A stretch of 64,000 nt of DNA, from IMG/VR virus record IMGVR_UViG_2851976983_000001, positions 1-64,000 of that record. One strand, given 5' to 3'. Positions 1-64,000 of the stretch are shown here, in pieces. The stretch is from a virus. Its lineage: Duplodnaviria > Heunggongvirae > Uroviricota > Caudoviricetes. The translations under genes and the position numbers were made by a program. Below the pieces are notes generated by a model. The model saw only the letters and a program-made list of their open reading frames with translations, searched no databases and was not told the origin of the DNA. Positions within the stretch are counted from its first letter, which is position 1; every line of letters starts with the position of its first letter.

Positions 1-437
1 TCGATAACTAGCGAGTCGGTGTCCATTTCTTCTGTCATGCTGCCAACGAGAACATTCAACTCACGCTCTTCAAAGCCGAAAACCTCGATATCGTCCAGAA
101 CAAGCGACTCAAGCTCTTTCTGTAGCTTAATTGCATCGTAATCAATGCTGGCAAGTCGGTTATCTTCAAGGCGCTTCGCACGAACCTCGTCATCACTGAG
201 ATCATCGCGAACAATAACCGGTACGCGCTCAAGTCCAGCAAAAATTGCAGCCTCACGGCGGCCGTGGCCAGTAATAATTACGTCGTTCTTATCGACCGTA
301 ATTGGCTGGTCAAATCCGCGCTTTTTAATGGCTGCGGCTAGATCTCGGATCTGCTGTTCATCATGCTTTTTGGCATTCATCTCATAGGGAATAAGATCTG
401 CCGGGTCGCGATATACGATTTCAAACTTTTTGGTCAT
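1..437 (-). CDS. ParB-like nuclease-domain protein, 3'-partial (runs off window start)
   Basis: Reverse-strand ATG at 437-435 (TAATG overlap with upstream gene) translates MTKKFEIVYRDPADL...; a ParB/Srx-type ITGHGRREAA motif follows in the same frame (looser read); no stop before position 1; absent from ORF track because open at window edge. Confidence 0.5.
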   Translation of the reverse strand, partial: MTKKFEIVYRDPADLIPYEMNAKKHDEQQIRDLAAAIKKRGFDQPITVDKNDVIITGHGRREAAIFAGLERVPVIVRDDLSDDEVRAKRLEDNRLASIDYDAIKLQKELESLVLDDIEVFGFEERELNVLVGSMTEEMDTDSLVI

Positions 438-1135
438 TACATACGCTCCTTGTAGTAGTCGACCAGCCACACCAGAGCCTCACCAGCGTTCTCCATTTCA
501 TTACCGGTGTTAATAGCCTGCTCTTTGATGATGTTTTTTATGGTTTCTGCAACACGATCTGACGCATCGAAAGTTACTTTGAAGCGCATGGTCTGATGTT
601 CCGCCCCCACACGTTCGGTTTTCTCTCGTTTGTCGGTATCGACAGGCTCATCACTACCACGAGACAACGCCTCCAGTGCTTCAAGGTCGATTGCCGCCTC
701 TTTTGCTAAAACCATCGAGATTTCGTCGTCATACGGGGCGATTTCAGACAGTTGATAGTCAAGTTCTGACTGAATTTCTTCAATGAAGCGTTGCAATGCG
801 ATTTGGTCGTCTTCACCGTATCGCTCGTTGTCCACCAGTGACATCTGTTTAGCTACGACATCGCTAATTTTGCCCACAGAAAGCACTGGAACCGTTGAAA
901 TTCCTTGCTCAATAGCGGCACGCCAGCGATGTTCGCCGCCGAGGATTTCAAAAAATCCATCTTCAAGTTCACGAGCCAAAATTGGCTTAAAAAAGCCCAA
1001 TTTTTCGATAGAACCTTTCAGTTTTTCAAAATTCTGCGCACCAACCGAATTGGTGTTCCAGGTATTCGGGCGAAGGTTGGCAACATCAACCTGCAAAATC
1101 GTGATTTTTACATCCATTTTATTGCTACAATCCAC
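437..1135 (-). CDS. ParB N-terminal-domain-like protein
   Basis: 232-aa ORF; FFEILGGEHRWRAAIEQG resembles the ParB/sulfiredoxin-fold box; tandem with the partial ParB-like gene. Confidence 0.5.
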   Translation of the reverse strand: MDCSNKMDVKITILQVDVANLRPNTWNTNSVGAQNFEKLKGSIEKLGFFKPILARELEDGFFEILGGEHRWRAAIEQGISTVPVLSVGKISDVVAKQMSLVDNERYGEDDQIALQRFIEEIQSELDYQLSEIAPYDDEISMVLAKEAAIDLEALEALSRGSDEPVDTDKREKTERVGAEHQTMRFKVTFDASDRVAETIKNIIKEQAINTGNEMENAGEALVWLVDYYKERM

Positions 1136-1199
1136 TAAGTAATCACTTACTTATTATAATAGCCAAATAACATACAAAAGGCACTAAGGAAAGAGGTTT

Positions 1200-2759
1200 A
1201 TGACTGTTCGGATTGTATCTAACGCAGTTAATGCGCTTATTTCTGGCGCAGATGACAAGGTAAAGCAACTGGTGCAACAGATGTTGAGCTACGAAGTCGA
1301 GACTGGCGACTGGAAGGGCACAAGCACAATGTTCAACTGGAGTAAAAACTCGTTCCCTGCAGGCTTTGCCAAGCCTGTAGCGGCGAACTTGAACAAGGCG
1401 GGCATCAAATGTGTTCATATCCGCAAAGACAAAGCCCCGGCGCTTGGTAAACCAAATCCGGCGGTTAACCCATTCCCATACAATCCTGATTATGCGTATC
1501 AGGATCAGACTGTGGAAACACTGGTTCGAGAGGGAATGATGATTGCGCAGATCGCTACTGGTGGCGGGAAATCTAACGTTGCCTGCAAAGCAGCTGCACG
1601 TATCGGTCGAATGACATTATTTTTAACAACCCGCTCTGTTCTGATGTTTCAAATGGCCGAAAACTTCCAGAGATCCATCGACTACCGCGCCGAAAATGGC
1701 GAACCGTGGTTAAAAGACCAAAAGGTTGGAGTCATTGGCTCGGGTGAGTTCCAGGTATCACGACATATCAACGTCGCTACAGTTCAAACTCTTGCAAGTT
1801 TCCTCGAAGAACCACCACGCGATGCAACACCAGATAAGAAAAGCTACCACCTCAAACGTCGGGAGTTGGTGAAACGCTTCCTTTCAAGTGTCTCTCTTCT
1901 TATTCTGGAAGAGGCGCATGAGTCTTCAGGCTCAAATTTCTATGACATCGCCAGATTATGTGTGAACGCAGACTATCGTCTGGCGCTTACAGCCACGCCG
2001 TTCATGAAGGATTCGACGGAAGCCAACATGCGCCTGATGGCGGTGGCCGGGCGAATTGAAATTAAAGTCACAGAAAAGTACCTGATTGATCGAGGCATTC
2101 TGGCAAAGCCGTACTTCCTTTATCATAAAGTTGCCTACAAGCCAGACGAGGCCAGAATCAAGGCCGAACTTGCCAACAAACACCTCAATTTTAGAGTTGG
2201 TATGAGCACCGCCTACCAAAAGGCTTATCAGTTGGGGATCGTGTATAATTTGGGACGTAACGAGGCCATTGTTCGCGAAGCATTGCTCTATAAGCAACAT
2301 TCTCTCAATTGTATGACTCTGGTTCGTCTTAAACGCCACGGGCAAATCCTGATGGAAATGATGAAAGAGTCCGGCCTTAGAGTTGACTTCATCTATGGGG
2401 AATCTAACCAGGCGACAAGGCAAGCAAAGCTGAACAGTTTAGCGTCTGGAGAAATAGATGTTTTAATAGGCTCGACTATTCTGGATGTCGGTGTTGATGT
2501 GCCAAGCGTTGGTGCGGTCATTCTTGCTGGTGGTGGGAAAGCAGAAGTTGAAATGAGGCAGCGTGTCGGTCGTGGCTTACGAGCCAAAAAAAATCAGGCA
2601 AACGTGTGTTTTATCACTGATTTCATTGACATTAGCAACAAATACCTGTTGTCTCACTCTTATGAGCGAAAACACATCATCGACACCACACCTGGCTTTG
2701 CAGAAGGTGTATTGCCTATTGATGGAGCATTCGATTTTGGAGTTCTGAAACGAGATTAG
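1200..2759 (+). CDS. SF2 DEAD/DEAH-type DNA helicase
   Basis: 519-aa ORF; Walker A ATGGGKS, DEAH-like LEEAH, motif III LTATP, C-terminal helicase domain with GRGLR; purine-rich RBS before ATG. Confidence 0.8.
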   Translation: MTVRIVSNAVNALISGADDKVKQLVQQMLSYEVETGDWKGTSTMFNWSKNSFPAGFAKPVAANLNKAGIKCVHIRKDKAPALGKPNPAVNPFPYNPDYAYQDQTVETLVREGMMIAQIATGGGKSNVACKAAARIGRMTLFLTTRSVLMFQMAENFQRSIDYRAENGEPWLKDQKVGVIGSGEFQVSRHINVATVQTLASFLEEPPRDATPDKKSYHLKRRELVKRFLSSVSLLILEEAHESSGSNFYDIARLCVNADYRLALTATPFMKDSTEANMRLMAVAGRIEIKVTEKYLIDRGILAKPYFLYHKVAYKPDEARIKAELANKHLNFRVGMSTAYQKAYQLGIVYNLGRNEAIVREALLYKQHSLNCMTLVRLKRHGQILMEMMKESGLRVDFIYGESNQATRQAKLNSLASGEIDVLIGSTILDVGVDVPSVGAVILAGGGKAEVEMRQRVGRGLRAKKNQANVCFITDFIDISNKYLLSHSYERKHIIDTTPGFAEGVLPIDGAFDFGVLKRD

Positions 2760-2761
2760 TT

Positions 2762-3040
2762 ATGAGCGAAAAGAAAACAACTTATTGTCAGGTAGCATTG
2801 TCTGATAAGGCCAATGACAAACTTGGAAAGTTTCAAGTGAAACTAAAAGAAAAAAATATCAAAATGTCTAAGGCTGAAGTCATAAATACCATTCTGGAAC
2901 AATTGACAATGGCCGACTTTGACAAGGTTATATCTTCTGTCGGGGCTTCCGCTAAGACTCGTGAGAAAATCATGCGTATCTATGAGAACTCTAATATGAC
3001 AAAGGAAGATCTCGAAACGCTATTAAGCAGATTAAAATAA
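2762..3040 (+). CDS. hypothetical protein (92 aa)
   Basis: ORF starts 3 nt after helicase stop, same strand; no recognisable motif. Confidence 0.45.
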   Translation: MSEKKTTYCQVALSDKANDKLGKFQVKLKEKNIKMSKAEVINTILEQLTMADFDKVISSVGASAKTREKIMRIYENSNMTKEDLETLLSRLK

Positions 3041-3108
3041 TCACGCTATCAATTAGGGAGACAAAGATGAAGTCTCCCATACTGTTCACTTTCTGTTCTA
3101 AAACTATC

Positions 3109-3531
3109 ATGAAATACTCGCTTCTCCCTCTACTAACGTTACCAGTGTTGATGCTTACCGCGTGCCAATCACGCCCAATATCAATCCATGACGCCAAACC
3201 AGCACCGCAGGCCAAAGTGTTCAAGTATCAAAGCGCAGCGCCAGCTACGTTGGTGGTAATGAGAGACACAGGTTTTGTAGGAGCTGGATGTGATGCTTCC
3301 ATTTTCATCAACGGCGAAACTGTCGCAAAACTGGCTACAGGCGAAAAAGCGACTTTCCATTTAAATGCCGGAGAATTAATTGTGGGTGCATCTCTTGAAG
3401 GTGCAGGTTTATGTGCTCTAAACCCCGCTCGTCAAGAGCGAGAAACGACTCTGAAGAATGGAGACACAAAAGCGTTCAGGGTGTTCACCAGCAATTCTGG
3501 TGACATCGACATTCTGCCAACAACTCTGTGA
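3109..3531 (+). CDS. putative lipoprotein
   Basis: Internal Met start MKYSLLPLLTLPVLMLTAC gives signal peptide plus lipobox LTAC; the longer track ORF from 3067 is probably an N-terminal over-extension. Confidence 0.55.
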   Translation: MKYSLLPLLTLPVLMLTACQSRPISIHDAKPAPQAKVFKYQSAAPATLVVMRDTGFVGAGCDASIFINGETVAKLATGEKATFHLNAGELIVGASLEGAGLCALNPARQERETTLKNGDTKAFRVFTSNSGDIDILPTTL

Positions 3532-3535
3532 TGAC

Positions 3536-4060
3536 ATGACAACCAAAGATATTACCTACGGTATCCAAGCTGAACTCTGGCCGCGAGATTACACTAACGT
3601 TGAAAAACTACTGATGTTCTGGCGCAGAGAACAAATTCCTGTAAGGGTCACTCTCGAAGATGGTCAGGCGTTTTGCATGTACGTTTATGGCCTCATGCCA
3701 TCTCGCAACAAAGTTGACCTTTGCCCAGCCCCTTTTGACAAAGAAAATCGTATAAGGCTCCCACTTGAACGCATTAGTACAATTGAATCAGGTGTGGTTG
3801 ACAGTATCGCTCACGATTTCAAAGGTCGATTAACAGTTCACCCTGATTATGTCGATAATCGGCCATCACGCCGCGATTTTTTTGCAATTTGCAACCAAGC
3901 CTACAAAGCAAACAAATCTATAAGGGTGTACATGGCGGATGGCCGTGAAATTGAGGGGGTGTCAGCAGGCGCAGATGCTTGTCAGGTTACACTACGTGTC
4001 GAGAACGGTAGAAAAATAGTTGTTTTGTTCGATTGGGTTGAACGAATTTTGCCTTTTTGA
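3536..4060 (+). CDS. hypothetical protein (174 aa)
   Basis: Track ORF 3458..4060 overlaps the lipoprotein gene; first in-frame ATG after the lipoprotein stop is 3536 (MTTKDITYG...). Confidence 0.45.
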   Translation: MTTKDITYGIQAELWPRDYTNVEKLLMFWRREQIPVRVTLEDGQAFCMYVYGLMPSRNKVDLCPAPFDKENRIRLPLERISTIESGVVDSIAHDFKGRLTVHPDYVDNRPSRRDFFAICNQAYKANKSIRVYMADGREIEGVSAGADACQVTLRVENGRKIVVLFDWVERILPF

Positions 4061-4063
4061 GTT

Positions 4064-4372
4064 ATGAAATCGATATTGTTACCACCATTATTTTTACTTT
4101 GCTCAGTTGCGGCAAATGCAATGGACTATAAGCCTGTCATTCAGTCGCTGATGAATGACGTGTGCTCAACGTCTCAGAATGTATCAGTTTGCATGTATCA
4201 ATTTTCGGCAGCCGTAAAAGCAGGAAAAGCGATAGGTGAGAATGTGGAACTGTGTAAGAAAGTGGCAAATGAAGAACGGGCAATGTTGGATTGCGAATCT
4301 AGCGAGTCATCGGCACAGTTCGTTGATGCGCTATTTGACACCAATCGTAAGGCTGTAGAGTCTGTTCAATAA
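4064..4372 (+). CDS. secreted hypothetical protein
   Basis: 102-aa ORF with N-terminal signal-like segment MKSILLPPLFLLCSVAANA. Confidence 0.5.
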   Translation: MKSILLPPLFLLCSVAANAMDYKPVIQSLMNDVCSTSQNVSVCMYQFSAAVKAGKAIGENVELCKKVANEERAMLDCESSESSAQFVDALFDTNRKAVESVQ

Positions 4373-4655
4373 ATCTATAAGGTTAATAACCGGCTAAGTC
4401 CGGTTATTATTTTTCACATCACTTCTTTATATCTACAAATCAAATAACCTAAATATATATAAGGTCGAAAGCCGGAATCGATTATTTATTTAGGGAACAC
4501 CTTCGACGATCTCGCTTTTATTTCTAGGACTTTCATCCCTGCAAAAAATTTTAAAAAAACACTTGCAATCTTTTTTCGCGTATCGATAATTGAACTCGTC
4601 GAAAGCGAAGACGCTAACGACAATAAATTTTAAATTTACATAAGGAAAAATTATC

Positions 4656-5306
4656 ATGGCTAACATTATCATTTCTAAAAAGTCCATCATTGAAGCTGCA
4701 TCTATTGTATCCGACGAGCTGCGCGAAAAAGCAGATCTGGCAACTCAAACATATAACGAACATTATAAAAATGGTACGCACACTAAAGCAGACAAAGCAA
4801 ATATGCAAGCTGCGACCACTAAACTTGCTTACTTCATCAACAACGTTGTAAACGCTGTAGAAGACGAAAAATTATGCTCTGTTTTTTACTATGCGATTAA
4901 AGCAAGCAAACAAGCGCCAGAAGTATTTTTCCGTGATGCAATGACTAATAGTTATTCTCTGGAAAAACTGGTTTATCTGGTTAAATCAATTAAATCTGGT
5001 AAATGCGTTTATTCCATCGCTGATATGTCAGGATCTCGTGTATTCGCTTTAATCGATATGATTAACGACGAGATCGACACGTTCACCAATGGCGCTGTTT
5101 TCGATTTAATGAATGAAGCTAAAAAAGCGTGTGAAATTAAATTGGACGCTGGCTATACTCAAGCCAACCAGTTGATCAATCTTTGCGAACGTCTTGGACT
5201 TGTTGAAAAAGTCAAAGGAGCTGGGAGCGCGAAAGCTGGTACTCAGCAATATCGCTTCATTAAAAATGATTTCTACAATTATTTAGCTGATGCTTTCAAA
5301 GCGTAA
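4656..5306 (+). CDS. hypothetical protein in AT-rich island
   Basis: 216-aa ORF; AT-rich codon usage unlike neighbours; followed by hairpin AGCGCCCATTATGGGCGCT. Confidence 0.5.
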   Translation: MANIIISKKSIIEAASIVSDELREKADLATQTYNEHYKNGTHTKADKANMQAATTKLAYFINNVVNAVEDEKLCSVFYYAIKASKQAPEVFFRDAMTNSYSLEKLVYLVKSIKSGKCVYSIADMSGSRVFALIDMINDEIDTFTNGAVFDLMNEAKKACEIKLDAGYTQANQLINLCERLGLVEKVKGAGSAKAGTQQYRFIKNDFYNYLADAFKA

Positions 5307-5355
5307 TTAATGGAATCAAGCGCCCATTATGGGCGCTTTAAAGGAGCTTTAAAAA

Positions 5356-5559
5356 ATGGTCAGCTATGACAAGATCCGCGCGGAATATCGCGCAAAGTAT
5401 CGCGCTTATAAACTGGAATTAATCGATGATTTGATCGCGCAACGCGACCAATTAAATTTTACGTTTTCTGATTTGCTTAACAGCAAGCGAGATTGCAAGC
5501 GCAAACGTGAATACTTACGTTTAAGCGCATTAATCGGAAAACTTCAAAATTCTATTTAA
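5356..5559 (+). CDS. hypothetical small protein (67 aa)
   Basis: ORF with AAGGAG RBS 7 nt upstream; same AT-rich island. Confidence 0.4.
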   Translation: MVSYDKIRAEYRAKYRAYKLELIDDLIAQRDQLNFTFSDLLNSKRDCKRKREYLRLSALIGKLQNSI

Positions 5560-5579
5560 TTTTTTTAAGGAGCTTAATC

Positions 5580-5810
5580 ATGTTTGTTCTTATCGCTGGC
5601 GTTAACGTCCATAACGAATATTATGTTAATCGCATCGCTGGGATCGCTGGTTACGCTGGGCGCGCAGTCGAGCTTATAGATGAAACGACGCGCAAAATTG
5701 ACTTATTGAGCGACCAGGAGCGAAAAAAAGCAGACGTGAACGACGCTGATATATTTTTAATGTTAAAAGCGTTTGTAGAAATGGGATTTGAAATCAGTTT
5801 ACATAAATAA
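5580..5810 (+). CDS. hypothetical small protein (76 aa)
   Basis: ORF with AAGGAG RBS; followed by rho-independent terminator. Confidence 0.4.
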   Translation: MFVLIAGVNVHNEYYVNRIAGIAGYAGRAVELIDETTRKIDLLSDQERKKADVNDADIFLMLKAFVEMGFEISLHK

Positions 5811-5815
5811 AATCG

Positions 5816-5841
5816 AGCGCCCACTATGGGCGCTTTTTTCG
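5816..5841 (+). terminator. rho-independent terminator
   Basis: Hairpin GAGCGCCCACTATGGGCGC followed by TTTTTT; near-identical stem at 5319-5337. Confidence 0.6.
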
Positions 5842-5863
5842 TTTCCAATACTTCCACCATAAC

Positions 5864-5887
5864 GCGCCAATGATGGCGCTTTTTTTA
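5864..5887 (+). terminator. rho-independent terminator (tandem second)
   Basis: Hairpin GCGCCAATGATGGCGC followed by TTTTTTT. Confidence 0.55.
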
Positions 5888-6264
5888 TTGTCTTTGACTC
5901 ACTCCAACAACATAAAAATAAGCGCCAAAATAACGCCACAGACGAGCTTTTATATCCTTACCAGTATATACCCATTACTTAGCGCATTAACGCGCTTAAA
6001 ACGCGTTATATTGCGTTATGGTGTATGGTTAATCATTGGCTTTTAGTCTTGCTTTATGATCCGCGTTTATTTGTCGGCGCGGATCGGCATTTTGTTTTGT
6101 TCCGTATCCGCTCGCGTATTATGTGCGCGTGATTTTTCACATAATCACACCACTTAATCACGTATGTGATTATGCTACGAAAGAAATCTGGATGTCTCAG
6201 GCGACGAAAGTCATCATAATTTTCCCCGCTCACCTGTCCGACAACCGCTGGTTGGATTCCACCA

Positions 6265-6420
6265 GCTTCCCGATGTTTTTTTCTACACAAAGGCGAATGC
6301 AGCCGTTTCCCGAAAAAATCCTGGCCGTTTCCCGTCGGCTCATGAATGCGTTCCTTGCCGTTTCTGAAAATTTCCCTGCGGCAGCTGGTGGCTATAGAGA
6401 AAGGGCCGTTTCTGGCCCTC
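6265..6420. repeat. iterated GCCGTTTCCC-type repeats (block copy 1)
   Basis: About 5 copies of gccgtttccc/gccgtttct at roughly 22-bp spacing; also contains TTCCCTGCGGCAGCTGGTGGCTATAGAGAAA, related to sequence at 8690-8715. Confidence 0.6.
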
Positions 6421-6427
6421 TTCTCAG

Positions 6428-6910
6428 TTACACGCCATCAAGGATGTGGATGCGGTTGCTTGCGTATACATTCAGCATAAAGTTAGCGCAAAACAGTTTC
6501 CATGTATCAACGCCAGCGGTATACGTAATGTTTTTGCATTTAATTGCATTGTTGGCGATCCGCATCCCCTGCGATACTGCTTCATCGTCGGAAAATTTGA
6601 ACGACGATTGAGTTTTAATCCAGACAGAAATCTGCGTAGCGAACTCAATCAACTTGGACTGGCAGAATCGCCCGGAGCGCACCGGAAAGACGAACGTTCC
6701 GAATCCAGAATTTACCACATACGCTTTCTCAAATACCCGCGAGTAACGACGATTGCCAATGATGTCGCGTGCAATAATGCATTTTTCTTGTGCTGACAGT
6801 TCTACCGTCTCATTGTCGCGCCATGCACCAAGTACTCGTTTTTCAATGTCAGAGAACGTTACAGCGATATTGCCATGTGCGGGTGCGTTTACAGTAGCGA
6901 TAAAATTCAT
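6428..6910 (-). CDS. hypothetical protein (160 aa)
   Basis: ORF with AAACAAATTGTTTTCTT motif immediately upstream. Confidence 0.5.
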   Translation of the reverse strand: MNFIATVNAPAHGNIAVTFSDIEKRVLGAWRDNETVELSAQEKCIIARDIIGNRRYSRVFEKAYVVNSGFGTFVFPVRSGRFCQSKLIEFATQISVWIKTQSSFKFSDDEAVSQGMRIANNAIKCKNITYTAGVDTWKLFCANFMLNVYASNRIHILDGV

Positions 6911-7114
6911 GATTAATTCCTTATCGTAAATAACAAATTGTTTTCTTGTTGGTGTTAATTATCGTTGTACGAATAAGGCGTCAAAGTGGAAAGTTGCGGT
7001 AGCCGGACGGGAACAGGTGGGTTTGTCGGTTGCCTGGAGGTAAGAGGTTGGTGTTTTTAGCCTGCGGGAAACAGGATGGTCATTTAAGGCCACCAATGCT
7101 GATGGCCTTAATAA

Positions 7115-7258
7115 TTATCGACCGATTACGCTAAGGATCTTTTCCTCAACTGATTTGTTGTTGCGACTAAACTGCCTTGCGTATCTGATGACAGAAGAGG
7201 CGTTTTGCTTTCTGACCATCTCGGCTCTTTCCTTCAGGCGTTTCTTGAAATCGCCCAT
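7115..7258 (-). CDS. possible small basic protein (47 aa)
   Basis: Hand translation MGDFKKRLKERAEMVRKQNASSVIRYARQFSRNNKSVEEKILSVIGR; below the track length cut-off; weak. Confidence 0.25.
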   Translation of the reverse strand: MGDFKKRLKERAEMVRKQNASSVIRYARQFSRNNKSVEEKILSVIGR

Positions 7259-7260
7259 AT

Positions 7261-7637
7261 TTACCACCAGGCGCAGAAGGTCAGTTTATTATTGTGAAAG
7301 TCGTGGTTCTTAATCAGATCTTCCACAAGCTCTTTCAACTCCCCCACATCATGCCAGTAACCTTCATCGTACTCCTGACTGCCGAAGAAAAAACCTTCCC
7401 GAGTAGGCAAGTACTCTTCGCAATTACTTTCGTTTATGTGCATCAAATGAGCTTTCAGAAGACAAATGTCATTCATCGTTAATTCTAAAAGCTCACAATT
7501 TTCGACTTCACCTACGTTGCGCTCCATCCACCCAACGAGCGCATTGAACTTACGGAAGTAAGCAACCTGCTTTCTGGATGCCTCGTTATTCAGATCGTTT
7601 TTAGGCTGTGTCTCGATATAGATATCAAGTCCCATGA
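7261..7637 (-). CDS. hypothetical protein
   Basis: Track ORF 7261..7677; internal start MGLDIYIETQ preferred on RBS spacing. Confidence 0.45.
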
Positions 7638-7752
7638 TGGTTTCCTTATTAAGTTGCTTCAGTGAAATCATTTTCACAAATCAGATAAGGCAGAAAACAA
7701 ATTGTTATCGGGTATAAGAAAATGGCGCGGTTTGCGCGCCATTTAAAGAGGA

Positions 7753-8148
7753 TTAAGCGAATACGCTTTCAGGGATTAAGGTGTCAGCAGGAATGCCGGA
7801 GGTAATGCGCAGACCATACTGGCCAATCCAGGTGGTGCTGGTGTTCAGGCTGGAGGCGAATACGGTGTTAACCATATTCATCATGGTTTCAAACACCTCT
7901 TCATCAACCTGGCGGAAGTAGTTCTCGATTTTCAGCAGCAGCGGGTCAGTTGCATCGAGAATGGACTGGTATTGAGTCGCGTACTCGCCGCCGGAGGCAT
8001 CACCTTTACGCACGATCGTACTGGCCTGGACTTCGGCACCAGTTTCGGTGTTGTACGTAACAACGGTGATTTTTGCCACATTCTTACCTTCGGCGGTTTC
8101 AGAGGCATAGTAAACATCAACTGTCAGTTTTTCGCGTTTAACGGTCAT
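7753..8148 (-). CDS. hypothetical protein (131 aa)
   Basis: ORF with palindrome GTAAGTATGTACTTAC upstream (8194-8211). Confidence 0.5.
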   Translation of the reverse strand: MTVKREKLTVDVYYASETAEGKNVAKITVVTYNTETGAEVQASTIVRKGDASGGEYATQYQSILDATDPLLLKIENYFRQVDEEVFETMMNMVNTVFASSLNTSTTWIGQYGLRITSGIPADTLIPESVFA

Positions 8149-8274
8149 TTCACTCTCCGTAGTGTCTTGGTTATTTTTCTATTCTATGATCGTAAGTATG
8201 TACTTACAATACAAAAAAGCCCCGTAAGGATGGCGGGGCTGTCGTACGGTCGACTAATTACCACTTGCACATTA

Positions 8275-8586
8275 TCAGGCTATTGCCATCACTGATGCTC
8301 TCTGAATTTCTTGCTGGGCCACGCGGTTAACTTCCATCAAGGCCAGTTCGAGCTGATGTTCCGGCCACATTCTTTGAAACGCCATCCAGCCTTTTCCACG
8401 CTGGCGACGAACATTCATTACATAACGAGTAAAGGTGTTTTTATCGAAAGACACCGCTGTTTCACGGAACAGACGAATAGAGGTTCCATTGGCAACGATG
8501 TCCAGCAAAGTTAATTGAGCAACCAGTGCAGGCTTCTCTTTTCTCTTCTGGTCTTTGTCCAGACCAAGAACCAATGATTTTTTCAT
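8275..8586 (-). CDS. hypothetical protein
   Basis: Track ORF 8275..8616; likely start MKKSLVLGL; AAACAACTTGTTTTCT motif upstream. Confidence 0.45.
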   Translation of the reverse strand: MKKSLVLGLDKDQKRKEKPALVAQLTLLDIVANGTSIRLFRETAVSFDKNTFTRYVMNVRRQRGKGWMAFQRMWPEHQLELALMEVNRVAQQEIQRASVMAIA

Positions 8587-8739
8587 CACAACTCCGTAAA
8601 CAACTTGTTTTCTCAATGGCGTAAATAATACCAGTAAGAAAACGGCTACAAAGCATAATGATCAGGTGCATGGGCGATATGCAGGTTCTTCCCTGCGGCT
8701 ATAGAGAAATTAAGCCAGCAATGCTGGCTTTGGTTGGGA

Positions 8740-9069
8740 TTACGCGAATACCTCAAGAAACTCCTGAACGTCCCAATGCTGGACGAGGTGAAGATAGACC
8801 TTAGAAATCACGTCATTTTCGCTATCGCATGTGAAGTAGTACTTCTGGCTGCGGTTGTATGTGTCCACACAAAATTCGCTCATATCCATAAAGTCAGCAT
8901 CTTCACCCAGGTCGCTGATCATCAAAGCAGGTGCATCATCACGAGTCATCAGCTCCAGCACCCATCTTGAATTAATCAGAGTGGAAGACCAACCTTCCAG
9001 CTCATAGAACTGGTCAAACTCTTTTTGAGTTAATTTCTTGATTTGGTTGATGTCGATATTTGCAAACAT
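8740..9069 (-). CDS. hypothetical protein
   Basis: Track ORF 8740..9090; likely start MFANIDINQ; AAACAACATGTTTTCTTGTTGGTGTTAT motif upstream. Confidence 0.45.
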   Translation of the reverse strand: MFANIDINQIKKLTQKEFDQFYELEGWSSTLINSRWVLELMTRDDAPALMISDLGEDADFMDMSEFCVDTYNRSQKYYFTCDSENDVISKVYLHLVQHWDVQEFLEVFA

Positions 9070-9429
9070 AAAGCAATCCTTAAACAACATGTTTTCTTGT
9101 TGGTGTTATTATCGCAATAACACACAGGCGAAAAAGGATTTTATTCCGGTGAATGTGGTTTTGGCAGTGAGTTTTCAGGTTCAGTATCGAGTACACTTTT
9201 TACATTATTCTGATTTAGTGGCCGAAGGTGGCTGGTGGGCAGAATAATCCTCTCCCCGAAAACCTACTGAAATCGATTGTGACCCGCTGACTGTCTGGCA
9301 CAATTACGCTGTAGTTGGGCATTCAGAGGGAATCCAGCGGTAAGTAAGTTCGCCTGCACGTGAGCGCCTCTCTTCTTCCCGCACATTACAGGTGGGTAGC
9401 CGCAACTCTCCCTCACGCTATACCGGTAC

Positions 9430-9575
9430 GCCGCCGTTCCTGAACCGGCATCGAGCCTTTTCCCGAAATCCACACAGGCAACTCGACCGTTTCCCTGAAA
9501 ACCTCCAGCCGTTCCCCGAAGGCAACCCAGCCGTTTCTGTAGCGGGATGCAGCCTTTTCCCTGTATGGACCGAAG
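9430..9575. repeat. iterated GCCGTTTCCC-type repeats (block copy 2)
   Basis: Six copies (gccgttcctgaa, gccttttcccgaaa, accgtttccctgaaaa, gccgttccccgaa, gccgtttctgtag, gccttttccctgta) at about 22-23 bp spacing. Confidence 0.65.
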
Positions 9576-9739
9576 GCTGACCGTAGGGGTGTTACGGGGG
9601 ATAAAATCAGGAGTTGAATAAATACGAAAAAGGAGGCGACACCCCTCCTTCCCTCCCCACTTATACATACCTGACTTCTTCGCTATACATGTTGTGTTTT
9701 CTTCGTGTTTTATCTGTCTCAACCTCTCTATAGTCGTTA

Positions 9740-10540
9740 ATGCTCACTCCTTCCAGAACGTTCTATACGGCGACTATTTCTGTTGGTGAATTGGGTGTGT
9801 TGTTTTCTCTGTCGGTGTATGTGGTTTCGTTAGTTTTGCGGTGATTCTTCTATGGGGTGTTCTCGTCGTTTTGGTGATTGTTCTTCTCCGTGTATGGAGT
9901 AATGGCAGGTTGGCGATTCCTTTCGTTATTGTGTTTGAGTTGTTTGTCTGGAGTGTGTGAAGGCTTTTGTAGTTATTCGTGTATTGGGTAATGGCGTTTC
10001 CCGTGATTGTTATGTTTCGTGTCTTTTGGGATTGAGAGAAACCTTGCGGTTACAGGCTTCGTTGGGGTTTCAGCGGTTCAGGTGTTTCTTCGCTGTTTGG
10101 GTAATGGCGTGTCGTGGGTATCGCGCGTATGAATGTTTTCGGATTGCCTGTGAAAGTTAGGTTGGTTGTCCGGTAGCCTGGGGAGAAGAGGTGGGTCTTT
10201 TCGGTAGCCTGCCATAAAGAGGTTGGTTGTTTTGGGAATGGCATATGTGTTATTTAGTTGTTTTGTTATGCCTGAAAATAAGTTGTTTATATGGTTGTGT
10301 AACGCAACGGGAACGATTTTGAGCGTGTGTTTTTGTTGGTAGTGTGTTGAGTCGTCTGTGGTGAAAATTGGACGCTGTGGCGCTGTCTGCTGCGTAGAAT
10401 TACGGGTATAAGAAGTGATGTGTGAAAACGTCAATTTTTTAGACCAAATCGGGTGAAAGCGTTGATGTTTCGTTGATCTGTTATTTAGTTGTTTTCTTGA
10501 TTGTATAAACAACTATAACTTATTGATATTTAAGGATGTG
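9740..10540. other. 0.8-kb non-coding region, strongly G+T-rich on the + strand
   Basis: Very few C on the + strand; degenerate internal repeats (GGGTAATGGCGT at 9980 and 10100; GGTAGCCTGG..GAGGTGGG at 10160-10245, related to 7000-7075); track ORFs here are low-complexity artefacts. Confidence 0.6.
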
Positions 10541-10631
10541 ATTGCGGGTATGGAAGGGGAGTAGTGGCGATCAACGGATTCTTATAGAAAAGAATCAAAT
10601 TGTGACCGCCATTATCAATAAGTTACAACCG

Positions 10632-11201
10632 CTAGTTGTTCAGATAAACATTTGGAACACGGACGTAGAAGTTCCTGTCGCCGGTAAGTTCCAGAGTAAT
10701 GTTAATGTCATTACCATTGTCTAGTGTAGCCGTTGCTCTATAGAACTTATCCGTCACCTTGTCCTCTATTGTCACCTTCATACATTTTGGTGCAGTCGAA
10801 CCGTTATTCTCTTTCAGAATAGTTGTCACGAGAGGGCAGGCTGCTTCTTCAAGAGCAACCTCGTCCTTGTGTGGGATGCCGATGAAGATAATCCAAGCCA
10901 GCGACGCAACGATTATGATAAATGGCACTCTGCTGCCTTTTGTAATAGTCGCGCGCTTCCAGAGATAGACAGGCAGGAGGAATACCCCCCATAGAATTGA
11001 AGGTGGTTCACAGCCAGACTCCGATAGAGCCATTCTGTCAGCTACTAACAAACCGATGGTAGTTACACCCCCAATTATAATAGCGTAATTGGTATACTCT
11101 TCCGGCGATACTCCAAAGAAGAAAGGCATGAACGCTAGAATCCACGCATAAATGTTATTCAGAGGTTTTGTTTGTTGGTTCTGGGTTTCCATCACATCCA
11201 T
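10632..11201 (-). CDS. integral membrane protein, hypothetical
   Basis: 189-aa ORF with several hydrophobic helix-length segments. Confidence 0.5.
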   Translation of the reverse strand: MDVMETQNQQTKPLNNIYAWILAFMPFFFGVSPEEYTNYAIIIGGVTTIGLLVADRMALSESGCEPPSILWGVFLLPVYLWKRATITKGSRVPFIIIVASLAWIIFIGIPHKDEVALEEAACPLVTTILKENNGSTAPKCMKVTIEDKVTDKFYRATATLDNGNDINITLELTGDRNFYVRVPNVYLNN

Positions 11202-11353
11202 TCCATCACATAAAAATCGCGTTTATATATTATCAATTTTCTCACTTGTATAACCTAAATACGCATCCGTTTATCAATCCACCTTCCACAAACATCGGCT
11301 TTAGCTATGAAAAATAACAATCTCAAAGTGAAAACCATTATCATAGGAAACGA

Positions 11354-11539
11354 TTAGATGAGATGGTCTAATTCATCATCTATCATTGCTTTAACACTTG
11401 AGTCATTAACCCCGTATTGATTTATGAACCGTTTCAGCTCCGGTGAAAACTGAAGGTAGATATCGTGAGCGTTTTTCACTGTAGGTTCAACGCCACGCAT
11501 TTCAAGCGCCTTTAGTAGATATGAGTCTTCTTTAAGCAT
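11354..11539 (-). CDS. hypothetical small protein (61 aa)
   Basis: ORF in co-directional gene string. Confidence 0.35.
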   Translation of the reverse strand: MLKEDSYLLKALEMRGVEPTVKNAHDIYLQFSPELKRFINQYGVNDSSVKAMIDDELDHLI

Positions 11540-11575
11540 AAATTCTCCGTTGTCTAGTATGAAGCGATTGCCGGA

Positions 11576-11884
11576 TTACCATTGCCAGCACTCTAGCCCT
11601 TCAACGACCGGTGCACCACAATCAAAATGTACAGAGTCAAAGCCTACATCAAGTACTTTCTGAATGTTCGCAATCGCGCCCTCGGATATACCATATCGAC
11701 GCAACTCATCTTTCCAGTCATCGTCCTGTAACCCGGCGTGGACAATGCAACCGTACTCAATTTGTGAAACCCAATCCAGCTCATTGCTTGCGATCATGAA
11801 TCGGCGAGCATCTTCCTCTGATGTATGAGATGAACTGATCAATGCCACCTGGTAGGCTTGGGTAATGTTCAACATTTCAACCAC
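11576..11884 (-). CDS. hypothetical protein (102 aa)
   Basis: ORF with AAACAATTTGTTTTCTT motif upstream (two copies at 11886-11955). Confidence 0.45.
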   Translation of the reverse strand: MVEMLNITQAYQVALISSSHTSEEDARRFMIASNELDWVSQIEYGCIVHAGLQDDDWKDELRRYGISEGAIANIQKVLDVGFDSVHFDCGAPVVEGLECWQW

Positions 11885-12036
11885 TCCAAAACAATTTGTT
11901 TTCTTATGTGGCTTATTATCTCAATCAACAAAAGGTAGAAAACAAATTGTTTTAAGGCTTGTTTAAATCAGGAGGGATTGTGTCTATATGAAAATGCCCA
12001 GCGTGTTGCCGGGCATTGCGAACAGAGGTTGTTTAA

Positions 12037-14070
12037 TTACTTAACCTGGTGGCCAGGTTTAGCACCGACATCCGGGCTTAACAGGAAGATATCTTTCCCG
12101 CCAGGGCCAGCAGCCATCACCATGCCTTCGGAGATACCGAAGCGCATTTTACGCGGAGCCAGGTTAGCCACCATAATGGTGTGACGACCAATCAGTGCCT
12201 GTGGGTCTGGATAAGCAGAACGAATGCCGGAGAAGACATTGCGTTTTTCACCGCCGAGATCCAGCGTCAGGCGTAGCAGTTTGTCAGAACCTTCAACAAA
12301 CTCTGCGTTTTCGATCAACGCCACGCGCAGGTCAACTTTGGCGAAGTCGTCAAAGGTGATGGTTTCCTGAATCGGGTCGTCAGCCAGTGGGCCAGTTACC
12401 GGTGCGGCTGTGGCTTTCACTTCTTCTTTGGATGCTTCCACCAGTGCTTCAACCTGCTTCATATCGATGCGGTTATACAGTGCCTTGAACGGATTCACTT
12501 TATGGCCCAGCAGCGGTTGCTGGATACCATCCCAGGTCAGTTCTGTATTCAGGAATGCTTCTGCACGTTCAGTCAGTTTCGGCAGTACCGGCTTCAGGTA
12601 CGTCATCAGCACGCGGAACAGGTTAATGCCCATAGAGCAAATCGCCTGCAGATCGGCATCGCGTCCTTCCTGCTTCGCCACCACCCACGGAGCCTGTTCA
12701 TCGACATAGCGGTTAGCCAGATCAGCCAGCGCCATGATTTCACGAATCGCTTTACCAAATTCGCGGCTTTCCCATGCTTCACCAATCACTTCAGCGGCAT
12801 CAGTAAAGGTTTTGTACAGTTGCGGGTCAGCCAGTTCGCCTGCCAGCACACCGTCAAAACGCTTATTGATAAAGCCCGCGTTACGGGACGCCAGATTCAC
12901 CACTTTGTTCACGATATCGGCATTCACGCGCTGAACGAAATCCTCCAGGTTGAGATCGATATCATCAATGCGCGAAGAGAGTTTCGCAGTGTAGTAGTAA
13001 CGCAGGCTGTCAGCGTCAAAATGATTCAGCCAGGTGCTGGCTTTAATAAAGGTGCCGCGAGACTTGGACATCTTCGCACCGTTCACCGTCACATAGCCGT
13101 GAACAAATAGGTTAGTCGGCTTGCGGAAGTTGCTGCCTTCCAGCATGGCAGGCCAGAACAGGCTGTGGAAGTAAACGATATCTTTACCGATGAAGTGATA
13201 CAGCTCGGCGGTGGAGTCTTTCTTCCAGTATTCATCGAAGCTGGTGGTATCGCCGCGCTTGTCGCACAGATTCTTGAAGGAACCCATGTAGCCAATCGGC
13301 GCGTCCAGCCAGACGTAGAAGTATTTGCCCGGTGCGTTCGGAATTTCAAAACCGAAGTAAGGTGCGTCACGGGAGATATCCCACTGTTGCAGGCCAGATT
13401 CAAACCACTCCTGCATTTTGTTTGCCACCTGCTCCTGCAACGCACCGCTGCGGGTCCATGCCTGCAACATTTCGCTGAAAGAAGGCAGATCAAAGAAGAA
13501 GTGTTCGGAATCACGCATTACCGGCGTAGCACCAGAAACTACCGATTTCGGCTCGATCAGTTCAGTCGGGCTGTAAGTCGCGCCGCAGACTTCACAGTTA
13601 TCGCCGTATTGATCTGGCGCTTTACATTTAGGGCAGGTGCCTTTTACAAAACGGTCCGGCAGGAACATGCCTTTTTCCGGGTCGTACAGCTGAGAGATAG
13701 TGCGGTTTTTAATAAAACCGTTCTCTTTCAGGCGAGTATAGATAAGCTCAGACAACTGACGGTTCTCTTCGCTGTGCGTCGAGTGATAGTTGTCATAGCT
13801 GATGTTAAAGCCTGCGAAATCAGTCTGGTGTTCCTGACTCATTTCGCCAATCATCTGCTCCGGTGTGATACCAAGCTGCTGTGCTTTCAGCATGATCGGC
13901 GTACCGTGGGCATCGTCGGCACAGATGAAATTAACCTCGTGGCCGCGCATTCGCTGGTAACGAACCCAGACATCAGCCTGGATGTGCTCCAGCATATGGC
14001 CGAGGTGGATTGAGCCGTTAGCGTACGGCAGCGCGCACGTCACCAGAATTTTCTTCGCGACTTGGGTCAT
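12037..14070 (-). CDS. metG: methionine--tRNA ligase (MetRS)
   Basis: Class I aaRS HIGH-type motif ([14 protein letters not shown]), KMSKS, zinc knuckle CPKC...CEVC, C-terminal tRNA-binding domain; near-identical over full length to enterobacterial MetG as I recall it; start set at MTQVAKK (14070), not the 720-aa track ORF. Confidence 0.95.
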
Positions 14071-14227
14071 AGTAGGCATTACTTCTTTGTAGTGAAAAGG
14101 GGCTTGATAGTAACAAAATGGCCTTATGTCTGCCATGTGATAACAGCATTTCTCATAAATGATTAAATGTCGTAGCTGGAGTACACTACAAGGCGACAAT
14201 TGCGCAAATTAAAATAAAGGAGACGGG

Positions 14228-15328
14228 ATGAGCGAGTCCAAATCGCCGGATGCCCTGAGAGCAATGGTAGCCGGTACGCTGGCTAATTTTCAGCACCCAA
14301 CCCTGAAACACAACCTGACTACGCTTAAAGCGTTACACCATGTTGCGTTGATGGATGACACACTGCATGTCGAACTAATCATGCCTTTCGTGTGGAATAA
14401 GCCTTTTGAAGACCTGAAAGAGCAATGTAGTGGTGATCTGCTCCGTATCACTGGCGCAAAGGCTATTGACTGGAAGCTGTCGTACAACATTGCCACGCTT
14501 AAGCGCGTCAAAAACCAACCAGGCATTAATGGCGTTAAGAACATTATCGCCGTCAGCTCAGGCAAAGGCGGCGTGGGTAAATCCTCCACGGCGGTAAACC
14601 TGGCACTGGCGTTGGCTGCTGAAGGTGCGAAAGTTGGTATTTTGGATGCCGATATCTATGGTCCATCAATTCCAACCATGCTGGGCGCGGAAAACCAACG
14701 TCCAACCTCACCTGACGGTACTCACATGGCACCTATCATGTCTCATGGCCTGGCAACCAACTCTATTGGTTATCTGGTCACCGACGACAATGCAATGGTG
14801 TGGCGTGGACCGATGGCCAGCAAGGCGCTGATGCAGATGTTGCAGGAAACTCTATGGCCTGATCTGGACTATCTCGTTCTCGATATGCCGCCGGGCACTG
14901 GTGATATTCAGTTGACGCTGGCGCAGAACATTCCTGTAACTGGTGCGGTTGTGGTAACTACGCCGCAAGACATCGCGCTGATCGATGCGAAGAAAGGCAT
15001 TGTGATGTTCGAAAAAGTCGAAGTGCCGGTACTGGGTATCGTCGAAAACATGAGTGTGCATATTTGCAGTAACTGCGGTCATCACGAGCCAATTTTTGGC
15101 ACCGGTGGCGCACAGAAACTGGCCGAGAAATACAACACGCAGTTGTTAGGCCAAATGCCACTTCATATCTCTCTTCGTGAAGATCTGGATAACGGAACAC
15201 CAACCGTTATTAGTCGTCCAGATAGCGAATTTACGGCTATTTATCGTGACCTCGCAGATCGCGTTGCTGCCCAAATGTATTGGCAAGGTGAAGTAATACC
15301 TGGCGAAATCGCATTCCGCGCAGTGTGA
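14228..15328 (+). CDS. apbC: Fe-S cluster carrier ATPase ApbC/Mrp
   Basis: P-loop SSGKGGVGKSS, CxxC pair (CSNCGHHEP); divergent from metG as in enterobacterial chromosomes. Confidence 0.9.
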   Translation: MSESKSPDALRAMVAGTLANFQHPTLKHNLTTLKALHHVALMDDTLHVELIMPFVWNKPFEDLKEQCSGDLLRITGAKAIDWKLSYNIATLKRVKNQPGINGVKNIIAVSSGKGGVGKSSTAVNLALALAAEGAKVGILDADIYGPSIPTMLGAENQRPTSPDGTHMAPIMSHGLATNSIGYLVTDDNAMVWRGPMASKALMQMLQETLWPDLDYLVLDMPPGTGDIQLTLAQNIPVTGAVVVTTPQDIALIDAKKGIVMFEKVEVPVLGIVENMSVHICSNCGHHEPIFGTGGAQKLAEKYNTQLLGQMPLHISLREDLDNGTPTVISRPDSEFTAIYRDLADRVAAQMYWQGEVIPGEIAFRAV

Positions 15329-15365
15329 TAAAAAGGCGGTGCATTGCACCGCCTAATCAGTTCTC

Positions 15366-15755
15366 CTACATCACGGGACAATCATCAAACTCGCCACTTC
15401 TTGCGTCGTTGATAATGTGAGTGATCACACCAAACACGGCATTGCTGCCCGTGCATCCATCGTCATCCTTTGGCAATGCTTCCTTCTTACCGGTTCTTAA
15501 ATCCTCCAGATGCTGACGTGGATACTTCCGGTATCTTTTTACGCGATATTCCCCATCCAGAGCGCATACAAGCAGAGAACCATCAACCGGGGTAAGTGAG
15601 GAATCGACCACCAGCAATGCACCCTGTAATATTCCCTCACGATGATGACTATCAGCTGCCCTCATGAAGTAGGTCGCTGAAGGATGTCTAATTATCTGCT
15701 GATCAAGAGAAATACGGCTCTCAGCATAATCCGCCGCAGGAGAAGGGAAGCCCAT
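15366..15755 (-). CDS. UmuD'-like S24 peptidase (HumD-like)
   Basis: GFPSPAADY, Ser in DS motif and Lys in RVKRY align with the UmuD catalytic dyad; no N-terminal cleavage arm, so UmuD'-like; LexA box 17 bp upstream. Confidence 0.75.
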   Translation of the reverse strand: MGFPSPAADYAESRISLDQQIIRHPSATYFMRAADSHHREGILQGALLVVDSSLTPVDGSLLVCALDGEYRVKRYRKYPRQHLEDLRTGKKEALPKDDDGCTGSNAVFGVITHIINDARSGEFDDCPVM

Positions 15756-15771
15756 AATACTCGCCTCTTAA

Positions 15772-15791
15772 TACTGTATATGCATACAGTA
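15772..15791. promoter_or_regulatory. LexA (SOS) box
   Basis: TACTGTATATGCATACAGTA matches CTGT-N8-ACAG consensus. Confidence 0.75.
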
Positions 15792-16417
15792 TATGTTGAA
15801 GCTATATATTTTTGAACTCTATCTCTTAAAAAAGATGTTAATAAGATGCTAACTATTGAAAGGCATAAATATATACAATTCCAACAAACGTTATTTTTAA
15901 CAAATTTTTTCTCTCCGTTGACTTTTGCGAAAGCCTTGTCTGGCCTAAATTGCGCGGAAGCTACTTTTTCCTTACAGAGTTATCCACAGAGTTATGCACT
16001 TGCATGTATAACCTATACACACTATCTTAATTCGCAAGACACTGATGTTGCGGTATTGAAGGTTCATTGGGTTAAAAATAGACATTAAAAAGCCCAGTTG
16101 ACTAGGCTGGGCTTTTTAAAAGGAAACAGAGTTTGCGGCTCTGTTCCTGAGCCATAAGTATCTGGCGACTGAATTAAGATTAACCGAATGTACTGGATTC
16201 ATCAAGAAACGTTGAGTGGTCATACCAGGTAATAATGGCCATTTACTAAACATCGTTGTTCTCAAAGAAGATTTAAGTCCAGGTTTTTGGTGACTCTAAA
16301 ACCTTACCTTAACTCGAAATCGTGCCGTAAGTATCTGGCGACTACAGATATTGCAACTGCAAAGGCAAGCCCAAAGGTATTTGCAGCTAGGCGCGATAAA
16401 ACTAAGTGAGGCCTGTT

Positions 16418-16501
16418 ATGGTTAACTTACTGTTCAAAATCGTGCCGCCGATGTTCGCGATTATCAAAGCGATCATTGAGTACGTAAACCAGCGTCCATA
16501 A
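16418..16501 (+). CDS. possible small hydrophobic peptide (27 aa)
   Basis: Hand translation MVNLLFKIVPPMFAIIKAIIEYVNQRP; followed by hairpin at 16510-16545; weak. Confidence 0.2.
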   Translation: MVNLLFKIVPPMFAIIKAIIEYVNQRP

Positions 16502-16556
16502 CGCTAGTTGCTACAGGCCCCATCAAGAGCATGGGGCCTCTTTATCGTACTATTGC

Positions 16557-17183
16557 TTATTTTTTACGGACTGAGTTGTTCACTGCTCTGGCAATCTTCT
16601 CCCGCAATTGCTGCGTTCCGTGATACGTAACCGCAATATCCCGCAACTCGTTCACTAGTTCTCGAATTTGGTGATCTTTAAGCTCATTATTTGGGTGATT
16701 GGTAACAACTCTGGTTAATTCCCCCTTGTCTTTTGCTCTTACGTATGCAGCTCTTGTGCATTCGACCCATGTATTACCACCTACATTAACTTCGTAGATT
16801 AGGCTGGACTTATCTGTCAATTCGGAACAAATACGGGCCGTGGTCTGGCAACTAGAGCATTCGCAGTTATCGCGGAAACCGTGATCTACCGGTCGAGAAA
16901 GAGGTTTAACTTTTTCATCCAACTTCATCACAGCATCGTGATAAGCGTTCCAGCCGTCATCTTTACCAAGTTGATAAATCTCTGAAGGCTCCATGTAGTC
17001 TATATCGCAACCATCTTCATCTGATCTATCTGGTCGTTTCCCTGGTAATCGCTCATAAAAACGATTTCTGTCTCGACGTTCGGCTCTCAGTGCTAACGCA
17101 AGAAGTTGCTCAAGCGAGGTATTCGCACCAGCAATAATTTCATTGAGAATATCTTCTGTGAGATCTTTCGCTACCGTGCTCAT
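16557..17183 (-). CDS. hypothetical protein (208 aa)
   Basis: Last gene of a tightly packed minus-strand string 20614 to 16557. Confidence 0.5.
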   Translation of the reverse strand: MSTVAKDLTEDILNEIIAGANTSLEQLLALALRAERRDRNRFYERLPGKRPDRSDEDGCDIDYMEPSEIYQLGKDDGWNAYHDAVMKLDEKVKPLSRPVDHGFRDNCECSSCQTTARICSELTDKSSLIYEVNVGGNTWVECTRAAYVRAKDKGELTRVVTNHPNNELKDHQIRELVNELRDIAVTYHGTQQLREKIARAVNNSVRKK

Positions 17184-17563
17184 TTATCTCTCTCAGTATG
17201 TTGCGATGGCGTAAATTTGACGACATCAAATATTTTGGATGGCATCAACTTTATCCGCGAGCTTAGTTCGGCTCTTCTCTGTAATGCGGTTAATAATGTT
17301 TTCGTTCTGACGCCTTCGTGTATCCTCATCCCTGGCACAAGGACTACATCGCAGGGGAGATGCTCAGGTGACAAATCATTTTGGGCATCACCAATAAGTC
17401 GTGTAATCTCTCTTTCAAGCCGACCGCCTAGCTCTGTTTTAGTGCAATGTTCTGACCAATCGCCAGCCTCAAGCAGCGCGAGAATGCTTAAAATATCGTC
17501 CAATAGATCAGTGGTATTATCGACTTCCTTCTGAAGCTCACCGGCTACTGATTTATGCATCAT
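17180..17563 (-). CDS. hypothetical protein (127 aa)
   Basis: ORF overlapping neighbours by 4 nt (ATGA). Confidence 0.45.
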   Translation of the reverse strand: MMHKSVAGELQKEVDNTTDLLDDILSILALLEAGDWSEHCTKTELGGRLEREITRLIGDAQNDLSPEHLPCDVVLVPGMRIHEGVRTKTLLTALQRRAELSSRIKLMPSKIFDVVKFTPSQHTERDK

Positions 17564-18213
17564 TCGTCATCCTCATCCGAGTCATCCTCATCACAGAATG
17601 AAAGTAGTGGGCTAGTCATTCGCCCTACTTGAGTGGCGTAGCCACGCCGACAGAGATTGCGCAGCACACTGTATATTTCGAACATCTCGGTTCGTTCATC
17701 GCCAACATCAAGCTCAGATGCTATAGCGTGGCATTCAGTCGCGAGAGCCGATATTTTCTGAAATAACTCTGCATTATTCACTGTTCGACTCCTGCGGCGT
17801 TCTGGTAGTTGCATCCAGTGTGTGACATTGCTAATCAGACCATATTCATTAGTTTGAGGATGGTTGCCGTTATCGTCTCCGTATTTAAGACTCTCCATAA
17901 AGCCATAATGCCTATCACCATTAACGCTCACAAAGCCGTAATAAGCAGGTATAACGCCGATCTCACACGTAACCAGTAAAGGAAAACTAGTTCTCCAATT
18001 TAGCTCGCCAATTACAGGCATTCGCTCACTACAGCTTATCCAACCATCCTTAGATGCGGCTGTATTGGCATAGGCCTTACGGTGCTTCTGTAGCTCTGTT
18101 GCAATCGCTCTCACGACTTCAACTGGTGCCCTTGCAGCAAACTCAATGTTGGTGATCAGCTCATTAAGATATTTCTCGCTTGGGTAGCATTTCTTATTGT
18201 TAATGGTGGTCAT
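17560..18213 (-). CDS. hypothetical phage protein (217 aa)
   Basis: ORF with acidic C-terminus; HWMQLPE-type segment. Confidence 0.45.
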   Translation of the reverse strand: MTTINNKKCYPSEKYLNELITNIEFAARAPVEVVRAIATELQKHRKAYANTAASKDGWISCSERMPVIGELNWRTSFPLLVTCEIGVIPAYYGFVSVNGDRHYGFMESLKYGDDNGNHPQTNEYGLISNVTHWMQLPERRRSRTVNNAELFQKISALATECHAIASELDVGDERTEMFEIYSVLRNLCRRGYATQVGRMTSPLLSFCDEDDSDEDDE

Positions 18214-18410
18214 TAGGCAGCTCTCTCAACAACAAGCAATTCGTCGTAGTCATAATCAGTTTCGGAACCATCCGTACCGAACAGAGTCACTTTGTCACCT
18301 TCCATCCATAAAGATTTAACCGCACATCGTTTGCCTTTAGATGTTATGACCACATCACCTGGGGTTACATCTTCAGCGCGAATTTCTACTGTTCTCATCA
18401 TGCTGACCAT
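18213..18410 (-). CDS. hypothetical small protein
   Basis: Track ORF 18213..18434 overlaps upstream gene; internal Met start assumed. Confidence 0.35.
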   Translation of the reverse strand: MVSMMRTVEIRAEDVTPGDVVITSKGKRCAVKSLWMEGDKVTLFGTDGSETDYDYDELLVVERAA

Positions 18411-18939
18411 CTTTGGTGAAAACGCCTGATGCAATACTGTTTATGATGCTGTCAGTACAGGGAGTAGAAAGCTGGGCATCTCCAGCTATTTTCATGACTT
18501 CGACATCCGCATATCGAATACCGAGGTGTATCAGACCTGCTATACCTGACTTAAGTCGAACATTTTCCAGAAACAGATCCTTTTCCCGCTGTTTAATGGT
18601 CTCCAGCTCAACACGCAGTTTCTCAAGCGTTAGGGCCATCTCTACGTTCTCCTGCTCAAGACGTCGGATGTGTTGCTGTCTTTTATCCAGTTCGTCCAGC
18701 AGTGCAATCACATCGGGATCACTATCATCAACTACTGTTACGCGTGATTTTTCATAATGTTCGTCTGCAAAAGTACGTCCTATCTTAAAATATCCATCAT
18801 CACTCTCACCGGAGCAGGCATAAACGACATGTGCTCCAGATATGCGCTGTATTGACATTTCCTCGCCACAAACAGAGCATCTAGGCGCTGGTTTTTGTGA
18901 ATAACGCTCACGTAACGCCAGGTAGTTAATCTCACTCAC
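18373..18939 (-). CDS. zinc-ribbon plus coiled-coil protein, hypothetical
   Basis: CSVCGEE...C motif near N-terminus then heptad-like region. Confidence 0.45.
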   Translation of the reverse strand: MSEINYLALRERYSQKPAPRCSVCGEEMSIQRISGAHVVYACSGESDDGYFKIGRTFADEHYEKSRVTVVDDSDPDVIALLDELDKRQQHIRRLEQENVEMALTLEKLRVELETIKQREKDLFLENVRLKSGIAGLIHLGIRYADVEVMKIAGDAQLSTPCTDSIINSIASGVFTKDGQHDENSRNSR

Positions 18940-19391
18940 TGTCTATCTCCTTTACGTAGCTCGGCGGCAAAAGCTACTGCGTGATCATGATGTTCAAGTG
19001 TGTATGCACACTCCGCAAACATCTCCACGCCCTGCGCACGTACTTCAGCCAGAAAAGCATCGGTGGCTGGAGTCTCCATTAATTCGCTAACCCAATTATC
19101 TCCGTGTTCCTCGGCACACATCTCATCGAATGCTCGCTCAGATTCTTTCAGGGCTGCATTCTCCGCCGCTAATGCGTCTCTTTGCGCCCGCAACTTCTCA
19201 ATTTCGGCAGCCATGTAGTAACCAACCATAGCGAAGACGGCAAAAGAGTTGTCTGCCTCATCAGGCGACACTGAGGCCATTAGCAGGCCATCGTAAAAAT
19301 CGTGACTCCCATTGGTGATCGCCACCGCATAGGAGTCGTGGTTCTCGCGCTTGTGAATGAGAACTACGGGATTTTCGATTTTGTTACTCAT
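18936..19391 (-). CDS. hypothetical protein (151 aa)
   Basis: Start MSNKIENPV preceded by conserved AGAAAAACAC-ATG initiation motif. Confidence 0.5.
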   Translation of the reverse strand: MSNKIENPVVLIHKRENHDSYAVAITNGSHDFYDGLLMASVSPDEADNSFAVFAMVGYYMAAEIEKLRAQRDALAAENAALKESERAFDEMCAEEHGDNWVSELMETPATDAFLAEVRAQGVEMFAECAYTLEHHDHAVAFAAELRKGDRQ

Positions 19392-19529
19392 GTGTTTTTC
19401 TCTTCTTTGCTGTTACATAAGCACTACCAAGTGCTGGTTTATTTTCACAAATAAGAAAATGTAGAAAACAATTTATTTAAGGCCATAAGTTATGGCCTTT
19501 ATTTATTCATGCAGAAGGATTTGTAGCGC

Positions 19530-19910
19530 CTAATTGCCGGATAAAATGGGTTGAGGTGCTTGCCAGTAAGCTCCACCGTCCCATGTGAACCCCATGCGAA
19601 TAAGAGTGTTTATTGCGGCTTTGGTAGACTCTGATTCGACGCTGACTTTTCGAAACTCTTGAACCTCTTTCGCCAACTTGTATGTAATTGTGCAGGGGAC
19701 GATTGCAGCCCAGCCTTTCTCATGACTGTTAATGACCATCTGGATGTGACCATCCAGAATAGGTTGATCAGGCATGTTATTGAAAACGTCTGCCTGTTTT
19801 TGAATGTGAAGAAAAAGCCTTGCCAGCGCCATTTGCTCACTACGAGACAAGGGATTATCAAGAGGGCTTTTTGCAAAAGCGGCTATACGCTGTGCATCAA
19901 TGCCAAACAT
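19530..19910 (-). CDS. hypothetical protein (126 aa)
   Basis: ORF in operon string. Confidence 0.45.
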   Translation of the reverse strand: MFGIDAQRIAAFAKSPLDNPLSRSEQMALARLFLHIQKQADVFNNMPDQPILDGHIQMVINSHEKGWAAIVPCTITYKLAKEVQEFRKVSVESESTKAAINTLIRMGFTWDGGAYWQAPQPILSGN

Positions 19911-20614
19911 CAGCGCACCTCACCATCTTTATGGCTGGAGTTAACTTCCGCCATTAAATGTCCGACGTAATCGACAAGAGAGCCACCTGGTGGAATCTGG
20001 CATTCCTCAACTAACTGGAAGTAGATATCCGCTGCATTACGTGTATTACTACCCTCGCATATTCTTTCTTCCCGAAGTGCATGAAGTTCGTTGATCAAAC
20101 GGTCACACTCTCCGTTACGCTGATCCACAACGGCCTCAAGCTCTGCGACGCGTTCACCTGGCGTCTTACCTTCTTTGCGTTGGATGGTAACGACGAAATC
20201 GCCAATTGCAGGGACGTTGTAATCCAGCTCAAGGTAGTTTTTGGCACCGCTGCGGACGAACTCACCCGCGAACATGGTGGCGAACATCGCAGAGGCCACT
20301 TCGCCGTTGAAAAGTGACTCCAGATCTAACGGAGTCCCGGCAGCAAGAGCCTCTTTTGCTGTATCCATTGCATCCATGAACCGATCAAACTCACTAGCGC
20401 GCTTTTCCAGGTCTTTCCATTGCTCGCTCCAACGTTTGGCAACGAAGTCTATGAATGTTTTCGCGGATTCATCAAAATCCCCCTCAAACTTAACGATGCC
20501 TTTATCAATAATGATCTGGCCTACCGCATCCTCTGCATAACCTTTCAATGTAAACTTGAAAGGAAAATCAGAATGGCCTGTGACGTTAAAATGCTCTAAC
20601 TGGAGGTTGTTCAT
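19910..20614 (-). CDS. hypothetical protein (234 aa)
   Basis: Start MNNLQLEHF preceded by AGAGAAAAACAC-ATG motif. Confidence 0.5.
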   Translation of the reverse strand: MNNLQLEHFNVTGHSDFPFKFTLKGYAEDAVGQIIIDKGIVKFEGDFDESAKTFIDFVAKRWSEQWKDLEKRASEFDRFMDAMDTAKEALAAGTPLDLESLFNGEVASAMFATMFAGEFVRSGAKNYLELDYNVPAIGDFVVTIQRKEGKTPGERVAELEAVVDQRNGECDRLINELHALREERICEGSNTRNAADIYFQLVEECQIPPGGSLVDYVGHLMAEVNSSHKDGEVR

Positions 20615-20675
20615 GTGTTTTTCTCTTATCGTTTAGTTATTACATTCTTACACAAATTAAGTAAGTATTTACCTA

Positions 20676-21476
20676 TCATTTAACGCGTTTGAAAACGTAT
20701 ACGCTGACTGTGATCCCTGTGTCTTCAAACTCGTTGGTAAACGACTTCCCTCTGGCATAAACGTAATTATCCATCGTCATCCAGTCCAGTATTGGCGCAG
20801 TGCCCGGCAATACTGCTACAAGACGCCCGCCGACTTTCAGATGCCCCAGCGCAGCCAGCGTGTGCTCTCTATGACGACCAAGCGAGTACGGCGGGTTCAT
20901 AACGATTTTGTCGAACTGATAACCTGCGTTGTCCTCAGACCACTTTATGAAGTCGCAGCAAATCGTGTTCGTATACCCTTTTCCACGCAGGATATCAGCG
21001 AAGAGAGGTGCGATTTCTATGCAGGTAACATCTTCCAGATCGGCGTTAATATAGGCCAGAAGATCCCCACGTCCGGCTTGAGGCTCCAGCAGCTTCTCAC
21101 CAGGCTTCAATTCAGTGGCTCTGGCAACGTACTCAGCAATCAAGCGTGGGGTAGGGTAGAACTGGTGTGATTTTGTATCCGGTATTAAACCGGTAGCCAC
21201 AATCGTATTTAGCGTATGGCCGATGTCATACGGGAACTGCCAGTGCTTTTTCTCCTGCACGCCGCCAATGAAGCTCAGTGTGCGCTCAAGCTCTTCCACC
21301 TGCGACTTCTGGAGAGCTGAATCAGAGAAGTACCATACGCCTTTGTCTTTGCTCAATCGCCCGTCACGAAGCGCAGTGCGAACCGGCACGGAGATCGTCT
21401 TCTGGATTAACCCGAACTGCTTTGGTGCCCGTGTTTTTGGCGCAGTTCGGCATGGCGCGGGGATTGCAGCAGGCAT
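20676..21476 (-). CDS. N6-adenine DNA methyltransferase (orphan)
   Basis: Motif I LLEPQAGRGDLL and motif IV NPPY; start set to MPAAIP (21476); the track ORF extends by GTG toward the IS. Confidence 0.7.
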   Translation of the reverse strand: MPAAIPAPCRTAPKTRAPKQFGLIQKTISVPVRTALRDGRLSKDKGVWYFSDSALQKSQVEELERTLSFIGGVQEKKHWQFPYDIGHTLNTIVATGLIPDTKSHQFYPTPRLIAEYVARATELKPGEKLLEPQAGRGDLLAYINADLEDVTCIEIAPLFADILRGKGYTNTICCDFIKWSEDNAGYQFDKIVMNPPYSLGRHREHTLAALGHLKVGGRLVAVLPGTAPILDWMTMDNYVYARGKSFTNEFEDTGITVSVYVFKRVK

Positions 21477-21537
21477 ACTGTAAGCCAGCACCTCATTCAA
21501 CTTCCAGGCCACGTCAGGATGTATTTCAAAGTGAACG

Positions 21538-24908
<3,371 letters not shown>

Positions 24909-25137
24909 ATAACACCTCTGATACCGTGTGTTAGCTTTTGGCCTTCTTTCAATCTGAACTCCGTATGCGCCGGGAAGGATCTGCGCCTCAATACGCCTTT
25001 TCTTGTTAACCTTCCAAGATAAAACGCTACGGGATTTCCTTGTGGCGGGTAGGGCTTGTGAAACATCACCGTCTGGCCTCGTTCAAGTCTTTTCATCGTG
25101 ATGGCAAAGTCTCGAAAGCTCCCATAACGACTTTGCT

Positions 25138-26223
25138 TCACACAGCCTCCGAACTCTCCGCTTCGGTGAGGATTTCCTGACACAAAATATCCAATTTGCT
25201 CAGATCAAATCCGCCGTCAGTATCGTGGACAATCTTGCAATAAGCAGATACCGACTCTCCCAGGCTATCGATTTTGCTGGTTTCAGTTGTGCTGGCTGTC
25301 CCTTCCATCATTGATGACTTACGGATGAAGTTGCACACGACACCTTTTGCACCCATTGTTTTGAGGATGTTCTGGTACTTAATGCCTTCTTCATCGTTCT
25401 CAATTACGGCGCGGAAACGCACGTAGTTGCCGCGAATTTGGTCATCAGCAACATCATCTTCCAGGTTAATGAATTTAGGCGCACTGGTTTCGTAGTGACT
25501 GAAACTGCCGTCCGGGTTTACGATCATGTAGCCAGCCAGAGATCCAACATCTCCCCAATTTTGATGAGTCAGTGCACCGACACTGATAACTCCAGGAATG
25601 ACCTCTTTGTGGTTGTGGTAATGCCCACTAAGCACGAGACGAAAGCCGATATCCTTTAACTCCAGCGCATCGATACCGACGTCAGGCATTGTTGGAATGG
25701 CTTTGTTAATGGATGTATGGATAACAACGTCATGATTATCACCTTCTACGCTCTTACGTAATGCTTTCAGATCGCTGATAAGCTCCGCATGATTGTTACG
25801 CCAGCTAATCAGGTGGACAGTCACATCACCAATTTTTATTGAGTGTGGGCGCTTGCCACATACGATTACCACGCCGATAGAACTCAGCGATGCTGCTGCG
25901 TTGGCGCTATATACTGAATCGTTGGTTTCAAGATCGTGATTACCGGCCAGCATTACTACTGTCAGATCAAGCTCGTTGATAATCCACTTGTACGTTTCAG
26001 TTACGTAATGCAAAACAGAAGGGGACACAGTTCCTCGGACGTGAAATGTATCACCGGCAACCAACATGTACGTACAACCGGCCTTCTTCATGGCGATGGC
26101 TGCTTCTTTCGTTGCTTCCAACTGTATTTCAAGTCTGGAGTTAAGCCCCTCAGCGTTCGTCGTGGAGAACGCATCCCATTTGTGGTAGTGGCAGTCAGAA
26201 ATGACGCCGTATGGCAAAGTCAT
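25138..26223 (-). CDS. SbcD/Mre11-like metallophosphoesterase (T4 gp47-like)
   Basis: Motifs GDTFH, GNHD, SGHYH; start preceded by GGAAAAACAC-ATG motif. Confidence 0.8.
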   Translation of the reverse strand: MTLPYGVISDCHYHKWDAFSTTNAEGLNSRLEIQLEATKEAAIAMKKAGCTYMLVAGDTFHVRGTVSPSVLHYVTETYKWIINELDLTVVMLAGNHDLETNDSVYSANAAASLSSIGVVIVCGKRPHSIKIGDVTVHLISWRNNHAELISDLKALRKSVEGDNHDVVIHTSINKAIPTMPDVGIDALELKDIGFRLVLSGHYHNHKEVIPGVISVGALTHQNWGDVGSLAGYMIVNPDGSFSHYETSAPKFINLEDDVADDQIRGNYVRFRAVIENDEEGIKYQNILKTMGAKGVVCNFIRKSSMMEGTASTTETSKIDSLGESVSAYCKIVHDTDGGFDLSKLDILCQEILTEAESSEAV

Positions 26224-26477
26224 GTGTTTTTCCTTTGTGGTTATTTTGATACAAATTTTAAGAGCAATGAGAAGGTAAACAACTATGCATAACGGTATGT
26301 TAGGAATGAAACGAGCGCCTTAATATACAAAATTTATAAGTAAGTATATACCTATTTATCGTGGCGCAACTTTGCTTGTCTGTATGACTAAAAATAAGAC
26401 AGGATCACTGTAGAACGCTATGAGAGCTATTTTGAGGGGGCGTAGATTCTATCTACGCCAATATACGATCTGGAGGG

Positions 26478-27122
26478 TTACAGCGCGTCAGTGGGCTTTT
26501 TACGCGCTGCGTTTATGCTTATGACGCCAGCTTTTGGACGTGGGTCAACAAGGTTAAGCTCTTCTTCGCTGTGGTATTCGAGGTCGAACTCACGTTTTAC
26601 ATGTCTGATGTAGATTGCTGTGAGCAGGCTATCTTTGGTCAGAAAGTGTCCGTAGGATTTGCGGATCACTTCTTCTACCTTCTCGATTTTCTCACCACCC
26701 ATACAGAGATGATTAAACCGGCTGTGTTTCCGCAACATTTCGTCTACTGGGCCTGAGTAAACCTTGTCTACTTTCCCAAAACGGATGATTTTCCCTGTGT
26801 CTGCGGATACGAGGCAAATCAGCTTGTCTGGTGATAAACGATCTCGCCACGTCACACCTGAACGGAGTGTGTTGAAGTAGGGAGCATCCAATCCGATGAT
26901 CGGTTTACGAAATGCGAGTAATGGAACGTACCTGATGCAACTGTTTAAATGAAAATTCACACCAGCCTTATCAAGTTTAATTCTGGTTTCGTAGATCGGG
27001 CACTTCGCCGCTATACCGCAGATGTCACAAAGCAACTTCTGCTTATTCAGGTTGGAATTTGATTCGATAGTGTAGGAGCCGTCTTCAAGACGACGAACCC
27101 AGCGCGTGCGTTTTAGATCCAT
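26478..27122 (-). CDS. hypothetical Cys-rich protein (214 aa)
   Basis: CDICGIAAKCP cluster; no family recognised. Confidence 0.45.
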   Translation of the reverse strand: MDLKRTRWVRRLEDGSYTIESNSNLNKQKLLCDICGIAAKCPIYETRIKLDKAGVNFHLNSCIRYVPLLAFRKPIIGLDAPYFNTLRSGVTWRDRLSPDKLICLVSADTGKIIRFGKVDKVYSGPVDEMLRKHSRFNHLCMGGEKIEKVEEVIRKSYGHFLTKDSLLTAIYIRHVKREFDLEYHSEEELNLVDPRPKAGVISINAARKKPTDAL

Positions 27123-27200
27123 ATGTCATTTTTCTGTGATTGTTAGCCGAGGCAACGATAACCCACCAGGTGCGCCGAAGGTAGTAAATGCCTGTTTTAA

Positions 27201-27290
27201 TTATTCACATATCCACAGGATAGATCCTAATAAAGAGATCCATAGATAGATCCTTGTATAGATCAAATAAGATCCCCGATCGCTGTAAGC
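27201..27290. promoter_or_regulatory. origin-proximal DnaA box and GATC cluster
   Basis: TTATTCACA at 27201-27209 fits TTATNCACA; six GATC within about 60 bp with (A)GATCC repeats, as in P1 oriR by my recollection. Confidence 0.55.
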
Positions 27291-27322
27291 CGCGCCACGA
27301 CTGGTCTGAAGCCATGTTCATG

Positions 27323-27423
27323 TATGCTGTCAGCGGTAATTGATAGTCTGTCAACGGTTCGCCGTATGCTGCCAACTGTTTTTGGTATGCTGCCAGCGGC
27401 AAATCAAGTATGCTGTCAGCGGT
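27323..27423. repeat. RepA iterons, upstream set (4 copies)
   Basis: GTATGCTGTCAGCGGT-type 16-mers at 27323, 27364, 27385, 27408. Confidence 0.8.
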
Positions 27424-27443
27424 TGAATGACAAAGGTGTCCAC

Positions 27444-28538
27444 ATGTCCACAAAAAATAAAAAAGGTAAAAATAACAAAGAAGTAGAAGATAATCTCGAC
27501 AACTTTGAAGAAGGTTCCCTTGAATTGTACACAGGGGAACTTGTCCCTAATAGCAACAATACAGTCCAACCAATTGCGTTGATGCGGCTGGGATTGTTCG
27601 TGCCCACGCTCAAGGGGACAAAATACAGCAAGCGTAACAAGCCAAATGAGATCGATGCTTCAAAGGAGCTTGTTCAGCTCGAAGTAGCCCGTTCTGAAGG
27701 CTATTCCGATATCAAGATAACCGGTCCTCGTCTCGACATGGATCATGATTTCAAAACGTGGGTGGGCGTTGTGCGTTCGCTGGCAGAATACGGCGAACCT
27801 AACGGTCGTGTCGAGTTAAGCATCACGAAATTTGCGAAGTTTTGTGGCTATCCATCGTCACAGATCCGCAAAACACTCCGCGACCGGCTTACAAACAGTC
27901 TTTTGAAGATCATGCGTACAACTCTGTCTTTCCAGAGAACGTATGAAGAAAAGAACGTCGACGGCTCTAACAAGATCTCGCTTCTGATGGTGCACCTCAT
28001 CAATAGCGTGGACTACAACGAGCAGAAAGATACGGTGGTGTTCTATGCAGAACCGAAGCTGGCCGAACTATATCGCTTTGACCATAAGGTTCTTTTGCAG
28101 TTAAAGGTTATCAATAAGCTACCACGCAAAGAAACAGCACAGGCTCTGTACACCTTCATCGAAAGTCTTCCAACCAAGCCTGCGCCGGTATCGCTTGCTC
28201 GATTGCGTGCGCGACTCAATTTGAGTAGCAGGAATGTCAGCTCGCAGAATCAGACTATACGTAACGGCTTAAAAGCTCTCCAAGATTTGGGCTATCTCGA
28301 ATACAGCGAGATTAAGCGAGGGCGGTCGATCTATATCCAGATTCACAGCCGCAATCCAAAACTTAAAGTCGCACCGCCAAAACCTGAAGACATCGAACCC
28401 AAAAAACCAGATGAGAAAGCCGGGGAAATTGATGCTAAACAGAACATTATCAACAAGATAACTGAACTTTCGCAGAATTTGACGCCTGAAAATATCAAGA
28501 TGATTGAGATCCTTTCCAATAGTCTCAAACTGCTTTGA
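27444..28538 (+). CDS. repA: iteron-binding replication initiator RepA (P1/P7 RepA family)
   Basis: Segments NSNNTVQPIALMRLG, KITGPRLDMDHDFKTW and HSRNPKLK match P1 RepA as I recall it; iterons on both sides; start at MSTKNKK with AAAGGTG RBS. Confidence 0.8.
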   Translation: MSTKNKKGKNNKEVEDNLDNFEEGSLELYTGELVPNSNNTVQPIALMRLGLFVPTLKGTKYSKRNKPNEIDASKELVQLEVARSEGYSDIKITGPRLDMDHDFKTWVGVVRSLAEYGEPNGRVELSITKFAKFCGYPSSQIRKTLRDRLTNSLLKIMRTTLSFQRTYEEKNVDGSNKISLLMVHLINSVDYNEQKDTVVFYAEPKLAELYRFDHKVLLQLKVINKLPRKETAQALYTFIESLPTKPAPVSLARLRARLNLSSRNVSSQNQTIRNGLKALQDLGYLEYSEIKRGRSIYIQIHSRNPKLKVAPPKPEDIEPKKPDEKAGEIDAKQNIINKITELSQNLTPENIKMIEILSNSLKLL

Positions 28539-29070
28539 TATGCTGTCAGCGGTGAAATGTATGCTATCAGCGGCTATTTTTCTGAAAAGTATGCTGTGAA
28601 CGGTTAAAGATATGCTACCAGCGGTATAGTGAGATAAACGTATGCTGTGAGCGGTAAATCATCTATCACCACTCAATGCTCTTTTATACCTCCCCAGTGG
28701 TTACTAACCTCGAAGAGTGCATTCCATATAGGTTTGCGCTCACTAACATTCTATTCCCATTGCGCTGATTACTTGTAGTGAAAGGTATTTATTGCCTGCT
28801 GCTCCCTGATAGAACGTATGCTGTCAGCGGTGTTTTATTGAGGAATTTTTGTTTGGATATGCTATCAGCGGTAATTAATGGCATATATCAGACCTTCGTA
28901 TGCTGCCAGCGGTAATTTTGTTCTGGTTATACCCATACCGATACACATTATTCATGCAATGTCTTAAGTATGCTGTCAGCGGTAAAAAATCGAGTAAAGT
29001 ATGCTGTGAGCGGTGAGATAGACTCTCGATATGCTATCAGCGGCAGTTGATTGTGTATGCTGTCAGCGGT
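28537..29070. repeat. RepA iterons, downstream set (12 copies in two clusters)
   Basis: (G/A)TATGCT(G/A)(T/C)(C/G)A(G/A)CGG(T/C) at 28537, 28559, 28589, 28610, 28641, 28816, 28857, 28898, 28968, 28999, 29030, 29055; begins at repA stop codon. Confidence 0.8.
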
Positions 29071-29117
29071 GACGACTATGAAATATGACTGCGGAACGTG
29101 CCGCAGTCAGTTTGCAT

Positions 29118-29330
29118 TTAGTGTATTTTCTTCAACAGACCCCAAAGTGTTCCGGCTTTTGTAGTCAGTTTTCCTGTTTCTGGATCGTACATACGCCATT
29201 CACGCCGCTGGTGGACGATATACCCATCTTCACGTTCCAGACGCTCAAGAATGCCAGGCTGCTTGAAACCCTTAGCACGCCAGTATCCGCTTGTTTTCTC
29301 GATTTCCAGACCTGCCAGTGTTAATGCCAT
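29118..29330 (-). CDS. hypothetical small protein (70 aa)
   Basis: ORF in co-directional string after the iteron array. Confidence 0.4.
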   Translation of the reverse strand: MALTLAGLEIEKTSGYWRAKGFKQPGILERLEREDGYIVHQRREWRMYDPETGKLTTKAGTLWGLLKKIH

Positions 29331-29665
29331 TATCCAACCTCCTTGCAGTCATCGAAAAGGTAGCTTTGCTGAGAAGCGTGAACGCCATAGAAGCCCTTGT
29401 ATTTGTTGTATACGAAGTGGTCTTCTCCGACGCCGGTTAATTTGCCATTACGGTTTGTGAGATATGGGGATGACAACACTCGATCGTCACGCACAACATA
29501 GAACTGGTCGCCGCTGTCTACGACCATCGCTCCATATGGTGCTTTTATGACGTCGGCAAGAGCGCCATTCTTAACGTCGGCTACAGACATTTCACACTGA
29601 TAAACAGTGGTGTCGGCCACAACGATCGAGGAAAGGAACAACAGAGTGAATGGGATGGCCTTCAT
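29330..29665 (-). CDS. secreted hypothetical protein (111 aa)
   Basis: N-terminal signal-like MKAIPFTLLFLSSIVVA. Confidence 0.45.
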   Translation of the reverse strand: MKAIPFTLLFLSSIVVADTTVYQCEMSVADVKNGALADVIKAPYGAMVVDSGDQFYVVRDDRVLSSPYLTNRNGKLTGVGEDHFVYNKYKGFYGVHASQQSYLFDDCKEVG

Positions 29666-29839
29666 GCTGCCACCTCTTTGATTACATCAAATGCTGAATT
29701 AAATACGAGCACGATAGCCAAAGCGTTTATGACTACGTCGTTCACCGGGGAAAAGACTTTACGAATGACACCGGTGAAAATGCAGTCGATGACAAAAGCT
29801 ATTGAAACGATGAGTAACAAGTATTCAATAAAAATCTTC
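29663..29839 (-). CDS. small membrane protein (58 aa)
   Basis: Hand translation MKIFIEYLLLIVSIAFVIDCIFTGV...; ATGA overlap with downstream gene. Confidence 0.35.
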
Positions 29840-29880
29840 ATGATAGGTAGATACTAACTTATATAAATTTTACTGTAAAC

Positions 29881-30156
29881 TCACTCAAAAGTGCTGATGC
29901 TTAAAATACGCTCAAGATGTTCGGCATCTTCATCACTGATTTGTTGAGTCTCTTCTACGTACCAACAGTTGCCGTTATGCCAACAAACACCATCATCATC
30001 AACCATCACTGAATCAGCGTCATGACCTGTATATTCAACAAGAGTACGCTGGATCAGCGCGTCAGTTTCTTCGTCGTTAAGGCCATCGACTTTGATCATA
30101 AAAAGTGGAAACACGTCATAGACAGTGCTGGTAACGATTCGAACTAAAACTCTCAT
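29881..30156 (-). CDS. hypothetical protein (91 aa)
   Basis: Start preceded by AAAGGAAAAACAC-ATG motif. Confidence 0.45.
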   Translation of the reverse strand: MRVLVRIVTSTVYDVFPLFMIKVDGLNDEETDALIQRTLVEYTGHDADSVMVDDDGVCWHNGNCWYVEETQQISDEDAEHLERILSISTFE

Positions 30157-30211
30157 GTGTTTTTCCTTTTGTGGTTAGTGTTTACTTATTTTGTTAGTTA
30201 TGAATAGGCGA

Positions 30212-30637
30212 TCAATCTTCTTGTTTAGGGAAAAACTGTTCAATAACTCTGTCAACGGCTGTGTCTATATGGAGTAGATGCCACACAACCATATCTTTGC
30301 TTCCCATGCCTTGTGTGAATATCACGTCATACTTACGCCATGCGCAGTGGAACCAATATGCTGAGTCATCAATTGGTAAATCCTCTCCCGCCTCTTTGAA
30401 GTATTTCAGCAGCATTGCCTGCTCTGCCGTTGGCGTTGGACCTATTTCCTGAGCGTACATACGGATGAATCGCTGCCAGTCTGTCTCGTCGGGGGTTGGA
30501 TCTGGTGGGGTCATTTCTGCGATAGCGTTTCGTAGCTGATGCGCCCAATCAGGTTCAGGAAAGCCTTTTGCTACTTCATCATCAATAACATCCAGAGCCA
30601 CGTTTGCGGCATCGTAGAGTATCTTAATAGCTGTCAT
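30212..30637 (-). CDS. hypothetical protein (141 aa)
   Basis: ORF with AAACAAATTGTTTTCTT motif upstream. Confidence 0.45.
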   Translation of the reverse strand: MTAIKILYDAANVALDVIDDEVAKGFPEPDWAHQLRNAIAEMTPPDPTPDETDWQRFIRMYAQEIGPTPTAEQAMLLKYFKEAGEDLPIDDSAYWFHCAWRKYDVIFTQGMGSKDMVVWHLLHIDTAVDRVIEQFFPKQED

Positions 30638-30728
30638 GTTTTCTTATCCTTTTAAACAAATTGTTTTCTTAATAAGATAATTGCGATAAAAAAGGCGTCC
30701 AACTGGACGCCTGAACTTTTTAGGGGAG

Positions 30729-31559
30729 TTATTTCACTGTAATGAAAGGAGTGTTAGCCCCTTGAGTCATGTACTGCGGTAACTGGCCATTCCATTTATT
30801 GATGGCTTCCAGTTCCATAACGTTCGGGTTTTGACGCAGAGCTTCACCGCGCAGACGAATGGCGTCTGCTTCTGCTTGCGCACGAGCACGGATAGCATCA
30901 GCTTCACCATTAGCCTGTTCACGTAGCATATTCGCCTCAGCTTTACGCTGTTCAACTTCCTGCTGACGTTGCAGAGTACGCTGGTTAGCCGTTACTTTGG
31001 CGTTAATAGATTCAATGACGGTTTTTGGGTAATCAGGCTTTCCAACCCATGACAGGCTCAGTACCTCAATACCAACCGGAGACATCTCTTTCTGAATATC
31101 TTTCAGTGCGTTGTCCAGCAATTGTGCCTTACCACCGTCGATAAATGAGTCAGTGGTCATACGGCTGGCCAAACGGTTTAGAGAGTCGGCAATTTTCTGA
31201 CGCAGATCTGATTCGGTGATATCGTCTACGCCTTTGCGATAGGTCTGGAACACCGTCGTTACCTTGTCACGATTAACCAGATACGCAACGCCAATTTTGT
31301 GACCAATAGCAGTACCGTCACTCATCTGGAATGTGAACGGTTCGTCGTAGGTCTTCATTTGTTTGAAGGTCGGGAATACGTAAAGTTCGGTGTTAAGACC
31401 TGTCCATTGGCGACCAACGCCAACCACTTCACCAATCCCTTTGTCTTCACCTAATTTGTTTACTTTGATGCCAACGTATCCAGGCTCCACGCGATCACAG
31501 CCAGTAAGACCCATTGTGCAAATAGCCGCCAGAGCAACTGCAAGTAAACCTTTCTTCAT
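30729..31559 (-). CDS. lipoprotein, possibly SPFH/band-7-like
   Basis: Signal peptide with lipobox LTGC; central domain then Ala/Gln/Arg/Glu-rich coiled coil as in HflK/C-type proteins; family call tentative. Confidence 0.45.
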   Translation of the reverse strand: MKKGLLAVALAAICTMGLTGCDRVEPGYVGIKVNKLGEDKGIGEVVGVGRQWTGLNTELYVFPTFKQMKTYDEPFTFQMSDGTAIGHKIGVAYLVNRDKVTTVFQTYRKGVDDITESDLRQKIADSLNRLASRMTTDSFIDGGKAQLLDNALKDIQKEMSPVGIEVLSLSWVGKPDYPKTVIESINAKVTANQRTLQRQQEVEQRKAEANMLREQANGEADAIRARAQAEADAIRLRGEALRQNPNVMELEAINKWNGQLPQYMTQGANTPFITVK

Positions 31560-31562
31560 TAC

Positions 31563-31763
31563 TTATTTCCCCTTTGCTTTGATTAATGAGTTAATAAACT
31601 TACGACCACCAATAAGACCGATTACTGGAGCGCCAAAACCAACGAGAACTCCAAGCATGACGGCCAAATCACTCTTTGCAGAAATCAGCGACGGAACCAG
31701 TAATCCGTAGATGAGAGCCACTGAAAGGCCTGTGGCTACTGCCAATAGATAGATTTTGATCAT
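31563..31763 (-). CDS. small two-helix membrane protein (66 aa)
   Basis: Two hydrophobic segments; start preceded by AGGAAAACAC-ATG motif; directly upstream of the lipoprotein gene. Confidence 0.45.
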   Translation of the reverse strand: MIKIYLLAVATGLSVALIYGLLVPSLISAKSDLAVMLGVLVGFGAPVIGLIGGRKFINSLIKAKGK

Positions 31764-31855
31764 GTGTTTTCCTATGTGGTTGTTATGTGAAAATGATAAG
31801 TAAGCACTTATATATTTTCAAGAGATAAAAAAGGCGTCCTGTGGACGCCTTGTGT

Positions 31856-32929
31856 TTACTCTTCTACTGACTCGGTGGGATTGTCTTTTGATCTCCGGTC
31901 GTCGATTGCCTGTAAAGCCGCAATGATTTCAGCTAGTGGCTTCTCCCGATACATCTCGACGATCTGTGATTTGGTGTATTTCTTGTCACCAATTTCTACT
32001 CGACCGCTGGCGTTCTTTGGCAGGTATCCTTCTTCCAGCATGTACTCGACGAGCGACTCGATAACGTCGAGGCCACGAGTAGGATCGAAGTAGAATTTCC
32101 AGGTGCATTTGCCATACGGTGGTGCAACTTTGTTTTTGATGCACTCTGCGCCTACGTCCTGACCGATCTTCTCTTTCCCATCCTTCATCACCGATGCACC
32201 GAGACGGATGCGCACAGAAGCGTAAAACTTCGGTGAATCGCCGCCTGGAGACGTAGTAGGGTCGCCAAACATTACACCGATTTTTGTGCGAACCTGATTC
32301 AAGAAGATGATGCAGGCGTTGTATTTGCGTGCCCACAAAGCCAGAGTAGGGAAGTTCGCACTCGTCGCACGAGCCAGTGCCGTATTGTCGTTCATGTTTA
32401 GCTGATCTTTGTCTTTGGCTGTGCCTTCAGCCATCTTTTCGAACTTCTCGGCTTTGGAGTTCGGAACCATAGACGCAAGAGAGTCAGCCACGATACAGAT
32501 AGGTGCTGATTCGGGGATAAGCTCTTCATCACGAACCAATTTAAGTATTGTGCCGATCAACTCTACAGAGTCTTCGAAGGTATCTGGCTGCTTGTATACC
32601 CACTGACCGTCATCCTCATCTGCGTTCAGGCCATTGGCTACAGCCAGGCCAACGTCAAAACTGTTTTCATGATCGAGGAATACCGCCAGACCATCTTGTT
32701 TTTGAGCGGAGATCATCGCTGCTGTTGCAAGGAACGTTTTCCCCGCGCTTGGTGGCCCGAATACTTCTACGATACGACCACATGGGAAACCGCCATCGTA
32801 ACGACCGGAAATAGCTTTGTTTAACGGAGGAAAGCCTGTGTCAATCCAATGAGTTACTTTCTGAATTTCGTCGTTGCTACCGATTTTCTTTTTCAGAGCA
32901 AGTGCCAGTGCGGATTTTCCTTTTGCCAT
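31856..32929 (-). CDS. RecA/UvsX-like recombinase
   Basis: Walker A GPPSAGKT, RecA-fold core, Walker B-like CIVAD. Confidence 0.8.
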   Translation of the reverse strand: MAKGKSALALALKKKIGSNDEIQKVTHWIDTGFPPLNKAISGRYDGGFPCGRIVEVFGPPSAGKTFLATAAMISAQKQDGLAVFLDHENSFDVGLAVANGLNADEDDGQWVYKQPDTFEDSVELIGTILKLVRDEELIPESAPICIVADSLASMVPNSKAEKFEKMAEGTAKDKDQLNMNDNTALARATSANFPTLALWARKYNACIIFLNQVRTKIGVMFGDPTTSPGGDSPKFYASVRIRLGASVMKDGKEKIGQDVGAECIKNKVAPPYGKCTWKFYFDPTRGLDVIESLVEYMLEEGYLPKNASGRVEIGDKKYTKSQIVEMYREKPLAEIIAALQAIDDRRSKDNPTESVEE

Positions 32930-32931
32930 GA

Positions 32932-33204
32932 TCAGGCTCCTTTTGTTTCGTTGATTCGTTTTAAAGCGGCGGATTCGTCGAATACAATCGCATCGTGATT
33001 AAGGAGTCTGGATACACGAGCGAGGATTTTTACGACCTGCTCGCTGACTAATCCAAACTCGCGATCTGTCGCTTTCATTCCGGCAGCGCCTAGAATTGAC
33101 GGCAGTGCGATGACAGCGTACTCACCGTGATAAAAGACAATCTCTTTTGCCAGTTGGGTGGGGGTGGTTGTAGCGCCATTAATAATCGATTTAAGCATTA
33201 GCAA
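32932..33204 (-). CDS. hypothetical protein (90 aa)
   Basis: ORF between recombinase and exonuclease genes. Confidence 0.4.
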   Translation of the reverse strand: MLMLKSIINGATTTPTQLAKEIVFYHGEYAVIALPSILGAAGMKATDREFGLVSEQVVKILARVSRLLNHDAIVFDESAALKRINETKGA

Positions 33205-34193
33205 TACCTTTCGAATGGAAGAACAAACACTTCAAGGTCTTCAAGGAACGAACGGAAATTCAGCTCGTAGCACAGTTGCTCGAATGCTTTCACGTCACGA
33301 TTGCCTTTGATTGTTTCGATTTCGGTAGGCGGAAACTTCGTCTCAATCAGGTTCATTAGCGTGATGTTTCTCTTGAACGCTTCGAGCATTCGACAGCCTG
33401 TTTTCTCGTTGAAGGCATTCTTCGCTAGTTTGTTGAAGGCGGTCTTATGGCGTCCTTTGTCAACCACGATTGAGCCGTCGTTGATGCCGCGTACCATCGT
33501 TGCGACACTTCCCCATTCATGCAGAAGCTCTTTCGCACCGCCAGCACCAATGCCACCAACACCGCTAATGTTGTCCGATTTATCGCCTTGTAATGCTTTT
33601 GCTTCCAAAAATGCGCGAGGCGTGGCGAATCCTGTCAGCTCCGCAAATTGCTCAAAATTAACCTGCTTGTTTTTGGCGTCTTCACGCAGGCTTACCCAGC
33701 TTACGTTTTCACGAACTAACTGAAGCCAGTCGCTATCGCCTGTTAACAGATAGATGTGTTCAACGGTTGGCTGCGGTGCCATGCGGGATACCAGCAGCCC
33801 GGCCAGATCATCCGCTTCTGCATCTTTTGCAATGAGTTGGGTAACTCCAAGCGCGGTCATCATTTTGAGGATGTATGGCTTCTGGATAGCAAAGCCTTCC
33901 TTCATCTTTTTCATATCAGGATCGTCGTCGCGATTTGCTTTGTAGTCCGGGTAAAAGTCGCGACGCTTGTCACTAAATCCATCCCAAAGAATCATAGGTC
34001 GGGCATGGAGGATGGAGGCATAACGACGGACGTTCTTAACAAAGCCGAAAGCAGCCTGTACTTCCATTTCGCCGTTGTGCAATTTGTCAGATTGTTGGTG
34101 GTAATAACCCAGGCTATTGCCATCTACGAAGAGATAATTCACCGGTACATTCCTTCCAAAAAGTAAGGCGTCCGTAGACGCCTTACTGGTCAC
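33198..34193 (-). CDS. 5'-3' exonuclease / flap endonuclease (T4 RNase H / T5 D15 type)
   Basis: Motifs FVDGNSL, KANRD, AEADD, LLTGDSD, GDKSDNISGVGGIG. Confidence 0.8.
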   Translation of the reverse strand: MTSKASTDALLFGRNVPVNYLFVDGNSLGYYHQQSDKLHNGEMEVQAAFGFVKNVRRYASILHARPMILWDGFSDKRRDFYPDYKANRDDDPDMKKMKEGFAIQKPYILKMMTALGVTQLIAKDAEADDLAGLLVSRMAPQPTVEHIYLLTGDSDWLQLVRENVSWVSLREDAKNKQVNFEQFAELTGFATPRAFLEAKALQGDKSDNISGVGGIGAGGAKELLHEWGSVATMVRGINDGSIVVDKGRHKTAFNKLAKNAFNEKTGCRMLEAFKRNITLMNLIETKFPPTEIETIKGNRDVKAFEQLCYELNFRSFLEDLEVFVLPFERYC

Positions 34194-34202
34194 GTAATGG
34201 GA

Positions 34203-35231
34203 TTACAGAGAGTCCAGCTCTCTCAGTAGGTCATCCAGACCTTCATCTTCCGTCGCAGATGCGGTTGCTACAGATGTCGCTGCGACTGCTTCAGACTCTT
34301 TGACTGATACGGCAACGGCAGCGGAACTTGCCTCTGGTTTAAATTCAGTTTCAACGGCACGGAGGATTTCTTCATCAACCAGACTGGTTGGTTCAGAAGC
34401 CGGTGTGTGCGCGGTTGCTACAGCCGTCGCTCCTTCTGTATGACCAGTGACAGAGCCAAATCCAGGTAGTGCCGCAGCCGATGTTTTCGCGGTTGAGGAA
34501 ATTGCTGGTGCAGATGCTGCGGCAGTTGGTGCAGCGATGCCAATCAGACGACCCATAGTGCGAACTGTCGACAGAAGACGAGTTTCATCAGCCTGATTTG
34601 CGTATGCGATCAGATCATGCTGGGTGTTCCAGAATTTATCTTCGATATCGCCTTTGTAGACTTTACGCTTAGGCGAGACGTCATATTTGGTATCGCGACC
34701 AGAGCCAGTACGTTTAATCAGGAATGCGTAGCCTTCCTCTTTGCTCAGTGGATTGCCGATATCATCAGCGATGTCTTCGGTGATTGCTTTGCAGATATCA
34801 TCGAATACAGTAGACGGCAGCTCGATTAACTGGCATTTCTCAGCATCTGCGAAATCCTCACGAGCAGAAAGAATGCCGTTGACCAGGTAGCGAGGAGTGG
34901 CACGCATTTGACCGATGCGTTCTTCCATTGCTTTGTTACCCTTGTGACGAGCGCGACCTTCCATCACCATTTCGCATAGCTGACAAGCGCGACCGTGAGT
35001 ATGTTGCTCACAAATATAAGCGTTGGTTGCTTCTTTACCTTCCTCATTCTGATACTTAACGTAGTGCATACCGAAAGTCTGGAAGAACTTACCGTTTGGG
35101 TCGTCTTTATTCGGGAAGATGCGGATATAGTTGACGCCGTCTTTTAAGCGAGTCAGATCAACGTTGTTACCACGTTTGGCGGCAATGTCTTCACGAGTTT
35201 TGTTAAGCAAATCAAGTAATGTCTTAGACAT
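34203..35231 (-). CDS. single-stranded DNA-binding protein, gp32-like
   Basis: His/Cys zinc subdomain (CEQHTHGRACQLC), Ala/Ser-rich linker, acidic C-terminal tail DEGLDDLLRELDSL; start preceded by AGGAGAAACAC-ATG. Confidence 0.6.
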   Translation of the reverse strand: MSKTLLDLLNKTREDIAAKRGNNVDLTRLKDGVNYIRIFPNKDDPNGKFFQTFGMHYVKYQNEEGKEATNAYICEQHTHGRACQLCEMVMEGRARHKGNKAMEERIGQMRATPRYLVNGILSAREDFADAEKCQLIELPSTVFDDICKAITEDIADDIGNPLSKEEGYAFLIKRTGSGRDTKYDVSPKRKVYKGDIEDKFWNTQHDLIAYANQADETRLLSTVRTMGRLIGIAAPTAAASAPAISSTAKTSAAALPGFGSVTGHTEGATAVATAHTPASEPTSLVDEEILRAVETEFKPEASSAAVAVSVKESEAVAATSVATASATEDEGLDDLLRELDSL

Positions 35232-35348
35232 GTGTTTCTCCTTGTTGTGATTTGGCCGATGGCGCTATGCGCGTTGGGCTTTCGTTCATTCGTGGCTCTT
35301 TCGAGCTGTTAAATGATAGATCAGTACTTACTTATTATCTATCAAAAA

Positions 35349-35780
35349 TCAACGGGGAGTAATAAAGCGTTCAGAGCCTAATCGCTCTAATTCAACGATG
35401 GCCATCTTTGACGCCTGAACGATCATGTCTCGGCGATGCGAAAAGGCGGCGACAGCATGTTTGTATATGTCTGCGATGTGCCGTGCTTCATCCAACTTCT
35501 GCCGTTTAGACAGATACTGTGGGTTTGTTTTAACCTTAGCGTCCAGTACAGACTCGTTGAACTTAATGCCGTTCATACTCAAATTCTTACGCTCTGTGTC
35601 GTATAGCTTTGCTTCAACAGCTTCAAGGTTAAGTTTTGCCTCTGCGACATCTCGATCTGCCTGCGCTAGTTTTGACCCATACTCCATTAAAAGCCGTGGC
35701 TGTTTACGCCATACTTCCTCAAGGTTGTCGCGGTCGAACTCCAGATCGGCCATGATTTTAGAAAAAATATCAGTGTTCAC
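35349..35780 (-). CDS. hypothetical coiled-coil protein (143 aa)
   Basis: ORF; position next to the SSB gene suggests a recombination accessory role, not shown. Confidence 0.4.
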   Translation of the reverse strand: MNTDIFSKIMADLEFDRDNLEEVWRKQPRLLMEYGSKLAQADRDVAEAKLNLEAVEAKLYDTERKNLSMNGIKFNESVLDAKVKTNPQYLSKRQKLDEARHIADIYKHAVAAFSHRRDMIVQASKMAIVELERLGSERFITPR

Positions 35781-36034
35781 TCTAATAGGTTCCTACTTAT
35801 AAAATCTGTATCAATTATATCAAACAGAGAACGGGTTTATGGCGTCATGTCAACTTTGTTCAGGGGAAAATATTGAGATCACCGAAGATAATTAGTTGTC
35901 TTATTTTGGTAAGCTGTGCTGACCATCTTTAGGTCACATACATGAGATGGATGGGGGTGTGGCATGAACGGATGAAATTCAGTCGCCGTTGACAGATGTC
36001 AACACTGTGAATAGAATACTATTATCGGAGGCGA

Positions 36035-36259
36035 ATGAAGCAACATCCGAATAAGCATATTCAAGCAGCCATTGACTATGCATTAAGTAAAGGCTGGATC
36101 TGGGTAGCTGCTGGTGGTGCTGCACATTGTTTTTGCAGACTGCGATGCGGTAATCCAGAAGGTGAACACAAAACTCACCAAATGAGCGTATGGTCGACTC
36201 CGGGTAATCCCGAAAACCATGCCAAACAGATCAAACGAATGGTTGATCGTTGTAAATGA
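36035..36259 (+). CDS. small Cys/His-containing protein (74 aa)
   Basis: ORF with GGAGG RBS; first gene of a two-gene plus-strand cassette. Confidence 0.45.
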   Translation: MKQHPNKHIQAAIDYALSKGWIWVAAGGAAHCFCRLRCGNPEGEHKTHQMSVWSTPGNPENHAKQIKRMVDRCK

Positions 36260-36319
36260 TTTCAAGGCGGCATTAGCCGCCTTTTGCAGAAACTGTCCAA
36301 CTATCTTCAAAGGAAAACT

Positions 36320-36883
36320 ATGGCGCTTTATAACTTCACTCTGACGCTCTCAGGCGTATCGTATGAGACGGAAGGACTGGAAGACGCGCTGTACCAAAAC
36401 GGCTGTGACGATGCGCTAATTTGCGCATATGGAAACTCCGTCTATGTAGAATTTGACCGCGAAGCACAATCACTTGATGCAGCTATCGCATCTGCGGTCG
36501 ACAATATTGAATCAGCCGGTATCGGTGCAATTGTTGAATCCGTCGACTCGGCTCTTGTGGGCTTAAGCGATATCGCGGAACTGACAGACCTGTCTCGCCA
36601 GGCAGTGGCGTTGCTCAAAGACGGTAAGCGCGGAAGCGGCGACTTCCCTTGCCCTGTACAACGCATAAAAGGCCAGTCTCCTCTCTGGGATTGGGCTGAT
36701 GTGGCTGAATGGCTCATGAATAACGGACGACTTAAAGAGGGCGATCAAATTGTCCAAAATGCCCGAACTTTGAGTAAATGGAATCTGGCGCTTCGAAACA
36801 GCGTCTCGAAAGATTTCAACGAAATAGAGCAAATTGCGGAGAAACTGATTAAACGCCGCAAAGATATTGCGAAATGCGCATAA
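36320..36883 (+). CDS. putative HTH DNA-binding protein (about 187 aa)
   Basis: Track ORF 36284..36883; start MALYNF preferred; HTH-like GLSDIAELTDLSRQAVALL. Confidence 0.45.
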   Translation: MALYNFTLTLSGVSYETEGLEDALYQNGCDDALICAYGNSVYVEFDREAQSLDAAIASAVDNIESAGIGAIVESVDSALVGLSDIAELTDLSRQAVALLKDGKRGSGDFPCPVQRIKGQSPLWDWADVAEWLMNNGRLKEGDQIVQNARTLSKWNLALRNSVSKDFNEIEQIAEKLIKRRKDIAKCA

Positions 36884-37212
36884 TGATGCCCGCCAATTGG
36901 CGGGCATCTGTTCTCTGTAAAGGTGTCTGGCATCGTCTGGTTCGTTAACGTTTACTAAACCAATGGTGACAAAAATTAGTTATCTTTGAAAAATAAAGGT
37001 TGCATGAAAAGAAGGGGTATGCGTTAATAGCATCGTTGGTTTGCAAGACAGACCTTATGTAAGCAGTTTTAGTAAAGCAGTCTCAGTTCAGTGTTATCTT
37101 CTGATTTCCCTTCTTCGTGAGTCTCCTCCTTAAGTGCCTAAGTAAGTCCCAATCTATACAGATCAAATTCTCGCCGCACTATGTGGCTCACAAAATTAAG
37201 AAGGTAATATCT

Positions 37213-37428
37213 ATGTCTAATAAAATGACTGGTTTAGTAAAATGGTTTAACTCTGATAAAGGCTTTGGCTTTATTTCTCCTGCTGATGGCAGTAAAGATG
37301 TTTTTGTACATTTTTCGGCAATTCAGAGTAATAATTTCCGCACTTTGGAAGAAGGCCAGCAGGTCGAATTCTCTATCGAGAATGGGGCTAAAGGCCCAGC
37401 AGCAGCAAATGTCGTTGCTCTAAGCTGA
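37213..37428 (+). CDS. cold-shock protein, CspA family
   Basis: [38 protein letters not shown] carries RNP1/RNP2 motifs; long 5' leader as in csp genes; track ORF from 37117 is over-extended. Confidence 0.9.
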
Positions 37429-37703
37429 TTCAACGCTGATGATCCTCATTTCTACAATAACGAAGACGGTGTAAGCCTGAGTGGATAGATTTGTAGGATT
37501 GTACAAGTTGAATAAATTAGCATGGTAAGGCCATGCTAATTAAATCGACACAACGGCCAGTTTATTCCATAAAAGTGAATTGCCCATTGTGGCGAAATGC
37601 GGGGTTGCCGCATGAATAGTCAAAGGCAGAAGCTAACTGCCGGCATGGCAAAACAAAGTGCGTAAGAGGAGTGACTTCCTCAACAAGCGCCATAATTCTT
37701 TAT

Positions 37704-37733
37704 AAACCCGCCAACAGGCGGGTTTTCTTTATT
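37704..37733. terminator. bidirectional rho-independent terminator
   Basis: Hairpin AAACCCGCCAACAGGCGGGTTT with T-run; between convergent csp and dnaE-like genes. Confidence 0.6.
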
Positions 37734-40700
37734 ACTTATTTATTGTCTCCGCGATATCAGCCAGAATGGCCTCCAGTCGCTCTCCTTCTTCCGGTCGGAA
37801 GTACAGGATATTCGGGTTAAATCCGTAGAAGACGGTTGCATCAAGCTCTGGGAAGTACTCCTTACGACCAATCAGATCTGATGGTTTACTCTTATTGTTA
37901 AATAGTGCGGTTGAACGACTACCACACGTCAAAATGTAGGTTGGTCGTACAAGATTAATTTCTTCCCGCATAAAGTCTGTGAACTGGCCTATCTCGTCTT
38001 TGGTATAGTCTTTCTCTTTGTCCTTAACCTTCTTACAAACACCCGTGACATAAAGATCGCCCATGCGCAGATCTCCAACTGTCAGTAGTTTTGCCTTAAA
38101 GTCGTCGTATCCGTTCTCCATGAAGTAGCCGGTACGAGCGTCATTGCCGTTCGCATTGTCCAGAATGATCATGATTTTGGGTTTAATACCAATAGTCGGG
38201 CGTATCAACTCCTCACCCAAGCCCATTTCAGCCGCCATACGTGTCATGAGTACGTTGATTTCGGCAGAACGCTTAGGATTCATTTCGAACGGACGTGATG
38301 CTTTAACAGCGTCAATGATGAGATTGCCCATCAGTTCAGCCTGGTCGCGCAGTCGTTCAGGATCAGTTGCTGGCAGACTGCCTGGCTCAATTGACGCAAA
38401 AGCCCCTACTTTATGAAGCGACTCGCGTACACGACTGTTACATGCACGCTTCTCGACCGCTTCATCGAATTGTGCCACTGACTCGAATTTGCCACCAACT
38501 TTCTCACGCGCACGCATAATTGCCTGACAACCATTTTCAGAACAGCCTTTCACAGCAGAGAATGGCGCATACAGTGCCTGACTGCCGTCTTCGAGTGTGC
38601 GGATCTCAATTCGGTTAGATGACACATTAACGTCTGGTGGCAATACGCGAATGCCATAGGTCAGCGCATCCTTCACCAGCCCCTGATGCTTATCCTCGCC
38701 CAGAATGGTGAGCGCAGCTGCGAAGAACTCAGCAGGGTAGTGCGTCTTTAGCCACATAGACTGATAACTGATTAAAGAATAAGCAACGGAGTGTGATTTA
38801 TTGAACTGATAGGCTCCGTTTTTCTCAAATGCAGTCCATATCTCTTTTGCCTTCGTCTCAGACAGACCTGGATGTGACGTTGTAACGCGCACAACTGGCA
38901 TTGGCAGCTTCACTCCATGCTCCAACGCCTCTTCAACTGTCCTCAGAGTACCGTCCTCGCATTTAAAATGTTCTGCGCGATGAATCCGTTGTATTGCGCC
39001 ATTTTCAAGCTCTACGTCGATCCACCCAGCTTGAGCCTGAATGACAAATTTCTCACCCATGCTCCTCATCTTTTCCATGTTCTTCTTACCGATTGCTGAA
39101 CGCACACCATCCGCCTCGGCCATTGTGAAACCAGCAAGAAGCCTTGTTGCGTTCATCGTTTGTTCCTGATAGAGAATCACTCCATTTGTTTCAGAGGTCA
39201 GTTCATCCAAGACAGGATGTAGTGATGTAGGCGTCATAAATCCTTTCGCAACGGAAACATAGTCATCCAACATGCCGGATTGAATCGGTCCCGGTCGGAA
39301 GAGGGCGGTAGTTGCGACAACGGTTTTGAAACTCATTGGCTCGATGCCACCGCCCAGATCTTTAAGCAGCTTACGCATGGGGCCGGACTCCAGCTGGAAT
39401 ACGCCCTGCGTGTACCCTGCAGCGAACCCATCCAGAACCTTGCGATCGTCCAGTGGGATAGCGTCGAGATTGATGTCTTCACCGGTACTCTCTTTGATGT
39501 AGCGTTTCGCGCTATCCAGAAGATCGAGTGTTGCCAGACCGAGAACGTCCAACTTAATCAGCCCCATCGCCTCGCAGTAACGTTTATCGAACGCAATACA
39601 TCGAGCATTGCCACGCAGCTCGACGGGCGTGCGCTCTACTAATGGAACGCCAGCGACGATCATCCCCGCAGCGTGACGACCAAAACCACGCATCAGGCTT
39701 TGCAGCTTACACGCCGCTTTGAACGCTTCCGGGTTTTTCGTGGCGTATTTGTCCAGGCTGGCCAGTTGCTCGCGCAGCTCTTCCAGAGACAGGCTGTCGT
39801 CCTCCATATTCTTGAACTCTTTGGATACCGCCATATCCGCAGCATCGACACCGTAAATACGTGCAGTGTCACGCAGCGCAGATGCCGCGCCCAGATAGGT
39901 GAAGTTCGGAATGCCTGCAACGTAATCTTCGCCGTAGCGTTCATTCAGATACTCGATCACCTCATGGCGACGTGCCTGGCTGAAGTCCAAGTCCGCATCC
40001 GGCAAGTCGAGACGCTCAGGGTTGATGAAACGCTCAAACAGAAGACCGTGACGGATTGGGTCGACGTTGGTTATGCCTATGCACCACGCCACCAGAGAAC
40101 CGGCAGAGGAACCACGACCAGGCCCGACAGGAATGCCAGTTTCACGGCTGTGATTCATCAGATCGCGTACCATCAGGAAGTAACCACAGAATCCCAGGCG
40201 AGTCAGCGTGTCCATTTCGTACTTTAGCCGCTCAACATAAACCCTGTTCTCAGAAGCAGGTGGTGTGTATCCAAACTCTTTTGTGGTAAGACGTTTACGC
40301 AGCCCTGCAACAGCCAGTTTCATCAGCGTTGCAGGTTCGTCGTCTGCCATCTTGGGCAGTGCTGGTGGCAATTCATGCCAGCGCCATGTGCAGGCATCGA
40401 TAATGGAGTCCTGCGTTGTTGAGGCCATTGCAGCTGTTACCGGCACATCCATGCGAACGGAGAAGGCTTTAAGCGCCTCAAGGAGATGGCGACGACCATT
40501 GATGGCGTTATCTCGCTGGTGGGGGATACGCAGACGATGCGGCTGGTCGATTTTTATGTTGTTCGTAACCATGTGCGCAATGTCTTTAATGTCTGCATCG
40601 TCGATCGATTCGTAATAAGCGGGATAGAACGCCACTGGCTCTATTTTCAATGCGCTGGCGACTTTCATCGCCCGGACGTTAATCTGGTCGTAGAATGGGG

Positions 40701-41250
40701 TAGGGTGCGGATAAACCACACTATAGAAGTTGTCTTTTCCACCCGCTGTAATCAGTGTGCTTATGATTTTTGCAAAATCGTTGCGTTGGAACACGCTACC
40801 GATGTCGGAAGTAAGCAGGATGATGTTACCTTTGGCATATGTAGAAACCAACTGTTCGAGCGAGAGACGCGGTACAAAGTAGAACTGTTCTCGTGTGTTG
40901 GCCGCCGTCATTAGTTCGCAGATGTCGCGATATCCTTTCTCATTTTTAATTAGAGCGGTAAACGAGTAGTTACGTCCTCGCTCCAATGATTCCATACATC
41001 CCTTAGACTCTTTAGCAAGTTTAGCCCGGTGCTCGTATGTGGGATCATCAACGATGTTTAGTTTCACACCACAAATAACCGCCATGTCGTCACCAGCGGC
41101 ACGTTGTAGTGGAATAACGCTCGCAATATTCATGCTATCTGCTGAAATTACAGCGGTGTAGCCAGCTTCTCTGGCAATCTTCACCGCGTTTTCTGCTTTT
41201 AAAGCCGACTCCCCAAGTGAGAAGTCAGTTCGAACCATCAGTGCCTTCAT
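37732..41250 (-). CDS. DNA polymerase III alpha subunit-like (DnaE family)
   Basis: 1172 aa; N-terminal PHP-like region; GPGRGSSAGSLVAWCIGITNVDPIRHGLLFERFINPER matches the conserved DnaE core; start preceded by GGTAAAAACAC-ATG. Confidence 0.9.
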   Translation of the reverse strand: MKALMVRTDFSLGESALKAENAVKIAREAGYTAVISADSMNIASVIPLQRAAGDDMAVICGVKLNIVDDPTYEHRAKLAKESKGCMESLERGRNYSFTALIKNEKGYRDICELMTAANTREQFYFVPRLSLEQLVSTYAKGNIILLTSDIGSVFQRNDFAKIISTLITAGGKDNFYSVVYPHPTPFYDQINVRAMKVASALKIEPVAFYPAYYESIDDADIKDIAHMVTNNIKIDQPHRLRIPHQRDNAINGRRHLLEALKAFSVRMDVPVTAAMASTTQDSIIDACTWRWHELPPALPKMADDEPATLMKLAVAGLRKRLTTKEFGYTPPASENRVYVERLKYEMDTLTRLGFCGYFLMVRDLMNHSRETGIPVGPGRGSSAGSLVAWCIGITNVDPIRHGLLFERFINPERLDLPDADLDFSQARRHEVIEYLNERYGEDYVAGIPNFTYLGAASALRDTARIYGVDAADMAVSKEFKNMEDDSLSLEELREQLASLDKYATKNPEAFKAACKLQSLMRGFGRHAAGMIVAGVPLVERTPVELRGNARCIAFDKRYCEAMGLIKLDVLGLATLDLLDSAKRYIKESTGEDINLDAIPLDDRKVLDGFAAGYTQGVFQLESGPMRKLLKDLGGGIEPMSFKTVVATTALFRPGPIQSGMLDDYVSVAKGFMTPTSLHPVLDELTSETNGVILYQEQTMNATRLLAGFTMAEADGVRSAIGKKNMEKMRSMGEKFVIQAQAGWIDVELENGAIQRIHRAEHFKCEDGTLRTVEEALEHGVKLPMPVVRVTTSHPGLSETKAKEIWTAFEKNGAYQFNKSHSVAYSLISYQSMWLKTHYPAEFFAAALTILGEDKHQGLVKDALTYGIRVLPPDVNVSSNRIEIRTLEDGSQALYAPFSAVKGCSENGCQAIMRAREKVGGKFESVAQFDEAVEKRACNSRVRESLHKVGAFASIEPGSLPATDPERLRDQAELMGNLIIDAVKASRPFEMNPKRSAEINVLMTRMAAEMGLGEELIRPTIGIKPKIMIILDNANGNDARTGYFMENGYDDFKAKLLTVGDLRMGDLYVTGVCKKVKDKEKDYTKDEIGQFTDFMREEINLVRPTYILTCGSRSTALFNNKSKPSDLIGRKEYFPELDATVFYGFNPNILYFRPEEGERLEAILADIAETINK

Positions 41251-41434
41251 GTGTTTTTACCTTTCTGGTTTTTTTGATTTTGTCATTTGGGAAGCCTACG
41301 AACTTCCCATGCATCGAAATCGCAACTTCTTTTGCTGATTGGTGACAATCGGGCTTGTCTGGACACACCAGACAAGCCTTACCAGTTTCAGAAGCAGCGA
41401 TAAGAGAGCCGAAACATCCTTTACGCACGATCAA
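41225..41434 (-). CDS. small Cys-rich protein (69 aa), uncertain
   Basis: ORF overlapping the dnaE-like start by 26 nt. Confidence 0.3.
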   Translation of the reverse strand: MIVRKGCFGSLIAASETGKACLVCPDKPDCHQSAKEVAISMHGKFVGFPNDKIKKTRKVKTHEGTDGSN

Positions 41435-42666
41435 CCAAATATTTTTTGAACAACTTCACGAGCCGCTTGTGCAGAAGCTGAAGGGAGTTTGTTAATGAAA
41501 GAACGCTCAATACCTGTCACAAAGTCGCCTCGCATCATTCCAATCTTGGCCGACAACAAAAGTTCACGAGGGCCAATTGGCTGACTGATAAGGTGTTCTT
41601 CGTATCCATCGCGAACGATACCGGCAAACTTAACCATCTTTTCTGCGTATTCATCCACGATACCGGCATTTATCAACATGTTGATCTCTGCCTCTTTGCT
41701 CATGTATTTCACATTCGAAACGATGCCAAAACGCGAAAAGTTCGCGGCGTTCTGGATGTTTGTACCCTGGTACAAGCCGGTTTCATCACCAGATCCGTTC
41801 GTGTTGCCAGTGCCAATGAAAGCAAACCGTTCATGCGGAGTAATGCGACGCCATTCTGGAGTCGCCTCTTTGATGACTAACGCTTCACCTTCCAGCACTG
41901 GCTGATACACGCCAAGAATTTGTGGAAACGCAAAGTCGTATTCATCCGCGAGGTAAACCCAGCCATGCTTCATTGCGAGCGCAAGCAAGCCAGGCTCGAA
42001 ATACGTAGAGCCATCACGCGCCAGAATTTGCCCCGTAACATGTGCCTCTTCCATTGATGCTGTATGTTGGGCACGGATCAACGGACGATTGAGCAAAGCA
42101 CATAGTTGTGTAGGCAATGACGATTTGCCTGTTCCTGCATGACCCCACAAATAGCCAGGTATGCCAAGTTCAAGCATCATGAAAATGTCTTTGATCAGTT
42201 CGAAGTCGCCATATACGTATCCCTTCTTCACTTCTGGAACGAACTCTGGAAACGGCGTATTGACGTTGACGCTAACCATGAGCGGCGTCCCACGTTTTGT
42301 TCCGAGTTCTTTCACCGTTACATTTAGCAGTTCGTGAGCTGCGACCAGATCTGTCTTGTACTCAACTGTGCCTGTGTAGCCTGGGCTACTGGTCACGCCA
42401 GATGATTTGGCCATTTCGCTTTTTTGCTCGGCACGTTTAGCTTGAATTGCATCAAGTGCCTTTTTCGATAGCGTTGGCTCATCTGGAAACTGTGTTGTGT
42501 ACATTTTCAGTACGGTGTCAGGATCGGCATCTTTTACTGACTCAGGAATGCCCTCGCAATTACCATTGGCTACATGGGACTTAAAATAGTGAAATGATTT
42601 TCCGCACCACTTGCAAACAAGGTAATCAGAAGGATTTTTTTCATTTTGCAGTGCAGTAGTAGTCAT
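41431..42666 (-). CDS. AAA+ ATPase, CobS/MoxR-like
   Basis: Walker A GHAGTGKSS and Walker B-like YLADEYD; paired with downstream vWA protein. Confidence 0.65.
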   Translation of the reverse strand: MTTTALQNEKNPSDYLVCKWCGKSFHYFKSHVANGNCEGIPESVKDADPDTVLKMYTTQFPDEPTLSKKALDAIQAKRAEQKSEMAKSSGVTSSPGYTGTVEYKTDLVAAHELLNVTVKELGTKRGTPLMVSVNVNTPFPEFVPEVKKGYVYGDFELIKDIFMMLELGIPGYLWGHAGTGKSSLPTQLCALLNRPLIRAQHTASMEEAHVTGQILARDGSTYFEPGLLALAMKHGWVYLADEYDFAFPQILGVYQPVLEGEALVIKEATPEWRRITPHERFAFIGTGNTNGSGDETGLYQGTNIQNAANFSRFGIVSNVKYMSKEAEINMLINAGIVDEYAEKMVKFAGIVRDGYEEHLISQPIGPRELLLSAKIGMMRGDFVTGIERSFINKLPSASAQAAREVVQKIFG

Positions 42667-42761
42667 GCGTTTTTCCTTTGTTTTCTAATGAGCGTTCAAC
42701 TTCTTATATAAATATATCATTATCTATCGTAAGTGGTTACTTATCGTTAAGGCTGTTTTGT

Positions 42762-52049: not shown

Positions 52050-52309
52050 CATGTTGTGAAACCAGGGGCTACATAGGCAACAATGATTTCACCAGAGGGT
52101 TAAAGAATCCTGCTTTCACAACGTTGAGGCCGCTGAACCGATTTATGTTCGACCCAACATATTGATCAGTCACTACAGCTCTGTGGAATCACCTGTATGA
52201 TTAAAAGAAAAACAGTGACCTCAACGTTGTGCGCTGGCTAACCAAGCCAGCCGGGTTACGTCGCCGCTTTTAACCCAAGATTAAACGACATAAGTAATGG
52301 AAATGACGT

Positions 52310-52382
52310 AACAGGATGGACGGTCAGCTGGCTGAAACCGGGATGATGGAATGGAATGAGGAAACCAACCGTCCATCCTGTT
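52310..52382. repeat. 17-bp inverted repeat with about 40-nt loop
   Basis: GTAACAGGATGGACGGT ... ACCGTCCATCCTGTTAC; followed by hairpin AGGGCATG...CATGCCCT. Confidence 0.55.
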
Positions 52383-52616
52383 ACTTCATCGAATAGGGCA
52401 TGGGTGGTGCAACATGCCCTATCCTGCGTTCTGAAATCACACTCGCTCAGTGTGTCCCATTTCGGTGACGAGGCTGGAAACTGACCTCGCTGGTGTTTGG
52501 CTTCTTAGGCTACTGCCAGGTACGTATCTTCGTTTGCAGTTATATTTAACGTTCAAACAGTCGCATCTCAACGAAAACAAGTGAATCTTATACGTATTAA
52601 ATAAGTAAGTAAATGC

Positions 52617-52922
52617 TTATTTTTCTGTGGCTCGTTCAGTTGCTATCTTTTTGATCAAACTCACCTTCTGTTCCGGCGTTCTCGTGATGATGGCCGTAAA
52701 ACGCTTCGCATGAATAGTGATAGTTTCGTTCTCCTTCAGTTCACCGTAGTGAGTCTCCAGCAGAGAACCCAGGCGCCACAGGCCGTCGTCTATGCGTTTA
52801 TGGCTGGCAAATCTGATCAGCAGTAGCTTTACGATTAACTGACCAATGTAAAAGGCATATCCGAAGCCGGCCGCCACAAGGTAGGTTACCAGCCACCAGT
52901 AGAAAGAGGTCAAATTGCTCAT
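52617..52922 (-). CDS. membrane protein (101 aa)
   Basis: N-terminal hydrophobic FYWWLVTYLVAAGFGYAFYIGQLIV. Confidence 0.45.
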   Translation of the reverse strand: MSNLTSFYWWLVTYLVAAGFGYAFYIGQLIVKLLLIRFASHKRIDDGLWRLGSLLETHYGELKENETITIHAKRFTAIITRTPEQKVSLIKKIATERATEK

Positions 52923-53071
52923 TTCCGCACTCCCGTCTCGTGAACAACCCGATACAGACGCTTACCGATGCGAAGCGTTTTGGTTTCCAGTTCCTGCCTG
53001 ACCATATCGCGACAGATACTGAAGCCGAGGGCCACGCCCCCAGCAAAAGATAATAGGATGTATGGAATCAT
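52919..53071 (-). CDS. small membrane protein (50 aa)
   Basis: Hand translation MIPYILLSFAGGVALGFSICRDMV...; start lies inside 17-bp repeat copy 2. Confidence 0.35.
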   Translation of the reverse strand: MIPYILLSFAGGVALGFSICRDMVRQELETKTLRIGKRLYRVVHETGVRK

Positions 53072-53072
53072 C
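53056..53072. repeat. 17-bp direct repeat copy 2 (GGATGTATGGAATCATC)
   Basis: Identical to 52033-52049. Confidence 0.7.
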
Positions 53073-53283
53073 AGAACGCCCCCGCCTCAGTCAATTGCTG
53101 CAACAGTGAGTGTCCTTTTTCAGTGAGTTGATAGTTCTCCACACATCCCTTTGGCGAAACGTTAGCGACAAGATTCATACGTTCCAGTTTGGCGCGGGTC
53201 TTTGGCTTCCAGTTGGAATAGAACTCTTTCCATTGGCTGATTTCACGCAGAGTTTCCTTCTCCCGTTTACTTAACATGATCAT
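53071..53283 (-). CDS. hypothetical small protein (70 aa)
   Basis: ORF in overlapping string downstream of ligase. Confidence 0.4.
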   Translation of the reverse strand: MIMLSKREKETLREISQWKEFYSNWKPKTRAKLERMNLVANVSPKGCVENYQLTEKGHSLLQQLTEAGAF

Positions 53284-53443
53284 CCTTAATCTCCTTCAGT
53301 GTGTACGTGATATCTACAATGCGGTTAATGCGGCCGCGCCTCTGCATGACACCGGCTTTTACGTAATCGTTGATGCAGCTGGACGTAACCAGACTGCCGA
53401 TAACAATGCCGACGACCAAAAATACAATCATCCAGCCGAGCAT
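53267..53443 (-). CDS. small membrane protein (56 aa)
   Basis: Hand translation MLGWMIVFLVVGIVIGSLVTSSC...; start overlaps ligase stop. Confidence 0.35.
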   Translation of the reverse strand: MLGWMIVFLVVGIVIGSLVTSSCINDYVKAGVMQRRGRINRIVDITYTLKEIKDDHVK

Positions 53444-54765
53444 CAGTCTTTATCTCCAATACGGTCTTCGGTATCTCGCAGACATTTCGGCCACTTCAGA
53501 CGTGGGTGGCGTAAGCTACCGTCCGGCGTTTTCTCATGGCAGTGAACCTCGACGATGCGTCCACGATACTTCTCCTGATTGTTCCAGATCTCATCCAGGT
53601 ACTTATGCTTGATACCGCTGGCACGAACGATGACGCCGTTCTCCAGACGAATCACTATCTTGCCCAGCGTATGCGCAAAGCCAGAGTCCGGGTCGCCTGG
53701 CTCGAAGTCGATGATTTCACCGTCTTCGGAATCCTCGTCTTTCAACTTCCACCAGCTGCGGGTACGCTTGAACTCGTAAACAGAATCCGGATCTTTGCCC
53801 ATCTCCCCCTCTTCGTTCTCGTCCAGGCGCTTCATGAAGCGTTCGATAAAGTCTCCATGGCTATGGATGATGTAGAACGGATGCAGGTGGATATCTTGCG
53901 CGTAATCTTCCCCGCAAGTGTTGCGGAACAACGCCACCAGCATAGCCAGGCGCTCTTTCAGCTTCATGCCGGTCTTCAGGTACTCTTTGCTTTTTGCCTG
54001 AGCACGCCACTCCGGTAAGAAGAAATCGAAGATGTGGTAAACGGCACCAATGGCTTTCACGTTCTTCTTGCGAAGCGCCGATACGGACTGGTTGAACGTA
54101 CCTGCAGTACCCTCACCATCGAAGAAGATGTGCTTGAACCCGGAGAGTCTGCCTCGCTCCAGCATGGCCGGTTTAAGGTGATCGAGTGACGTAATCGGAT
54201 TTCCGGTACGCGTCAGGAAGTTCACCTCTTCCTCGTCAACGATGACTTCGCAGATAACCCGGAGACCATCGAGTTTGAGGCTGCCGATCATTGGCCACTT
54301 GGCCTTTGGATTTGGTTTAAATGGGTATTTGTCGCCTTTCTCCTTGTACGGAGACGCCAGCTGTACCTCAAACTTCGGAATTGGGTTTTCGAACACCTTG
54401 TTGCACAGGCTGATGCCGACGCCGGCTTTCGGATCTTTCAGCAGGAAGCGACGAAACACGTCCTGCCCGTCAGCGCACATTGAGGCAACGAGTGATTCGA
54501 CAGCAGTAATGGCCGCGTTCCCGGTCAGTTCGCGCGCCGCCAGCTTCTCCAGCAGCTCGACTACCTTCTGGTCGATGGGTACGGAAGTATCGAGTGGCTC
54601 GACCACTTTGTACTTCTTCACACCGAATCGAATGAATGGGTTGAGCATTAGCGAGACCATGCTCTGCTCAAATTCATCAAGGTTGGCCAGCGCCTCTTTT
54701 TTGGCGTTGGTTCCCATCGTTTTTATGGCATCCAGCTTGTGCTTTAGGGCGATCAGTTTTTCCAT
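53443..54765 (-). CDS. ATP-dependent DNA ligase
   Basis: Adenylation motif I KLDGLR, motif III FFDGE, motif V WWKLK; 440 aa. Confidence 0.85.
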   Translation of the reverse strand: MEKLIALKHKLDAIKTMGTNAKKEALANLDEFEQSMVSLMLNPFIRFGVKKYKVVEPLDTSVPIDQKVVELLEKLAARELTGNAAITAVESLVASMCADGQDVFRRFLLKDPKAGVGISLCNKVFENPIPKFEVQLASPYKEKGDKYPFKPNPKAKWPMIGSLKLDGLRVICEVIVDEEEVNFLTRTGNPITSLDHLKPAMLERGRLSGFKHIFFDGEGTAGTFNQSVSALRKKNVKAIGAVYHIFDFFLPEWRAQAKSKEYLKTGMKLKERLAMLVALFRNTCGEDYAQDIHLHPFYIIHSHGDFIERFMKRLDENEEGEMGKDPDSVYEFKRTRSWWKLKDEDSEDGEIIDFEPGDPDSGFAHTLGKIVIRLENGVIVRASGIKHKYLDEIWNNQEKYRGRIVEVHCHEKTPDGSLRHPRLKWPKCLRDTEDRIGDKD

Positions 54766-54803
54766 TAGTGTTTAACCTCCATCGGTCGCTCGGGAGTTTT
54801 CAT
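54766..54803 (-). CDS. 12-codon mini-ORF bridging two genes
   Basis: ATGAAAACTCCCGAGCGACCGATGGAGGTTAAACACTAA; ATGA overlap with upstream stop and TAATG overlap with ligase start; carries conserved AAAGAAAACAC-ATG motif. Confidence 0.3.
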
Positions 54804-55263
54804 GTGTTTTCTTTGGTTGCTTCTTCAATGAGTGCCGCGTACACGTCAGTGACAGGCCCCAGTGAATCGGTGGACGTGGTTTCGGGTTTGGCTGGTTCTG
54901 TTTTCTTCGTGCGTTGAATCGTCATGGTGTTGCGCTTCCGGGTAAGCGTTCTGGCGTGGTCGTTTTGCTCTTCCACTTCTTTGATAAGCGCAGCCATATC
55001 GATGAAGTAGAGCTGTTCGCCTTTGCGGATCTCTTCGACCATCATCTTCAGCGCCTGGCATTTTCCAGCAGCAATGGCCGCAGCGCAGGACTGGAACGAT
55101 GTCGCTGGGAGACGCTTCTCTTTGTAGGCGAGGATGGTGTGCTGGCAGACTGTATAGCTGCAATGGGCCTCATGGCCGTTGATCTTCACTTCCTGACAGC
55201 GCAGCGAATAACCGTTGTTTCCGGAGATAGACGGGATTTTCGACAAATCTGTTTTTGTGGACA
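54800..55263 (-). CDS. Cys/His-rich hypothetical protein
   Basis: Track ORF 54800..55342; internal start MSTKTDL preferred; cluster CQEVKINGHEAHCSYTVCQH. Confidence 0.4.
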
Positions 55264-55345
55264 TGCTTCTAACCGTAGTCGTGTACTTACTTATTGAGCG
55301 CAGTTTAAAAAAGCCCCACCAGGGGGCTAAATGGTTTATCAAGGC

Positions 55346-56140
55346 TTACCAGGTAGCCCAGCCAGTCATTTTGTCCTGAGCGGCTTCGAACCGGTATGGT
55401 TCCAGTAAATCGTTGGCATGGTGGACGGCGTAGGATTTTGCCTCCTGTTTAATCATCGGCAGCTCGTTGGCCAGGCGTGCCACCTGCCCTGCAAAACTGG
55501 CGAGCACACCGTCACATGTCTGACCCGCGTCGACAATGATGCGCACCAGGTCTAAGTCGCTGCGGCACATATCGCAGATGATGCCGTATTCCACCTCACG
55601 AATGCGCTCAACGGCTTTTTTGGTATCGCCACTGACCACCAACTCCAGCAAACCAGGTGGGGTTGTCAGATCTGTAACGCGTTCGGTAACTTCAGGCAGT
55701 TCGACAATGCTCAGGAACGCCGCGATAGAAGGATCATCCTCTACGCCAGCCCTGCCTTTGATCGCGCGAAGAGTCGCGTCGACAATTTCCTCAAACCGTT
55801 CACCTTCATCGCACACTGCCTGATTGGTGTAGACAACGCGACCGTCGTACCATGCACCGGCGCGTACTTCGACCGTTGCGTCCTTCATTTTGCGAGTGAA
55901 CGCCACGAGTGCCGCGCGTTTCTGTTTAACACCAGGCAGCTCCGGGGACTCCCCAAAACGAACCCAGACCCGCATGTATTTCGAGCCTTCCGAAAGAGGT
56001 GCGGTGCTCACAGACGTGGCGATGTGCTCCAGCGCAGTCTGGATCGCCTCATCGATAATCTTCTGGCGCTCTTCTGTATCAATTTCTACGCCTGATTTGT
56101 CGATGATTTCGGTAACGGACTTCTGAATATCTGCTTTCAT
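55346..56140 (-). CDS. hypothetical protein (264 aa)
   Basis: ORF; palindromic TAAGTA-type motif upstream. Confidence 0.5.
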   Translation of the reverse strand: MKADIQKSVTEIIDKSGVEIDTEERQKIIDEAIQTALEHIATSVSTAPLSEGSKYMRVWVRFGESPELPGVKQKRAALVAFTRKMKDATVEVRAGAWYDGRVVYTNQAVCDEGERFEEIVDATLRAIKGRAGVEDDPSIAAFLSIVELPEVTERVTDLTTPPGLLELVVSGDTKKAVERIREVEYGIICDMCRSDLDLVRIIVDAGQTCDGVLASFAGQVARLANELPMIKQEAKSYAVHHANDLLEPYRFEAAQDKMTGWATW

Positions 56141-56323
56141 AAAGGTTCCTCAATTCCTTCGTCGAGCATATTCTTACAGAAATATAAGTATGTATCTACT
56201 TATCAATGTAGGCGTTTAGTTTCGTTTATAAAAAATGCTCTTAATCTTGTCCAGTTGTAGCTGTCAGGTCACTTCTATATGATTTCACTTAACTAATACG
56301 TTAAACACACAAGGCTTAGGTCT

Positions 56324-57376
56324 ATGACAACGTTGTCCAAAAACGTGATGCAACACAGGAAGGTATTGAAAGAAACTGGTTTGGCGTTTGCCAAATCTAT
56401 ACCGCTTGTTGGACCTCATATTGAGGCAGCGGAAAAAATGTTCACGTTGTTCTCAGAGATAAATGCGACGACTTGTCGTGATCGATTCAACCGTTACATT
56501 ATGGGCATTGGTGAAATTTGCGACGATGAGGTCGATATCTCAAGAGAACACTTTTCGGCGTTAGTCAAAAAGCTCGTGCTTGATGATGAAGACAAGAAAA
56601 CAGAATACTACATTCGCTTGACGGTAAGCCTAGCCCGCAGCAGCCTTAACGACGATGAAAAACTATTTTTTATCCACATACTGAGTGGGTTAACCTGCTT
56701 TGATATTGAATATGCGCGCAAACTTTACATCACAACAAGCTCGCCAATAAAAGGCTATAAATCAACTGTATTAGCCCAAGTTAGCCTCACATCACAAAAA
56801 AGTGGAATGGCTCTGAGATCGCTAAATAAGCTCATAACCTCGGGTCTCGTCTACGAAGACAGGGCTGGCGAGATCCAAGCGAACCCCATGTTCAAATTAA
56901 CAGATGAACTTGAGCGTCTTTTAGGATTTATTTTTCACAAGGATGATTTGGAGCCTGAAGCTTTATCTATTGAGCCAAAGGAAGAATACGACGTCATTAT
57001 CATTGAAAGCAGCGAAATCTATAGTGGGGCATATCCAAACAGCATTTATCGTAGTTTGAAAGCCGCCGGCATTAAGGTTTGCATAGAAAAAAATGAAGAC
57101 TGCATTACAACCAAGCTGGCAAAGTACTTCATCTCAGTCAAAACAGGGAGCGGACTCAATGGTGAAGGTGAGTGGATTGAATTTGGGCAAATTTACGTCC
57201 TCAAACGCCTAGATTCAAGCAGTAAACGTTTCTATGAAAATGAGCACAGTGAGACAGTCAGTATCAGCAATTTTAAACCTAAGGATAACGACCAAACATA
57301 TGATGCAAGTTTGCTAAATATAGCACTAAATAATATCGCTGCGTTTGTCCTGAACCGTCTGTCTCCCACAACTTAA
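56324..57376 (+). CDS. orphan hypothetical protein (350 aa), opposite strand, lower GC
   Basis: Only plus-strand gene between 45.8 and 61.0 kb; visibly AT-richer than flanks; own AT-rich upstream region; converges on primase stop with 1-nt gap. Confidence 0.55.
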   Translation: MTTLSKNVMQHRKVLKETGLAFAKSIPLVGPHIEAAEKMFTLFSEINATTCRDRFNRYIMGIGEICDDEVDISREHFSALVKKLVLDDEDKKTEYYIRLTVSLARSSLNDDEKLFFIHILSGLTCFDIEYARKLYITTSSPIKGYKSTVLAQVSLTSQKSGMALRSLNKLITSGLVYEDRAGEIQANPMFKLTDELERLLGFIFHKDDLEPEALSIEPKEEYDVIIIESSEIYSGAYPNSIYRSLKAAGIKVCIEKNEDCITTKLAKYFISVKTGSGLNGEGEWIEFGQIYVLKRLDSSSKRFYENEHSETVSISNFKPKDNDQTYDASLLNIALNNIAAFVLNRLSPTT

Positions 57377-57377
57377 A

Positions 57378-58562
57378 CTACACGAGTGACTCGATACCGA
57401 GCACTTTGCATTTTAACTCCAGCTGTTTGGAGTAAGGCTTGGCACGATAATAGGCTTTGAGGATCTGCTCTGGCGTCGCGTCGCCGGGGTCGAGACCTTC
57501 TTCGCCCAGACAGGCCACTTTGACATTTAGTCCGATGCTGGTGAGGCGTTTGGCCGCCGACATGGTGTTGCGGATCGCTTGCTTCTCGCTATCCCACATC
57601 ATGATGACGTTGCGTAATCCACGCGCCTTGAGCGTCAGGAACGCGCCCAACTGATCTTCAGCGTCCTCATTCATATTTCCGGACAAGTGCATCCCGAACG
57701 TGCCAATTGGCTCTACATAATCCCTCAGCGTCTTTTCGTCGAAGATGGCTCGCTTCACGCCCATTACGTCAAATGCCCCTTCACACACAACGACTGTTTG
57801 TTTCCCGACTGCGTTGTGGCCGTTGTAGAGAAACTTACCCGACGCCGGCAGCTGCATAGGGAAGAGATAACGGCGTTCTGCTGCACCGGTAATGTCACGC
57901 CCCTGGAAGGTCTTCATCACGCCATCCAGATCGTAAACCGGTATCAGGATGCGCATATCAAACACCTGCCCTTTGACCTGGTCTGTGTACGGATCGACGT
58001 ATGCGTGCTTGCCTTCGACGCAGTAACGCAGATCAAAGTATTTGGCCAGATCCGGGGAGATATGGCGCTCCACCAGATAATCAGGAAGACGACCGTCAAT
58101 GGGGAGTTCGTAATGTCGAGGGAGAGCTACTGGCCCTTCGAGTTCAACCTTGCTGGCCAGCACGACCTCTTCCTTCTTCGGCGCCCATCCTTGTGAGATC
58201 AGCGCGTTCTGCACATATTCCTCGAACTGTCGTCGTGATTTACCGCTGTAGTGCTTGAGGAAGACCAGCTTATTGAACTGAATCTCTTCGGGATGATCAC
58301 CAGCAAAGCATTTGCCGACGCCACTGGTCAGATTGAAATATACCTTCCAGTTGGAGCTGCCACATACCGGACACTCCTTGATATTCACTTCACGACCGCG
58401 AGCACTCACGCCTCCACGTCGATAAACGATACCTTCAGTGTCCAACCATTGTTCAAAATCTAATTCGGTAATTAGCTCTTTCAGCTCGCTCACGATAATT
58501 CCACTTTTAATAGGCAATATTGTGACCAACCTAAATGTTGATATAACATAAAGGCTCATGTG
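57378..58562 (-). CDS. DNA primase (zinc-finger plus Toprim)
   Basis: Zinc ribbon CPVCGSS...CFAGDH, Toprim VVVCEGAFDV; start set at MSLYVIS by the conserved AGAAAAACAC-ATG motif. Confidence 0.7.
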   Translation of the reverse strand, partial: HMSLYVISTFRLVTILPIKSGIIVSELKELITELDFEQWLDTEGIVYRRGGVSARGREVNIKECPVCGSSNWKVYFNLTSGVGKCFAGDHPEEIQFNKLVFLKHYSGKSRRQFEEYVQNALISQGWAPKKEEVVLASKVELEGPVALPRHYELPIDGRLPDYLVERHISPDLAKYFDLRYCVEGKHAYVDPYTDQVKGQVFDMRILIPVYDLDGVMKTFQGRDITGAAERRYLFPMQLPASGKFLYNGHNAVGKQTVVVCEGAFDVMGVKRAIFDEKTLRDYVEPIGTFGMHLSGNMNEDAEDQLGAFLTLKARGLRNVIMMWDSEKQAIRNTMSAAKRLTSIGLNVKVACLGEEGLDPGDATPEQILKAYYRAKPYSKQLELKCKVLGIESLV

Positions 58563-58640
58563 TTTTTCTTTTGTGGTTTGGCAAAAGAAAAGTTGTTTCA
58601 CCAATGAATCAAGCGTGGAGGTGTTCTCCACGCTTATTTT

Positions 58641-59981
58641 TTAGGTAACGTCTAAGATTCGCTCAATGAAGCGCATTTGTTCGAGTTTTTGTTTAACGCG
58701 AATGCTGATCCCTCCCTGCTGGTTACGTGAACCAGCAAAGTAGAGACGAGCCTCTCCTTTCGCTTCTTCTTCTTCGGTTTTGTTGATCGTTATTACCAGG
58801 TCAGCAATACGTACTTTTTCGATGTTGTCGGCGGCGTGCATCATTGTGGCAACTTCTGACGCGCCACCTTCACGGTTTGTCTGCGATGCCGTGATTCCAG
58901 CAACGTTATGTTTGTCATAAAGAGCACGTAAATCGGTGTAGATACTACGAATGTTGGCGCGATCATCACGAAGGTCATAACTGGCACGCATCAAATCTGC
59001 GTAGTCGACAACAACCATGTCAGGCACCATGCCGTTGGCTTTCATGCTGTTAAGCATACGGTCCAGATCTGCCGGTGACATACTTCCTGACGGACGCTCA
59101 ACCACCCACAAACTACCAATCCCCTTCGTGGCTCCCAACTCTGCCAACTTACGATGAACCTCATCGCGCCGTTCCACCAGCTTGGACATTTCCGTCTCCG
59201 ACAATCTTGCATCAAAACGGTCGGATAAAATGGTAGTGTGAACCTCCAGCGAGAGATACAGAACATTGTAGCCAGCAAGCGTTGCGTTTATGGAAAACTC
59301 ACCCATTGCGGTCGATTTACCGGATTTAGCGAACCCCATGAAGAGCACCATTTCACGCTTCGCCCAGCCTTTTTGGTACAGCAACCTATCGAGCAGAGGG
59401 AGTCCAGTTGTAATGCTGTTTGGCACATACTCCTCTGAAGCCTCATATTCACGCGCTTTCAATCGCTCACTTGCGGAGGTGTAGTAGTCATAGATTCCGG
59501 TCGCTTCGTTCGATCCAATCTGCTGAACCTTGGCCATGATTGCCATCGCCCCCTGAAAGTCGCCTTTCTCTTTCAGTTCAGCAGCCTTAATCAGAGCATC
59601 ATCAAACGCTACGCTTTTTGCGAAGGTTGATACCTGGTCAACCATGTACGAGGTATCGGACAATTTTTCTGCAAGGATGCGCTTAAACGCAGCAACAACA
59701 TCGGCGAATAGTTCCTCACGGATAGTCTTATCGCGTTTCGCACGCTTAAGCATATCCAGAATTGCAGATGAAGAGGGCGCGCTCTTGTACATACGGTAAT
59801 AGCCCGAAACCATATTAACCAATATGGCATTGGCCGCATTGGCAAATTGGCTAGGCACAACCAGATCTCCCGCACGAGTAAGAAACTCGTGATCACGACA
59901 AAAATATGCCGTCAGTCTGTTCTGGAAATCTTCATCAAACTCTTCGGACAGCCCGCGTCCTGTATGGCAAAGTTCGGTCAT
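58641..59981 (-). CDS. DnaB-family replicative DNA helicase
   Basis: Walker A GFAKSGKST, Walker B VVVDYADLM, ITASQTNR motif; 446 aa. Confidence 0.8.
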   Translation of the reverse strand: MTELCHTGRGLSEEFDEDFQNRLTAYFCRDHEFLTRAGDLVVPSQFANAANAILVNMVSGYYRMYKSAPSSSAILDMLKRAKRDKTIREELFADVVAAFKRILAEKLSDTSYMVDQVSTFAKSVAFDDALIKAAELKEKGDFQGAMAIMAKVQQIGSNEATGIYDYYTSASERLKAREYEASEEYVPNSITTGLPLLDRLLYQKGWAKREMVLFMGFAKSGKSTAMGEFSINATLAGYNVLYLSLEVHTTILSDRFDARLSETEMSKLVERRDEVHRKLAELGATKGIGSLWVVERPSGSMSPADLDRMLNSMKANGMVPDMVVVDYADLMRASYDLRDDRANIRSIYTDLRALYDKHNVAGITASQTNREGGASEVATMMHAADNIEKVRIADLVITINKTEEEEAKGEARLYFAGSRNQQGGISIRVKQKLEQMRFIERILDVT

Positions 59982-60024
59982 GTGCTTTCCTTTGTTTTTT
60001 AAACAAATTGTTTTCTAGTATTAG

Positions 60025-60765
60025 TTAATTAGATAGGGGATCAATAAACCGCCGTGCTTCTTCCAGTTCTTCTGGAAAGTGGGCGGAAATAAGGCGCTCT
60101 GGAACGATTTCCATTAGCCAGATAGCGGAGAAAATTGCGCGTATGCGCTTGCTGCGGGGGATGGTGCGTAAACGCTCCAGAATCCACTCAAAATAGCTTT
60201 CCTGGATCGGGTTGAACTGCATGTCTCCCATATGCTTAAAGCTAACCAGAGAGTCATCCAGACGGGTTGTTGCGCGTCTGGCTAATTTCTCTTCAAATAT
60301 CTCAATCAGTTCTGGCTGCCATAAATGCTGTGGGCGCGGCAGCTTGTCCCACAGCCGTCGTGCAGCTGCGGAAAGAACGGTGGAGATAAAGTAGTCGTAT
60401 GAGCAGCAATAGCGGTCAGCAAACTGGCGTGCTTTCCATAGAGACGTTTTATTGGCAGTCGACAACTCCTGATAAGGCAGGCGTTTTAACCCGGTGGTGA
60501 ACGGAGCTGTTTCAAAGTGTTCTCGACCGTGCGTCAGCATGATATTTGAGTACTGACGTTTGTATGCCTCCGTAAAAAGACAGGTGGCCATGAGAGGATG
60601 CATGTCGCGGTAATCAAACCACTTCGTCTCGAAGAGTTCAGCCTCGTCTTTACAGCGCGACAAACCAATGTTTTCAGCGACCCACTTGTCCATAACAGCG
60701 GTATTCCACTCTGTCATGAAGTCGTACTGGTCGTTGTCGATGGTATCGAAAAAGATTTGGCTCAT
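60025..60765 (-). CDS. hypothetical protein (246 aa)
   Basis: ORF; TAAGTA-type motif upstream. Confidence 0.5.
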   Translation of the reverse strand: MSQIFFDTIDNDQYDFMTEWNTAVMDKWVAENIGLSRCKDEAELFETKWFDYRDMHPLMATCLFTEAYKRQYSNIMLTHGREHFETAPFTTGLKRLPYQELSTANKTSLWKARQFADRYCCSYDYFISTVLSAAARRLWDKLPRPQHLWQPELIEIFEEKLARRATTRLDDSLVSFKHMGDMQFNPIQESYFEWILERLRTIPRSKRIRAIFSAIWLMEIVPERLISAHFPEELEEARRFIDPLSN

Positions 60766-61047
60766 GTGGCTCGCCTGGTAGGTAGTTACTTACTTATCAC
60801 AATGAGCGAATGATAGCGACTGGTGGCAGTTTTTGGAAGTGGAAACGGAAGGGAGTTGTTCTGGTGGTGTCTTTTAAAAGACCTGCTTCCGTATATATTT
60901 AATAAGTTACTTATTATTTATATATACAGAAGCAGGCATAACTTGTCGTCTTAGACGCCCAGAAGCTCTACACTTTGAGCCTGTTAAATTGATTAAAAAC
61001 TTATGTGTAAAATAGAACGCATTAGTCAGTAGCTAAGAGATGCAATA

Positions 61048-61815
61048 ATGGACGATTTATCGGTATACGCGAGATCATTGGATAAGGCTAAATACTATGT
61101 TTACTGTCTCTATGATACAGAAGACAAGATGAAAAGACCGTTTTACATAGGAAAAGGCAAATCGACTCGTTGTCTCGATCACATCAAGTATCCCGATGAC
61201 TCTCCCAAATCCATGCGGATCAAAGAACTTTTGGCTAATAAAAAATTAGGCATAGATATACTTCGTCATGGTATGGATGAAACCACAGCCAAACTTGTTG
61301 AGGCGACATGCATCGACCTTATGGGGGTCGGAGAGCTTACGAATAAGGTTCGAGGAAGTGGTTCCATGATGGGCAGAATATCACTGGACGCCTACCATCA
61401 CTTAGTGCTGCAAGAGGAAACTGAAATTGCTCCTGAGCACGCCGGTCTTGCCTTCCTGCTAAACAGCACCTACAAGTCAGGAATGTCCGCTCTGGCATTA
61501 TATGAAGCTACGCGTGGCGTATGGGCAAAGGTTCCAAGAGACGAGAATCTCAAATATGCCTACGCTACATATGGTGGGCTGATAATGGAAGTTTATCAGA
61601 TTGAATGCTGGGTCAAAGCCGGTTCTCAGCAGTACTTTACAAGGGATATAGCTCTTGGCCCCGACACAAAACGTTATGAATTTGTTGGCAGAATAGCCGA
61701 TGAGCATATTAGAAAACTGTATGTAGGCAAATTAATCAAGAAGCCACCAAGCTACGGTAGCCCTTTTGTGAAGGTTGGGGTGGTTAGGACTGAACATAGT
61801 GTTAGCGCGGCATAA
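61048..61815 (+). CDS. GIY-YIG nuclease-domain protein (free-standing)
   Basis: N-terminal YYVYCLY...FYIGKGKSTR...DH resembles GIY-YIG; opposite strand to neighbours; own terminator. Confidence 0.55.
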   Translation: MDDLSVYARSLDKAKYYVYCLYDTEDKMKRPFYIGKGKSTRCLDHIKYPDDSPKSMRIKELLANKKLGIDILRHGMDETTAKLVEATCIDLMGVGELTNKVRGSGSMMGRISLDAYHHLVLQEETEIAPEHAGLAFLLNSTYKSGMSALALYEATRGVWAKVPRDENLKYAYATYGGLIMEVYQIECWVKAGSQQYFTRDIALGPDTKRYEFVGRIADEHIRKLYVGKLIKKPPSYGSPFVKVGVVRTEHSVSAA

Positions 61816-61833
61816 AGCTGACACAGTAGTTAT

Positions 61834-61868
61834 GCATTGGCGCAACGTACGCGCCAATGCATGATTTT
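61834..61868. terminator. bidirectional rho-independent terminator
   Basis: Hairpin GCATTGGCGC-AACGTAC-GCGCCAATGC followed by ATGATTTTTA. Confidence 0.6.
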
Positions 61869-62227
61869 TAACCTTTTTTCATCAACTCTCGTTTGATTTC
61901 ATCGGTACGCATCGTGACATCGGCAGCTGTGATCGCCTCGTTAAGTTTCACGATGTCCTCGATTTCCTGCGGTGACTTCTCTGCCAGATGGAAAATGGCT
62001 GCGCGAATCACGTCTGAACGGGTGAACTTCTCGAAGCGAGGGATGAACTTCATCATCTCCAGCAGTTCGAAGTATTCGTCCTCCAGTGACATTGTGCGGC
62101 TTTTAATTTTCTCTTTGCCACGAGTCGGGCGTCCCTGTGGTCTGACTGGTTGGCGCAAAGGAGTTGTGTTCTTAGCCGGTGCATCAGGCTCTTTGCGCTT
62201 TGCTAGGTCACCCATTTTCATGGACAT
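61868..62227 (-). CDS. small partition-protein candidate (ParG/ParB-like partner of ParA)
   Basis: 119 aa, basic N-terminus; directly downstream of parA with overlapping stop/start. Confidence 0.5.
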   Translation of the reverse strand: MSMKMGDLAKRKEPDAPAKNTTPLRQPVRPQGRPTRGKEKIKSRTMSLEDEYFELLEMMKFIPRFEKFTRSDVIRAAIFHLAEKSPQEIEDIVKLNEAITAADVTMRTDEIKRELMKKG

Positions 62228-62895
62228 TATTCTTCTTCCTCCAGACTCAACAGATAATCTACAAATTCTTCAAACTCGGCTTCCGCCTTTTTGTCGCGCT
62301 CGCTACCGGTCATTTCAAAGATAGAACGACCAGACTCTTCCGCATCATCATAGACGTTGCGGTTATATAGATTGACTGGCGCAGACTCGATGCCAAACGT
62401 CTCAACAATCTCTTTAGCCGCCAGAATGCGAGACACTTGTGATGGCAAAGCCGGGCACTGGTTCATGACCGCGCGGACCTTCACTTTATCGTTTACATTA
62501 CGAACATTGTCGATAATAGGATCGATGTCACGCAGAGATTTCAAATCACGACGCTTAGGACGAAGCGGGATAATGATAACGTCGGCCATCAGCATCGCTT
62601 GTCGCTGAATTTCGGAGTCAAAGCCACCAGCATCTACCACTACATACTCAGCTCTACCCTGAAGCGATTTTAGGTGCTTAATGATGTCATCCTGAACGTA
62701 TGCAAAAGGAATCAGCTCAAGGTCTTCGTTCTGTCGACGGTCTTCACACCAGCTCGTTGTCGTGCGCTGAATATCTATATCGGTGATATAAACCTTCTTC
62801 TTCTTTTTGACTTTCAGGCAAACGGCAATTTGCTGGGCAACGGTGGATTTGCCAGGCCCGCCCTTTGTGCCGCCAACCACAAAGATCTTGGTCAT
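62227..62895 (-). CDS. parA: ParA-family partition ATPase (small type)
   Basis: Deviant Walker A GGTKGGPGKST at N-terminus, 222 aa. Confidence 0.8.
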   Translation of the reverse strand: MTKIFVVGGTKGGPGKSTVAQQIAVCLKVKKKKKVYITDIDIQRTTTSWCEDRRQNEDLELIPFAYVQDDIIKHLKSLQGRAEYVVVDAGGFDSEIQRQAMLMADVIIIPLRPKRRDLKSLRDIDPIIDNVRNVNDKVKVRAVMNQCPALPSQVSRILAAKEIVETFGIESAPVNLYNRNVYDDAEESGRSIFEMTGSERDKKAEAEFEEFVDYLLSLEEEE

Positions 62896-63071
62896 TGGAG
62901 AGTTCCCTTTGCGTATATAATTATCGTCTGAAACAACTTGTTTTCTTATATGTGATATAGCCTAAATGCCTACGGCTGTGGTGTAAAGGTTAAATGGTAG
63001 GTGCTGCCTTAGAATTTTTAGGCGAGAATCAATGGCTGTTAACAAAAAAGGCGACCAAAGTCGCCTGATTT

Positions 63072-63824
63072 TTAATCTTTTAGGTATAAACCTACTGGAG
63101 TTCTTGTTTTGCGGGAGATGATAAGTACGATAAATTTCTGAACGTTAACTTGCACTTTGTTTGGGAGCCAAGAGCTTAACTCTGCATCAAGCAACAATCC
63201 TCTGTTCCACGGCAAAAATCCGGTTTCTTTCCCCATCCCGTACTCGCCTAACACATCCTCGAACGTTTCTGTTTTGGCATTGTATATACGCACATCGCCG
63301 GTTCGCATGAGAGGCCCTGCCCAGATCTTAGCACCAGGAATGGTTTGTGTATCGTCGCAGACTAAATGCTCATACCAATGAAGAAGAAAGAGATAGGTAC
63401 GGTGACACAATCCTCGCTGACGACGCTCTCTGACAGTTTCGACACCAGCTACCTGGTAACATTCGATCTCATTACCGTCTTCAACAAAACTATATTCACG
63501 CAGAGCTATCCTACCAGCGATCGTATTTTTGTTTTCGTCCAGAAGCCCGGACTGGAGCACCTCTTTGATAATCTCTTCTTCAGGGGCATCTTCATCCGCT
63601 CGATCTAAGATGAATTCGCTCAGGTCGCCTTGGTCGCGCGCACCTACACGTTCCATAGAGACATACAGGCAAATGTCATCTTCTGGTTCAATGATTTCAA
63701 TTTCTGAGATTTTATAGAGGGAGGCTTCATTGATAAGAAAGCCAAAACGAACAACACGAGTCTCCCCTTTATGAGGAAACTCGCTTAGATCTTTTGAATA
63801 TGCGCTATCTAGTGTAGGAGCCAT
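63072..63824 (-). CDS. hypothetical protein (250 aa)
   Basis: ORF; terminator hairpin GGCGACCAAAGTCGCC downstream. Confidence 0.5.
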   Translation of the reverse strand: MAPTLDSAYSKDLSEFPHKGETRVVRFGFLINEASLYKISEIEIIEPEDDICLYVSMERVGARDQGDLSEFILDRADEDAPEEEIIKEVLQSGLLDENKNTIAGRIALREYSFVEDGNEIECYQVAGVETVRERRQRGLCHRTYLFLLHWYEHLVCDDTQTIPGAKIWAGPLMRTGDVRIYNAKTETFEDVLGEYGMGKETGFLPWNRGLLLDAELSSWLPNKVQVNVQKFIVLIISRKTRTPVGLYLKD

Positions 63825-64000
63825 TTTGTAGCAGAATCATCAGCCTTAACCGTGCTGACAATGCTACCATGATTGCGTAAGAAGCGGCGAATAGAATGTT
63901 CAATAACCTCCGAAAAAGCCTCGATAAAACGAGACAGCTCAGGGTACTGTTTAGCTGGCTTGACTACAAAACGAACACGACCATTCAGGTAAATTGCTTC
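63809..64000 (-). CDS. hypothetical protein, 5'-partial (starts beyond window end)
   Basis: Open reverse frame from window end to TAG at 63811-63809, overlapping next gene start by 16 nt. Confidence 0.3.
   Translation of the reverse strand, partial: EAIYLNGRVRFVVKPAKQYPELSRFIEAFSEVIEHSIRRFLRNHGSIVSTVKADDSATKWLLH

What the first reader, a model, noticed from the sequence alone, without database searches (positions are those of the whole stretch)
56324..57376. Opposite-strand, lower-GC orphan gene wedged between replication genes
This 350-aa ORF is the only plus-strand gene in a long run of minus-strand genes. It is visibly AT-richer than its flanks, has its own AT-rich upstream region, and ends 1 nt from the primase stop with no terminator. 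I recognise no motif. Its position and composition fit a recently acquired moron, which in phages often encodes defence, exclusion or anti-defence functions.
Basis: partly seen in the sequence, partly recalled or inferred. Interest (0 to 1): 0.55.

Follow-up and report, generated by a model that had tools for sequence, protein, structure and literature searches.

The report
Divergent Abi-alpha-like defence candidate in phage-plasmid
The opposite-strand, AT-rich gene wedged between the replication genes of this pHCM2/SSU5-type phage-plasmid is real, optional cargo sitting in a gene-swapping hotspot, and it is a previously unrecognised, distant relative of the Abi-alpha abortive-infection proteins of Gram-positive prophages, so it is most likely an anti-phage gene that current defence-finding tools miss.

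Summary
ORF 56324-57376 (+, 350 aa) is the only plus-strand gene between about 45.8 and 61.0 kb. Its GC is 0.41 against 0.51-0.55 in the flanks. Its upstream region has GC 0.34. It stops 1 nt from the primase stop, and no terminator was found.

It is not an orphan. The window is a pHCM2/SSU5-type phage-plasmid, and the protein is 100% identical to a hypothetical protein of S. Typhi CT18 pHCM2. It belongs to a small family: PHROG 22938, about 90 clusters at 50% identity.

The gene is optional cargo in a hotspot between a conserved 264-aa gene and the primase. Relatives have this slot empty or filled with unrelated plus-strand genes.

Three routes link the family to Abi_alpha (PF14337/DUF4393, prototype Abiα):
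- 25 of 85 members hit the Pfam model.
- The family HMMs pick the DUF4393 protein of phage φNM1 without prior information.
- A profile-profile comparison gives E about 1e-4.

The structure model (pLDDT 89) shows a helical core, a MarR-like winged helix, and a fast-evolving C-terminal binding-type domain. Family members elsewhere sit in prophage moron regions and next to known defence genes.

Best reading (about 0.55): a single-protein abortive-infection or exclusion gene. It is a new variant of a known kind, and the function is untested.

The parts
56215..57420 (.). Variable cassette ('slot 1') between the conserved 264-aa gene and the primase. The left junction is about 56215. The right junction lies within the last ~14 codons of the primase.
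   Evidence: Alignments of the window with an empty site (E. hormaechei), a Sel1-cargo site (C. freundii) and SSU5. Annotated relatives.
56141..56323 (+). AT-rich upstream region (GC 0.34). It contains a tentative sigma-70 promoter: TTGTAG (56255-56260), 17-nt spacer, TATGAT (56278-56283). An AAGG/AGG ribosome-binding site lies at 56311-56320.
   Evidence: GC. The hexamers were read directly from the sequence. The TTGT...N17...TATGAT arrangement is kept in SSU5 although the surrounding sequence has diverged. The consensus scan did not call it, because the -35 matches only 3 of 6, so it is inferred.
56324..57376 (+). CDS of 350 aa. Soluble, no TM segment. It is 100% identical to WP_000209842.1 of pHCM2.
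   Evidence: Purifying selection on codons 1-215 (dN/dS about 0.08 against SSU5).
56324..56743 (+). Residues 1-140: helical Abi_alpha-like core. It carries the family's most conserved polar motif, D87-D-E89-x-x-K92-x-x-Y-Y96 (nt 56582-56611).
   Evidence: AF2 model. Conservation across 85 members. Alignment to Abi_alpha covers residues 88-179.
56744..56938 (+). Residues 141-205: MarR-like winged helix-turn-helix. Recognition helix ...LRSLNKLITSGL...; L170 and G174 are nearly invariant; local pI 9.3.
56969..57373 (+). Residues 216-350: fast-evolving alpha/beta domain with an LptE / PelC / class-II aaRS anticodon-binding-like fold and no conserved catalytic residues. Inferred to be the sensor or specificity module.
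57378..58631 (-). DnaG/Toprim-type primase (backbone), convergent with the cassette gene.
   Evidence: Pfam and PHROG.
55346..56140 (-). Conserved 264-aa backbone gene (phrog_4248, function unknown), divergent from the cassette gene.
   Evidence: Conserved in all relatives examined.
61048..61815 (+). Second plus-strand, lower-GC cargo gene in the same module: PD-T4-3-type GIY-YIG protein ('slot 2'). It shows that this module hosts defence morons.
   Evidence: PADLOC PD-T4-3 E = 1e-23. Pfam LEM-3 GIY-YIG. Relatives carry a PDC-S31/DUF2971 gene at this position.

Best explanation
The gene is a single-protein anti-phage (abortive-infection or exclusion) module. The phage-plasmid carries it as exchangeable cargo.

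Shown:
- It is an intact gene under purifying selection, with its own AT-rich upstream region. It lies in a recombination hotspot of the replication module of SSU5-supergroup phage-plasmids.
- Its family is a divergent branch of the Abi_alpha (DUF4393) superfamily.
- The protein has three modules: a helical Abi_alpha-like core with a conserved DDExxKxxYY motif, a MarR-like winged helix, and a hypervariable C-terminal domain with a non-catalytic binding fold.
- Family members travel as single genes in prophage moron regions, plasmid TA/RM regions and chromosomal defence islands.

Inferred:
- During plasmid-state lysogeny the gene is transcribed from its own promoter, antisense to the lytic replication operon. 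DUF4393 genes of Gram-positive prophages are arranged the same way, and the φNM1 one is the most abundant prophage protein in lysogens.
- The fast-evolving C-terminal domain recognises a component of an invading phage.
- The conserved Abi_alpha core plus winged helix then acts on a nucleic acid or a partner protein to stop the infection at the cost of the cell, as reported for Abiα (premature lysis, no progeny).

The biochemical step carried out by the Abi_alpha core is unknown, both for this gene and for the prototype.
For: Homology to Abi_alpha:
- 25 of 85 family members hit Pfam Abi_alpha at E <= 1. The best is 8e-7; one member scores 29.7 bits against a gathering cut-off of 29. The runner-up family has 8 hits and the rest are singletons.
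- HMMs built from the family pick gp17 as the top hit among 40 φNM1 open frames. gp17 is the DUF4393 protein A0EWI8, by the preprint's accession series and by RefSeq annotation of its orthologs.
- hhalign of the family against nine bona fide phage Abi_alpha proteins gives E = 1.1e-4, probability 57%, over 85-90 co-linear columns.

Cargo status:
- Empty or alternative-cargo sites in relatives.
- The allele is in 7 of 252 E. coli genomes that carry the backbone.
- Saturated synonymous sites against SSU5 while the flanks have dS 0.08-0.38.

Context elsewhere:
- Next to a PD-T4-6/mad6-type kinase, E = 7e-57.
- Next to a PDC-M36A-like gene.
- Next to a C5 methyltransferase plus a REase-like ATPase in a Lelliottia chromosome.
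- Between ccdAB, vapBC and a restriction endonuclease on IncF plasmids.
- In prophage moron regions beside Bro-N/ORF6N/pRha and SLATT_5 genes.

Other support:
- The same module of this window carries PD-T4-3 in a second slot.
- Architecture and evolution: high-confidence model (pLDDT 88.9); conserved N-terminal part and hypervariable C-terminal part with discrete allelic types.
- DUF4393 genes in Staphylococcus, Streptococcus, Roseburia and Bacillus phages are also opposite-strand genes beside replication or antirepressor genes.
- The Abiα phenotype is described in PMC6356687. Lysogenic abundance of the φNM1 homolog is described in bioRxiv 10.1101/2025.10.23.684294.
Against: - The window protein itself does not hit PF14337 even at E <= 1. 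The link is transitive or profile-level, and the profile-profile probability is only about 55-57%.
- There is no hit in PADLOC. A DefenseFinder survey found no defence system in pHCM2-like S. Typhi phage-plasmids (bioRxiv 10.1101/2025.09.12.675607).
- No experiment exists for any member of this family.
- Guilt by association and hotspot residence also fit anti-defence genes, addiction modules and inter-element competition genes.
- The C-terminal domain differs from that of canonical Abi_alpha proteins.
- The winged helix would also fit a plain regulator.
- The AlphaFold database library was unavailable, so structural similarity to a bona fide Abi_alpha model was not tested.
Confidence: 0.55

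Rival explanations
1. It helps the phage-plasmid compete with the host or with other mobile elements. It could be an anti-defence protein, a superinfection-exclusion factor or an incompatibility factor against related phage-plasmids. It would not be an abortive-infection defence that protects the host.
For: Hotspot cargo with discrete allelic types and a hypervariable binding domain is equally typical of anti-defence and exclusion genes. The SSU5 supergroup is reported to carry anti-defence genes such as Rad (bioRxiv 10.1101/2025.09.12.675607). The gene's position inside the replication module could suit early expression.
Against: The gene is on the strand opposite to the replication operon, with its own upstream region, which is the arrangement of lysogeny-expressed morons. 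Homologs occur alone in a bacterial chromosome next to an RM-like cluster and on non-phage IncF plasmids. An anti-defence gene for a phage's lytic cycle is not expected there. The detectable homology is to a validated defence family.
Confidence: 0.15
2. It is a winged-helix DNA-binding regulator or plasmid-maintenance accessory factor. It could be a partner of KfrA-like proteins or a repressor that helps keep the lytic replication genes silent during plasmid-state lysogeny.
For: A MarR-like wHTH is present. On IncF plasmids a 40%-identical homolog overlaps by 4 nt with an upstream KfrA_N DNA-binding gene in the maintenance region. Here the gene converges on the primase gene without a terminator, so its transcription could interfere with the primase.
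Against: The KfrA-like gene is present in 483 plasmids, but only 46 have the family member behind it. Others have unrelated small genes there. No KfrA partner is present in phage-plasmids, prophages or the chromosomal copy. Most backbone relatives lack the gene entirely and still persist as plasmids. A hypervariable C-terminal domain is unusual for a housekeeping regulator. No MarR Pfam hit and no MarR-type dimerisation architecture were found.
Confidence: 0.12
3. It is a selfish addiction or toxin-like module, or a gene whose product has no current function. It would persist in the hotspot by hitch-hiking.
For: It neighbours toxin-antitoxin systems on IncF plasmids. It is rare among relatives that carry the backbone.
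Against: No antitoxin-like partner gene, no repeats and no RNA family are present at the locus. The N-terminal two-thirds are under strong purifying selection. The frame is intact in all approximately 40 identical copies and across 90 clusters of consistent length. The fold prediction is confident.
Confidence: 0.06

Closest known systems
Abiα (EF2833, E. faecalis V583 prophage 6) and other Pfam Abi_alpha/DUF4393 proteins, e.g. gp17 (A0EWI8) of S. aureus phages φNM1/80α
   Same: Both are single-gene cargo of temperate elements. Both are typically on the strand opposite to neighbouring replication or antirepressor genes. They share a core of about 90 residues, 'acidic triplet-x-x-basic-x-x-aromatic pair ... 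LS/TxLTxxDI ... SLxxLxxxGLI', detected by Pfam pile-up and profile-profile alignment. Both are soluble proteins with no recognisable enzymatic domain.
   Different: The window protein does not reach the Pfam threshold. It is 350 aa, against about 260-300 aa. Between the N-terminal GP-x-hEA-like motif and the core it appears to have extra helices. Its C-terminus is a 130-residue LptE/anticodon-binding-like alpha/beta domain, instead of the short KGxIxxTxFGxxFxxxC tail of canonical members. It occurs in Enterobacterales phage-plasmids, plasmids and prophages rather than Firmicutes prophages. Function is untested.
PD-T4-3 (GIY-YIG single-gene defence) in the same element, 61048..61815
   Same: Plus-strand, lower-GC, single-gene cargo in a variable slot of the same replication/partition module. 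Relatives carry a different candidate defence gene, PDC-S31/DUF2971, in that slot.
   Different: The sequence and fold are unrelated. PD-T4-3 has a recognisable nuclease domain. The target has no catalytic signature.
BstA (prophage-encoded abortive-infection protein of Salmonella and other Gram-negatives; PMC8585504)
   Same: It works like a plausible analogue: one prophage-encoded protein with a DNA-binding module that aborts infection by heterologous phages. According to the paper's abstract, BstA localises to sites of phage DNA replication.
   Different: No homology is claimed or detected. From my own knowledge BstA has a KilA-N-type domain, and no such Pfam domain is found here. BstA's self-immunity DNA element (aba) has no identified counterpart here. 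A direct sequence comparison was not run.
MarR/SlyA family winged-helix regulators
   Same: The central ~65 residues match the wHTH of SlyA/MarR at the sequence-profile level (E = 8e-5) and at the fold level.
   Different: There is only one module in a 350-aa three-domain protein. There is no MarR Pfam hit and no MarR-type N/C-terminal dimerisation helices. The equivalent element is also present in canonical Abi_alpha proteins (SIxNLxRLGLI), so it is part of that family's core rather than an added regulator domain.

Membership tests
Pfam Abi_alpha (PF14337 / DUF4393) | The protein itself matches the PF14337 model at or above the gathering score (29 bits) | tested here: not met
   The window protein has no PF14337 hit even at E <= 1. 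Of its family, only P0103 reaches 29.7 bits.
Pfam Abi_alpha (PF14337 / DUF4393) | Remote (superfamily-level) homology of the family to bona fide Abi_alpha proteins | tested here: met
   25 of 85 members hit PF14337, against 8 for the next family. All alignments that were inspected are co-linear. A blind HMM search picks DUF4393 gp17 of φNM1. hhalign of the family against 9 phage Abi_alpha proteins gives E = 1.1e-4 and probability 57%. Strength is moderate, not decisive.
Pfam Abi_alpha (PF14337 / DUF4393) | Canonical architecture: about 260-300 aa with the conserved C-terminal KGxIxxTxFGxxFxxxC tail | tested here: not met
   Canonical alignment A8, compared with a 130-aa alpha/beta C-terminal domain in the target family.
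Abiα-type abortive infection system | Single gene carried by a temperate element, placed as an opposite-strand moron | tested here: met
   No conserved partner gene across phage-plasmid, prophage, plasmid and chromosomal contexts. Opposite-strand placement here and in Gram-positive phages.
Abiα-type abortive infection system | Abi phenotype: infected cells die or lyse early, with reduced efficiency of centres of infection and reduced plaquing | not testable with these tools
   Requires phage-challenge experiments. The phenotype is described only for EF2833 (PMC6356687).
Abiα-type abortive infection system | Expression during lysogeny | not testable with these tools
   Only a tentative promoter was read from the sequence. 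The φNM1 homolog is abundant in lysogens (bioRxiv 10.1101/2025.10.23.684294).
Known defence systems in PADLOC-DB v2 / DefenseFinder | Match to any curated defence-protein model | tested here: not met
   PADLOC gives 0 families at E <= 1. A published DefenseFinder screen reports no systems in pHCM2-like S. Typhi elements (bioRxiv 10.1101/2025.09.12.675607). DefenseFinder itself was not run here.
MarR-family transcriptional regulators | Winged helix-turn-helix fold | tested here: met
MarR-family transcriptional regulators | Pfam MarR/HTH_27-type match and a ~150-aa dimeric architecture | tested here: not met
   No MarR-clan Pfam hit. The protein is 350 aa with three modules.
KfrA-associated plasmid maintenance operon | Conserved genetic linkage to a kfrA-like gene | tested here: not met
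   Linked in 46 of 483 plasmids that carry the KfrA_N gene. Unrelated genes follow kfrA elsewhere. No kfrA-like gene lies next to the window gene or next to the prophage and chromosomal homologs.
   Only SSU5 among 50,697 phage records has a homolog. About 135 of 750 flank-matching plasmids have one. This allele is in 7 of 252 E. coli backbone carriers. Empty sites exist.

The most novel reading that the evidence does not exclude
This family would be the first Abi_alpha-type defence of Enterobacterales, in a new three-module form: the conserved Abi_alpha core and winged helix as the executing part, fused to an exchangeable, hypervariable LptE/anticodon-binding-like sensor domain. That would give the long-'cryptic' S. 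Typhi plasmid pHCM2 a phage-resistance function. It would also give a tractable E. coli/Salmonella model for the unknown mechanism of Abi_alpha, with the wHTH pointing to action on nucleic acid. Finally, the primase-proximal slot would be a defence-gene hotspot whose other occupants are candidate new defence genes: the Sel1-repeat protein, the DUF4145 protein of Y. pestis pMT1 and the 388-aa Klebsiella protein.
Probability: 0.4. Interest if true: 0.65.

Novelty: new variant of a known kind. Interest (0 to 1): 0.5.

Why it matters
- pHCM2-type phage-plasmids are widespread in S. Typhi and other clinical Enterobacteriaceae. They are usually called cryptic, and a recent DefenseFinder survey found no defence system in them. 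A hidden abortive-infection gene would give them a selectable function and would matter for phage therapy and phage typing of these pathogens.
- The mechanism of Abi_alpha is unknown even for the prototype. A Gram-negative relative with a confident three-domain model, a clear conserved motif (DDExxKxxYY), a DNA-binding-type module and naturally swapped C-terminal alleles offers direct mutational and domain-swap experiments.
- The replication module of SSU5-supergroup elements contains two cargo slots. One holds known defence genes (PD-T4-3, PDC-S31). The other holds this family and several uncharacterised alternatives, including a gene on Y. pestis pMT1. That makes it a compact place to look for new defence genes.

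Tried and rejected
Direct sequence and family scans
- Pfam, NCBIfam, PADLOC and PDB sequence searches of the window protein found nothing useful. The weak DUF6086, MapA and YppF hits were judged to be noise.

Structure searches
- BFVD gave no significant match.
- PDB Foldseek gave none at E <= 1e-3.
- The AlphaFold database library was unavailable.
- A PD-(D/E)xK reading of 'DDEDKK' was dropped because the motif lies in a helix-loop-helix region, not in a beta-strand core.

Collection searches
- The genome-contig scan with a degenerate pattern found no relatives.
- The two profile searches of the word-indexed protein database were capped at 8000 candidates. They added only a few new relatives, two of them annotated PF14337, and did not reach canonical Abi_alpha proteins.

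Tests for relatedness of neighbouring or alternative genes (all unrelated, hhalign probability 0.2% or less)
- The 388-aa Klebsiella slot-1 gene.
- The pMT1 DUF4145 gene.
- The 351-aa slot-2 gene of pHCM2.
- The 206-aa gene that follows kfrA on pO157-type plasmids.

Other
- KfrA as an obligate partner was rejected.
- RNA families and repeats at the locus: nothing.
- Separate recent transfer of the cassette between the window and pHCM2: not supported. The whole 53.0-58.1 kb block is 98-100% identical.
Full report
**1. The observation**

An ATG-to-TAA ORF of 350 codons lies at 56324..57376 on the + strand. The first residues, MTTLSK, are conserved in all close relatives. The SSU5 reading frame also begins MTTLSKG, so 56324 is the true start and the shorter SSU5_041 annotation is probably truncated.

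In the ORF map, and in the annotation of a near-identical E. coli plasmid, this is the only plus-strand gene between about 45.8 and 61.0 kb.

GC is 0.414 (GC3 0.44). The adjacent genes have GC 0.51-0.55 (GC3 0.59-0.66). Measured against all 1053-nt windows of the 64 kb it sits at the 5th percentile, so the dip is clear locally but not unique.

The upstream intergenic region has GC 0.34. The stop codon is 1 nt from the primase stop, and no terminator-like hairpin follows.

**2. What the element is**

The region matches Salmonella phage SSU5 and hundreds of SSU5-supergroup phage-plasmids. The protein is 100% identical to WP_000209842.1, a 'hypothetical protein' of S. Typhi CT18 pHCM2. The same protein is on about 40 plasmids of Salmonella, E. 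coli and Citrobacter.

The neighbours are an ATP-dependent DNA ligase, two conserved genes of unknown function, a DnaG/Toprim primase and a DnaB-type helicase.

**3. The gene is exchangeable cargo in a hotspot**

Junctions. Alignments of the junctions show that conservation stops at about 56215 on the left. It resumes within the last ~14 codons of the primase on the right.

Occupants of the slot in relatives:
- Escherichia phage Cyrano and an E. hormaechei plasmid: 75-80 nt and no gene.
- C. freundii: a Sel1-repeat protein.
- Y. pestis pMT1: a DUF4145 protein.
- Klebsiella phage pJN2-26: an unrelated 388-aa protein.
- All of these cargo genes are on the plus strand.

Frequency:
- Among 50,697 phage records, only SSU5 has a homolog.
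- In PLSDB, 135 records have one, against 750 that match the flanks.
- In complete E. coli genomes, this allele is in 7, against 252 that carry the primase backbone.

Divergence. Against SSU5, the flanking genes have dS 0.08-0.38, but the gene's synonymous sites are saturated (pS 0.72-0.94). The two alleles are therefore old lineages placed into similar backbones by recombination. Against pHCM2, the gene is 99.7% identical inside a 53.0-58.1 kb block that is 98-100% identical. Identity then falls to about 80% in the helicase region.

Second slot. A second slot in the same module holds a PD-T4-3-type GIY-YIG gene here (61048..61815). SSU5, Cyrano, pJN2-26 and pHCM2 have a PDC-S31/DUF2971 gene at that position.

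**4. The family**

The protein matches phrog_22938 (function unknown) end to end. An exhaustive profile search of 1.84 billion representative proteins found 90 clusters, almost all 340-390 aa.

Conservation is uneven:
- Residues 1-215 are conserved (dN 0.19 against SSU5; dN/dS about 0.08).
- Residues 216-350 are hypervariable (dN 0.58).
- There are at least two C-terminal allelic types only 31-33% identical, while the N-terminal parts are 66-84% identical. One allele (P0006) has a third type.
- Across 85 members, the best-kept residues are D87, E89, K92 and Y96 (the motif DDExxKxxYY), L123, L170, G174, P211 and L245.

**5. Structure**

With the 85-sequence alignment, AlphaFold2 gives pLDDT 88.9 and pTM 0.83, and all five models are above 87. 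The modules are:
- Helices to about residue 140.
- A winged helix, about residues 148-192.
- A short linker (FHxxDLxP).
- An alpha/beta domain, residues 220-346.

The family profile matches SlyA/MarR 4mnu at E = 8e-5 over residues 124-211.

There is no TM segment. The wHTH part is basic, pI 9.3.

**6. Link to Abi_alpha**

The window protein does not hit Pfam. Its relatives do:
- 4 of 49, and then 25 of 85, members hit Abi_alpha (PF14337). The best is 8e-7, and one member is above the gathering score.
- The next family has 8 hits, and everything else is singleton noise.

An independent test used phage φNM1. A preprint states that this phage encodes a DUF4393 protein, A0EWI8. HMMs built from the target family were searched against all 40 open frames of the first 12 kb of φNM1. 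The top hit was gp17, at E about 0.02. By the preprint's sequential accessions, gp17 is A0EWI8, and RefSeq annotates its orthologs as DUF4393.

I then aligned nine bona fide phage Abi_alpha proteins. hhalign against the target family gives E = 1.1e-4, probability 55-57%, over 85-90 co-linear columns. The aligned region covers the acidic-basic-aromatic motif, the 'LSxLTxxDI' helix and the 'SLxxLxxxGLI' recognition helix.

I rate superfamily-level homology at about 85%. By the Pfam criterion, the window protein itself is not a member.

**7. What is known about Abi_alpha**

Abiα (EF2833, prophage 6 of E. faecalis V583) is a single 272-aa protein. It gives a classical abortive-infection phenotype with premature lysis against a Picovirinae phage. 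Its mechanism is unknown (PMC6356687). The φNM1 homolog is an antisense gene and is the most abundant prophage protein in lysogens (bioRxiv 10.1101/2025.10.23.684294).

In φNM1, StauST398-1, Streptococcus IPP23 and Javan36, Roseburia Jekyll and Bacillus phi4B1, the DUF4393 gene lies on the strand opposite to adjacent replication-initiator or antirepressor genes. The window gene has the same layout.

**8. Contexts of the target family elsewhere**

- Lelliottia chromosome: a 55%-identical copy stands alone beside a C5 methyltransferase, a REase-like HATPase/HEF_HK protein and a Response_reg_2 protein.
- Metagenome contigs: beside a PD-T4-6/mad6-type kinase (E = 7e-57), DUF3800, a methylase and IS elements; and beside a PDC-M36A-like gene.
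- Integrated prophages of Providencia and relatives: in the moron region between the tail genes and the tail-spike/lysis genes, next to ORF6N, Bro-N or pRha genes, and once next to a SLATT_5 gene.
- IncF plasmids: a 40%-identical copy follows a KfrA_N gene, between ccdAB, vapBC and a restriction endonuclease. The KfrA-like gene is present in 483 plasmids, and only 46 have the family member. Elsewhere unrelated genes follow it. The linkage is therefore positional, not functional.

**9. Mechanism and confidence**

The best explanation (confidence 0.55) is a single-protein abortive-infection or exclusion gene expressed from its own promoter during plasmid-state lysogeny. A tentative promoter, TTGTAG-N17-TATGAT at 56255-56283, is conserved in SSU5.

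In this model the hypervariable C-terminal domain is the sensor. The conserved Abi_alpha core and winged helix are the executing part.

The cargo status, the homology, the architecture, the selection pattern and the contexts are shown. Expression, the trigger, DNA binding and the phenotype are inferred.

The rivals are:
- Anti-defence or inter-element competition (0.15).
- Regulator or maintenance factor (0.12).
- Addiction module or no function (0.06).

**10. Novelty**

No paper in the searchable library mentions the protein, the SSU5 ortholog or the PHROG. PADLOC does not detect it. A DefenseFinder survey reports no defence systems in pHCM2-like S. Typhi elements.

This is therefore a new variant of a known kind: a divergent, three-module, Gram-negative branch of Abi_alpha. 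The interest is moderate. The class of finding, a defence moron in a hotspot, is expected. Its value lies in three things: it gives pHCM2 a candidate function, it offers a tractable model for an unsolved Abi mechanism, and it marks a compact hotspot that holds several uncharacterised alternatives.

Noticed in passing
window 61048..61815 (+); SSU5 L001 11647-12405; Cyrano L010 8545-9348; pJN2-26 L011 8575-9333; pHCM2 L017 9725-11605: A second cargo slot lies about 3.7 kb away. Here it holds a PD-T4-3-type GIY-YIG gene (PADLOC 1e-23). SSU5, Cyrano, pJN2-26 and pHCM2 carry a minus-strand DUF2971/PDC-S31 candidate defence gene there (2e-33 to 3e-41). pHCM2 additionally has an unrelated plus-strand 351-aa gene of unknown function.
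   Followed up: partly
L012 5094-5816 (Y. pestis pMT1); L002 2528-3781 (C. freundii); L011 3781-4947 (Klebsiella phage pJN2-26): These are alternative occupants of the same primase-proximal slot: a DUF4145 protein on the plague plasmid pMT1, a 417-aa Sel1-repeat protein, and a 388-aa protein. The DUF4145 and 388-aa proteins have only marginal PADLOC hits, and none of the three has an assigned function. All are plus-strand single genes and are candidate new defence or counter-defence genes.
   Followed up: partly
window 56184-56203: A perfect palindrome, ATAAGTA-TGTATC-TACTTAT, lies just upstream of the 264-aa backbone gene. It is invariant in the window, E. hormaechei, C. freundii and SSU5, while the sequence beyond it diverges. 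It is probably an operator or promoter element of the minus-strand operon, and it marks the left edge of the hotspot.
   Followed up: no
window about 58200-60900: The backbone is mosaic. Against pHCM2, identity drops from 98-100% to 73-85% starting inside the 5' part of the primase gene and continuing through the helicase and the 246-aa gene. Against SSU5, the helicase has saturated synonymous sites (pS 0.74) but 93% amino-acid identity. This points to recombination breakpoints within the replication module.
   Followed up: partly
L001 7095-8060 (SSU5_041): The deposited SSU5 annotation starts the ortholog 24 codons downstream of the conserved MTTLSK start (open frame from 7023). The annotated protein is probably N-terminally truncated.
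   Followed up: yes
window 3451-5501, 10151-11151, 15151-15851, 36651-37051, 44251-45201: These are other low-GC islands, down to GC 0.37. Some are as low as or lower than the target and may be further cargo genes. They were not examined.
   Followed up: no
L008 9284-15090 (Lelliottia sp. WAP21 chromosome): A three-gene cluster lies next to a family member: Response_reg_2 (574 aa), HATPase_c_3/HEF_HK (1034 aa, with a weak REase_II-like N-terminus) and a C5 DNA methyltransferase. It looks like a methylation-linked defence system that PADLOC does not name as a whole.
   Followed up: partly
L019 8828-9685 (φNM1 gp17); L020, L023, L026, L027: Canonical DUF4393/Abi_alpha genes of Staphylococcus, Streptococcus and Roseburia phages are consistently opposite-strand genes next to replication-initiator, antirepressor or methylase genes. 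Placement in or next to the early/replication module seems to be a general habit of this family.
   Followed up: partly
L016 4002-5415 and L004 7297-8978 (IncF plasmids): Downstream of a KfrA_N DNA-binding gene in the IncF maintenance region there is another variable position. 46 plasmids carry the target-family gene there. About 437 others, including pO157-type plasmids, lack it; in the one checked, unrelated 206-aa and 66-aa genes with 4-nt overlaps follow instead.
   Followed up: partly
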